A DNA stretch of 63,772 nt, filler included, from Platydemus manokwari (taxonomy: Eukaryota): NCBI GenBank assembly GCA_037951405.1. It is 6 parts of 6 records of this genome, joined end to end, with 100 filler letters (N's around TTAATTAATTAA, not from the genome) between each part and the next. Parts side by side here need not be neighbours in the genome. Positions count along the whole stretch, not along the records: positions 42,201 to 53,346 come from JBBMOY010796647.1; 5 more parts are not named here. One strand, written 5' to 3'. The notes under the pieces were generated by a model. That model saw only the letters and a program-made list of their open reading frames with translations, did no database searches and was not told where the DNA came from. A program made the translations under genes and the position numbers. This document shows positions 1 to 63,772 of the stretch, piece after piece (within the stretch, counting starts at the first letter, position 1; the number at the start of each line of letters is the position of its first letter).

Positions 1-939
1 AAAGATGGGGAAATGTTGTAACTTCCGATGGACATTACTTTGGATAACAGAATTGTACAAGATTTTCTTTAATAAACGCTCAATTGTTCTAAAAAAATTC
101 CGGTTTTTAAGTTATAGACCCAATAAAATTAATTAAATTGATTTATGATGGCTATGCTCTTTGTAAATATAGACGAATTCATCTTATTATATATAACGAA
201 TGACTCTATTATCATAAAAAATTATCGTCTTTAAATTTTATATTAGCCAGTATCTTGGCACAGATTTTGTACTCATTTTTCATTCATTTTCTGATGAGGA
301 GATCCTACTCACAAAGAAAACATCCGAAAGACATTATGTGACATTTATCCACCATGGCTTCTATTGCTGGAAATTGAAACAATAAAGTAAGGTTCAAATA
401 TTTTGCACTCATCATTTGTTGGAGTTTGAATGCATTCACCTATGCTGAATTTGATAAAATTATTGTTTTCGCCTGCTTTATTTCGGTGATATCATTTTAT
501 CAATCAAAACAGTTTTATTGTTCAATGATATTTTCAATGATGAAAACCTATGACAAAATAACTGATGAATTGTGAGGAAAATTCATTGAATCTCTCTGTA
601 TGAACTTGTATGTTCTCAATAATATTTTGTGAAACTTACTGGATTCTATCTGGATTTTATCTTTAACCGTCCACCCAAAAATCAGAATCAGAAGAACTTA
701 AAAATTAATTGATTGGAGCAAAATCTTTTTGTAAATAAATCGATAAAATGTTTACGATATGGTCCAATTTTTAAACCAACATACATATCCATTTAAATCG
801 CTATCCCCATCAAATATTGATATTCAAGTGATATAGCCTTGACTATTTTAATGATTGGAATACATAATAATATCCCAATCATATGCCATGGTCATCAGAT
901 GAAAAAAAATTTCTAATCAATAGAGAAAAATGATCTAAC

Positions 940-3900
940 CTGAAGACAAATGAAAACACGGCAATAATGACCACAGTCATATCCATAATATTCCAAGGAT
1001 CTCTCATATACGAGCCTGGATGAAATATAAGACCCAGATCTATCACCTGAAATTTAAACTAATTATAATAAAATTTCTATTTTACACTCACCTTGAGAAC
1101 CATCTCTACTAGAAACACTGTTGTAAACGCCAGATCAAAATTTTCAAGGAGTTTATTTCGATATGTATAGACAACAGGATCTTCTGCTGCCAACGCTATA
1201 GAGCTGGCAAATATTACCATCATAATAAAAAGGTCAAAGCATCTCAGATTTGCTACAAAATGACAAGTTCTACGAATGAAATTATTCGGAGCGAAGATAA
1301 ATAAGGAACTGTATGGTAGCATTGTTCGTTTAGGTGAAGCTATTGGATTATTATTATTTTCATAGTTTTCTAGTTCGAATATAAGAAATTTAATTTATTA
1401 ATTAGTTACCGGATAACTCTACACGTGTTTCTTGCTGTTCAATGTTTTTTGGCTCAGAGATATTATGACCACTATCTCATCAAAGGTAAAATTAAATCAA
1501 TATTATGGATGTACTTACGATTGATCGACATCACACAATTCGGGCTCCAATGAAGCCATCTGATTTTCAAATAACCGTCTTTGTTCGTTTATTGCTTCTT
1601 CTCGCCTCTAGAAATATTAGCTAGAAATCATTTTATTAAACAATTTCCATTTATTATTTATGTCAATATCTAGATAAATACCTGTACTTCCTTCTTAGTT
1701 TCTTCTTCTTCTGCTGCAGATAGTTCGGCGGCATTGGCCAGATTGTCAACCGCAATAGCTAAGAACACATTCAGCAAAGTATCTAAATATCGAATAATTT
1801 TATCAACATTAATTGCGATTACTGGAAATAATTACAATTGCCGAAAATCACAATGAGGAGAAAATAAGAAGAATAAATCATTGAGAAATCTTTACTATTG
1901 CTGGTTTTCATTTGTGACCTTATTCCGTCATACATAACTTCATTCCAGTTTTCGCCAGTGAGAATCTATAATCTAGATTAATAGAACACAAGGATATTAT
2001 TTAAAGGCTAACCACAAAAACTGTTATTATGGCGCTTGGAAAATTATCAAAATTTAGAGCCGGTTTTCCTTTATCAAAATTAAAGCTAAAGATGATAAAT
2101 GAGTTGTTTAAAACAATTATTTATAGAATTTACTCTCCCCCAAATAATTGCATGCCCAGAAGAGTAAGAATAAAAATAAAAAGGCCTAGAAGCAAAAGCA
2201 GACTGATTATACTTCTCATAGAGCTCAGAAGTGAAAAAACCAGATTTCTAAGGGATGACCAGTACCTGAAAAACAATTAATCATGTGATTATCTCAAAAC
2301 ATGTTTTGTTACCTTGTTAACTTTAGTAATCTTAGTAACCGAATGCATCTCAATGCTGAAAATCCAAAAGATCGTTTAGGATTAATTATTTGAAAGATTG
2401 CCTCAAACAAGCTGGCTGTAACAACCTATGACAAACATAAAATGTCTCTCATATCTTAATCATTAATATATTATCATACTAAAAAGTCAAAAAAATTAAA
2501 TTTTGATCTGAAGTAATCTCGGAATCCCAGCCCGAATACTTTGATGAATAATTCTCCCATGAATATTGTCAAAAAGACATATTCAGCATAAACTTAACAA
2601 GAATAATCAGATAATTATAGCAAATTGTTTGAGTAACGAACACAAAAATTGGTCGAGAAATTTAGGCTGACCGTAGTGCTCCACAGCGACGCAAGCCGTA
2701 TTTAATAATACGAGTGTGATCACACCCCAATAAAATGGTTGAGTTTTGATCGATCTTCTTACTACTGGCCTACAATTATGTTAAGATATATATATTTAGT
2801 CTAAAACAGATTTACCGCATTTCTTTAATGTATCTAATAATAACTTGAAACGGCGATCGGCATTTTTCATTAAGCTCTTCATCTGATTCTTAATAAAACT
2901 TTGCTTAATTGAAATTCATTTGAAAATATTATATACCTTCTAAGTGATCCATAAATTCCTCGGTGGCTTTCTTTCTTTCAAGCCATGTTCTTGTTTGTCG
3001 CCAATCTGTATGACGATATCACATTATCTTATAAATATAGAAATTCCAAAGAAATTTTCAAGTGTCTTCATTTCCAATAACAAAAAATTTGATTATTTTA
3101 GAATCTTTAAATTATTTCACAAAACTCGTGTTTTAGCTTAAAAATCCTCTTCAGTGATAGAAATGGAACACAAGAAATAAAAATTATTATTTTATGAGAA
3201 TTGATCTTTATTTTAGATGAATAAATATGAGATATTTGATTTTGAGGCTTTTGATTATGGTTATTAAAATATTATTATCTTTATTATTTCAATCTTATGA
3301 TTATAATTTGATAATTATTTTATAACATCATTTTTAATAAATACAAACCAACTTTTTATCAACTCTTTCCGTTCTCCTTCAGTTTGTCTATTAGCCACAA
3401 TCATCAGTTCCTCTAATTTAATAATAATATATTTATGATATAAAAATATGAACCTGCGGTGTCTATCCAATCCAGATAGCCTTCAAGTAAATTTTCATAT
3501 TTTTGTGATTCTCTCAACTTTAGAAAAGCCCTTTTTTTCTCAACTCGTTCCCTTTCTTTAGCAAATTTTCTACGTGATATTTTTGTAGCATATAAAGTTC
3601 TAATTTAATCTAACCCGCTAAGTACACCAAGAACAAGATTCAACATGAAAAATGAACCCAAAATGATAATCGTTACAAAATAAAGTACATTCCACTGACT
3701 ATCATTAGCTTTATTTGTCTAGAAAAAGTCTCTGAAGCAATTTAATTAAATAAAAGTTTACATTGTACAAAACATCAGTCCATCCTTCCATCGTTATGCA
3801 TTGGAATACTGTTAGCATAGCGTATCCGATATTATCAAAATTTACAAACCCAAAATATGGTCCCTCCCAATAAGGCTTACACACATATCCAGGACCGCAT

Positions 3901-6409
3901 GAATTATTCGATTGTGGAGAACAGGTTTGTTCAGTGGGATCATACAAAACTGGTCTATCTAATAATATATTGGATTAGAATTCAAAACAGAATTAGTTAT
4001 TGTTTGGATTTACCAGATTTCCAGCATGTCGAATGAAATATGCCGCGATAGATTTCCAATCCAATGATTGCGAAAATTAATATTGCAAAAAGAACGAGGA
4101 GACCTATTTGTAAGAGCGGCTTCATAGCTTTGATGATGGACATCAAAACAACTTGCAAACCTTCAAATAAAATGCTTGTCGAAATAATGTGCACGATAGA
4201 CACGATTGACGATACAATTTTATTTTTACTATTTTGGTAAGCCCATAAATCATTTAATAATAATAAAATTTAATAGATTATTATTACCCGACCAACTAAA
4301 AGTTATAAATAATAATAAATAATTATTATAATTAATAAACATTAGAAGATGCGGATAAAAATGTTCAAATCGCAACAAATTTGACAAATATAATCTGTAG
4401 ATTACAAATAAATACGATAAATTATTATCATTGGCATTGTTAAACGGATTTGACAGCGGTCAGGTTACCGCCATACCGTTTGAATAAGCTGCGTAACACG
4501 TCTCACTGAATTATTTAAAGCAAGAAGCTATTACGTTATTACAGCATGGATTTTTCTCGAATCGATGCCATCATCAACCAAAATGTCAACCATATTGGAT
4601 CGCGAACACGTGGAAATGGAAATTTGACAAATCTCGAAAATTGTGAAGATAATGTTAGTTTTATTTTCGAATCTGGAAAATCGTCAAATCTGGAAAAGTT
4701 AGATTTTTTGATCCCATTTTTCTGTAATTTGATAATTTGTTTGGAAAATTTTATAAGTAAATTAGATGTATTTTTTAATACTCTTTCTAACAGTATAAAA
4801 AATTTTGGCAACAGTAATGTTTTTAATAATATTACTATTGCTAGCGATTTTCTTAACAGTTTGTATTTAATATTTAAATATATTGTTGCAATATTATTAA
4901 CGATAATTCTTTACATTTCCTTAATGAAATGTTGAATGATGGCGTAATTAGTTATATTTTATAACACAAATTATGTTAGTCATTGCTTCTGTGTTAGTAG
5001 AAATCGCCAGCAATATATTATTATTATAGTAGCGATAGTGAATTAAGTAGAGAGATGATAATGAGTCCTTGTTTAAAATATATGAAGTAGCTCAGTTTTA
5101 TTTTGGCTTGATTGTTGAGTAAGGGCTGAATCATTTCCAAAATTATCAGTATTTATTAAATAAGTTTATGAAAAAGAGTTGATTAACGAAACAATAGAAA
5201 AACCTCATTCGCAAAACTTAAAAAATAAATCAGTTATATTTCTTTAAAAAGACAGTCGACAGCCACTAAATAATGGCTGGTATAAATGTGAGATGTCTAA
5301 AAAATAAATTTGTAAATAAAAATGCCAATTGATCCAAGCACATAAATCAAATATTTAAGCAGGAGCTATGATGATATTATAAGTTTCAAATGTTTCTATA
5401 AAAATTCATTCCCTGAATATCTCATGTTTAGAGAATTGGCAAATACTTTGATAAGACTGTTGAATGATATTAAATAAGCAAAGCATATATATGTAGGGTG
5501 AATATAAATACTTGGAACTCCTGAAACTAATTTGAAAGGTCTCAGAACTCTAATTGCCCGTAAAGTTCTAAGATTTACCGTGTCTGCTCGCAGATTGATG
5601 GTTATGAGCCTATTAGTAATAAATAACCATAAAAAATCTTTTTCTTAAACAAGATATAATTTTAGATATTGTTCTAGAACAGAGGTGGCCAACTTTTGCG
5701 TACGTAAGATCGACCGGTTGGCCACCCCTGTTCGAGAACATCCAATTCAAAAATAAAATTCAAAAAATTATACTTCAAATAATAATCTAATATAACTTAC
5801 CCTGTCGTAACCACAATGAAATCTAAAATATTCCAAACGCTTCTTAAATAAGCCGTTTTGTTGAAAACAAACCCTAAAGCTATTATTTTCAAAATCGCTT
5901 CGGTTGTGAATATTCCTAGAAATATGAGTTCGGTTTTCGCCTGGAAAAGGAATTAAATTTAATTTAATCCAGAAGTAACAAACCATTTGCGTCACGAGAT
6001 AAGTTCGATCACCTTGTGGTTGATGAACCTCCAATGCAAGCGATATACAATTCACAATTATAGTAAATATCACTAAATATTCGAACCATGTGATATCAAA
6101 AATTAAGGAAAATATCCTCATATTATTGAATAATAATTGATTAATAAAAGGATATCTTTGCTCAATCAAAGCTCTACATAAACTTCGAATAGCATTGTTT
6201 TCGGAAAATATAAAAAGAGAACGATCTGGATTTGCCAACTGTCCTGCAAACCCTAAAGGTAAGGTTTGCTTTGCCAGAATTTTAATCGTTGGTTTTTTTC
6301 TCATGGAAGGATTCGACAAATTTGTTGAACAAGACAAAATTTGATTCCACAATATTGAATCGTTTAGAAACAAATTGTTTTCAATTGATGAAAGCAGATA
6401 GGTTTGCAC
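940..6409 (-). CDS. Voltage-gated Ca2+ channel alpha-1 subunit, Cav2 type. Multi-exon and partial: domains I, II and the start of III; the gene continues off the left edge and the start codon is uncertain (about 6305-6640).
   Basis: Spliced exons include 6409-6156, 6089-5984, 5940-5801, 5609-5512, 4160-4014, 3958-3762, 3569-3454 and 1047-940. They encode IS4 [37 protein letters not shown] (Cav2-like), pore TMEGW and TGENW, AID EGYLDWI, IIS6 [15 protein letters not shown] and IIIS1 [10 protein letters not shown]. Confidence 0.95.
4546..4935 (+). CDS. Intronless 129-aa ORF nested antisense in a Cav2 intron, with a hydrophobic C-terminal tail
   Basis: Open ATG-TGA frame in AT-rich DNA, inside the 4161-5511 intron. 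No recognised homology. Confidence 0.35.
   Translation: MDFSRIDAIINQNVNHIGSRTRGNGNLTNLENCEDNVSFIFESGKSSNLEKLDFLIPFFCNLIICLENFISKLDVFFNTLSNSIKNFGNSNVFNNITIASDFLNSLYLIFKYIVAILLTIILYISLMKC
5680..5730. mobile_element. 51-bp hAT (Buster-type) micro-MITE
   Basis: 14-bp TIRs CAGAGGTGGCCAAC / GTTGGCCACCCCTG (1 mismatch); 8-bp TSD TTCTAGAA / TTCGAGAA. Confidence 0.85.
6090..6155 (-). other. U12-type (minor spliceosome) AT-AC intron, 66 nt
   Basis: 5' site ATATCCTTTT, branch TTCCTTAAT (6110-6102), 3' ATCAC. Removal gives LIEQR|WFEYL, collinear with Cav IS1. Confidence 0.9.
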
Positions 6410-7092
6410 TTGGCTGTGTCTTGTGCTGATGCGGTTGGTTATACTCTTATTTATGGAGACAGAATCATTATACCGAATAATTTTAACTGTGTTGCAATTT
6501 TAGAAGAGAAATTTAAATTTTGTTTTGCAATAAGCGTGTCTCTGGTGATGTACAAAAATGTCCATACGAATTGGAACGAGTAACTCATCAATGATAACAA
6601 TTGCAACTGATATAATGAGGGAATCAGTTATTTTATCCATTCGATCTCTTCATTTCCAGCTCCGGAAATGAGATTGGTTTCATTAAATTTTAATTATTGA
6701 GTGGATTTTTAGTCATTTTATTGCTGAATATAATTTGGGTTGAAATTAATTTTTGTTTTAGTAATCATATTGTGTTGATATTAATCATTATTATTATTTG
6801 TTGAACAACCAAATGAAATCCCATAACAGAAATAATCGAACAAAATGTAATTGAAAATAACCTTGGAAAATAGCACAAATTTCCCCCCAGGTAGGTCAGT
6901 AACAGCTGTTAGCACTAACTTGGAAGTTCAAAACAAAATAATATATATTATGAAGATTATTATTAACCTTGTGTTGCAACACAATTTTATTTTTTTAAAA
7001 ATAAAATTTATTAAAAATTAATGATGGATTTGCATTTAAAAGATTGCTTGTAAGTCAAAATTTTCGAGTTGAAATTTAAAATGTTTGACCCG

Positions 7093-7158
7093 TGTGAGCA
7101 TTAATTTTAATTAAATGATAATAAATTTAAAATTTCAAAATTAAAATTAATGCTCACA
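7093..7158. repeat. Perfect 20-bp inverted repeat upstream of Cav2
   Basis: TGTGAGCATTAATTTTAATT (7093-7112) pairs with AATTAAAATTAATGCTCACA (7139-7158). Confidence 0.85.
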
Positions 7159-8068
7159 ACACGGTTGTCATGACGATTCTTGTTTGATAAAATAGTTCAA
7201 TGTTTTTCTTTTATTAAATTATTTGACCTACTTTCGTTATGATGAATTTTCGCGCATGTGATAATTTTATGATTTCATTTTTTATATAGCTGCCATGTTT
7301 GATTTATCCGCACAATTCAGTCAATATCTCGCTTGTTAGGCTGTTGAAAAGGTGCTAAACAGCACATTTATGCATGTCTTTTTGATTTTGTAATTTTAAA
7401 TATATTTAATTATAAATGAACTCAGGAAATCCATGGCACGTGTTATAGCGCAGCATAACTCATTTTTATGTCAAAAATGGGTTCTTGCTAACTTTCAATA
7501 AAGTGCAATTCGACCCGTTTTTTCAAATCTTAGGAGATTTTAAAGCTCAAAACTAAAATTCTTCTTAAATACTCAAATGAAAAAGTATTTGAAAAATATA
7601 ATTAAACAAACTATATAGATTTTTGCAACGCACTCAACAAATTAAAAATTTTATTTTAGAACCTCTTTTCTTAAATTCAGCCAATAATAAAATTTCGAAG
7701 CCACTAATGGTCACTGACAAGTTTATTAAGTAATCAATTATCGAGAAAAATCTTGTAAATTAAATGAAGATTGCTATTTATGGTTTTATTGTTGTGAGGC
7801 ATTCGTTGAGTGATAAAAACTGTTCTAATATCGATTGTTTCGAGAATCATTTTTAATAACTTTTATTAAAATCTACACGAAAGGAGAACTCAAATATCAA
7901 CAAATAAATTTATCAAAACAATATTAACGGAATAAGCTTCTAAAATGATGTGATTATGCAATCAATAAAACATTGCAACTTGAAAATTATCACAAATAAT
8001 ATTGACAAACACAAGCCAAAACTGTCCATATAATACTATTTATTTACAGGAGAACAAGAAATCAATAA

Positions 8069-8414
8069 TTAATCTCCAAGCATATTTAAAATATCATCAA
8101 TCTCATTATCATCCATAACATCAACATTTTCAAAATCAATTCCCTCGAATTCATTTGCAGCATTAGCGCTAAAATCAATATTATCCTAGAAAAATAATTA
8201 ATTCTTGCTTGTGATATTTAATAATGCATACTTCGACCTTTGAATCACAGTTAATTTTTGAAACAATGTGCTCGAGTCCTAATTTTTCGGCTTCAAGGAT
8301 ATTTTGAACAACTAACAAGGATCTTTTTAATTTGTTCATTTGACTTATTTCGATATTAAGCTTTTTCACAATATTTTCATGAATTCGTTGATTTTGTTTG
8401 GTATTATTAGACAT
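8069..8414 (-). CDS. SNAPC5: SNAPC5/SNAP19-like small protein, 99 aa, 2 exons (8414-8232, 8185-8069)
   Basis: 46-nt GT-AG intron. KLNIEISQMNKLKRSLLVVQNILEAEKLGLE matches the SNAPC5 pattern L..E......LK..L....N.L..E.L.L, followed by an acidic tail; size is similar to SNAPC5. Confidence 0.6.
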
Positions 8415-9740
8415 AAATATAAAATATACTGATAAAAAATTAAAAAAGCAAAATTGCCGCTCTTGAATCAATATTTAAACAAATATGTTATTAACTCAAA
8501 GTTAATTTATTTTTAGCATTATATCTTACTAACAATGAAGAATAAATATTTTTATGTTTCTGATAGTTTTTTATGATGAATATAATAAAATAATAAATTA
8601 CATTCTTCGTCATCATTTTGAAATTATAATATAATTGTTAATATCACTATTTTATATCATAGATGTATAATTGAATATTTCTGAAATTGTGTTGGAATAT
8701 TGTTAACTTACAGTAAATTTTTCCCCGAAGCCATTTCTAACCTAATTTTATTAATAAGACTGAATCAAGAAATTTTTAATTAATTATCGACAGGTAATAC
8801 ATTGATGAAATAATTTATTGAAAATGTTTCTTATTTAAATATCAAATAAATCTTAATCTATAATAATGGGTTATTCTATAATTCATACTAATAAATGTTT
8901 TAATAATAATATTATGTGTGATTGGAGTTACACTTTTATATAATCTATTATGGTTTTAAATAATTTGATACACAAATTTAATTTATAGAAATTTTTTTTT
9001 AAAAATTCAGTTTTCTAAATTGAATCAGCCTTTAAATGAAATCAAAATTATTAAATTTCTAAAATTATAATTAGTGATGTGATATATTGCTAGAATATTT
9101 TATTATTTTCATTATGTATGTGTGTTGTTTATTTCACTGATTCTCGAAAGCTTCATTGGCACATATGAAGGTGGTGTTTTTGGTGAATTAATGACTGATA
9201 TTTAAAAACTTTTGCTTATCGAATTTTAAATCATTTTAATATAGTTATAATTACTAATTATCGCTACCGATACGGCAGTTAAAAACAATAAATTAATCTA
9301 ATCTGTAATCTTATTCTCAAAAATTAGACAGTCCAACCAAGCTGCATAACCAGTCCAAATTCAAGTAGCAAGCCACATCGAAGGTTGATATATAGGTGAT
9401 AATCGATTAAGTATTTATTCAATTTACGACAATAACAATGGATTATTTATTTTATGTAAATTTTGACTTTGTGTTTGATTTTTTGCCAATTAATTTTAGA
9501 TTATTTGATAATTAATTTTGTGTAAATCATTTTTTAATTATTTTATCCTTTGAAAAAATTGCAAAAAGAAATTGATTTTGTAAAATTTGAGTTTGAATGA
9601 AAATAATTATAATGGGAAAAATGTAATATTTGGAATGATAATGGCTCATTATAAAAATATTTATAATAATAAAAAACTCTATGCTGATAAAAAGAATTAT
9701 TTTGTGGGCAAATTTAAAAACCCGAAATAATTATTAATAA

Positions 9741-10048
9741 TGTAGGTGTGAACGATTCTATCGAATGAAAAGTGAAGCTCTGGGACATCTTGTAAACGCA
9801 CACAATAAGCCTATAAAATGAGTTGGATTTCAAGAGCATTTGTCAATCTTTTTAACCTGTAACTTCTATTCTATGTGATTTTTACGTGGTTTTTCTAACA
9901 ACCAGTCTTCGTGGTTGTCTTCTGTTTTGTCGTTAGACTATTGGGTGTTGAATTCACCTCGTGTGATTATCTATTGTTGATTTAGCGTGATTTTTATCGT
10001 GTTTGGTGACGAATCGAGTTTTATAATCCATTATGATTTATATCTACA
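9741..10048 (+). repeat. Dispersed repeat, solo-LTR-like (family A)
   Basis: TGTAG...CTACA ends and an internal TATAAAA; collinear similarity to the reverse complement of about 16545-16820. No TSD seen. Confidence 0.5.
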
Positions 10049-10381
10049 ATGTTCAGTATTTAGTGTCAGTTTATATTCAACCAACAGTGTATAATCATCA
10101 AGAAAATCAGAAAAGATCTCTCTTAAAATATATTTAAACGGGAGAGAAGACGACTGAAATTTTATTTACGTTCCTAATAACTACTGAGAACGATTTTAAT
10201 AAAAATATGATATAAACCAGAAACACATTAAAAGTAAATCCGTGTGAAAAATACTTTATGATCAATAATATATTTGTAAAATCAATATCAACTAATTGGA
10301 GATTAGGTATTGTTGAAATAAATTTTGTTATTGTTTGTCTGAATAAGAGTTGCGTTTTGTGTGACAGTAATAAATTGTTTG

Positions 10382-10606
10382 TGATAGATTCTTAAATGAT
10401 AGATTCTTAAATTATAGATTCTTAAATGATAGATTCTTAAATGATAGATTCTTAAATGATAGATTCTTAAATTATAGATTCTTAAATGATAGATTCTTAA
10501 ATGATAGATGCTTAAATGATAGATTCTTAAATGATAGATTCTTAAATGATAGATTCTTAAATGATAGATTCTTAAATGATAGATTCTTAAATTATAGATT
10601 CTTAAA
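10382..10606 (+). repeat. 15-bp minisatellite (TGATAGATTCTTAAA) x15
   Basis: Direct tandem copies with 4 single-base variants and no spacers. Confidence 0.97.
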
Positions 10607-12105
10607 TGAAGGACAACATCACTACTGTTAATTCTGTCTAGTGAACATTTTAGTATATTTCTTGAAGAAGTATCAATAGAATAATTTTAGGTACTGTTAC
10701 ATAATTGGATCAACTCAATCTTTAATAATATTTCAACGTCCATCAACGTCCTCACAGGAATTATCACAATCTCTATCTTCAGCCTCTTGAAGATAAGCAA
10801 CAAATTCCAACAGTCCCAGTCTAATCCTCCTATCAGAGCCTGCAGACACCCAAATGGAGAGTGGACATCAATGAAAACAATTAATTTGTGATTTAACCTT
10901 TTAGTGGTTTTATTTTAAATATTGATTTTATTTTTTGCATGAAAATGATTTATTTGTAAATATTTTTTGTGATTTTTATGTAAAAATTCATGTGAAAAAT
11001 TTTTGTAAGGATTTAAAAATATAAATATATTAATGCGCAAAATTATATTTTTTATACAGTTATTGTATTTTTGGGAAAAACAGAAGAAAATAAATTAAAA
11101 TTATTAATGTAGGCGGATTTGAAAAAATTTTAAAATCCAATATGTAAAAAGAAAAATAATGAACAAACATGATTATTCAGAATCCGTCATAGAAAATACT
11201 ATATAAGGAATGGAAAAATCATAAAATTCGTTCACGCAACAAAAATTTTGACTGAAAGGATAAACTTGTAAACAAAAATTCTTTTATTTCGGAAAGTTGA
11301 AAGATGAAGAGAACAAGAATCTATAAAGTGCGAATTTTCGTAAGAGTAAAAAAGAAGGTCAAAGGGTCCGTCCATATTGTAATATATATATACAGAGACG
11401 TTGTATAGAGACAGTAATTTTTGAACATCAATATGAACTTCATTTTTGGGTAGAAAATCGATTGTAATACATGGGAAATTATTTTAAGTAAATAATCCCT
11501 AGATTTAGAAATTTTCCTGTTATTATGTTACACCACTTTCAAGCTCAAATAATACATAAAATGCGGGAAAATTATTAGTTTTTGCCATTACAAATTAATC
11601 ATAAATAAAATCAAATAAACCATCATATTGTTTTTATTTATATTTCTTATAGACTCACGAGTTTGCCGGAGACATGAAGATTTACAATTATCTATGGTTT
11701 TGCACAGTAGAGGCTCCGTAAAAGTATTCATTGTTCCTGTTATGGAGTAAAGTAGTAGTACGATCTGGAAATAATTCTCTATCGTTATAATAAATTCGTA
11801 TCAAGGACTCGTCATATTTTTTAACTCTTTGTGTTGGATTAAAATTTTGCAAAGAAAATTTATTTTTTATTAACCAGAATATATTGATAAGCACAACATA
11901 TGGTCTAAAATATGAAAATAAGATGATTAGATTGTAAAGAACACTTCTACCCGTTGGAATATTTGTTAAACTTGAAATTCATCAAGATAATATCTATTTC
12001 AGATTTATTTACTAAAGATAATAAATAATAATGAATATTTTACAGCTTCAACCAAATATTGATGTTTTTGTGAAAGTCATTGATTGATTAAATTTTTTAA
12101 TTTAC

Positions 12106-12464
12106 ATTTTTCATAATTTTCGAGATTGAAATCGAGATCTGGATAACTGATTCTGGATGGCGGATTCAGTGCAGGTTAGACGTCTAAATGATAAATACGA
12201 CATATCTCGGTGACGATTGTTGCCAAATGAGGAGATGAATACGATTCTTCGTCAAACGATTCATGGTTTAATTTGATACGGTGTTGAAAATGTTCGGTTG
12301 GGGTATAAACAGGTTGAGGAATCTTAGAGATTTTTCATAAAAATTTTTGATTTTTAAAAGGAAAATAAATTACCTTATTGGCATTTTGTCGCAAATGTTG
12401 GTAAAGATTTTGATACATCTGATGAAATTATTATTGTTATTGTTATTATTATTATTTTATAATA

Positions 12465-12501
<37 letters not shown>

Positions 12502-13279
12502 TAAATCAGAATTTATTAAAATTTTCCAATATTTCTTTATTAATATTCCTATTCCTATCCATTAATGCTGAACATTTTAATGATCTTCTTCTTATACATT
12601 CTATTTCGGCCAATTATTATGCAAATCTCAGCGTAATTCTTGATCAACACTAATTATTTACTCATTTATCTCATTTGTTCTGATTTCAATTCCTTTTCTA
12701 TTCTCAATTCTCATTTTCTGATTTCATTGCTATTATTTTATAGTTATGATTTCTATTGTCCTAATTTATTCATCTTGTATGGCTTGATCATCCATTACTT
12801 TATTTGATCATATCTCTAAAACTATTTTTGTACTTTCCAGGAGTTTAGACTCTCCAACTTTCTTACCTCTTTGGTCCTCCAAAGTTTGCATATTTCTTCC
12901 CTCATTTCTTGACCTCATTCATTAAACATATTGGAACTTACATCCTGTCACTCAATCTACTGCTTGAGCTATTAATGTTCTTTTGAATTCTTTAAATATA
13001 TACCTCATAACTCTTCAAACAATTTGTGCTAACTTTGTCTGCCATGTAATTCTCGATAATGGTTTATCAGATCTGGGTTTTTAAGACAATTTATTCAGAT
13101 CTATTTTTCAACAAATTAATAAATATTTGTTTTGCAGAATTATTAATGAGATATTAAATAAAAATCTCACTAAATTGCTTATATTTTCTCCATAATCAGT
13201 ATTAAGATTAAATTTATTTCGACGACCAATTGGTCTACCAGGTTTAGTTTCAAGAATGTTTGCTGAATAAGGCAATTCT
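12106..13279 (-). other. Putative spliced gene or pseudogene fragment of unknown product
   Basis: Phase-compatible AG/GT-bounded segments 13279-13171 (ELPYSANILETKPGRPIGRR...), 12418-12374 (MYQNLYQHLRQNANK) and 12322-12106 (one internal TAA). Confidence 0.35.
12425..13100 (-). mobile_element. Degenerate non-LTR (RTE-like) 3' remnant with (AAT)n tail
   Basis: Purine-rich decayed coding-like DNA ending in an (AAT)n microsatellite, lying between two putative exons. Confidence 0.3.
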
Positions 13280-14102
13280 CTGCAATTATAGAATCATTAT
13301 TATCTACCATATCATGATTATTATTATAATTATAATTATTGTGGAGTACAAATCTAAATGTGAAAATCATAAAATAGAAAATATAAATAAAAACAAAAAA
13401 ATTCTTTGATAAGGTTCATGTTTTCTTTAGTTGGATTTTGTCCTAATAAATCACCTATTTTAATGTCCTTTATTTCAGGCAAAGTCAGTCATTAGATACA
13501 ATTAAAGACTTTAGCGGGAAACTCGGAGAGTCTTTGTCTTATCAAATGTGAACAATAGTTTTAAGAAAAATAAGACACATTTGGTATAAACATAAAATCA
13601 ATGCCTTTATCCTTTTCAAAATCATTAAAGACAAAGATAATTTTGCCATTTAAGCAAACTGCTGTCGGTCATTAATACACAGAAAATAGCAGGAATAAAA
13701 ATACAAAGCAAATATATTGATCTAAGCACAAAAGTGTCTGAACCGTCGACCCTTTCATTGGTTTATAAATATTCAAGCACAAAATTGTAGAATCAAAAGA
13801 ATTGCGATTTGTATTGTTATCAAGAATATAATGAGATAATTCAAACGCTTGTGAGGCTGTCTCTTATCAAACTGATTCAAAACAATCTAATAGACTTTTT
13901 CTGTTTCATTAATTATTAAGAACAAAGTAAGTTATTTATTGATTTGTGAAATCAAACCGGATTATCAGTAATAAGATTGTGTTTATTTCATTAAATAATT
14001 AACGCTAAAATTCCTACAAATATTTCATGTCAACTCCATGACTACAGCGAGGAACATTGTTTATAAAATAGGGCAATTCATGAACAGTGTTAACGATAAA
14101 TA

Positions 14103-14202
14103 NNNNNNNNNNNNNNNNNNNNNNNNNNNNNNNNNNNNNNNNNNNNTTAATTAATTAANNNNNNNNNNNNNNNNNNNNNNNNNNNNNNNNNNNNNNNNNN
14201 NN
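14103..14202. other. Artificial contig spacer
   Basis: N44-TTAATTAATTAA-N44 (stops in all six frames). Confidence 0.99.
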
Positions 14203-16544
14203 ATATTAAGAACAACAAGCAGTTCCAAAGATTGTATTGCTAACAGAAATTAGAAAAGACGTGGTGTAGTTATATCAATAATTTTTATTCCAATGTAAGA
14301 ATGCAATGATACTTAATTTAGAGATATGAAAAAAAATTCAAATTGTCTGTCACTGATAAAATCATCCATAAATATGACATATTTTATTAACAATATATTT
14401 CCACCATTTATACTTATTTTGGGACAAAAGATATAACTGTCGCTACTATTTGAAAGATAAACTCCTAAGGACACAATCTTTTACCTACTATCATGAATAC
14501 ATTAGTTGTTTTTATTATCTATTATTATTGATGAATCGAAAAGTAAGATCTTGATGAATTACTGATACTGTCTTATTTACATCTATTCATTTTTTATGAG
14601 TCGGATAATTAGTGAAAATCTCTAACCCAATCACCACCATCAGTTATAATTCGCTCATTTATCTCAAAATCCATTGGTGGTAATTCATTGTGTGTAATAC
14701 CTTGTTATTCTGCACCGAATTAAAATCTCACAACCAATAACTTGGAATAATTTAGAAATATCAGAAATCCATGTTAAACAAACAAAATAATTTTTATGCT
14801 TTTAAATTCAATGGTTGTCAGTGAGAACTGCCTAACCCCAATATGTATACAAGCATAAATAAAAGACAATTCAGTTGTTTTATTGAATAGTACGGAATTG
14901 ATTTAATACAAAATTCAACCGAGGTTATTTCAGTTGCTAGATAAGAATGGTAAAATATTATGTAAAAATCCAAAAAATTCTAAAAGCAACTATATCACAA
15001 CTTCATTATTTTATTGGCTTAAAATGTGACTTATGAAGTTAATTCGGCTTAAATTTTAATAATTCTTATCAGACTCGGTTTGTACATGTAAAATAAGTTC
15101 ACAATGGGGGATAAGTTTTCAAGAAATAGACTAGATTAATCGATAATACAAATATTCACATGGCTATGTATACGAAACCGTTCTAGAATACATCACTTGA
15201 GAATCAATTTTTATAGATTGTAGCTTGAGATAAATTTTTCATAACCAAGAAAATATATCTCATACTCTTATTACTTTATAAACTCTTTAAACTACACCAA
15301 TTGGGTCCAACTTAATGGCATTTTATATAGTTTTGTAATCAGCTTATAAAGATTTGTATCGTAAATAAAATTATTTTAGATTTATTTGGGTATTTTTAAG
15401 AGTTGTGTCACTAAATAATACCGAAGTGCTCCGTTGTTGAATACATGACATCAATATTAGATCTCGAGTATTATGGATTACAATTCTGATACGAATTTCA
15501 TGAAATATTGAATGCATTGTTGGCGGAGCTTCTTTAACAAATTTTTTTAAACAATTCATTCAATATTTCTATTAATTAACCCTAAAACCATTATAAAAAG
15601 TTATGTCATATGAATATTAATCTATGATTGATTTACTTTCTCATCATTCGATGCACTCAAGTTGGATGATGAACCATAAATCTCCCATTCATTACTGGGC
15701 ATGTAGTCAGCATAGTCAATGTAATTTTCCGATATATTATCGTTTGACCACCAAGTTATATCTAATTTTGTGTTGTCATAAGCCAAAGATCCGAATTCCA
15801 ATTTACAATTCTATTTAATGAGATTATAAATAAACTATATCAACAACGGATACCTACCTGAGTATCAAAGGGAAAATAGGTGATTTCAACAGAGCATGAA
15901 CTCTTGTACAATGATTGTGGGACCCACAAAACCAAGCCAGTGCTAAAGATTGTAAGTCGACATGCTCTTCGGTCCTCACTTCGTTCGTCAGCACTGAAAT
16001 TTGTATATTTTAATCCAGTACTAGAATATTATTTTATGTACTTTACATTCAACACAACACGATAAACAAGAAATACCACCATGAAATATTAATTATACGT
16101 ATTATATTTCTCCAGGATTTTACATTATTATTCTTGTTTTTAGAAAGGTGTTGAAATCGACTGTTTATTTATTTAATTTACTGAAAAAACTTTGCACTTT
16201 TCATTAGAATTTCTTAAATTTTGCATTCAAAATTGATAAGTTTTGACAGAAATGGTCATAAACATTTTCCATTTCTTACATCAGCATTTTTTAGAAAGAC
16301 AAACACAATTACATTATAAATACAAAACAATATTTCTCGTGTAAACTGAGAAGGATGTATTCAAACTTTAATAACTACTTAAAATAAATATAATTCTTAA
16401 GTCTATATAATTAGGAGTTACATAGTTTCACAAGTTAAGACTTTCTGATTTACAATTTTGTTAATATTCTCCAATTGATCAATATTATTTAGATGCTGGG
16501 TAACAATTAACAATAAAACTTGAAAATTATATTAAAAATACAAT

Positions 16545-16820
16545 ATCACAAACTCGATTGTGAACAGATACACTCAAAACCGTGTCAAAAATCAATAACC
16601 AATTAACGTGCAAAGCGGGATCAACACATGAAAGTCAAAGACAGAATAGAAAACAATCAAAAAGACTTGCTGCTGAAAATCACGTAAAAGTCAAGATATT
16701 ACCAACCAAACAGGACTGATGGCGACTCATAGAACTCAACCTCTTTTATAAACCTATTGGGTGTGTCTCATTGATTTCACGGATCTTCGTTTTTTATTGG
16801 TTGAATTCGTTCGAACATGG
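16545..16820 (-). repeat. Second copy of dispersed repeat family A
   Basis: Shares collinear blocks (CAATA.G..TATAAAA, TTTTACGTG, AGTCTT, AATCGAGTTT) with 9741-10048. Confidence 0.55.
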
Positions 16821-19158
16821 ATATACTAATGATTCTCCTTGTATTTCTTATGTCATTGACAGATATCTGATTTTGCTGCTATTTGTTGGTATGTGACTGT
16901 TGATTTTTAAATTCTAAATATGGATTAGCATTTGAAAGAATTTGATTGGCTGTTGGCACATGTGTTTATCGGATCTGTGTGTGCTAACCCTGGTTTCTGC
17001 AAACATTTTGGATGATTTTGTGACCTATCCAACATAAAAATGAAAATTAGTTATCATTCATTGAAGGTTCGCTTATTTGTGGATACCGTGTTTGTGCTTT
17101 CTATATGATTCCAATCGATTGAGTTTAGCAATTTAAACTTTTACACTGTTTACAGAAGCTAAGGTTAAAATATTTGTTATTTGTTAACAGTTGCTGAAGT
17201 ATTGTTACAGAAGCTTCTTCTAGTCGCATCATGTACCAACGTAATTCTACTTTAGGGTGTAAATAAATACAAATAATTTATATAAAACAATACTAGATAA
17301 AAAATGTGGGAATGTGTGTGCGATCCACAGAAATTATCAGGCGTATCACCATTCGCACAAATCAACTTTTATCGCATTCAGGGCAAATCTCCCATTATAT
17401 TATAGGTTATATTAATAATTTAATGAATAAATAAAATTTAATGAAATAATAAAATGTTTCATTAAAAATAAATACCAGACAATAGAAAGTTTACAATAAA
17501 CAATATTCAAATAAACCAGTGTCATAAAAATTTTAGCAAAAAATAAATAAAAAGCTGTTTCAATCAAAACTTTACAATGCCGCTTCTTCAAGCGACGGAA
17601 AATTAATAATAATACCAATGAAATTTATTCATATTCTCTCATTAAACAATCAAAGAAAATCGCCAGTGTGTAAATTTGGTGATTTTAAATTACAAATTCA
17701 TTACACGATTTAATTTTTCTTTACTAACCACTTGAACAACAAAAACCGAGTATTATCTTCAAGTGAACAGATTATTTATTTTATAAATTGCATTCCACAT
17801 TCAAGAAATCATTGCTTTTCGATTTACTGACGATTTAAATTGAGTCTCATTCTAATTGACTCGCTTATTCATTAGTATAAAATCTGAATAAGAACTCTGA
17901 AACAATTGTTTTCCAAAATCGATTCATATTCTTATAATAAATATTCACTACAAAAACGAAATAAACATTAAACAAATCGCTAAACTGTTAGCGTCACAGC
18001 TCATCAGAAATTCATTCATTTCAGAAAAAATAGCCTGAAACTAGAGTTGAATTTTAAAAAAATTTGTTTTTATCGATATTTACAATCGATTCAGTAATTT
18101 TGAATGAAACTCAAACAATATCAATTCATTTTATTTTCTAACAAAATGTGCCAAATTTATTCGAAACACTTTACTCCCAGACTATATTTCAGGTCGAAGT
18201 TGAAAATTATATGAAATAGAAAATGATATTTGGATAAATATATTTTCAAATATCGGTTTGATAGCCTGTAGGATATGAAATTAAAATTATGTATATTTTA
18301 TCATTTATTATACGACAAATAAATTTTTAAGGTTTGCAGGTACTATATGAATGCATATATTATTATTAAATAACAAAGAAAATGTTAGAAAACAATCATA
18401 ACATTAATTATTATTGCCACTAATTGGATCGGAAATAGTATTTTCAATCACAAAATGTCAGAAATGTTTTAGGTCAAATTTAACTGCTATAGTATTCTTG
18501 TATTTCAAAATGATTTTATTAATCATAACAGATTTAGAGAGTGCTTGAATTAAGTATTGTTTGTTACTGGTTTTGTATTTTCTGTTTGTAATTCTGTTAT
18601 CCTTACTGAGATCAGTTGATGAATTAAAGAAAACGTAGGTTTGACCTTATTTCGTTATAATTAATTTTCGATTATGATTTGATTTTATAATTTAATTTTC
18701 TATTATAATTTTATAGTATTTTTATATTAAATTTTAATTTTAAAAAATAATTTAAATTTTAGAGGAACATTTAATATCTAACCAGAATAATGTTGATAAT
18801 ATACAGTGTATGTCATTTGTGACCCATTTCTTTGTGTGTCATCATAATGCACACATTATTATGAAGGTCGGTATACAAGCAATTACTGAAAAGTTGCAAT
18901 TTATTTAATTTTATTGAAGATTTTTAAATCAGTTTCAGTTTTTATTATTTTTTTTAATTTAATCTTTAGAGATATAAAATATGTGATTTTCATTTATTGT
19001 CATGATTTTAGCCAAGTCATAAAATAAAATTTTAAACCTCAAGCACAAACCGACGAAAAAGATGCAAAAATCTAAAAACACTTATTTGGTTGAAATTATT
19101 CAGGCTCAATTTCTTTTACGAATGAAGACATTGATATCACTCAAATTATCCTTTAGAT

Positions 19159-19838
19159 CAGTGGTTTTCAAACTTTTTGCTGGAGAGGAACATCACGGAA
19201 ACATTCTTCTGGCTCGAAGAACCACTGCGCAATAATTTAATTGTTTTATGTTGAAAATAACATTTATTTTTAATTATATAATAAAATTAATTATGTTTAG
19301 AGTATTGTACACGCTAGTTAATGAAATGAAAGCAAAACTGAAAAGGCTAAATTTATTCTCATCAAAAACTCAGTGGCAAATTTTAGCCTGGTGTTCTTTG
19401 CAAAACTCTTGGATTCAATCGTGTTTTTGACAGACACACGAAGTTCATCTTCCACATACTTGCACGCTTCTTGTGTTTGATGGTTGTCAGAGTTGAAAAT
19501 CCAAATTCACACAAATATGAGGTTGAAAATTGCACAAGAAGTCGTAGCGCTTTATGGGCAATTGCAGGATATTCCAATTCAACCAGCATCCAAAATTTAT
19601 AAAAGCAAACCTAATAATGGTAGAACAAAGTGATCTTTCAAATATATCGAGTTTAATTATGTTAAATTTAGTATGTTTAAACAGTAAATAATAATAAAAA
19701 ATAATAATGAAATAATAATAAAATAGATTTTTGAAATTGAATTTAACATGTTGTTTATTTGTTCGTTGTCTAATTTAGAAATTTAGAAATGGAGGAACTC
19801 TTGGAGTGTACTGGTGGAACCCTGGTTGAACACCACTG
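19159..19838 (-). mobile_element. Internally deleted hAT Charlie/Buster element
   Basis: TIRs CAGTGGTTTTCAA / TTGAACACCACTG and TSD CTTTAGAT / TTTTAGAT. It retains the hAT dimerisation fragment EYPAIAHKALRLLVQFSTSYLCEFGFSTL (19383-19589). Confidence 0.92.
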
Positions 19839-22800
19839 TTTTAGATTATCAAAAAAATTCTCAAAATCAAAATTCCATGCAAAGTTTTCCAAAAAATTTT
19901 CTAAATTATAAACTTCTCTTTCTCAGTCATGTTTCTTGTTGAATGATCATGGTTAATCGAATTTATATATGGAATTCAAAGAATGAGGTTTGAAATTATT
20001 AAATAACAATTTATACCAATACGATGGATCGCAAATTAAAGACTATTTTGTCAATGAACATCATCTCTATCATCTCTGAAAGCTAAGTAATTTCTCGTGA
20101 TTTTCTTTGCTAAGGAGCTTTTAGGCTAAAATTCATTTGAAAAATCAGACTAGGAAACTTAACCTGATGTAAATATTCCAACTGACGAAGCACTTTATAT
20201 GGTAAATAGTGATATGTTGATAAGTGGGACTTAGATGACTATTGTAAGATTTTGGATAAACGATAAATTCGGACTTACCCATTTACAAATATTACGCAAT
20301 ACGTTATATTTTGATATTATCTTTATCTTCTAAGTGTTTGACTCTAAGTTTGCCACACTTCAGTTTTGGACTGTTCATAAGAAATAATCATGAGATTGAT
20401 AAATTTTGTGCCTTGATAAATAATCTAAAATTTAGAGTTTAATTTTTCTATAAATTCTTTACAATTTCTCTGAAAATTATTTTTTAATTTTTCATTAGGT
20501 CATTTGTTAGAGCACTCATGTGACTCCAAGGAAGTTTATACTAAAAAGTTGAAGGACAAAATAGAATTGTTAGACAAAGTTATTATTCTAATCACAACAA
20601 TTATTTGATATTTGATTTGAATATTTTAAATCTTTATCTATCCGATTCTATGAATTTCATGAAAATTTTATAGAAGTTTTCTACTAAATATTTTCTTGTA
20701 ATGTCTATATTGATTTTAATTGTAAATTTAGATATCAAATTTTCTCTTCAAGATAAGAATTTGTGAAATATTATCTATAAACGAATGTTTCATTAAGCTT
20801 GGATTCATGCAAGTCAAGTGATATAGGAAAACTGAAGTGAGATAGAGTTTTCATTAATATCAGGTATTTAATTTCGAAATTTATCATTTATGATTGAATT
20901 GAAATAAAATAAAAATTTAAAAACACCCAAAAATTTCATGGTTAACTAATACAAACACTTACAAGTTATAAAGCATAATATCGGGAGTCCAGATGTAATC
21001 AGGATAAACTCGAACGCTGCTTATATTTGCATAAGCTTTTGGATCCCATTGCAACAATGAATCTTTCCATCTCTATTTAAAATGGTAATTAATTGATATA
21101 GCTTAGATTATTATCATTAAATATGTTTATAATTCTCGGATGAATGAAACTTCTATTCTACCAGAATTTATATAATAAGAATAACTGTTGCAAAAAGTGC
21201 AAGAAGTAAAAAAGAATAAAATGATTAAGGAAAAAATAAACATTATAAAGATTTTTCAAATTTTCAAATAAAAAATTACGATAGAGATTAAAATCCTATA
21301 AATTATCATAGTGGAAGATACAATGATATCGAACCAGAAAAATGAAAACCACTAAATTGTAAAAATATAGTTGAGTTGAGAAATTGTGAGTCAATCTGCA
21401 TATTTCTAAATGGCACGTTCGAGATTCTAACCGGATATTGTTGAGTAGTGTAGATTACAAAATCGATTTATCTGATCATTATATGTTAATATTGATAACG
21501 ACGCTAATGATTGCTTTAATAGTATTGAGATATGAATGTGAGGTTAAGGAAAATCGAAATGAAAAAGAAATTAGAAATAAATACATAAGAAAAAGCGACA
21601 ATCAATATTACCATGATATTAATAATATTATATAAATAAATCAAGATATAATTATAATAATATACAGAACATTCAAGGCGAACCTCTCATACATTTATTT
21701 CATAAATATTCCCACTTAAATTTTTTTGATTTTCTCAAGATATTTTTTTAAATAACAATACCTATTTATTCTATTTTTTGCATAACCTATGAAAATCTTC
21801 TCCGTATTTTCTTAATTCTCTTACATGCCTCCCTGTGATTCATCTTTTAAGAAATGAATCCAAATTATTCGTCGCATATTTTATAATGCAAGCACTGAAA
21901 ATGAATCGAAGGGTCACACACATAAATATATTAACGAAATTTTTCATATTTTTTTAAAATATTTTAATTTTTAAATTTAATTCATTTTCAAATCCTCACA
22001 AAACCTATTTTAAGAATGGGATGAAGCACTTATTTTGAGATGTTGAGCTTCTTTTATGCACTCTCCCATATGAAAGCATATCTCATTTCAATCACAACAT
22101 TAGCAGCTTTGCCAGGCTTGTTGCCGTAATTGTTATCTCAACATTTTATTTGTACATTTTCTTCAACATTTCCGTTTAATTCATATCTCTCAGTTAAATA
22201 ATAAATTGAATTCCTATAGATTTGTCTCTGGTAAAAATCTTCAAAAATCGCGTGCTAATTTGCTACAATTTCCTGTTTTTATAAATTTTCCTTGCAATAA
22301 ATTCCCATAGCTTAGTGGCAAAATACGAATTGGAAAAGACACAAACTAATAAGATATGCAACACTCAAAAGTATTTGTATTTGTTAAGTTAATAGACCTA
22401 AATATATGTATTAGATTCCGAAAATTTGGATTAAAATCTAAATAATATCATGGTGTTCGATGCTATAATTATAAAACAGATTCATTCGTTAATTAAGACA
22501 ATTAGATTTCTTTTTTTTACCTCTGTTGTATGAGATCAGATATGTTTATCAACTGAAAATTGATACAATTTTAAATTTCTTCAGGCATAAAAATCGAAGA
22601 TTAAGACTTTGTATAGCGAAATTCATTATGAGAACATGAAAAATTCATATACGAATTCATCAGACAGTAGCTGTCACACACTTGTCAAACCATAATGATA
22701 TTTATTAGAAAATATGTTGAAAAAAGATACTGTTTAATTAACAGCCCTTAATTTATTTGCATTTCGCCATTATGTAAAATTTTGTAAAAATACTGCATTC

Positions 22801-23559
22801 TTCCATATGATATTTCAACTAAAGGAATTCTTCGGCCAATAATATTTATCAATAATTACGTACTGATACTGAAAATATTTGATAAATAGTACTAAAAACA
22901 AACTAAAATAAACGAATAATCTTTTCAATACATCATCGTTCACTATTCAATGTTTTCTATTATCATAAAAACATCGTGCATTACAATGTTAAAGTTGATG
23001 TTTCCGTTGTCTAGTCAGTAGCCATAATAGGAATTAAAAAGCATGGTTAAAAGCCGTTAAATGGTTATTTTAATCAAATATTAAACGGCTATGGTGATAA
23101 ATATCACATAAAATAAATTTATTTTCGATTAGCAATCATAATATCACATCAGTTGAAAATTCCCGGCGGTTACTTAAAGCCAATCATTAATTTTTGAGAA
23201 AGAAGTCCATTTTTTGGAATTACAAGACTCGATTTAATATTATCATTTTATTGATTTCCTTTAGGCTGAAAGTTTTTATATAAACAAATATATATCACAC
23301 CCGTTGGTAAGTGTTCAGATCATTCGGTTATCTTGGAGGTTTCTTATTTCTCTCGTCAACGTTTGGTGGGTTCCCCTTTTTTGAAACACTATTTCCGTTG
23401 CAGAAATTTAGCGGCTTGTCCATGCTTTCAATGTTTGTATCTTTCTCTGAGATATTATTTCGAATTACTGATTGAAGTTTCTCTGAATGATTTCATTCGT
23501 CTTCTTATTATGTAGCTTTTAAGTCAATGCATTTATTTGTTCTATAACCAAGAAGATAA

Positions 23560-23597
23560 CCACACACACACACACACACACACACTTATATATATAT
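23560..23597. repeat. (CA)n plus (TA)n microsatellite
   Basis: Seen directly. Confidence 0.9.
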
Positions 23598-23644
23598 AAG
23601 TTGTCGAAAAAGTGTCACCCAATTTTATAAGATAAACGAATGTA

Positions 23645-23744
23645 NNNNNNNNNNNNNNNNNNNNNNNNNNNNNNNNNNNNNNNNNNNNTTAATTAATTAA
23701 NNNNNNNNNNNNNNNNNNNNNNNNNNNNNNNNNNNNNNNNNNNN
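23645..23744. other. Artificial contig spacer
   Basis: N44-TTAATTAATTAA-N44. Confidence 0.99.
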
Positions 23745-26549
23745 AAATTATTGTTTAAATGGAATATGATAAATCGATATGGCATTTTGCATAAATATTA
23801 GCTCGACGAATAAATAAATCATGACAGATGACATATACAATACCGATTCATCATTATTACAAATTTTAAAGATCAAAATCGGGATTTGTACTTTTATCGA
23901 TCTATTTAAAATGTTTGTTGAAAAACCTATAGTTTAGAAACTTATTAACGAAATTAATTGAAAAAAAATCAGCGATAAACAATTATATTTCTCTATTTAA
24001 AACATTTTTCATTAAATGTTGATTAATAATTATTAAGTTTAATTTCTGATAAATCATTGAACAGATCTTATCATATGGAATCAATCAATCCCATAACATT
24101 CATCACTATTACGTGATGAACACAATATACTTTTCCAAGCTTGTTTCAAACAAGTATCTCCAGGTTATAGTCATGTGATATTTACGTTATTTCATTTGTC
24201 AATGAGCTATAGCAGACATGCTACTGTCTACTGGTAGTAATAGTCATGCTACATCTCGCTAGTTGAATATGCCATTATACTGGTATTTTATGTTTTTCGT
24301 ATATTCGTTATCCTATTGTTCGACATGACTCTACTCCTTTAAATTTTATTCCTTGGTTACAAAATATCTTGCTGGTTGGTTATTGAAGTAATATATGACC
24401 TAATTGTTCGCATCTTGTTCATCGTTTCTTTGGATTATATCTAGTGGTTGTTCTTTATTTTTATTTGAGTTGAAAAAGGGTAATTTGTTCGAATACATTT
24501 TTGACATTTCCTTTGGTTATTTGCGATAGAACGGGTTTAATTGTACTGAATGGAATTCACATATGTTTGTGGCATTTTCATGCTATAGAATGTGAGACTT
24601 TACTAAGTAGGATCTTTAGCATTGTTAGTACGAGCGTTATTATTGGTTTTTATTATTCCTGGATTTTTTTTTCAGTTTTAATGCTAATTAACTCTTCTTA
24701 AATTTATTTCTATAAGCTTTTTAGGTGAATCTGTAGAAATTATTAGTAATATACATACTTGGGATGATATTAAATAGTGTGCTAATCAGTTTTATGGCTG
24801 AACTTTCACTTTATCTCATCTATGTTCCATCTGGTCCTTTAAATTCACTTGTGAATTCTCTTACTTGATCTAATTATTGCTTTGAACCCGCTTTGAATTT
24901 TTATTTAAAATTCTCGCTTCAATGAAACCAATATAATAAATGGTGCTGAAACACTTAATATGAAAATATTTATAGTGTGTTGTTCTTACTGTGTTAAATA
25001 ATAAATATCCTAGAATAATGATCAACAGAATTTCGAAAGGTTTTGTCTCTTGAATGAAATAGACTGGTTCTTATGTTTTTAAGCTGAGTTCAGATTGGGT
25101 TTTTGAATTTTTACTGGAACTTATCTAGCACGGGTGCCTGAAACTCTGACTATGTATTTAAGGTGAAGAATTGTGAGAAAATAGATTTGTTTATTACTAA
25201 AATCAAGCTTAAACTATTAGTATTAGTAGCAGCATTTGGTGATTTGAGGTACTTATTGCTTAAAAATTTTAGACATCTTAAAAGAAATTCACAAGAATTG
25301 TATTAACTAAATTCTTGGCGCTGTATTTGTGTTGAGATCACGCTATGATCTCAAATAAAAATCTGTACTTCCCTTGTTAGGAAACTTTATGAACGATATT
25401 TGTGACTTACAATTGGAGATTGTATTTGGTATGCAGCATATCTCCTACTTCTAATTGCATACAAAACATTAGCAGGATTTAGCAGTTCATATGATTTGGA
25501 GATTGCCTGAAGATGATGTATTTCATCATTATTTCGTATGAGTAACATTTCTGAGATAAACTTTAAATCCAAAAATCAATAACTTATTCAAATTGCAATC
25601 AATTTAGAGGCTAGCGAGTTATAGTGAAGAACTACTATCTCTAAATTACCATTTAAAAATTGTACTCAGAGATGATAATTATCTTGCTGAATTTCAACAC
25701 CTCGATTATGACCTTCATGTGACTACTTTCAATACATCTCTTTAAAACGACATTTATATTTACAAGCTGATCTAATGATTCAGTACGATAGTTCCAAATA
25801 GCTTGCATATCCACAATTTCGAAATCAGCAACTAGAACCAAAAATATACAAGAAACAATAAGACGACGATGACTACAACGACAAACCAAAATTGACGAGT
25901 GAGCACCACCTAATACAATACTTTCGATTGATGATATCTGTTAACATTATTATTTGATTCGAATTGTGTGACGTAATCGATTTTAATTATGACATATTAT
26001 TATGTTGATTTTTATCTCTGACATCTTTGGTTATATAATCTCTTTCATTATTATATGTTTGCGTTTTTATGATATATTGGATTAGCTCTCAACCTGTTGT
26101 CTAAATCTTGCATCTAATTTTTATTTTCGTGAACGAAAATTTTTTATTGACTAATTTTTTGTTCTGGTTACTAAAATTTTTTGTATTAGAAATGTTTAAA
26201 AATTTGAAAATGTGGTTTTTATTATAATTTTTAATTTATGATCAAAAGCAATTAGTTTTGTTGTTAACCAAGAAATGATTTGTGTCAAAGACTTTTAAGA
26301 ATTATAATATATGTTTTAAAATTAATTTTATAAAATAGAAGCGGATTACAAATGCTAAAAGTATGCGCCATGCAAGTAAAAGCAATTCAGTAATCACCAC
26401 ATGAATTGTTTAAAATAAAAGTAAAATTAATAATAATATTAATGGCAATTTTTATATGGAAATTTTTTATTATAAAGCATAGAAATTGAAAAAGCACAAC
26501 TAAGGCTGTGTTAAAGATTCAATAAGACCCACGACCATAAATTATTGAT

Positions 26550-27520
26550 TTGGTTTCGTCCGAGTCCAATCATTTATTATTCTATTCAAATTATTACCGC
26601 TTACAGCACAATTGTCATGAATCAGTCTCTCATTATTCCCAGAGCTAGCTTTACCACTCATACTGTGTATTTACTTACCTGGCCTAATTTTACTTTGTAT
26701 TTTCATTCAGATATCAATTGAGGACTACTCTCTGAGTAACGATTGGGCAACTGCTCTTACATGCAGAAACAATGTTCCAATTCAATATCAATTATCTATC
26801 AATTACTGTACACGATCTACTCATCATCCAATCATCTCTGGTCATCATCTATATCTGATAAAAATATATCAATATTCGTCCATCCAGCAATATCAACAGT
26901 CATCTTCAATTTCATCAACAAACCTGTAAGCCACTACTATTTTTAAAAATCATTCATTGGAAACGAACTGAAAGGTCACGACATCCAATCATATTTAAAA
27001 ACAAATATTTAAAGAAATAAATTTGATTTATTCAATAAAAATCGCTTTCCTTATTTCCCCACTCAGAAGACCAGATAGTATCTGAGACCCCAACTTCATT
27101 TTGATAATTCAACTGTGACAGTTCTCCGGACCTAGGATCTCCAGCCGTTACACTCAAAATCTCATTCGACGTCACAATTCATTAATCTTTAATAACGTCC
27201 TGGTAAATAGAGCTTAACCAGAAGCTCACCAAAATTCTCTTCAGAAATTACAATTTCGATTTCTCTTAAATATCGCAATTTCTGCATTGAAAGACTCTTT
27301 CTTCAAAAGTCCAAGCCTTAACAACAGTCTACGCCTAAATGACTATTCGATGTCAACAATGCCATTTAATGTGCTGCGAAAATCCTGAATCAAACATAAA
27401 ATTTTCATTTGTTCTCATTTGAAAAAAAAGCATTCCCAAAACTCTGCTGATAAATTTCACACAAGCACATCCAGTCCACTACAATCAACTCAATTCTATC
27501 TGCTCATTTGTCTGCCTTCA
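26550..27520 (+). mobile_element. Degenerate LINE (CR1/L2-like) remnant
   Basis: C/A-rich decayed coding strand with a KP...LNDY RT-proximal motif near 27313-27346. Confidence 0.35.
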
Positions 27521-28377
27521 TTGATAAACACAGAAAATCAATAAAAATCACTGAAAAGTCCTAATATTTGTTGCGGCCGTTTATAATGGAATGTACACAG
27601 ATTTATAGGCCAGTCAAGCGATAAATTTTTATAAATTCGAAGTGAGGGATTTTTCCTACGCGTCATGAAGACCTTGACATACCAAAAATATTGATTTTTT
27701 AGACTGTCGAACTTTGTCCGAATATAGGATTAATAATATAAATAAATAAATAAAATTTAAATTAATATTGTTGCGATTTAGAAATGATGATTTTGCTACA
27801 AATGGTATTCAACTGGTATTATCTTGTCAAATTCTGTCACCAAATACGATTATACGTCATCTTACAGAAGTTCGTGAATTGTAAAAATATATAGCAAAAT
27901 CAATAACAGCAAAAATCGTTTAGACATCACGATCGGTTTTGATAATGCCATATGTGATATTGAATAAATCAATATTTATATATTAACAGTAATTAAAACA
28001 AATTAATATTATTTATAGAAAAATATTTTGTCACAAAATATTAATTTGTCGTATACATTTTAAATTTTGACTAAAAATAAGGAATCAAGTTTTCACTGGA
28101 TGCCATTTGAAATCGATTTGTGTGCTTTATCAATAATTTTTAAAATAATAAAATATAATAATATAAATATTCTGTATAAAATATATTTATAATAATTCAT
28201 TGATATCAATGATTTATTTATTTATTGATTAGTGAATAAATTAATAATAAATAAATGAATAAATAAATAATATTAAAATCAATTTATTAATTTATTAATA
28301 CAAAAAACAACTGCTCACTTCGATCAATACAGATTTCATTTCATCTTTATAAATCCTTCACTTCATTCAAACAAATT

Positions 28378-28974
28378 TTAATTGTCGGATTGAAGAAGAT
28401 TTATTAGATTCTTCAAATGATCTTCTACCAATGCTACATTTTCCAACAGTGGATCATAATCAATAATTATCAATTCAGGTTCCTCATTAATTATAACATT
28501 GTCATTGAGAAAATTTATGTTGATATTCTCATCAGTAATATCATTTGCTGATGACTCTATTCTGTCATGTTCCATTTGACAATAATATCTCATTTCTTCT
28601 GTGCAATCAGATGTTTTATTTGATGAAGAAATATTTCTCACTTTCCTGTTCTTTTTTAGTAATTTCTTTCCTTTTTTAATCCAAAATTTGATTGTCTCTC
28701 TGTGTACATTGTATCGACGTTCAAGATCATAGATGTTTGAACCTTTTCGTATCAGTTGAACAATCTCAAGTTTTTTAGAAATTGATAATTTTTTGTATTT
28801 CTTCACACCTAGAGGTGTTGTTAAATGTTTCGCACCTCGACGAATCCAATATCGTATTGTATTGGGTCCATAACCGATTTGTTTACTGATTTCATCTAAA
28901 TCGATTCCATCATTGAACATTTGAATGGCTTTTAATTTGATATCGATATCGATTTTAGTTTTTCTAATCACCAT
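28378..28974 (-). CDS. Intronless 198-aa protein with two tandem helix-turn-helix units (psq/CENP-B-N/transposase-like) and an acidic tail
   Basis: Repeats KLKAIQMF..G....EIS..IG....TIRYWIR and KKLEIVQL..G.....L...YNV...TIKFWIK; CCAAT box about 80 bp upstream. Confidence 0.75.
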   Translation of the reverse strand: MVIRKTKIDIDIKLKAIQMFNDGIDLDEISKQIGYGPNTIRYWIRRGAKHLTTPLGVKKYKKLSISKKLEIVQLIRKGSNIYDLERRYNVHRETIKFWIKKGKKLLKKNRKVRNISSSNKTSDCTEEMRYYCQMEHDRIESSANDITDENININFLNDNVIINEEPELIIIDYDPLLENVALVEDHLKNLINLLQSDN

Positions 28975-31454
28975 ATTGATTTATTTAATAATTGTATTAA
29001 AATGAATTAAGTCAAATAAAATTTGTAATTAAAAATATTTATCTGTAATCTGATTGGTCAAAAATAACTTTAATTTAAAATATTAAAAATTCATAGATTT
29101 TACTTTTATAAGAAACTAAATGATTATTTTTCAATGTAAATAATAATATCTCAGTTTCGAGTAATAATAATTACACACGATTACTAAAAATAATATAAAT
29201 AAATATCTGTGAATTTTTATATTTTTTGACCTTAAGAGGTGAACATTTGATACGCATTGAATAATGATAAATCTGTACAGCTTGGAAACCAAAATAATTA
29301 TAATAATATTGTTGGACTGCTGAGTATGAAATAACAAATCACCTTTATAAATAAATATCCAGGTCGGGAATATCACTTGATATATCTTGTCATGATCTAA
29401 GAATTGATGCTAATATCAACATTTATTTCATAATTTCATGTAAAGTGACATAAAATTATAATCTGCTCACTGTTAGGGATTTTTAAAAAATTTAAAAATC
29501 AATTTTTGAAGCTGCTACTGAAATATCTTTTGAATGGCATGCAGTTAAAAAAAAGCATTTGAAATAATATATTGAATTGATGCATTTAAACAAAGAATAA
29601 TGTCAGATGTCAAATACAATTTTCTAATCGAAAAAAATGTTCATTTCATTCATCTTTTAAAGATTTAAAATTGATTTAAATAAAAACTAATCAATATTTA
29701 CAAAAAAATTAAATTATTAATGTAAAATACAAAAATAAAGAGATTGGCTTTCATATTTCTTGTGGCAAAATCTAAATTCAAACATCTTGAAAAGTTGTGC
29801 ACAATTCTCGTGGAAATATTCCTGATAAAATATAATTTTCAATTTCAAATTGATCTTATTTTCTCCGAATTTTCTTTTTACTTTTTAAAATCTCTGAAAG
29901 CATAAATGTTGAATAAGAAAATAAACGCCTTCAAATGCCCCTGAAACAAATTTTGAATGCCTTCTGATAAATCAATTAATCCATCTGACGTGATCATCAA
30001 TTTTTCGTCTCAATTAGAGCTCTACATCGAATAATTGAAATGAAATAAACATTAAATATTCAAAATCAAACTCATTTTAAAACAATCTCAACAATTTATT
30101 AAATATAAAATAATATATAATTAAGTTTGAATAAACACTTTATAAAATTATTTTTAGACATCTTTAAAATGATTTTGTGCACTTATTTTATTTGATGTGC
30201 GAGATATTATGAGGTCCAGGAATTTAAAAATAAACAATTAATAAATATATTCATGTTAATGTTTTGTCAAAAAATATTTTTAATTATAATTTGATAATAA
30301 TATTGTCGCATTACTCTATTAATATAATCTCAATAATAATAATTAGAATAATAATATTGTCGCATTCTTCATATTAATAATAAAATTATTAATAATAATA
30401 ATTAGTGTGGAAGTATTATTGATAATATAATATTATAAAATATAATTATTATGTTTTACTTAATTCATAATATTTGTAAGGGAGTCTCGTAAATGAAAAT
30501 GTGAATTTGGTATGCTGATGTGTATGTTTATTTGTTTTATTACATATTGATTAGTGATTCTGTAATTGCCAGTGGTTACTAATCAACTAACCTCCCGTTA
30601 TGTATTAACATCATCACAAATACAACGATATATAACATTGAAGAACGCACCAAATAATCATAGTTAATAAAAAGAAATAACGAAATTAATTGATTAAAAA
30701 AAAGTTGAAAATTGGGATTAAAATGATCTAAATGTGAGAATATATAAATAAAACTAAAATATAATAATAGTTGTTAAAATAAATTTTTTTTTAAATATAA
30801 ATATTTATGTAAAATAATATTAAAAATAAATAATAAATTAATTATTAAATAATTCTGTTTGTTTAACTGAATCATTTAATTATACCATTTAATAAATAGA
30901 AACCAATTTGCCAGGTTGGAAATTGTCATGAATTTAGTATATTCTCAAGACCAAAGTACCAACCAGTAAAGTTGATGAGAAAGCGAACTTTAGCCTGATT
31001 TGATGATAGTCAATCGGCAAAATGGTTTTGACCGATTTTAGGACAGGACAACACCAATTCATGGAATTGTTGGTTTACTAGTTAATTACATCACTGGACA
31101 GTGCTGCAGTATGAAGGCACTCATTTGATGACTGCAATAATTTTCGTCACAAGTTTGAGCTAACAGGAGAAACAGAAAACCAGTCAGAAGAGGAATATTA
31201 CCAATTGCCAGAGAATAATTAGCAGAATTTCTAGGCAGGACTTAAATTGAACAAAGTGCAGAATTCAGGAACCGTTGATATTCAAGGATTTCCTGACTAG
31301 AACCGGATTAACCAGAATTAGAAAATTAGAAGAAGATTAACCAAGCAGATTAGATTAATTGAAGAAGAAAACATCAATTCAAGAAGTGATCAGGTTATTA
31401 GTTTTATTATCGATAATCTACTTACCGAATGATGGTAATACAGTAATCTTAATT

Positions 31455-31693
31455 TGTGTGATATTCATGGGAAGGGTTTCCCGAATATAGGTAAAGCCAG
31501 TATTCCGGATTGGTGAACGAACTCGATTCGTGTTTTGTGACGAAACTTTAATAGGGGCTTGGCCCTTGGTTGTGTTAACGGGACTGTTGTACTTTGTTAT
31601 ATAAACATGAATAAGTGAGGAACCCTTGTTCTGTTTTGAAGTCTGAATGTTAGCGGGAATTGTGGTTTTCTACGTCAGGTAGACCCAACTACA
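31455..31693 (+). repeat. Dispersed repeat, LTR-like (family B)
   Basis: TGT...ACA ends. Shares GGGCTTGGCCCT, TTTGAAGTC, GTTAGCG and CA.GTA.AC.CAAC in order with 33720-33932. Confidence 0.5.
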
Positions 31694-32301
31694 TCGTAAT
31701 TGTGGTAAATAAATACTTCCTTATTAAAAGTCTCATTAATAACTAAATCATTTCTCTAAATTTGGGGTTTAATTTTTGCCATATCTTTTTTTATCTTATT
31801 GATTCAAAACATCAGCAATGTTTTGTTTAATTCATATTTTCCAGCATCAAACTGTCTCTAAAATTATTTGCATGACTCGCGTAATTAAATAGCCACACAT
31901 TTTGTAGTTTTTTCAGATTGAGCTTTCCAATTCAAGTCGGTAAGCGAAAATGTTTTTTTTCGATTTTTTAATTTTATCAATATTTTAGGTAATTTTATTC
32001 GTATCGTTTATTTCAATTCCGTTACATAATTTTTATTGTTGTTATCATTATTATTCCTAATTGTATTTTATAGATATATTTTTTCAATATTACAACATTC
32101 AAAATGGAACAATTGAGTGATTATTGCTGTTAGTCATATCAGTTTAAAAATCAATAGGATTTCGTGTTATTTCAAATTGTCGGTTGATATGTTGTATTTA
32201 TATAATTGAGTGAGAGATATTTAGTCATTAGCTCTTACGCATTTTTAGAATGTCTATTTGCACCTGAAATCAGTCACAATTATTTGCGTTGCTTACTGAA
32301 A

Positions 32302-32583
32302 ATGAATAATAAAAACACGAACGAATTATTGGTCATTGGTGCTGGAAGTATGAGAACTGGAAATACGTCGCTTAAGCTTGCTCTGGAAAGATTATACGGC
32401 CAGAAGTGTTATAATATGTATGAAATTTTGGATCACCACACAGATCACTATCAAACATGGATTAACAATTTCAATCGTGGATTTATCGATAGAGAAACGT
32501 GTGATCGATTGTTTCAAGGATATTGCTCTGCAATAGGTGAGCCTTCAGTCTCATTTTACAAAGATCTCATGAACATTTATCCC
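32302..32583 (+). CDS. Sulfotransferase (Sulfotransfer_4 / schistosome SULT-like), 5' part truncated by the contig end
   Basis: LLVIGAGSMRTGNTSLKLALERLYGQKCYNM carries the PAPS-binding motif; it ends in FYKDLMNIYP. Confidence 0.9.
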
Positions 32584-32683
32584 NNNNNNNNNNNNNNNNN
32601 NNNNNNNNNNNNNNNNNNNNNNNNNNNTTAATTAATTAANNNNNNNNNNNNNNNNNNNNNNNNNNNNNNNNNNNNNNNNNNNN
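32584..32683. other. Artificial contig spacer
   Basis: N44-TTAATTAATTAA-N44. Confidence 0.99.
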
Positions 32684-33719
32684 TTAATTTTTATTAATTA
32701 AAATTAATTAAAATTAAAATAATTAATTAAAATTAATTATAATAATTAATTTTTATTAATTAAAATTAATTATCAACAAACAATTATCATATTAATTATT
32801 AAAAAAATATAAATAAAATAAAATGAATCACCTTATAATTTCTTATATATTCATATTAATTAATATAATTATTATTGATAATAATTTATGAAAATATTAA
32901 AAACATTCATAAAATTAATCTCGAATAAAAGAATGAATTAAATCTATAAAATAAATCAATTATAAAATCTGATGGCGCAGAGCAATATTTTCTTTAGCGA
33001 CACTCTTCTTGGCATGACCGATTTTTTGTTTTTAGAAATTATGATATATTGATTAAATTCTTTGTTTTAATATATTGCAAGTTAAAACAGAATTTTAAAA
33101 TTAATTTAATCATTGAAATGATTTATTTAATTGAATGAATGTAATAATTGTTTTTCAAGCGAATTGATTGGCTTATTTATGTCAATATTTAGGGTGGGTC
33201 ATTTTGCAGATCAAATACTCTCTTATAACCTACCATCTGCTATTTTATGTTTTTGTATTTTTATCAAATTAGATTTACACAAAACATTATAATATTTTTT
33301 CTTAAATAATGATAAAATGATCAACGAATTCATTTTTTTATTTGATAATTTTTCTCCCTCAATTTTTAACCGTGGTTACGGTGCTTAGAAACCGATGCAG
33401 TTTTCGAGAATTAAATTATCAATTTTCTTTTCTTCACCATTTCTCTAGACAAAAAAATTAGATTTGTTTATTGATTCGTGTGTTCTCATGTCCAAATGTT
33501 TCTAGGATTCTGTAGTTATTCTTCTATAAAGATATATGTCACATTTATTATGTCAGCGCTTATGCAGAAAAGGATTAAACAGATAAAAAAACCTCTTAGA
33601 TACCAATTAATCATATTAAGGTTTAGAACTTGATATCAGTTTATAATTACTCTCCACTTTCAGAAGTAGAAATGAGAAATATTTACTTTTTGAATTCATT
33701 TTTGGTTTGAACCTCATAA

Positions 33720-33932
33720 ACTTATAGGGTAATGATTTACCAATATCTGTGAGATTGTGAAGGGACTAGACCACTTTTCATTCAATTACTAGATCGTATT
33801 TAAGGGCTTGGCCCTCGTGAATAATTGGCACATTGCTATATTCAATACGATTTGGTCATCAACTTATTGTACTTTGAAGTCAGATTGAAGTTAGCGAGTA
33901 TTGCCGTGCTTTACACCAAGTAAACTCAACAA
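33720..33932 (+). repeat. Second copy of dispersed repeat family B
   Basis: Collinear blocks shared with 31455-31693. Confidence 0.5.
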
Positions 33933-34333
33933 ATGTTTTTATCTTATGTGTGCTAATCTGTATTACATATCTATTACAGATCAATATTTCAATCTAAAGA
34001 CACTATTGAGTTGATCATTAATAAACATAAAGTAGCCCCTAAAAACTTTTACACTCATCGATGTATTAAATTTTCATTTATCACTAAACTACAATAAATT
34101 TTGAAAAATATTTTAATATTCTGATGAAATCCTTTCTACTTTTGTGACTCTCCAGCCTTACCATTTTAAACCATATTTTCAATTTTTAACTCTCAAACGA
34201 ACTTTTTGTTTCCTCATGTATCCGTAAAATGTAAATATAATTTATATTAAGATTGACTTCTATATATTTCACTTTCATATTTGAATAATTATCATTTGTG
34301 CCATATATTCTAAATATTTATTTATCCGATTAG

Positions 34334-37300
34334 AACCTCATTCTGGATTCAAGATAGCTTTCAATATGTTTGATACTGATATGAATGAAGAGGTTGACAA
34401 AACCGAATTTCTTGTGGTATGTATTTGATATCATTGATAAAATCTAGCATGATAGATCGTCTATGAAAATAATTTCAATAGCTACAAACTTATAATCAAT
34501 CATCTTGATAGAATATAAAATCTATATATTTCATGGAACACATCAATTGCATGACAGCTTTGTACATGATATATCTATAACACATATATCATTATGGAAG
34601 GTCATTTGATCAAATATATACAGATATTTTATATATTATAGAACCCATCAATTATTATTGTCGAAACTATATATTTTATCCTCATTTCTCATTGGAATCA
34701 ATTCAATAAACTGAGACGTAATCATTAGATTTATCCATTATCACAATAATTTTATATTTATTGTAAATATTTATTAAGTTGGCGATATTCTGTAATATAT
34801 CCCACTGTTCTTATCTCATTTATTATGCTCTTGTTTTCCCCTTTATCATTGATTTAAGAAAAATAAAGAGTTATTGGGTCAGGATAAATTATATCGGATA
34901 TTAATATTAATATCTTTACCCGATTAAAATAGGCAGTGAAATTATTGAAACGTAACAATATATTAGATTAGAATTATCATTACTTGTTAAGATTTGTCCA
35001 TCATATTCAGGTGCGATTTTGTTTCGTTTGGTTTATTTATTATTATAGCTTTACAACAATCTTCAATTTTGCAAATATATGCTTTCTAATTCGTTGAAAT
35101 TAACACTTTGTTCAAAGGAATATTTTTGCTCTCAAAATTACTTCTATCACAACATTCACTAAGCTTGTCAATAGCGTCTTCATTTAAAATATAAGATTAC
35201 TTCATCTAGAACTTGATGGAAAGAAGTGTATCAAATTGAAGCACATCATCTCTGTATATAATCTCTCTTCAACATATTATCTCATTACCCTATAATTGAT
35301 AAAGTATGATTTATAATTTTCTCGAATTGGGATTTATTCAATATTATTATTAATGGTTTGCTTAATAATTATGAATTCGGATAGCTGTTCTTTTATACTT
35401 ATAAGAGGAGGTATTTTGATAATAAATTATTGTTGATCAGAAAATGATCTCAAAACTGTGAACACAATATTAATAAATAGTTCATTTCATTCTGAAAAGC
35501 TATCTAGCAGTCAGTCATACAAGAAATCCTTAAATAGATTGGAAATCTTTGTAATTCTCTAAAGTTTACTCGAAAACAAAATCTCAATCTTCAGTCTAAT
35601 TCAGTGATTCCCAAAGTAGGCGCTGCAAGGATCCAGAGGGTCGGTCGTGAATACAAGCTCATTTGAGGGCGATAATACTATAAGAATGTAAGAAAATGGT
35701 TATTAAAAATTTTGATGTATCTCGTTTGTTCAAAAAGCTTAATTTGTCTTTAAACAACGTACTGTACATTCTCACTAATTTTTATTGAAGTATGTGTAAT
35801 CGCGCACTCAATGCTACTGCTTGTGCGCTTTGTCGCTTGCTACGCCGAAGTCTAGTAGTAGAGCGGGATTCATGGGTAATGATTAACTGAAATAAAACTA
35901 AAAGAAAGGTTAGCTTGTTGTGATATTATGAGAAGTTAAAATTAAATAATAAAAGATAGTAGCATTAAGATTTTTTTATAAATTGCTAGTAAAATATAAA
36001 AAAATTGGTGTGGGTTAGTTTGGGAGCGCTACGTAACATTTATTCTGAAAAGGGGACGGTACGCCCGAAAAGTTTGGGAATCACTGGTCTAATTCAAACT
36101 CTGTTCTTGTAATGTGAAGGTAGGAGTGTAAATAATACATATATGTCGTGAATATGTCTTTCATAACATCAAAGATTTGTCGCAATATCAAAGATAATTA
36201 TCGGGATATTTATTTGTAGAAAACCAACTTTTATTTTGGAATTAAATGATTTGTAAAGCATGTATCGAAACTCTATCGTTTGGATTATTTGATTATCAAA
36301 ATGATCTTTTAGAAAATCTATGGGATATTTTTATAATATTTTCAATTATTTGATACCACGTTATGATAGAAATAAAAATAATTAAGAACATTTCAATGTT
36401 AGGATTTTAATATCACGTGATAGAACTTCAATAAAAGATCAAGATTCTGTTATTAAAATTACGATAGGGACTCCTAAATACCCACAATATTCAACTGTTA
36501 TCTGTAATTATCCTAATCATTTCATCACCGATTCTTTATCAATATTGCTCTAGTTGTGACTCTATTTTCATTCATCAATACAATTATTCACATAAAATCT
36601 GACATTGGATTTAGTTATCACTGGAAAATTATGAGATTAATTTATCTCTATTGCTATTAAACTGAACCAATTCGTTACATTATATTGATAGAACCCATTT
36701 ATTGAATCAAGAATTATAACGATTTCTATTATTTTGTCCTTTGTTTAGATATTATTATATTTGTTTTTTTATCCAAATATCAGTGGGAAGACATTTTTCT
36801 TATTCATTGAAACAATCAATAACTGCACCAACAACCAAAATCCCATCTTAATTCACATACCATTATCAATTATTTATTTTTCTTTATAATTCTTGTTTTA
36901 CTGTTCTTTGATTATTTAATGGAGATCAAAATCATTGAACTGATGTGCGTTTTATTGTTTATCAAGTGTATTGAAACAATCACTGAGTTAAACAAAACAA
37001 AAATTGCAAACCAATTGATGAACTTAAACGTCGAACTTATGGTTATAATTGGTCAATATATTAATTGTAATAGATGGAGCGAACAATGCGTCATATAAAT
37101 GCAGAAGTAACCGAGACCAACAACAATAATGAACGAAAAGACAACGAGAAATCTTGGTTTCTGTTTAAATTAGTGAGTTCACATGTAGTAGTAGATTTTG
37201 TCGCTATCATTTCAGCAAGTTATCGTTGCACGTAAATTTTCCTCTCGAAAAAAAAGCAATACCCAACAAATTCTAATGATTTTTTTTTAATAATTTTCTT

Positions 37301-38000
37301 ATATTTATTTGATGTTCTATTTGGATTATTTTATTCTAAACACATTTATGCTCGCTTGCTGCATTCAGTTCATTTTTTATCAACTATTACATTTACATAT
37401 CGATATATTTTTGTTGTATATTTATTTATTAGTTGTTTTCTACTACTACTTCTATTAGTTCGAAGGTGAGTGCAAATAATAATTTATTATATTGTTGTGA
37501 CTTAATTATATTTTATAATTTAAAAATAAAAATTCTATGGCATTGTTTTCAATGATATAATTAATGATATTTTTTTGCTTTACTTTTCGAATGATAAATC
37601 AGAACTCATCATACAATCATCGAATGTAAAAGGATGATTTTTCTAGGAATTTTTATTTATAAATAAGTTTCAGAAAAGAAATTAATTAGTAAATTATGTT
37701 ATCGATAATAATATTCTTGATATTATTAATATTAATTTTCTCGATATATATGATTTAAACAGGATTTTGTTGAATATGATTTGATCTATTCGACTTCTGT
37801 GTTCCAGCTGAATGTCATACAAAAATTTCTTGTGGAGTTGTCTAAAATGTCTGAGAAAAAAATTTATTGAATAATCTACAAATGGTGGAATTTTGATTAT
37901 TTTATAAGCATCAAACATGGTAAAATATATTGAAGATCTGTTCTCTTTTTAAAAGGTTTTTTCCATTGTGTAATTTTTTGAAGGATAAATAAATTAACTA

Positions 38001-38043
<43 letters not shown>

Positions 38044-41000
38044 AATTGATGTGTTTAGAATAAATGTATAAATACGTAGCAGCAAATGGGGAATTGGGTA
38101 ATTTATTAGATGGTGTAATGTGGCTGTTTTATCACGGATGTGTGTGTGTGTGTCTAGGTGCATGTTTGTTAGGATTTGTTATACTAACGTTTAGTCCTAA
38201 TGCCGTGAATTGCTAATATATTCCCTATCAATTAATTTGAAATAAAATAACTTATTAATTTTTGTTTAAATTAATGTCATTAGTTTAATCCAATTTTCTG
38301 TGATCAACATCTGATTTGAAATAAGGCTTTTTTAATTTTTAAAATATTAAGATTTTCAATCTCATTTTATAAATTATGAAATTTATTAATAATAATTTAC
38401 ATTTTTTGTTTTTTATTATTGATTTATTTTTTACTTTTAATATTTTTAACTAGTATGTATTTAATAATAACAAATATATATAATAAATATTTGTCATTTT
38501 TTGCTCAATATTCGGTTCAATGGAATAGATTTGCTAATGAATGAATAAAAAAAAATCTCTGGAGAATAATCTCATTATGTAAATAATAAAAATAAAAATG
38601 CACATATTATTGGGTTTAGAACCGTCATTCCTTCATTACAATTTTGCTATATTAAGATCTCATTCCTATTTTTAGATAAATAAAACTATTAATGCCTTCT
38701 CCAATAAATTCGAGATGGATAACAATAATAATAAAAATAATCTTTCGACGGAGATTGTTGAAAATGAAGAAGATGATATGTCGGCTTCCGAAAAGAAGGT
38801 ATGTTTTGGATTTTTACGACAACACTTTATTTATTGATAAGTTTATTTTAAAAAAAATTAAAACAATAACTTATTCTTGAAAAGTATTACTGGGTTCCCA
38901 TTTTTCTGGGATTTTGAAATATTGTGATTCTAAAAATGCTGTATTTTCTCTTTCGATGTGAAGTTTCTATATATAAATGCTCTTCTCAATTTAATTACTT
39001 TTTAAATATATTCTTAAATTCGAGTGCAAACTGTACCATATATTTACTATAAAATTTGTTTTATTGGTGATTTATTTATAATTTCATATTTGCTATTCTT
39101 TGCTATTCTCACCATATAATTCTCGCTTAAACCATGTCCTAGAAACAGATAATTCAATGCTATTTATGTACAAAATACTTTTCTAATAGGTATTGTTATT
39201 TAATGAACCATAAATTATTTAAGGTTGACATTGACAGGTATAACGAAACACAATTTTCAAGTCATAATTTTGTTAGAATTTTTCAGTCTATAGTTATTTT
39301 ATAAATGAAAAATATTTATAATATATTGTAGAATCACGAATATAAACTGCAGCATGGAGAGGGTATTTTTTTAAGGAATATATGGAACAATTTATATTTT
39401 TCTGTTAAAATCAAAAAACAATGTGTTTAAATTACAGCAATATAATTTTAATTTTTAAATCCGTATTAAAAATGGCTAACATTAGTGAACCACAACAGAA
39501 GAAACAGCGAAGAGAACATCAAACTTAAATCAATTCAACAAATAAGAAAACCGTGTACTGGGATAGTATTTTTAAATGAATGATATCCTACTGACAATAT
39601 GTTAATATTTCAACTATTTTCAATGGCATTTGTGTTTTTTGTAGTAAAGATCCTATGTTCTTTTTTTTGAAGATGAAAAGGGCATTAAAAGAATAAAGTC
39701 CAAACATTGCTGACGTTCCTGAAATTATAGATTACTGGCAAACTTAACCGGTACTGTTGATAAAATTGAGATAAATAAATCATCTTTAATTATTTGTTGT
39801 TTTACTTTAACATTTTGATGATTTTATACATGAAGTCGTACATGATACGCGTCATATTAGATGTAGCTTAAAAATAGCACACACATTCATATATATAATT
39901 GTTGTAAGGCCTTATTTACGATTGTATATCTTTACCTAATTATGAAATTCAATTGTAATGTTTTTTCTTCATTTTTATTTCCAATAACCACTTACCAGTC
40001 ATTGACGGTGAATTTTGCAGTATATCTTTATATTTAAATAAATATCTTTTAGGAATTTGTTCGTCATTTTTAAATATTTTTTCAGGCTAGTAATCGATTT
40101 GCTCCAATCCAAGAATTAGAATTCGATACAACTATGTTAATACATTTCTTTGGTAAATCAGGAAGGGATAAGTTACGGTTCAGTGATTTCTCTAGGTATT
40201 TTATATTTATTTTAAATTGCTTGCAAAAGATCCCTCTTAAATCGATAATGTTGATTTTTCAATTCATTTATTATCTCTTTGGATTTTGTGAGATTGTTTG
40301 TCTTTCCTCCTGTATTTATTGAAGCATAATAGATGTGATTGGTGGCCTTTATTGTTGGATATTTTTATAAATAAATGTGTTTTCCGATACTCTTAGAAAT
40401 TGAAAAATAATATTTTCTCGTTCATTTCTATCAAATTTGGTCATTAACGAAACTTTCTTACAGCTTAGATTAAACGTTTGTTTTTAAGCAGTTTTCCGTA
40501 TGCTCTCTCTACAACAAAAACATGTCTCTGATCTCAATAATTTGGGGTACAATTTTTCCTTGAACTATCATCGATATCTGTTGTTTTATGCCGAAACTTC
40601 TATTTCTTCTGTCATAACATTATAGTTTTTAATGAATTAGTAGCAAATATCTTTCTATTTTACTACTAATTGGTTTATAATTGACTCCTTCCATACTTTA
40701 TTCATATTATTTAATTTTATGCCTTTTGAAAACGTTTTATAAAAATAAAGAATTTTGTTTAAATTTAGTTAAATGATTTACTCTGTGCTTATTTTCATTT
40801 AATGTATTTTCCAACGATCACGTAATAATATCATAAAAGTTTTAGTTATTTTTACATTATTGGATTATTTTTTTATAAATCGATATTTTTCTAATCTACT
40901 CTTTGTTTCGAAATTTAGGAAATTGATTTAAGATTTTTAAAGGTTTCAAATGTCCATTGTACTAATAATAAGACTTATTAAGGGAACTACAATTAGAATG

Positions 41001-42073
41001 TTATATCATCTGATTTCTGATAATGTAATCACATCATGGGAGGTTTATCGGTTAGTAACAACTGATAACTGCGCAATCACTAATCACATAGGTCCTCAGT
41101 GTCATGAATAAATATATGATTGAACAACACCTGACAGAACTTTATTATATCTCTTTGAATTATCTTATTCAATGTGTTGAACAAGTTTATTTTAATCGGT
41201 ATCTTGAGACGATTATTCAAAACATGTCATGCACGAGTAATCTCCTGGGATTGTAGGTAATCATTAAGAAATATATCCTTTGATCTCCAGGTTTTGGGAA
41301 TTTGTTTTGATTTCGGGCCTCATTTAAAAGCCTATTTGTGATGCTAATGATTTATTCAATATTTATAGAATTATTTGGAAATGATTTGATAATGTTTATT
41401 CTCCATGAAAATGCCAATTCATAGAGATAATTCAGTACGTGTTATTGTTTTAGAAAGTCTAATATTTTTAAACCTGTCTATATCGATCTGAAATTGAATC
41501 CATTATAATAATTCCAGATTTATGGAAAATCTTCAGACTGAAGTTTTGGAAATTGAGTTCCTGGAATTTTCTAAAGGCTTGAAAACAATATCAGAAAGTG
41601 AGTTCGCAAAAATCCTTCTTCGTTATACAACGGTGGATGATAAACAGCATGATATTTATTGCAAAAGAGTTCTTCAAAAAATGACTATTGAAAAAGTTTG
41701 TTTCGTTGGCAATGAATATGGCTTTCTTTTTTATTTTCATATCTATTAGGGAATCACTTTCGATGATTTTAAGGCTTTTTTTCAATTTTTGAATAATCTC
41801 GAAGATTTTATTTTAGCAATGAAAATGTATACATTAGTTGATAGGCCAATAACTCAGCGTTAGATTGTTATTTTGTACACGGCATCTCTGTCATGTTCCT
41901 TTTTAATTGTAGAAGAATTCCATCAGGCAGTAAAAGCTTGCACACAGACTACTCTCAGTCCTCAGTTGGTACACACGATATTTTCCATGTTTGACGAAAA
42001 CAACGATGGCTTTTTAAGTTACAATGAGTTTATAAAGAGTATGAAAAATCGCTTGAGGAGAGGATTTAACATT
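34334..42073 (+). CDS. MICU3: Mitochondrial calcium uptake protein MICU3/MICU2-like (EF-hand), partial
   Basis: Exons 34334-34416 (PHSGFKIAFNMFDTD), 38676-38798, 40086-40195 (DTTMLIHFFG), 41518-41695 (FMENLQTEVLEIEF), 41750-41858 (FFQFLNNLEDF) and 41913-42073 (FDENNDGFLSYNEF..MKNRLRRGF); phases are consistent. Confidence 0.9.
35602..36086. mobile_element. hAT/Buster MITE, copy 1 (in a MICU intron)
   Basis: Perfect 14-bp TIR CAGTGATTCCCAAA and perfect TSD GTCTAATT. Confidence 0.95.
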
Positions 42074-42100
42074 GTAATAATTTTATTTTTTATTTTTTTA

Positions 42101-42200
42101 NNNNNNNNNNNNNNNNNNNNNNNNNNNNNNNNNNNNNNNNNNNNTTAATTAATTAANNNNNNNNNNNNNNNNNNNNNNNNNNNNNNNNNNNNNNNNNNNN
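42101..42200. other. Artificial contig spacer
   Basis: N44-TTAATTAATTAA-N44. Confidence 0.99.

Positions 42201-42275
<75 letters not shown>
42201..42275 (+). repeat. (GATA)n microsatellite
   Basis: Seen directly. Confidence 0.98.
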
Positions 42276-42276
<1 letters not shown>

Positions 42277-42670
42277 CTGGGTCTGAAGTGGTGTGCAATT
42301 AAACATGGGTTTGTTTCTATACACTCATTGAAAGCGTATTGTTTTTTCTAGAAGATATTTTCCTGTAACTTCTATGATGACTGCTGTGGCTGTGCGTGGA
42401 CCCTTTGTCCAGAACTTGAGGTCATTTTGGAGTTGAGTTTGGTTGACGAAGTTTGGTTCTCCTCTAGCACGATGAAGCCACATTAATTGGTGATAGCTCT
42501 TCCTCATTTGCAAACGTTAAGGAGATTGGTGGAGGACAGGGTTTTGTAATTATGTAGAGGAATTGACTGCTTCTGAATTGATGGTTTCCGGATTAATGGC
42601 TTCAGAAATATAATAAAACGTTAGCAGGCAACTAATAATGTTGAAACAACAATTTAATCATGCCTTAGAT

Positions 42671-43132
42671 CAGTGATTCCCAGACGGTCGGTGGTAAATA
42701 CAAGCTCATTTGGGGGCGATAATACTATAAGAATGTAAGGAAATGATTATTGAAAATTTTGATTTATCTCGTTTGCACAAAATTTGGCTTTAAACAACGT
42801 ACTGTACGTTCTCACTAATTCTTATTGAAGTATGTGTAATCACGCACTCAATGGTACTGCTTGTGCGCTTTGTCGCTTGAAACACCGAAGCCTGGTAGTA
42901 GAGTGGTAGTATTTCTGTGATTCCCCGTAATGATTAACTTAAATAAAACTAAAAGAAATGTTAGTTTGTTGTGACATCTTTTTAAAATATTTAATGAAAA
43001 AGATATTAACATTAAGATTTTTTTTATAAATTGCTACTAAAATTAAAAAAAATTGGTGTGGGTTAGTTAGGGAGTCTAAGTAATATTTATTCTGAAAAGG
43101 GGGCGGTACACCGAAAAGTTTGGGGATCACTG
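42671..43132. mobile_element. hAT/Buster MITE, copy 2
   Basis: TIR CAGTGATTCCCA / TGGGGATCACTG and TSD CCTTAGAT; internal sequence collinear with 35602-36086. Confidence 0.95.
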
Positions 43133-43400
43133 CCTTAGATGAACGGTTTGGTATGATTAATAAAGCTTTCTCGCAATTTCGTCACCCCGTTATACTCCCA
43201 ACTAATCTCCTATCTGAGATTGATGAAAGGACAATAGAAATGTGAACCATGAAAAATCTTACCATGTGGAATGAAATCCAATTATGTGTGTAATTCCAAA
43301 TAATTTATGATGAGGATCTTCCTCAGTTTATACACTATCTCTCTCGAAGTATTGACTAAGCGCAATGACGCATAGTCACGTTTTCTCGATGATTTCCTAC

Positions 43401-43453
43401 GTTGCCATGGTTTCATTGATTTCTATGGTCTTTCTGCTAGTTTTCTAGGTAAC
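43401..43453. promoter_or_regulatory. Two RFX X-box-like sites
   Basis: GTTGCCATGGTTTC (43401) and GTTTTCTAGGTAAC (43440), followed by a GTAAG donor at 43466. Confidence 0.45.
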
Positions 43454-44439
43454 GTGAAATTTTATGTAAGTTAGTCATTACTGAATAATTATTTGGCAAT
43501 TTAAAATTTTAAATTTTTGTTTTTTATGAGTAATCGTTATTATATATTTGTTATGATATATTTTATTATTTTTGTTATGTAATTTTTTATTGTTATTATA
43601 CTATTATGTTTATGTACACCTGTATTATTATTTATTTCGATGGATATCTATGTATCTAACATATACATAGAGAGCCTACAAGTTATATAGAACAAAATAA
43701 AACAATAAAATAAGAACTTATTGAGGACAAAACTACTAATATTTATTCGATATTATTATATATCTATGAAGTGTGTAAAGAACCGATTTGAGCAAAGAAG
43801 TTAATTTGTCCAAGTTAATGTAGTTATAATTATCTATTTGAATTAGTATAAGAAGGCATAAATTATCATATTAATTTATATTCCAGCTGAAAACTGGTAG
43901 CTACAATGTATCTCAACATATTTTGTATGCTATATTTTAAAAGGTAAAATATTGCGTAAAAATGTCCTCTTGTACTGTAAGAGATAACGATTTCAGTATT
44001 TTTAAACAACAGTTTGATGAGTTAAAGTCGGGTCTTTTTGTAGAGCAAAGTATTTTTTGAAAAACCTTATTTTTGACTACTGGCATACTTCATTTTTCAT
44101 CATTAATGTAAAATAAAGTGTTTCAAAACATTTGGTTGATTAGAATGATAAATTGATTTCTTAATATTTTAAAAATATTTAATATAAAAAACATTTTCGT
44201 AATAAAAATAAATTAAGTATAAACTGAGTTTAGTAATACTTAATATATTCATTCGTTTACACAAAAGCAAATAAGTAATATAAAAATCTTTGTTAAAATT
44301 ATAATTGTTTGAATACAAATTTGATGATAATTTTGAATTAGTAAATAATTGTACAAATAGAGAAATATACAATACAATTAGATTTTATTTTAATTTTTTA
44401 TATATTCTTAATAATTTGAATATTTAGAGTTATTTCAAA

Positions 44440-45853
44440 ATGTCAAATTATTTGAAGATGTGGGAAATAATGAAAAAATACGATTTTGATGATAATTCCG
44501 AATGGTCGATAGATTTAAAATGTATTATTTGTTGCAAACTCGTAATTGATGCTCGTCAGGGTACTTGTGGTTGTCTTTATTGTGGGAAATGTATTGAAAA
44601 CTACATGGACAATGGTTCGAAAAATTGTCCCGGTGAAATCAACATTGAAAACCATCCAACATTGGAATCATTTCATAATGTTATAATTGACAATAATGCT
44701 AATAGACGAGTTTCAAAATTGAAATACAAATGCCCACAAAATTTTTGCAACCACAACTGTGAATTGATGGAAATGTTCGACCATTTAAGGGTTTGTAATA
44801 AACGAGAAACCAATTGTCCATATCATGAGATTGGATGTCGAGTTGTGGCCATACAGAATGATGAATTGTCAAATCATTTCCAGACAGATGTATATCAGCA
44901 CAGTCTTATGTTAAACGAATGGATAATGAATATTAAAAACGAAATGTCTTCATTGTTGACTAATGAATCGAAAATGTTGATCCAAGAACAAATCGAAGCG
45001 ATCAATACTAATATTTCCAAAATATTGATTGATAATGACGAAGAAAATAAAAGAAAACAAGTAAAAATTGTTGCGATTTTGTGACAAATTAATGTTTTGT
45101 CGACACTTATAGGTTAAAATTGATGAATTGAAAAGGGATGTCACGAAAATCAAGAATAAAAACAAAGAATACGATCGAATGATTCGCAAAATGCAAACGG
45201 AAATCTCCAACAACAATAACGAAATCAATCGTTGGAAAGAGCGTTGTGAAGAGATTAGTTCCTTGATAGACGGCATGAAGCCAATCAATGAATTCCATGG
45301 CATAAAAGGGAAGAAAATCAATGCTTGCCACAATTATTTATCGTCGAATCTCAATGATGAAGTTTGGTCCGTTGAGAATGAGGAAAATATCGCCTGTCAA
45401 ATCAACGAACGCCCATGTTTGCCGTCGATTCCAATCGATTGTTTGTTGTGGGAAATATCGGATTTGAAGAATTTACGGAAGAACCGACGTCGAATTTGGA
45501 GCGATGATTTCCATTCACTTGATTTTGTTTATAAGATGAGATTATTGTTTGATACATTTAGCAGTTTTGACGGATCACAGATGAGTATTCGCTTGTTCAT
45601 GTACGATGGTGATGGGGCGGTTGATAAGGACACTAATTGGCCATTCAAAGGATTGGCAACGGTTACCATTAGCAACCGCGATGATCCACAATCATTCCAA
45701 ACACTATCTCGTTGTTTAGAAGTCAGTAAGCCATCCAATGTTGTGAATGAGGGCCAATTTTTTTATTTCAATTATGTTGATCTCACAAAAGCTGGTGTTT
45801 TGAAATCGAAAACGATTATTATCGATTGGAAAATATCGACCAATCATTGTTGA
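44440..45853 (+). CDS. TRAF-like protein (RING, TRAF zinc finger, coiled coil, MATH), 453 aa; exons 44440-45060 and 45113-45853
   Basis: CIIC..CGCLYCGKC..CPG RING; CP..FC..HLRVC..CPYHEIGC; MATH with YKMRL and WPFKG. The 52-nt phase-0 GT-AG intron joins the two ORFs. Confidence 0.92.
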
Positions 45854-47942
45854 GGGATTCGGTTTTGTTTTAGAATGAATGTAAATTGGTGATTTTTGAT
45901 GATCGATTTATTGCATTGGTTGAAAGGTTGAGATTTGTTTATTTATTTATCGATTATTCCATAATAAGTGTGTTGCTTATATTTTGTATTATTGATTATC
46001 TATAATATTCGGATAATGTTACTATTTTTAATGTGATCGATGAAACATTTTTTTCCAGAATTTTTGAATGAAAATGTAATGAAATTCGATTTTTATTTTT
46101 TGTTAATTTTTTAAATGTAAAATTTAATTGTGATTTTTATTCGATTTATCATCAGATATTACCAAAATATTTGACAAATAATAAATTTATTTTAACCTTT
46201 TACTAATATATTGTTGTGATTTGATGTGTAAGCACAGAAATATTCGTTGTCGTTGATTATATTATCGTTGCGATATATGATACGATTGTGGTTGATGATT
46301 AAATGTGTCACAATTCCAATAGATGTATTTGCAAGAAGTCAGTATCTTTGTCATTTCTACTCATTATTGGATATGAAGTGCTTTATAATTTGCTTGTTTG
46401 CTAATTGGAGATTTGCCACTTCATTTAGATAACTATTGTATAACTTGTTCGAAGTTGATTTGCAGTTATTATTTTCATACACTTAAATTTATATATTTTT
46501 AAAAAGCTTGTTCAAGTAAAATATCTAAATAATTAATGATAACTTCCATCTTAAAGTCGCATAATAAAATTATATTGACCAACTAAATATAATTTTGGAA
46601 TCATTAAAAAATATTCTAATTATTATTACTGAATATGAGATGCAAATTAAATATGTTAAAATAAAAAATTCTATAATGCTATGGGTACAAGTGTGAAATG
46701 AGGAGAATTTACCTGACAATCCAAAATGAACAGAAAAGAGCTATAAATGGGATTAGTTGAAGTATCATATTGGTTGTTATTTTGATTTTGTTTGAATGTA
46801 TTGATGTTTATTCTTTTGTTGATAAATGGTAAACACTGTTTTATCATTTGTTGAGTTATCCAATACGATATTTTTATACATTGAGGTTCAATTAGACAAA
46901 TCATCACATCGCATTATTTATCAATTTTACCCGTGTTCACTCCAGTAACCTCAGTGTTTAAATATAAATCTTCACTGCTAAAGACCATCGATACTCTTTC
47001 TTTGATCATTTATTCATTATAATAATTATAAATTATTATCAAGTAGTTTCTGTGTTAAAAGTCTCACATTTGTATTTGAAACTTACATTTAATTCCGATA
47101 ATTCATTGGTATTCATTAAATATATTTCGACATTCTATTTTACTTTCTGCCACTATTTCTTATCGTTGGACACACATTGAAATTGAATTTTTATGAACAG
47201 GCCCACTATCACATAGGTTTATTTTGCTGCACACACTTAATTTCATTTTTAAAATTTTGAATTCATTTTTTCTATCGCAATTTAATATTGAAGACGATGC
47301 AATCAGTGTTAAGGTGGTAAAAATCAAATCATCAAATGTGACATTGTAACTGATATTATTATAGAAATTCCTTGAATATTTATGAAAATAATTAATACAA
47401 TATAATTTTAATACAAGAAGTAAATTAATAATTTGTTTATAGATACACATTTATTGTACCATGTTCAATAATCTGTTCCGGTCATGCTCGACATTAATCT
47501 TTACTCTTTATAGTAATAATAATGTGATAAAATTAATGATATAATAGATGGTCTTCTTTATTAATATGATAATTAATAATCTAGGGAAAATTTTCATTAC
47601 AGAAATTAAAGATTTGCTTGCTAACATATAATAACAAGCGTGGAAACATAAATCAACGTTAAATTGATTTTTAAGAAAAAATATTTTCGAAATTTAAATA
47701 GTCCGTAGAGATTTGAATTCTCATAAACTGAAATGGTTTCTAAAATTCTCCTGATAATAATCAATTAAATATCTAATAAATATATATCACTGATTTGTTA
47801 ATTGTGTGTTGTGAAATTGTTGCTGGTAATAGATCTAAATTCAGGTTTGGACAAAAACCTTATGCTAAAAATCAATGCCAAAAACATGATAATTATTCAT
47901 AGTGTTCCATCCCATCAAGCGCTAGAGGAATTCTTGATATAA

Positions 47943-48355
47943 ATTGAAGTATACAGAAAAATGTAAACACTTAAATGAAAGCTAATCACTAAAGGAAATA
48001 TGAAATTTACCACTTTAGGATCTGTTTTATGATTTGATTATGTGTACTGTCCTGGAAATAATTTATCAGCAAATAAAATAAATATCTCTGAGCTTACATT
48101 AATAACTGTTGAATGTTTAATAGTTGATGGAAGTTATGTATCTGGAGAAAGAACAAATATTACTTATAATTTTCCAGCTAATAGTGTTCCTCCTGTCTAT
48201 ATATGTATATTGAAGAAGTAAATCAAGTCATCTATTTCCCGATATTTAATAAATGTATTACTGAGATTTCTTTTAAAATAACTAATCGAAATGGAAATTT
48301 AATAGACTTTAATGATGAAGAAATCTAATTACACCTTCATCTTAAACAAGTTTGA
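47943..48355 (+). pseudogene. Maverick/Polinton (adintovirus-like) minor capsid/penton pseudogene, C-terminal half
   Basis: TLGSVL*FD..INISELTLITVECLIVDGSYVSGERTNITYNFPANSVPP[frameshift]IEEVNQVIYFPIFNKCITEISFKITNRNGNLIDFNDEEI*LHLHLKQV. Confidence 0.8.
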
Positions 48356-48449
48356 ACGAAGTTCTTTCAATTTTTCATTTAAAAATGTATATGATAAATT
48401 TTCTAAGAATATATGAAACTAATAAAACTACTAATTTTTATTTAAATGA

Positions 48450-48690
48450 TTTAAATTTAGATACTAAAATTATCATTTAGAAACTACAAAAATATAGAGA
48501 TTCTCAGTCGTTATAAATAAGCAAATTTCATAATATATAATTTGATCCTTATGGAATTTTACCAACTAAAGAACTTTATGAATTCATTGGTAAATATTTT
48601 ATATAACAATATTGAAATATAAAATTAGGGAGAATTATGTGGGAATTATCTTTGTATGTTTTATATTGTTCAAATAATGTATTAGAATTT
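48450..48690 (+). pseudogene. Maverick/Polinton adenain (C5-like cysteine protease) remnant
   Basis: FDPYGILPTKELYEF at 48541, then a frameshifted YNNIEI*N*GELCGNY with the Cys at 48638. Confidence 0.65.
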
Positions 48691-50978
48691 TATTATATTA
48701 TTGACCATTTGAAAAATGAGGCTGGTAACCGGAAGTGATTCATAAATTTGATAATAGTTTAGTAAATAATATGAAAGATATTCAAGAAATAATAATATTA
48801 TTGAGTACGAATTTATGATAGAAAATATATTAATTGGGATGGTCATTATATGAAAGGAAATTTGGGATTAAATGACAAACAAAATAACAAACATAGTAGA
48901 TCCTAAAAATGAATTTGATGCAGTTAATAAAAAATATCTTGAAAGGTGTTTCGGAGGGGTTGAAAAGTATTTCAAAAATGAAATTGGTAAAACTGATAAA
49001 AAGCTTAGAATTTATCTTTCTTAAAATAGCAAAAGGCCTGAATAAATTAGAAATAGCAAAATGTCAATTGATAATATTTTTTAAAAAATATTGATAAACT
49101 TCATTCATTATATAAATCAATAATTACCATGATGGATTATAAAAAAAAGAAATCAATGCAATCTCAGAAAAAGTTGAACATTTGAAATTCATAGAATAAA
49201 AAACAGGAACTTCAATTTATAAGACAAGCAGATAAAAATTAGACAATAAGTTAAATAATTTTTTTAACTTTTATTTTTGTTATAAAGATAAAAAAGAAAT
49301 CAGAAAATTAATATAAACTTTTTACATAATTTAGTACAATAATTAAGAATTATAAAAGTGATGAAAATAGTTACAAAAAATTTTTATTAAATTTATTAAA
49401 GAAAAAGGGTTCAATAGAACTTCTTTTGCAATGGAACTATAATTTTTAATGGTGATCCACTTAAAAATCAAAAAAATGTTGAAATAAATTATAAGAATCT
49501 ATAAATTGGTTTTGTTTTTGAGAATATTAAAAATAATAAAATAAGTAATATCGGAATAAAAGGTTATTATTCATACATGAAAATTAGTAACCATATACAC
49601 CAAAAATTTTATATAGGGAAACAGTTGTAAACCGAAAATTTGCACTTAATAGGAAAATGCAAAAAGTACAATAAAAAAAACCAAATATACATGATTTGAG
49701 ACATATTTCAGATTTAAGGATTATATATGGGAGATTGAATTATCATAATATGACATTAAAATATAATAATCATTCTAAAAACCATGTAGTCCAGAATCAC
49801 GAAATAAATGATCACAATTGATGATGAACACCTTAATAAAATCAGCAGGACTGGCTCCTAATAAGCTCAGTGAAAGCGGAATATGATGAAAGAAGTCGAA
49901 GAACAAAAGACATGCGTGAGAAAAAAAAGAGAGAGAGAATAACAAGAAAAGAATATAACATCGATATTTGATGCCGATGACTAAGTTCAAAATTAAAACA
50001 AAAAAATCCCAAGCAAACAATCCAAATGAAAATGGTGTAACAATCATATGATATCGACTGGAATCTTGATTTTTTATTAGCCGTTCGACTTCTTGAAAAT
50101 TTTGAATTTTTAATAGTAAAATCGAATTTGATTAAAATTTTGACCTCTGATATTCGATATCACTTGTTATGACGATGATGTATTTATTTTTAATTCGATT
50201 ATGATTTTTGTTGTAACACAACACTTGTATTATCATCAATTAATCAAAGATAAAAACAAATAATAACAAATCATATGAAAATCAAAGTTTAGTATTTTAA
50301 AATAATATTAGAAAAATAAATAAAAATAGAATAAAATGCGTAGATAAGTTTAACAAATTTGATAAATAAATCTTTAAAATTAGCGGATATTATATAACGA
50401 CAATACATCGGTGAATTCAATAAAATCGCCATTGAATTAGAGAAAGAAAATTAGCTAGGATTAATAATTAGAACCTGAAAGTAAAGATTATTATTTGAGA
50501 AGTCACATGTCTGAATATAAAGATTATTGTTTGAGGAAACAATGAGAGAAATGAAAGTTAGCGAATTAAAATTAAAATAAATAACAAGCCAGCAGGTTCT
50601 GATCTTCTGGACCTATAACAAATAATATTTTAAATTCTATATAATGAACTTTTCGGAAATAAAACATTATACTTGCCACTCTGGGCAAGTTAATATCAGC
50701 AAATCTTTTGTAAAAATAAATGTTAAAACATTGTAAACATTTGTCATTTTGTAATTAATTTTAATATTTGTAATGGCGCTTCAAAATAAAACTTTGTATT
50801 TAATTTTAAAGGGAAGAACAAAAGGCTTTTATATATAAGAACTCAATTTTATTTATTTAAAATCCAGTCGAGTTCTGCGTGGTACTTTAGCCACAATATA
50901 GTAATCCTAGGTTTTGGATTATTTGATGAATTTGTCTTTAAATTAGTATATTAACGTGGTAGGTATTTTCTAGATTTC

Positions 50979-51036
50979 TTTTAATTCTGCCTCTGGTCCG
51001 AGGCACTGATGAGGCCCATGGAAGGCCGAAATAAAA
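50979..51036 (+). ncRNA. Type III hammerhead ribozyme motif
   Basis: UUC / stem I UGCCUC-(UGGUCC)-GAGGCA / CUGAUGA / stem II GGCC-(CAUGGAA)-GGCC / GAAA. Stem III is imperfect. Confidence 0.8.
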
Positions 51037-51117
51037 CACTATATGTACCATAAAACTACCATCATGATCGTCATCATCACTGCAGCCATCGTTCTTGAAG
51101 GCTCCGAGAGATCAACA

Positions 51118-51166
51118 AGTCCTGCATATCGCTGTACCGAAATACTAATGAGGCCGAAATAGGACT
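51118..51166 (+). ncRNA. Second, degenerate or minimal type III hammerhead motif
   Basis: Stem III AGUCCUG/UAGGACU; stem I UAUcgC-(UGUACC)-GaaAUA; core CUaAUGA-GGCC-GAAA. Confidence 0.6.
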
Positions 51167-51939
51167 AATTTTCAGCAAAAGGTAAATTATTCATTTACTT
51201 ATTTATATTTTGACCACTAATAGTTTGCTAATTGAACCGATAGGGATTAAACATCAATGCAGTCGATTGGTAAACCGATCGTGCAGTGTTTTTAATTAAC
51301 ACTCCAAGTTAAATTAAAGTAAAAACCTGAGAAGGAAAAACAAAGATTAAATAAGTATTCTTATCAAGGCGAGGTGTTATTTTAATATTAAATAGCATTT
51401 ATTCTTGACAGAGACATTAATCTAATAAAATCTTGTAACTTTTCTATAATCTAAATGGCTTCAGAATCGTTATACATGAAAATGTTTTATGATATTTAGA
51501 AGAATTCTCTAGAGAATTTTGTGATTTTAATAACTAGCTATAAAATTTCGTTACCACGCATAAATTCTACAATAACAAATAACTCTATTTATTTCCCTCT
51601 TAAAGCGACAGAGTGGATTCTATCCCTTACAGTCCCAAACCCTTGAACCTATTGATATTGATTAATCAACACCAATGATTTTTTCCCTACATTCGAAATT
51701 ACAAAATATCGCCAGTTAATGAGCTGCTTTTATTTCAGAAATAAATATTTATCAAACTATCGTTTTTCATTTGTATCTTCCAACAAATAAAATTAATGCA
51801 TAAAATCCGGTTGCATTTGATTGGGAATTCGATAAAATCTATTCTTCACTTGTTTATTTGCATTCCATACTATCGCAATGATAGTGACAATTATATTTCT
51901 ACTCTCTCTATCTATCAGATATTTTCCGATTTTTTTCCC

Positions 51940-52426
51940 ATGTTTATAATTGGTTTTTCGTTGGTTTTGTTCATTTGTCTGCTATCATCGTCGCTTGAAT
52001 ATACCGGTGTAGATATTGACACAGATCACCAACGCAATGGGTTTCTCACCGTCAAAGTGAGTTTTCATTTGAAAAATTATGTTAAAATTTAATGATATAA
52101 ATATTATAACATATATTTATGAAAGTAATTTCATTAATTTGTGAATAAAATGTGTATTGATGTGGAATATTTCAACATTAAACTGAATCTTTGACAGGGG
52201 AAATATTTATCTTCCGCTCGGCACAGAACTGTGTTAACAATGTTTATTGATGAATTGATGACTTGTATTGGTTGTGTTGATATAATTGATAAATGGGAAA
52301 TATTGGAAGAGTTATATCATAGCGATTATTGGTAATTTTCTCAGATTTTTTGAAAGGGTTTAAATTTCTTTCTGCAGGATTGAAATCAGACATTTTGTCT
52401 CATCAAATTTAATAGAATCAATGTAA
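51940..52426 (+). CDS. Orphan 99-aa protein with a predicted signal peptide; exons 51940-52056, 52198-52331, 52378-52426
   Basis: Canonical phase-compatible GT-AG introns; hydrophobic N-terminus MFIIGFSLVLFICLLSSS. Confidence 0.65.
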
Positions 52427-53346
52427 ATTTTGCATTTCCAGTTTGGAATTATTTTTATCTCGTGCTGAATTAATTTATGGTTTCCATAGTAATGAGATAA
52501 ATATTTTAAAAAAGTTTATATAATCTGACTTTTTTATATTAATTTACATTAATTTATAAGTATAAAATATTTATATTTATTATTTTATTTATTTATTTAT
52601 AACATTTATTTTATGATAATATATAATTATCATATATAATTACAATGTTAAAATGTTATTTATTTATCACTATATTATCTGAAATATTCTATAAGGATAA
52701 AAATTGTCTGTAAAAGTGAGAATTAAAATTTAATACATCCTAACAGAGACAATACAATGACACTGTGTTGTTTACAACTTGTTTACCACTGTAGCATTTT
52801 CCTGGGTTTTTTTTTCTAAAACATTACTAAGAGGAACCATGAAAGAAGTCATGGATAATTGAAAAAAATAAATTAATCATGCTTGATTACTTGTCGATAT
52901 CGCTGATAGGTTCAATTCAGTACAATGCAATATTTTTCAATAGGGTTTCCCCACTCATGGGAATTGATTGAAGGCTTATTTCCCATTAATCGCGATTATC
53001 ACACAATAACTATTTTATTGTTTTTATTACATTCTCTCCATGTTTCGACTTCCTCATCATTATCTCAATGGACCAGTGTGTTTCAGTTTTATATTTCGGT
53101 GTTGGTGACCTGACATTTTAAAAGGTGGTTAAGGATAATTAATTGATATTTTTCCCAATACATTCAAGTCATTAATTCGATTTTCTTTTTTAGAATCTCA
53201 AGAGGAATTCCTTTCTTTATAACAAAGCACTCATCAGCGAATTAAGAAAACTGAGACATATCTACAAACAAATCAAGAAAGTTGGTTAAAATGTGAAATA
53301 TAAACGTGATTTGTTAATGTAATAAATAACGAACCATGGTTATTTA

Positions 53347-53446
53347 NNNNNNNNNNNNNNNNNNNNNNNNNNNNNNNNNNNNNNNNNNNNTTAATTAATT
53401 AANNNNNNNNNNNNNNNNNNNNNNNNNNNNNNNNNNNNNNNNNNNN
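53347..53446. other. Artificial contig spacer
   Basis: N44-TTAATTAATTAA-N44. Confidence 0.99.
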
Positions 53447-54419
53447 CTTGAAATTGATTGTATTCTGTTGTTTATTTTGTTATGATTTATTGAATCACAA
53501 CGACACAGATAATAAGCATTTGTGGTTAATTAAAATTTTTTAAGAATTAGATTTTAAGTTCTTAATTCTTCTTTAATGAACGAAAATTTGGAATTTGACG
53601 TTGGCTGTGTAACATCTTCTGTTGTCAATATTTGAAATATATTTTAAAAAGAACTAATCAGGTTTACAATCATCTCATTTGTCAATCAATATTTGATCAT
53701 AGATATTCCTTTTATTATTTTATTAAATTCATTTAGGATATTTATAAAATAAATTTTTATTTCATTTTCTTTATTTTATGGCAATAAATAAAATTCTCGA
53801 ATAGATAATACATATCACTTTACAAATACAAAAATAATAAGCTCAAGTATTTTTATAAATTACCATTTATTGTTATTAATATGCGATAAATTGAGAACCA
53901 AACATATTCTAAAATGTTATTCAGTGATCACATCAATAAAACAGATGCAATAGTTAAGTTTTCAATATTTTATTATCGATTTCAGTTTCTTTCTTATTAA
54001 ATACGTTAAATCTTCATTATGTAGTCTACTTTTAAAAATAATCACGAAAACTGTTTTCTCTTTCTCATTGGACAAGCTAATTTAAATTTATTAATAGAAA
54101 TATTAGTAATGCTACTCATTACAGTAATCAATTTATATGTTACCTAGATTTAAAAATAAATATAAAATATCAATGATATTTTATGAGTTTTACGTTTTTA
54201 GTAAAAAATAAACATAAATCGATAATAAGACAATGGATTTTAAAGCTACATTTTTTTACTAATGTGATTAATTAATACGATTTTAGAATATGTTGGATTT
54301 TTTAAGGATAATACGCCAAATAATGTTTAAATGATCGAATTTATTTATAAACATATTCTATCCTCTTTGTTTGGATATTTTCCTTCCATTTTCTGTTGAC
54401 CTTCTCCAATACATTTTCA

Positions 54420-54790
54420 ATTCAAATTTTACAAAACAGAAGCACTTTATTTATTGCGGCTTATAATCTGAGCTTAACTAGATAATATATTGCTGAGATA
54501 TTGTTTAATTTCAACGTGGAGTTTAACAAACATGATTACTCAAGTGGCTGAACTCTGACCTGGAAAGAAACATTTGTATATTTGGATGATATATGCTGTT
54601 TGTTAAAAACGTAAAGAAACACAATGAATAATTAGAACGAGTGTTTTAAACATGAAATATAGATTATCCCATTATCATTTTATGACAAGTGAAATAAAAT
54701 TCCTTAGGCACATTATTTGGGAAGATAGAATTTCAACAAACAAACAAAAAATAAAATCAATGAAAGTACTTCAAAAAACTAAATGTGTAA
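54420..54790 (+). mobile_element. Ty3/Gypsy reverse transcriptase remnant
   Basis: FVYLDDI (YLDD at 54579-54590) and SEIKFLRHII; frameshifted. Confidence 0.75.
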
Positions 54791-55092
54791 TTTATTATTA
54801 TATATATTAGTAGCGGATATTTTGCTTGCAATTAGTGTTTCGACAAAATTACTACGATTTTTAAATTTAATTGAGACTGATTGTAAAATAAATAACATAA
54901 AAACCAATACCATAAATAAGGCAATAACAGAAGCAGAATTAAAATAATCAAATCGATTTCTAAGCTGTTGTTCTTGTCATCATACAAGTTAACCAGGTCG
55001 AGGTAGACAGAGAGTACCGATAAAGGCATAGATATTGATTTAATAAAATAATCATAATAAAATAAATAACTTATAATACTAATAAATAAATA

Positions 55093-56430
55093 ACATGTCT
55101 CTTGTCGTACATCAACTGATTCAGGAATCTTATTCGTCCAAAAGGCTTGATAGTAAACGCATTAATTTTTGCAGATACAATTAAGCTATCTCCACGAATT
55201 ATTAAGATGATTTTTCGTAGTGACCTGAGATCTTTGGCGTTTAATTTCATTCATCAAGCTAGAACAAATACTCTAGCAATAAATGCATCGCCTTGGAAGA
55301 CAAAGGAGGATAGCTAAATATGCCCACGTTACCATAGTTACCCTGAAACCTTGGAACATGTACCGTAATCACACAAGTACAATTTTCGTTCCAAATTTCA
55401 ACATTAAAAATGGGAGGAGTATTATACTTGAGTATGTAAGAAAGATCAAATTATGTACCCGGACTTGGAAAAAAAGCTCGTGGAGTGGGTAACCAACCAA
55501 AGCTGCAATGGCTACATTGTCACGATGTTTCATATCCAGCTAGAGGCTTTAAAAGGAAGAGAGATTCAAGTTTCAAGGCTTCTCTTAATTAAGTCAACAG
55601 GTTCATGAAGAGAAATAGCCTACGCCTAAAGTAGAAGACAAAACTCGCTCAAAAGCTAACTCCAAACCTTGATAACAAAGTAATTTCTGACTGAATTGCA
55701 GAAAATGTAATTGTCTGAAATAAAATTTTATTCACAAAAGAACTTAATTTTTTAACATAAGAATTTGAGTATGTCAAAAAACACCAGTTTCAAAATTTAA
55801 AAGTAGGCATTATACTTGGGTGATTACGGTACTACAGTGTTGCAACTCCCAAAAAAAGTACAAACTGCTCTCCATAGTGCATGCTTGAAAAAAATTGTTG
55901 ACTGCCTTCGATAAAAAAATATTATTGTAATAGTGAATCAAATGTGCTCACTTTTAACGAAAAGAAAAGAGCGTATCGATTTATTGGTTACTGATGTATA
56001 GCAAAAAAGATCTTCCTGGTAGACGTGAAATGTCCGATTGACACAATACAAAACTATAAGGAGTCAAACAAAAATAATATAATCCATTATACCGATTTTA
56101 GGAATGAGCTAGCTAAATTGAAACCAGATTTCAATATTGAGCTTTTTACATGCTTTGTAGGCTCACTTCGTACAGTACCCGAGTGCCGAAAAATAAAATC
56201 CAAAACCTGGTCGAAGAATGCGCAATTTCAAATATTGACCATTCGGCAAAAATCTGGTAATTTTACTCGATTAGTGTTTTGATAGATATTATCTAACACA
56301 AAATAGAATGAATGAATTCCTACTTAACGAAAAACCGACATGAGTGAATGAAAAAGCAAAATTGATTTCACGAATAAAAGCTTTCAGACCCAAGCAGGTC
56401 ACAATCAATCCAATAACAAAAACACAAAAA
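55093..56430 (+). mobile_element. 5'-truncated RLE-clade non-LTR retrotransposon (NeSL/R2/Utopia-like)
   Basis: FIHQARTNTL..CPRY...ETLEHV|LQCC zinc knuckle and RIDLL..IFLVDVKCP..FVGSL endonuclease; A-rich 3' end. Confidence 0.8.
55363..55829 (+). mobile_element. pogo/Tigger non-autonomous element
   Basis: TA TSD; TIRs CCGTAATCAC(A/C)CAAGTA; CENP-B HTH remnant YPDLEKKLVEWV..FKAS..RFMKRNSL..TKLAQKL. Confidence 0.92.
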
Positions 56431-58601
56431 ACAGTTTTATTAATCACTATTTATTTTGGTTCATCATTCTTCATTTGCACAAAATTAAGTTTTAACATAA
56501 CATATTCTAAATCAATTAAATAAACGCAGTATTTAAAAATGTATTGCTTTATTATCAATTTCTGTTGTTTTGTTATTGAAAACCGTCAAATTTTCATTTT
56601 TAAAAGTGGTAAAATATCATTTATGTTTTATTTTTAAAATAAGAATTATTGAAAATGATGACTATAATGAGTAGCATAACACATGTGTCTTTTATCAAAT
56701 GTATTGATTACTACAAATGAAATTGATTTTGCTAGAATAAATTTTATGAAAACATTTATTTGTTGTGATCCTTATAAAGATTTTATTGATCAAAGTAATG
56801 AGCGAGAACTTTTGTAATAGACTCTTGAGATATGAAATTGAAATTGAATTTAAAAAAATAAAAAAAATGATGCTGATTTCGAATTATCAGTCAACTACTT
56901 ACAAATCATGTTTCCATATATCTTTAAAAAGTTTAGAAAATTCTTTAATTTATTTCTCACATTCTGAAATATATGAACAATTTGTTTATATTTTAAAGGC
57001 CATTGTTTATTCGAAAATTTTATCGATTGCCAACACAGAATAAATGAAATGATTTTATTGAATAAATATATTTAAGGAATTTAATAAAATTTCGTCAACA
57101 AAAGTTGTCTAAGTATAATTAATTTTGGATTATCATTAAAATTTACATTACTACCTATTGTTTAACGCTGCATATTACTTTCTGTGTTCCTGCAATAACT
57201 GTGACTGATTGCATATATTATCTACAAATAAGGGTTTTTAATGCCAAACATGATTTTTTAACGCGATTGTTTGTCATTAAATTTAATTACGCAGATGAAA
57301 ATCAGCGGATATAAATAGAATCCATGGTTATTTTCGTGTTGTTTTGTTTTACACAATAATTATAGAAAGTAACAATAGATAACTAAAGATTTATAAGTAT
57401 TTATTTTATAGAACTTTACTTTAATAAGTTGGTATAAATTAAAGAATACTTATGTATTCGAGTCATGTTTTCTTTCTGTTATTCATATAGCAATCTAATT
57501 TTTATAATTATAATAATATTAATAATAAAAATAAAGATAACACACCCACACACACACATATACATATATACAATAATTTTTGTCACACATATTGATAAGC
57601 ACCGATGTAATGCTGAACTGACCAACTAATTGATGTAAATAATTATCTGTGACTAGCTACTGTTACTGACTACTCATAGTGTCTTATTAAGTGCCCTATT
57701 AATATTGCAAATATCCTTTTCATTTATTCTCAAACAAATATTTTTTTATTATTTAAATATTATTCCATTTAAAACACGTTATAACTCAAATCACAATCGA
57801 TTCTCCACATGTATTTCCAACACTAAACGTAATGATTCTTGAATAGTCTTGTGTTTACCGTGGAGTGTTTGTAGATAAGATTGACAATTAGAAAAGAGAT
57901 AAATATAAAAGACTGATAAAAAGAAAATAAAATAAAATCAGAATTGTTTTAAAAAACTGATATATGCTCTTTCAAGAATATTTATTATTTTAAAGTTAAT
58001 GTTTTTTTTTCTATTTCGACTACAGGCGGCTTTACTCATGTTGTTTTATTTACCAAGCGTGCGTTATCAGAATATATGATAGAATCACTGACAATTCAGT
58101 GAAGTTGCTTAGTGCTTAACCTCTGTACGTAGTCCTGGCAATGTAAAGCTTAAGAAACGGAAGAGACATCGATTTTACATTTTAATCATTCATTTCGATT
58201 TATATTTTTTCAAATATACTATTTGTATATACCTATTTATTATTTTATCGATTTTAACGATAAATATATTTATTAAATTATTATATCTATTGTTATAGTA
58301 TCATTGATATATTATTGATAAAAACAATTGTTATCGAAGATCGAAATATAAATATGGTCAATAAATATCAATATTGATATAAATCAATTAATTATTATTA
58401 TAAAAATATTATAAATAATTATAATTTAAAGATAATTTGTTTGAATGAATTAAAGTATTGCATTACTTATAAAACGCTCATTATTTTGCTCTTTATTATT
58501 ATTATTAAAAACACATTACTTGGATGATGCTATTAGAAATAATTTGGTATGTTTTAGGTAAAATTTTATTTTATTTTGTGAATAACCTCATATTTATCTA
58601 A

Positions 58602-59182
58602 ATGAATAAAGGACGTGTGAAATTAAAAAAAAGAAAACCAATGTCGGAGACGCAGTTAAATGGACAAGTATTTGAAAGGGGATTAAATTCTCAGATCACT
58701 GATGATCCCTGTATTCTTAGAAACAATAATAATGAACCAGATGTAAATTGACACATATAATATTTCTCATTTTTTTCTCCATATGACTTAATCTATACTA
58801 AAAGGAAACCATGACCATTTATACAACATTCTTCGTATTTATTCATGATTCATCTAGTTATACATTTTGGTCTTATTTTATCAATAATCAGAACCAGAAG
58901 GCTCTATATAAACAATGTGCAAAATGTAAATTTGTGAGTGACATGTTGATTATATTATCACTTCTTGGCTATGTTCCGGATCAACTTCAAGAAAGATATC
59001 AGAAGTAATATAATAAATAATTAATAACTATAATGATATTATTATATTATGAAAATTATACTTTGTCATAAATTATAATTGGTCTCATATTTTCCGATAA
59101 ACTAATTCATAATATTTTTTTAATTTAGAGAACTGTTTATCAATGAATTCAATGTCAATTGAAAGAACATTTCAGATTACAG
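58602..59182 (+). CDS. Possible 5' exons of an unknown gene (58602-58742, about 59131-59182)
   Basis: Open MNKGRVKLKKRKP...EPD exon ending at GTAAAT; no recognised domain. Confidence 0.3.
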
Positions 59183-61707
59183 GTCCTTGTTTTATAAATA
59201 ATTATTTTATTGATTTTAATTTTATTTTTCCAATGCTGATCCAATCGGCCGTATAATACTCACTTTACGGAAAGTTCCAAGGTAAGATTTTCATTGTTCT
59301 ACAGAAATTAAATATTATTTTCTAGCACAAAAAAAATTTATTGCTATTTTTAATAACTGTTATTCATTCCTATTTCACACGGCATTCTGAAAATCGATCC
59401 CCCATCACCAGGAAATGTTTCAAATGAAGAATCTGATTTTAAAAACCTTTTATAAATTTGTTTTCATTAAAAATGTATGTGCTTCTATATTATTGCGATT
59501 AAAGAATTGAGTTAATTTGAAAATAATTAAAATTGTTTAAGAAATATTTATATCCACATGTCAGTAAAAATAAATACCGAATAAAGAATTTGCCTTGGAA
59601 CTTTTGTTTAATAACTTAAAACGGTTGCATGCCTACAAAGGAATAGTAAAAATTAACCAATCACAGTTGAGTTACATGGGAAACGATAGAAATGAAATCA
59701 TAGAAAGACAGGAAAACACACTACTAAAAGGTTATTAATATCGTATCTTAAAGAACACGTAGAGGAGCACAGAAGTGTAATAAGGGCGACGACAGAGAAG
59801 ATAGGTACTAAGTGCAAGAATACTATTATTCAACTGTAAACCTCTTTGATTATTTTTATTTATCGATTGAATGTTGAAAGATTGTAATAACTGAGAGCTT
59901 CATTATAATCTGCGTAAGACGATATTAAATAATAGAAAGAAGAAAGATGATAAATAAATTGGATATCATCTTCGTACGATTACAGTGTTTGTCATTGGGA
60001 CCGATAAATTAAAGTCTTTAAACTAAAACGAAAGCTGTTGGTTGCATTTTGAGGTTATGTGATTATGTCGGGATATTTTAGTAAGTTCCAAAAAGATGAA
60101 TCAGAATAACCCAGATATTTCGATAACCATAACATGAAATTATTAACAGTGAATCATTATAATTGCTTTTTCTGTTGCAGGCATCTTTATTAAATAGTAT
60201 AAATTAATAGTGAATTACGATTTTTAGAATATCAAGATATATAATAATTATTTACAAAAAATCTACATCATATACAACAATTAATGGAAGGAAAAAAGTA
60301 AATGTCTATTTCTCGACAAATAATAAGTTACAACCGATTGAATAAAATACTTTTTATCGATAACAGGGATAATTAAGAGGCCTAAATAAAATCAAATATA
60401 AAGAGAAGAATTGGAAAGATTATTAAATAAAAGATTTTATAATAAATGATTGGATGGGGACGAAATATGAATATGATAGCGGTAATATCAAAATGAAAGA
60501 TCAAATCATTCCGATGAAAAGCCATATGGCAATAAAGTTTAAAAATATATAATTATCTACAAGTACTAGTAGAAATCAGGTCAAAAGAACAAACACATGC
60601 TAGAATTTGAAATATTCGTCTAAACGTAAACAATTTCCACGATACCAAACAAGCATCTGATAGCTGAATCAAGGCAAATTTTTTAAAAAGTTATTATATC
60701 TACCAAGTATTTCATCTAAATAATAACTATGACCAAGTTTGGTTACATTCCCTCTGATGTGTATACCCTGTGCCTACTAACTGAAGATTTTCGACTCCTA
60801 TTAATCAGGCATTCTGAATTCTGGTCCAACATCATTATTTTGTTTTTATTCCGACACTATTGAAATATTTTCAACATTGTTTTACAAGCAATCCGGATTA
60901 TCCTGATATTCTTTTGCAATTTGCCACATTAAAGTCTTTCTTAAGGTTGACCTTATTTCATCCTCTATTCTTATCTAGTTCACTTTTTACTGCATCGTTC
61001 CATTTCCAAATATTAGCTTCTATTTATCTCATTGAATTTCCAATGCCAAGTCAGTAAAATTTCACATATTTTATACTTCTGACCAAAAAATATTCCTTAT
61101 CATTTTCTATATCTGCACTTTAGTGTAAAACTCCAGTCTATGTTAAATTAGCATTGATAATTAATTTTCAATTATCAATTCAAAAAATTGAATATTTTTA
61201 TTTGTTTTTATTTTCACCTTTTAATTGATTATTTTTATTTTTTTGAAGTTGCTGCTGAATCGATTTTGATAAGCTCTTTACTATAAATTAAATAAGAAAT
61301 GTTTATTTAATTAGCTCTAATAACCTTTCAGTAACTTTTATAAAAAATCAATAAATTTTGAATTTTTATTGTACATTTGTATTTATATTATTAATTTTCA
61401 ATAACAGTAGATGGAAAGGCCGGCATAGAAAAGTTTAAAACAAAATATTTTGAATTGTGAAATTATAACATTAGGAGTACTTAAGCTATTTAAAATATTC
61501 TTTATTAAGGGTTCAGAAGTATTATATCGAGCTCGGAACCTGCAAGAAAGTAATTTATTGATTAAGTAATTTTTATAATTATCTTATTATGCTCAATAAT
61601 ATCAAACAAAAATGATTATTGGATAATTAAAATAGTCAGGAGTAAATGAATTGCTGAGAATGTCTGCATGAAACACATCCTTAAAACAATGGGACAATAA
61701 AAACTAA

Positions 61708-62317
61708 AGTTAATATTAAAAAACAAACGGTGTAATTTGAAAGAGAATAAAATATTCAAACGAGTTATCTTTTTACTGGCGACTACGTCGAAATTAACGA
61801 GAAGAGAGGCAGAAAGTTTTTGCGAATCTGCCACAAAAAACGCAGGAGTTAGAGATTCCGAAACCATCATTCTACGATTCATCAATCCAAGACGCTGAGA
61901 AATGGTTCCAAACAACCAAAGATTTTGCGACTTTATATCAAATGGAACTATCATTTGCATTTGATATGCTTTTGAGAGATGAGAGCTGTGTCAAGAATAC
62001 AGAAGTTTCAATGAGACTGTGTCAAATAAAGATATTGAGAAATGGTTTTTAGAAATATTTTCACAGTTGGATAAGAGAAGAAAGAACCACATAATATGAA
62101 GAAAAACGGTGAACGTTACGAAGGTCCTCACAGAATTTTGAAATTTTTAAGTCCACATCAAGTTCTTCTTGATTTCCAGGGACGACCAAAATCTCGAAGA
62201 ATTTAGTATCTAAAAAGGATCTCAAATACAACGGGAGAGGGAAATTAGATAAAAAAAGAAACGGTGTAATTTTGAAAATAGAATAAAACTATGATGCAAA
62301 CGACTTATCTTTTTACT
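61708..62317 (+). mobile_element. Miniature (TRIM-like) Gypsy-derived LTR element, 610 bp
   Basis: About 70-75 bp LTRs (61708-61777 and about 62243-62317), element ends AGT...ACT, 4-bp TSD CTAA, PBS TGGCGAC, PPT GGGAGAGGG, integrase GPY/F remnant RYEGPHRI. Confidence 0.85.
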
Positions 62318-63701
62318 CTAAATAATATCAATAATCACACAAAAATAATTCCAATTAAAATACTTTTTTAATTAAATTACATAAATTAAATTATTTATTT
62401 CATAATGTCCGTTTCTATTATGTAGAAATTGATTAGCGAAGTGAAACACCAAATTTTACACATATGGTTGTAAAAACCTAAATCATTGATGTCACTAAAT
62501 ATGATTCATAAGAAGATAATTATTTTAAATAAACAATCTCACTTTAAATCTGACACAATAGAGCATCAAAAGTAAGAAATGTAAAAAAAATATTCATAAA
62601 AATAATTACACAGAGAAAACAAAAGATAAAATGTTAAACACCAAGTAAGACCGACATTAATTCTTCTGCTATTTAGCTGTTATGTTGCACCTTTGCTTTT
62701 AATCTATAACGATTGAATTGAAATTAAACGATGCAACCTGGTTTAAATTAAATCGATAATGTGTAATGGATGATTGATGTATTATTAATGATTCATAGTT
62801 TAGAGTTGATTGATATTTCGTGCAGGGTTCTAACAACTAATAGATAATCATATTAAATAACGTTAGATTATGTATAAATGAGTTGGGTTAATTCTTTCTG
62901 AACTTTGTGTAAGATTATCAAAAATTTTATAAAAATATTAAAAAAATTAATACCTCACCGGAGATTGATGCGAAATTAAATTATAAATAATTAAAAAAAT
63001 TTTTGAATGATGATTATTTTACTTTTCTATAATTATTTCGTGTCTTAATGCAATTTTAAAATTTTTATAATCAATAAATATGGTTTTTTCGATATTATTT
63101 AAATGATTTGTTTAATTAATATTTTTATTATAAAATTTAATGTACACATTAATATTTTAGAAACATCTGATTGAGTAATGGTACCTGTGTGTATCAATCT
63201 TTTATGAGATTTATACATTGAATAAGTTATTAACTTATTGCACCCTGAAATAAAGTGAACAAATAAGCACACAATAACGTCGACATATGAAGTCTTCACT
63301 TAAAAGTATGGTAGCGAATACAGGTAATATGAAAAAACTGATTGGTTCTTAAGGACATCATTAACCAGTGAAATTACATTAAGATTGCTTTAACTATCAT
63401 ATGAAGATTGTGATAAATAAATTAAACTGATTGATGATAAATGTTGAGCTTATTTCAAAATTAATATCAAATCATCGATATATCTCAGTGCCTTATAATA
63501 TTTTCAAATATTTATTGAAAGCACTTTGTGTGAGTAATTTCTGAACTGTTTTAAAATGTTTAATCTCAAACGAATGACAAATATTTTTCACAAAATTGAT
63601 TTTATTCAAGGAAATCCTAAAATAAATTTTTTTGTCCATAATTAGTTTATCGTTGACTTATAATTGTCTCGTTCTTAGTAAATGCTAATAAATTTAATAT
63701 A

Positions 63702-63772
63702 TTAGGTTGGTGCAAAAATAATGGCCTTTTTTAAATTGGCTTTTCATTTTTAAATATTAAATTGAAGATCTT
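63702..63772 (+). mobile_element. mariner (cecropia/Hsmar1-like) terminal inverted repeat, truncated by the window end
   Basis: TA-TTAGGTTGGTGCAAAA.TAAT.GC matches the cecropia-subfamily TIR. Confidence 0.75.

Follow-up and report, generated by a model that had tools for sequence, protein, structure and literature searches.

The Repeat Copy and Its Surroundings

The window, that is the whole stretch of 63,772 nucleotides, includes a piece of 11,146 nt in which positions 50856-51237 (+) are occupied by a copy of a repeat family. This assignment is based on contig depth. In general, the family evidence derives from one alignment of contigs, taken from one public run containing the DNA of the window; the run may be the same sample as the window assembly, and the alignment reports best-supported differences only. 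A search for RNA runs containing this DNA returned none. In particular, 485 contigs align to the repeat at a likeness of at least 80% (33 at 99% and above, 49 at 95-99%, 131 at 90-95% and 272 below 90%). The summed contig depth ranges from 145 to 3,177 across 50828-51237 and is 10.7-10.8 on both sides. In other words, the flanks are single-copy (depth 10.7), and other genomic copies of the element do exist, as presumed by the first-pass annotation of this DNA. Contigs begin to fit at 50856; the loose contig ends before this position are concordant (agreement 0.73) and those behind 51218 are discordant (agreement 0.57). Specifically, the sequence common to other copies continues further upstream, making the left edge of the copy approximate, and the 3′ flanks vary from copy to copy. 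Inside the 11,146-nt piece, no second copy of the repeat was found by BLASTN or pattern searches. The core and helix III letters described below gave no exact-pattern match in metagenome, viral or prokaryote-genome contigs, and a looser pattern had an unrelated GC-rich contig as its sole match.

The window copy consists of two hammerhead units, arranged in direct order and 139 nt apart, which are preceded by a conserved upstream block and followed by a conserved tail. The upstream block, at 50869-50955 (+), is covered more deeply than the rest of the repeat (depth 2,031-3,177) and contains a hairpin, UAAUCC/GGAUUA (50903-50908/50917-50922), followed by UGAUGA. This arrangement was considered as a candidate third hammerhead and rejected, the Rfam covariance model giving no match. 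The spacer of the 139-nt unit (51039-51117, +; depth about 820-880) contains an ATC-rich run and most of an open reading frame of 39 codons (51043-51162). The 3′ tail extends over 51167-51237 (+), with a depth of 1,293 and then 219 that drops to 10.7 after 51237, and reading its sequence reveals no poly(A). Neither a match for the primer-binding site of initiator tRNA-Met nor a tRNA or B box was found in the repeat, so that a tRNA-like SINE head was dropped from consideration, and no partner element was recognised; the copy also lacks any direct repeat beyond a 24-nt match between the two hammerheads. A word search with a 57-codon open frame that spans the first hammerhead on the minus strand returned no candidate, and two snoRNA-like matches, at 50883-50948 (-) and 51139-51216 (+), fall far under their cut-offs and were taken as chance. 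The fold of the whole element has a z-score of -1.14. The repeat copy is neighboured by a TRAF-like gene with a MATH half, and the base composition of the host is about 27% GC. An exact look-up of the TRAF-like open reading frame gave no record, a word search with its MATH half returned nothing at E of 1e-5 or better, and feature searches led no further than invertebrate phyla.

Motif 1: A Complete Hammerhead Centre without Helix III

A complete type III hammerhead centre is found at 50986-51031 (+), with the UC of the cut site, helices I and II and both core boxes. A remnant of the helix III 5′ strand together with the cut-site triplet UUC (50979-50987, +, from sequence, contig insertions and fold) is followed by helix I at 50988-51005 (+), in which the 6 bp UGCCUC/GAGGCA (50988-50993/51000-51005) enclose the loop UGGUCC, as indicated by sequence, Rfam alignment, fold and descriptor. 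Then come the intact core box CUGAUGA (51006-51012, +; sequence and Rfam alignment) and helix II at 51013-51027 (+; sequence, Rfam alignment and fold), whose 4 bp GGCC/GGCC (51013-51016/51024-51027) close a 7-nt loop, CAUGGAA. The second core box, GAAA, is likewise intact (51028-51031, +; sequence and Rfam alignment), and contig differences identify UAAAACA (51032-51038, +) as what is left of the helix III 3′ strand. Cleavage is predicted after C50987, in an NUH triplet (UUC) with U16.1 opposite A15.1. Both the covariance model alignment and the minimum free energy (MFE) structure assign the type III topology, in which loops cap helices I and II and helix III is open. The core, the 6-bp helix I, the 4-bp helix II and the predicted position of the cut had all been read in the first-pass annotation, and sequence and Rfam alignment confirm them.

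A strict descriptor, requiring the NUH triplet, at least 5 bp in helix I, CUGAUGA, at least 4 bp in helix II and GAAA, has motif 1 as its sole match in the 11,146-nt piece. In 40 Mb of random sequence with the dinucleotide composition matched it finds nothing, although 3,132 bare CUGAUGA words occur there. The Rfam Hammerhead_3 model (RF00008), proposed earlier as a check, gives motif 1 a score of 21.3 bits (E 1.2 for the piece, 0.041 for 391 nt), which misses the gathering cut-off of 48.5 bits, and motif 2 has no match to the Rfam hammerhead models even at lax filters. The alignment of motif 1 spans only model positions 7-48 of 54, and the score stays below the cut-off because helix III fails to match. 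On an unrelated GC-rich contig, a motif that resembles a type III hammerhead over its full length reaches only 33.7 bits with the same model; consequently, 21.3 bits obtained without helix III do not represent counter-evidence.

Helix III is the element missing from the window copy. Just 4 of the 10 in-register places can pair, the fold in hammerhead register has -5.9 kcal/mol vs -15.9 kcal/mol for helices I and II alone, and the MFE structure pairs AUUUC (50974-50978) with the GAAAU of the core instead of forming helix III. The earlier description of this stem as merely bulged and able to extend is therefore not sustained. As for the loops, UCC of loop 1 and GGA of loop 2 could pair; loop 2 has 7 nt vs the usual 4, and reads UACAAAG in another copy.

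Motif 2: A Second Unit with a Mutated Core

Motif 2 lies 139 nt from motif 1, on the same strand, and is 75% identical to it over 24 nt. The sequence gives a helix III 5′ strand, AGUCCUG (51118-51124), leading to the counterpart of the cut site, which falls after A51126 (51118-51126, +). A helix I remnant follows at 51127-51144 (+; sequence and fold), where UAUCGC and GAAAUA flank the loop UGUACC and 4 of 6 places pair. The stretch at 51145-51159 (+) holds a mutated core, CUAAUGA (51145-51151, G5 to A), a bare GGCC (51152-51155) and GAAA (51156-51159), and the helix III 3′ strand UAGGACU (51160-51166, +) closes the motif. The mutated core, the bare GGCC and the distance from motif 1 read just as they had been described before. 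The same applies to the 7-bp pairing AGUCCUG/UAGGACU, but not to its interpretation as covariation with respect to motif 1, since this pairing is helix III of motif 2, and most other copies have its letters around motif 1 as well.

Other copies are informative about the damage to this motif. Position 16.1 is C in the window copy and U in most copies, and the contig differences comprise 51124 G>A (131/146) and 51125 C>T (104/146). At least one other copy has, at motif 2, an intact CUGAUGA, GGCC-UACAAAG-GGCC and GAAA; its letters are CTGATGAGGCCTACAAAG before 51152, and it then continues at 51152, where the window reads GGCCGAAA. Judged by this comparison, the bare GGCC results from a deletion in the window copy, an 11-nt loss that took half of helix II and its loop. 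Hence, it is not a minimal palindromic design that acts as a dimer, a kind of motif that the first-pass annotation had brought up.

The Common Form of the Family

The letters of the other copies restore what motif 1 lacks. In most of them AGTCCTA, the 5′ letters of helix III, precedes 50986, and most of the contig depth carries insertions behind 50983/50985 (GTC, CC, CCTA, TA, A, G). On the 3′ strand, A>G changes are present at 51034 in 1,204 of 1,363 depth and at 51035 in 1,160 of 1,336, which gives UAGGACA in most copies. Together, AGTCCTA and the GG at 51034/51035 form a perfect helix III of 7-8 bp at motif 1. The cut-site triplet is AUC in most other copies. The helix III letters around motif 1 in most copies are those that flank motif 2 in the window: ATAGGACT at 51159-51166 is the exact reverse complement of AGTCCTAT, that is of AGTCCTA plus T50986. 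With the common letters, the lowest-energy fold is a textbook three-way-junction hammerhead (-23.4 kcal/mol, z -2.1), a value that covers only the ribozyme region of ~75 nt with the letters reported for most copies. As read from the contigs, then, the family numbers many copies, and its common form is shown to carry all three predicted helices and the full core. Copies with a single hammerhead also occur, their joint running from 51016 to 51151 with at least 41 letters on each side and leading into the tail. Further differences between the window copy and other copies are an indel near 51069 and numerous C/T substitutions.

A Probable Disabled Member of a Ribozyme Family and the Alternatives

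Taken together, we consider it likely that the copy at 50856-51237 is old and disabled and belongs to a multi-copy, non-coding repeat family, the intact members of which would encode a canonical type III hammerhead. In the intact ribozyme, helix III would be formed by AGUCCUAU and AUAGGAC(U/A), with AUC or AUA as cut site; the remainder would consist of helix I, with 6 bp and a loop of 6 nt, then CUGAUGA, a GGCC helix II of 4 bp and GAAAU. Transcripts of intact copies with two units are expected to cut themselves at both sites, and the RNA set free by this double cutting would be one unit long, about 130-140 nt, with a 5′-OH and a 2′,3′-cyclic phosphate at its ends. Since helix III is common to both units, joining these ends would restore one complete hammerhead. 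Cutting at two sites followed by rejoining would correspond to the processing scheme of retrozymes and other hammerhead-bearing repeats. By inference, the family would be transcribed, would cleave itself and circularise, and may have spread by reverse transcription.

The first-pass annotation had taken the region for one copy of a repeated element with two type III hammerheads, and this view is borne out by the 485 contigs, by the common letters that restore helix III and by the intact motif 2 found elsewhere. It had also regarded the copy as possibly decayed in part; the decay is evident, but it does not appear to be only partial, since both ribozymes of the window copy look dead and neither is expected to cleave efficiently, as far as the sequence can tell. 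At motif 1, missing letters on the 5′ strand and a GG to AA change on the 3′ strand have led to the loss of helix III. Motif 2 has suffered the U16.1 to C and G5 to A changes and the 11-nt loss in helix II. A function of the window locus in its own right is not likely. In addition, the 139-nt unit of this copy (50988-51126) is not unusually structured (-30 kcal/mol, z 0.03).

Alternatively, the element could be a repeat of the SINE or satellite type whose lone hammerhead serves just to trim the transcript, without circles, the two-unit form being a local duplication; the existence of single-hammerhead copies would fit this. Transcript trimming of this kind has been proposed for the hammerheads of the Schistosoma Sm-alpha and newt satellite 2 repeats. 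The depth profile is in line with this possibility, the upstream block (~3,000) and the tail (~1,300) being better covered than the spacer (~850), and so are the shared upstream sequence and differing 3′ flanks, which fit 5′-truncated dispersed insertions, and the window unit, which is not rod-like (z 0.03). The repeat is, however, devoid of a tRNA-like part, B box or poly(A) tail, and the common helix III would let a released unit rebuild the hammerhead, a hallmark of rolling-circle elements and retrozymes; on balance, we regard this explanation as unlikely. It is far more improbable still that an ordinary repeat happens to contain hammerhead look-alikes by chance and that none of its copies works as a ribozyme. 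The Rfam score under the family cut-off and the unremarkable folds of the window copy would agree with it, but the descriptor finds nothing in 40 Mb of matched random sequence, the family in its common form has a perfect helix III, and there is a second unit with matching helix III, whose core is intact in another copy.

Two further explanations appear to us barely credible. The earlier suggestion of a co-opted self-cleaving leader would make the region the leader or first exon of a small secreted peptide gene (open reading frame 51043-51162, inner ATG 51064), and the hydrophobic N-terminus of the peptide that starts at the inner ATG, the TATA-like box at 50830-50839 and the donor-like AAG|GTAAAT at 51178 (51176-51184) would be consistent with it. 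The leader, like a host exon at 51043-51184, which was ruled out, is nevertheless unsupported because the open reading frame and the donor-like site lie, as both motifs do, inside the many-copy repeat unit. Moreover, the frame ends before the donor-like site, no Pfam family matches the 32-codon stretch that starts at the inner ATG (51064-51162), the indel near 51069 and the C/T changes of other copies run through it, and a working hammerhead at this place would remove the cap. The 39-codon frame is probably due to chance. A similarly minimal probability is given to the integration, as DNA, of a circular RNA replicon that is viroid-like or HDV-like; such RNAs are known with type III hammerheads from toad and termite. 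Animal type III motifs have so far been described from HDV-like RNAs and, as isolated genomic motifs, from termites and flies (PMC7936874), which would favour such an origin; yet HDV-like hammerheads have long helices I and II and pseudoknots, whereas the window motif is short and canonical. Against the replicon stand also the family of many DNA copies, the opposite strand, which has no ribozyme match, and the lack of a delta-antigen-like open reading frame.

Relation to Known Hammerhead Systems

With the retrozyme-like family of intact type III hammerheads as the preferred reading, the window copy can be compared with the systems described so far. A plant LTR retrozyme possesses two LTRs of ~350 bp, each containing a type III hammerhead, a tRNA-Met primer-binding site, a polypurine tract and 4-bp target duplications. 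The window copy shares its hammerhead type, whereas LTR, primer-binding site and polypurine tract are not recognised, and the two hammerheads are 139 nt apart instead of 600-1000 nt. Penelope-like elements and Terminons carry minimal type I hammerheads that act as dimers, their helix III measuring 1 bp and their loop being palindromic; these too are hammerheads of animal retroelements, but the GGCC of the window copy is instead what an 11-nt loss has left of helix II.

More generally, topology, core and NUH site of motif 1 are those of plant LTR retrozymes, hammerhead viroids and satellite RNAs of plant viruses (RF00008). The type III hammerheads typical of plant retrozymes and subviral RNAs have a helix I of 6 bp with a loop of 6-8 nt, a 4-bp helix II and a GAAAY box (PMC7936874), and motif 1 matches them with its 6-bp helix I and 6-nt loop, 4-bp helix II and GAAAY box. 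It differs from these plant-type systems in its loop 2, of 7 nt vs about 4 nt, in its score below the Rfam cut-off and in its probable host. The host is probably an invertebrate animal, as judged solely from the neighbouring TRAF-like gene.

Animal non-LTR retrozymes resemble the family in being short, AT-rich, multi-copy and non-coding, with hammerheads in direct order, in occurring as monomer and multimer forms, and in having a unit that can rebuild one hammerhead when its ends are joined. However, every unit of these retrozymes carries a type I hammerhead, with a weak helix III, in tandem arrays of ~150-450 bp (PMC7229834; bioRxiv 10.64898/2026.07.22.740005), whereas the common form of the window family has the type III topology and its helix III is strong. 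The described animal retrozymes are plain tandem arrays, whereas in the window two units stand between conserved, non-repeated flanks. Furthermore, retrozyme circles are highly self-paired (PMC7229834, PMC4918200), those of animals measuring 170-400 nt, and the ~130-140 nt unit of the window is not, at least in this decayed copy (z 0.03). The HDV-like RNAs and the isolated termite and dipteran motifs share the type III topology in animals, but have extended helices I and II and a Watson-Crick pseudoknot and stand alone, whereas the window motif is short and belongs to a many-copy repeat (PMC7936874).

Implications

The hammerheads linked to repeats in animals have been described as type I (PMC3088659, PMC7229834, bioRxiv 2026.07.22.740005). 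Type III is instead reported from plant retrozymes, in viroid-like RNAs and in a few long-helix motifs of HDV-like RNAs, termites and flies (PMC7936874), and type III elements in insects have received a passing mention, as work in preparation (PMC7761336). Since published animal retrozymes use type I, the window family would represent a departure from them, if its host is an animal. A canonical short type III hammerhead in many copies in a probable invertebrate would break the rule by which hammerhead type follows kingdom. A stronger claim, that an invertebrate hosts canonical type III retrozymes of the plant and viroid style, in many copies and with a unit of ~130-140 nt, is possible, though we hold it to be rather doubtful. 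If true, the family would produce the smallest ribozyme-processed RNA circles known and would be unconnected with the retrozymes of type I in animals, which are Penelope-linked. In addition, de la Pena and colleagues have proposed that plants acquired type III elements horizontally from insects or bacteria (PMC7761336), and in the same case the family would be a candidate animal-side source for the proposed transfer into plants (PMC7761336). The family could serve to test whether type III elements run a retrozyme cycle in animals, and whether the relation between plant and animal elements reflects transfer or convergence.

A type III hammerhead centre and a related second unit

The part of the window at 42201-53346 has a GC content of 27%, and within it a patch of 61% GC at 50986-51031 on the + strand (motif 1) has the sequence of a type III hammerhead centre. 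Specifically, a UUC cut-site triplet, with cleavage predicted after C50987, is accompanied by helix I (UGCCUC/GAGGCA, loop UGGUCC), the core CUGAUGA, helix II (GGCC/GGCC, loop CAUGGAA) and a GAAA that ends at 51031 and is followed by U. A strict descriptor (NUH, helix I of at least 5 bp, CUGAUGA, helix II of at least 4 bp, GAAA) has motif 1 as its sole match in this part, and gives none in random sequence matched for dinucleotides (40 Mb, with 3,132 bare CUGAUGA words); motif 1 is therefore not expected by chance. The covariance-model search with Rfam Hammerhead_3, a check proposed in the first-pass annotation, aligns the same parts over model positions 7-48 of 54, with helix III absent from the match, at a score of 21.3 bits (E 1.2 across the 42201-53346 part, 0.041 across 391 nt) that lies under the cut-off of 48.5 bits. 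As a calibration, an unrelated metagenome contig of high GC content carries a type III hammerhead-like motif with all its parts, and this scores only 33.7 bits. Motif 1 is thus real as the centre of a type III hammerhead, with core, helix I and helix II, as had been described from sequence inspection.

The second related motif, reported to have a mutated core and a collapsed helix II, is equally found 139 nt downstream on the + strand (motif 2), the two sharing 24 nt at 75% identity. It reads in order AGUCCUG, a poor helix I, CUAAUGA, a bare GGCC, GAAA and UAGGACU. The Rfam covariance-model search gives no hammerhead match for motif 2, lax filters included, and its fold is worse than that of shuffled sequence (z +0.85).

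A repeat family with a canonical ribozyme

The element at 50856-51237 belongs to a repeat family with many diverged copies, in whose common form, that is, the letters carried by most other copies, the ribozyme is canonical, and in which one- and two-unit copies coexist. One public run alone, possibly the source sample, contains this DNA; RNA runs gave no match. The evidence comes from contigs of that one run, set on 50500-51700 at a likeness of at least 80%, the differences considered being the best-supported ones. The flanks of the repeat copy are single-copy (depth 10.7-10.8, one contig each, zero differences); 50856-51237 is covered by 485 contigs, of which 33 are at least 99% like the window copy, 49 are 95-99% like it, 131 are 90-95% like it and the majority, 272, are under 90%. 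Their summed depth runs from a few hundred to about 3,000 and, as the tool warns, is not a copy number, so that the claim is limited to the presence of many diverged copies. The further genomic copies on which the proposal of a repeated element depended are thus at hand. Within the 42201-53346 part itself, BLASTN and pattern searches detected no second copy, and pattern scans of metagenome, viral and prokaryote-genome contigs retrieved none, a looser pattern matching only the calibration contig.

In common-form motif 1, extra letters stand behind 50983/50985 in most of the contig depth. For the letters that precede 50986, the consensus has AGTCCTA at its end (agreement 0.79), and its upstream part matches window 50961-50982, which identifies the same context. 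Downstream, the window copy has A at both 51034 and 51035, positions at which G is found in 1,204 of 1,363 and 1,160 of 1,336 of the depth, respectively. The 3′ flank of motif 2, ATAGGACT at 51159-51166, is matched exactly in reverse complement by AGTCCTA followed by T50986, and the common form of motif 1 therefore has a perfect helix III of 7-8 bp, identical to the helix noticed earlier around motif 2. The covariation claimed between the two motifs consequently fails, one helix III sequence being common to both in the family. Over the 76-nt ribozyme region, the minimum free energy (MFE) structure of the common-form letters is the textbook type III fold (-23.4 kcal/mol, z -2.1), with a 7-bp helix III, unpaired C17, a 6-bp helix I, an open core and a 4-bp helix II.

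The letters at 51124/51125 in motif 2 are A and T in most copies, giving AGUCCUAU and then A, which corresponds to motif 2 helix III together with U16.1 and the cut site AUA. In one contig, CTGATGAGGCCTACAAAG precedes a continuation at 51152 (GGCCGAAA in the window); here the core is intact and helix II complete. Moreover, a contig joins 51016 to 51151 with at least 41 letters on either side, so that single-hammerhead copies leading into the tail also exist.

Upstream of the hammerhead units lies a conserved block (50869-50955), and behind them a tail (51167-51237). Other copies extend upstream of 50856 with common sequence and differ in their 3′ flanks, an arrangement that looks like that of 5′-truncated dispersed insertions. 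The deepest-covered part of the repeat, 50903-50929, holds a hairpin (UAAUCC/GGAUUA) followed by UUUGAUGA, faintly resembling a hammerhead helix I and core box, with no covariance-model match. Two 17-nt arms at 50931-50947 and 51164-51180, 76% complementary, connect the upstream block with the tail; the latter overlaps the 3′ strand of motif 2 helix III, and in single-unit copies pairing of the arms could give an alternative rod that blocks the ribozyme. At 50830-50839, about 20 nt upstream of where the repeat starts fitting other copies, a TATA-like box (TATATATAAG) is probably fortuitous, as it is located in the unique flank. An extra contig at 50541-50603 (11 differences, depth 24 versus 10.8) represents the other allele or else a duplicate of low copy number, with no relation to the hammerhead repeat.

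Decay of the window copy

In the window copy, both strands of motif 1 helix III are lost, leaving only 4 of 10 in-register places able to pair. The forced hammerhead register yields -5.9 kcal/mol, versus -15.9 for helices I and II alone, and the MFE structure is a misfold or one in which AUUUC at 50974-50978 pairs with the core GAAAU. Motif 2 carries four lesions: C for U at 16.1, core G5 changed to A, an 11-nt loss that removes one helix II strand and its loop, and helix I mismatches. Hammerheads need G5 and U16.1, both invariant, as well as a helix III that abuts the core, and on account of these established requirements neither motif should cleave efficiently; the locus reads as a dead copy. 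The bare GGCC, once considered a minimal design acting as a dimer, is a deletion, and that candidate was rejected. The main earlier interpretation, a repeated double type III hammerhead element of which this copy is decayed, gains support from the contigs and the common-form helix III.

Relation to known hammerheads and retrozymes

In the literature cited here, hammerheads of animal repeats and retrozymes are of type I (PMC3088659, PMC7229834, bioRxiv 10.64898/2026.07.22.740005), and those of type III occur in plant LTR retrozymes and subviral RNAs, the animal type III motifs being long-helix, pseudoknotted ones in HDV-like RNAs and at isolated termite and fly sites (PMC7936874). The family matches the typical type III dimensions (helix I of 6 bp with a 6-8 nt loop, helix II of 4 bp with a 4-nt loop, GAAAY; PMC7936874) in all but loop 2, here 7 nt. 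As modelled, the common form structurally matches a type III hammerhead, and the motif is classed as one that would work in this way. The element itself is classed as retrozyme-like, outside both described retrozyme classes: it differs from the animal class by hammerhead type and conserved flanks, and from the plant class by its spacing and in lacking both LTRs and a primer-binding site. Type III hammerhead elements in insects are mentioned in a review (PMC7761336), with reference to RNA 2010 16:1943 and to unpublished work. The family is probably a new case of repeats with a canonical type III hammerhead in an invertebrate, an earlier insect description being possible.

Proposed mechanism and alternatives

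The family would most likely work by the cut-and-join logic of rolling-circle RNAs and retrozymes (PMC4918200, PMC7229834), with transcription, cleavage, circularisation and reverse transcription all as putative steps. Specifically, in intact members with two units, a transcript arising by read-through or from the element itself would be cut by both hammerheads, freeing a stretch of about 130-140 nt, with the 5′ strand of helix III at its 3′ end and the remaining ribozyme in its 5′ part; joining of these ends would rebuild one hammerhead. The main rival is a SINE- or satellite-like repeat using the hammerhead for trimming only. A simple retrozyme reading is weakened because the unit of the window copy is not unusually structured (z 0.03; whole element z -1.14), the flanks are conserved and the insertions appear 5′-truncated; that the element shows no tRNA-like head, B box, plant-type primer-binding site or poly(A) also counts against it.

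The other alternative raised at first pass, a co-opted self-cleaving leader, was rejected. This element sits in non-coding sequence; 5 kb upstream of it is the sole recognisable gene of the 42201-53346 part, which is TRAF-like (44440-45853, +) and whose domains are RING, TRAF-type zinc finger, coiled coil and MATH; the other ORFs there have no Pfam match. A 39-codon ORF (51043-51162), with a hydrophobic stretch right after an inner ATG at 51064, and a donor-like AAG|GTAAAT both fall inside the repeat unit; the ORF has no family match and stops upstream of the donor-like site, and other copies show an indel and many transitions across this region.

The TRAF-like gene consists of two ORFs joined by a 53-nt GT..AG intron (about 45061-45113). 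In a feature search the clusters nearest to its halves are those of Arthropoda, Cnidaria and Rotifera, so that the host is probably an invertebrate animal; a word search found no close relative within its length limits. A (GATA)n microsatellite occupies the left edge of this part (42201-42276). The metagenome contig used for calibration (Ga0256853_1000531) carries hammerhead-like motifs at 574-632, 1091-1158 and 2456-2518 (+), on one strand within 2 kb: one full type III-like motif, whose helix I and II letters are shared because the search pattern fixed them, and two weaker matches (type II-like and HH9-like). Closely spaced hammerhead motifs have been reported near bacterial prophage genes (PMC3088659).
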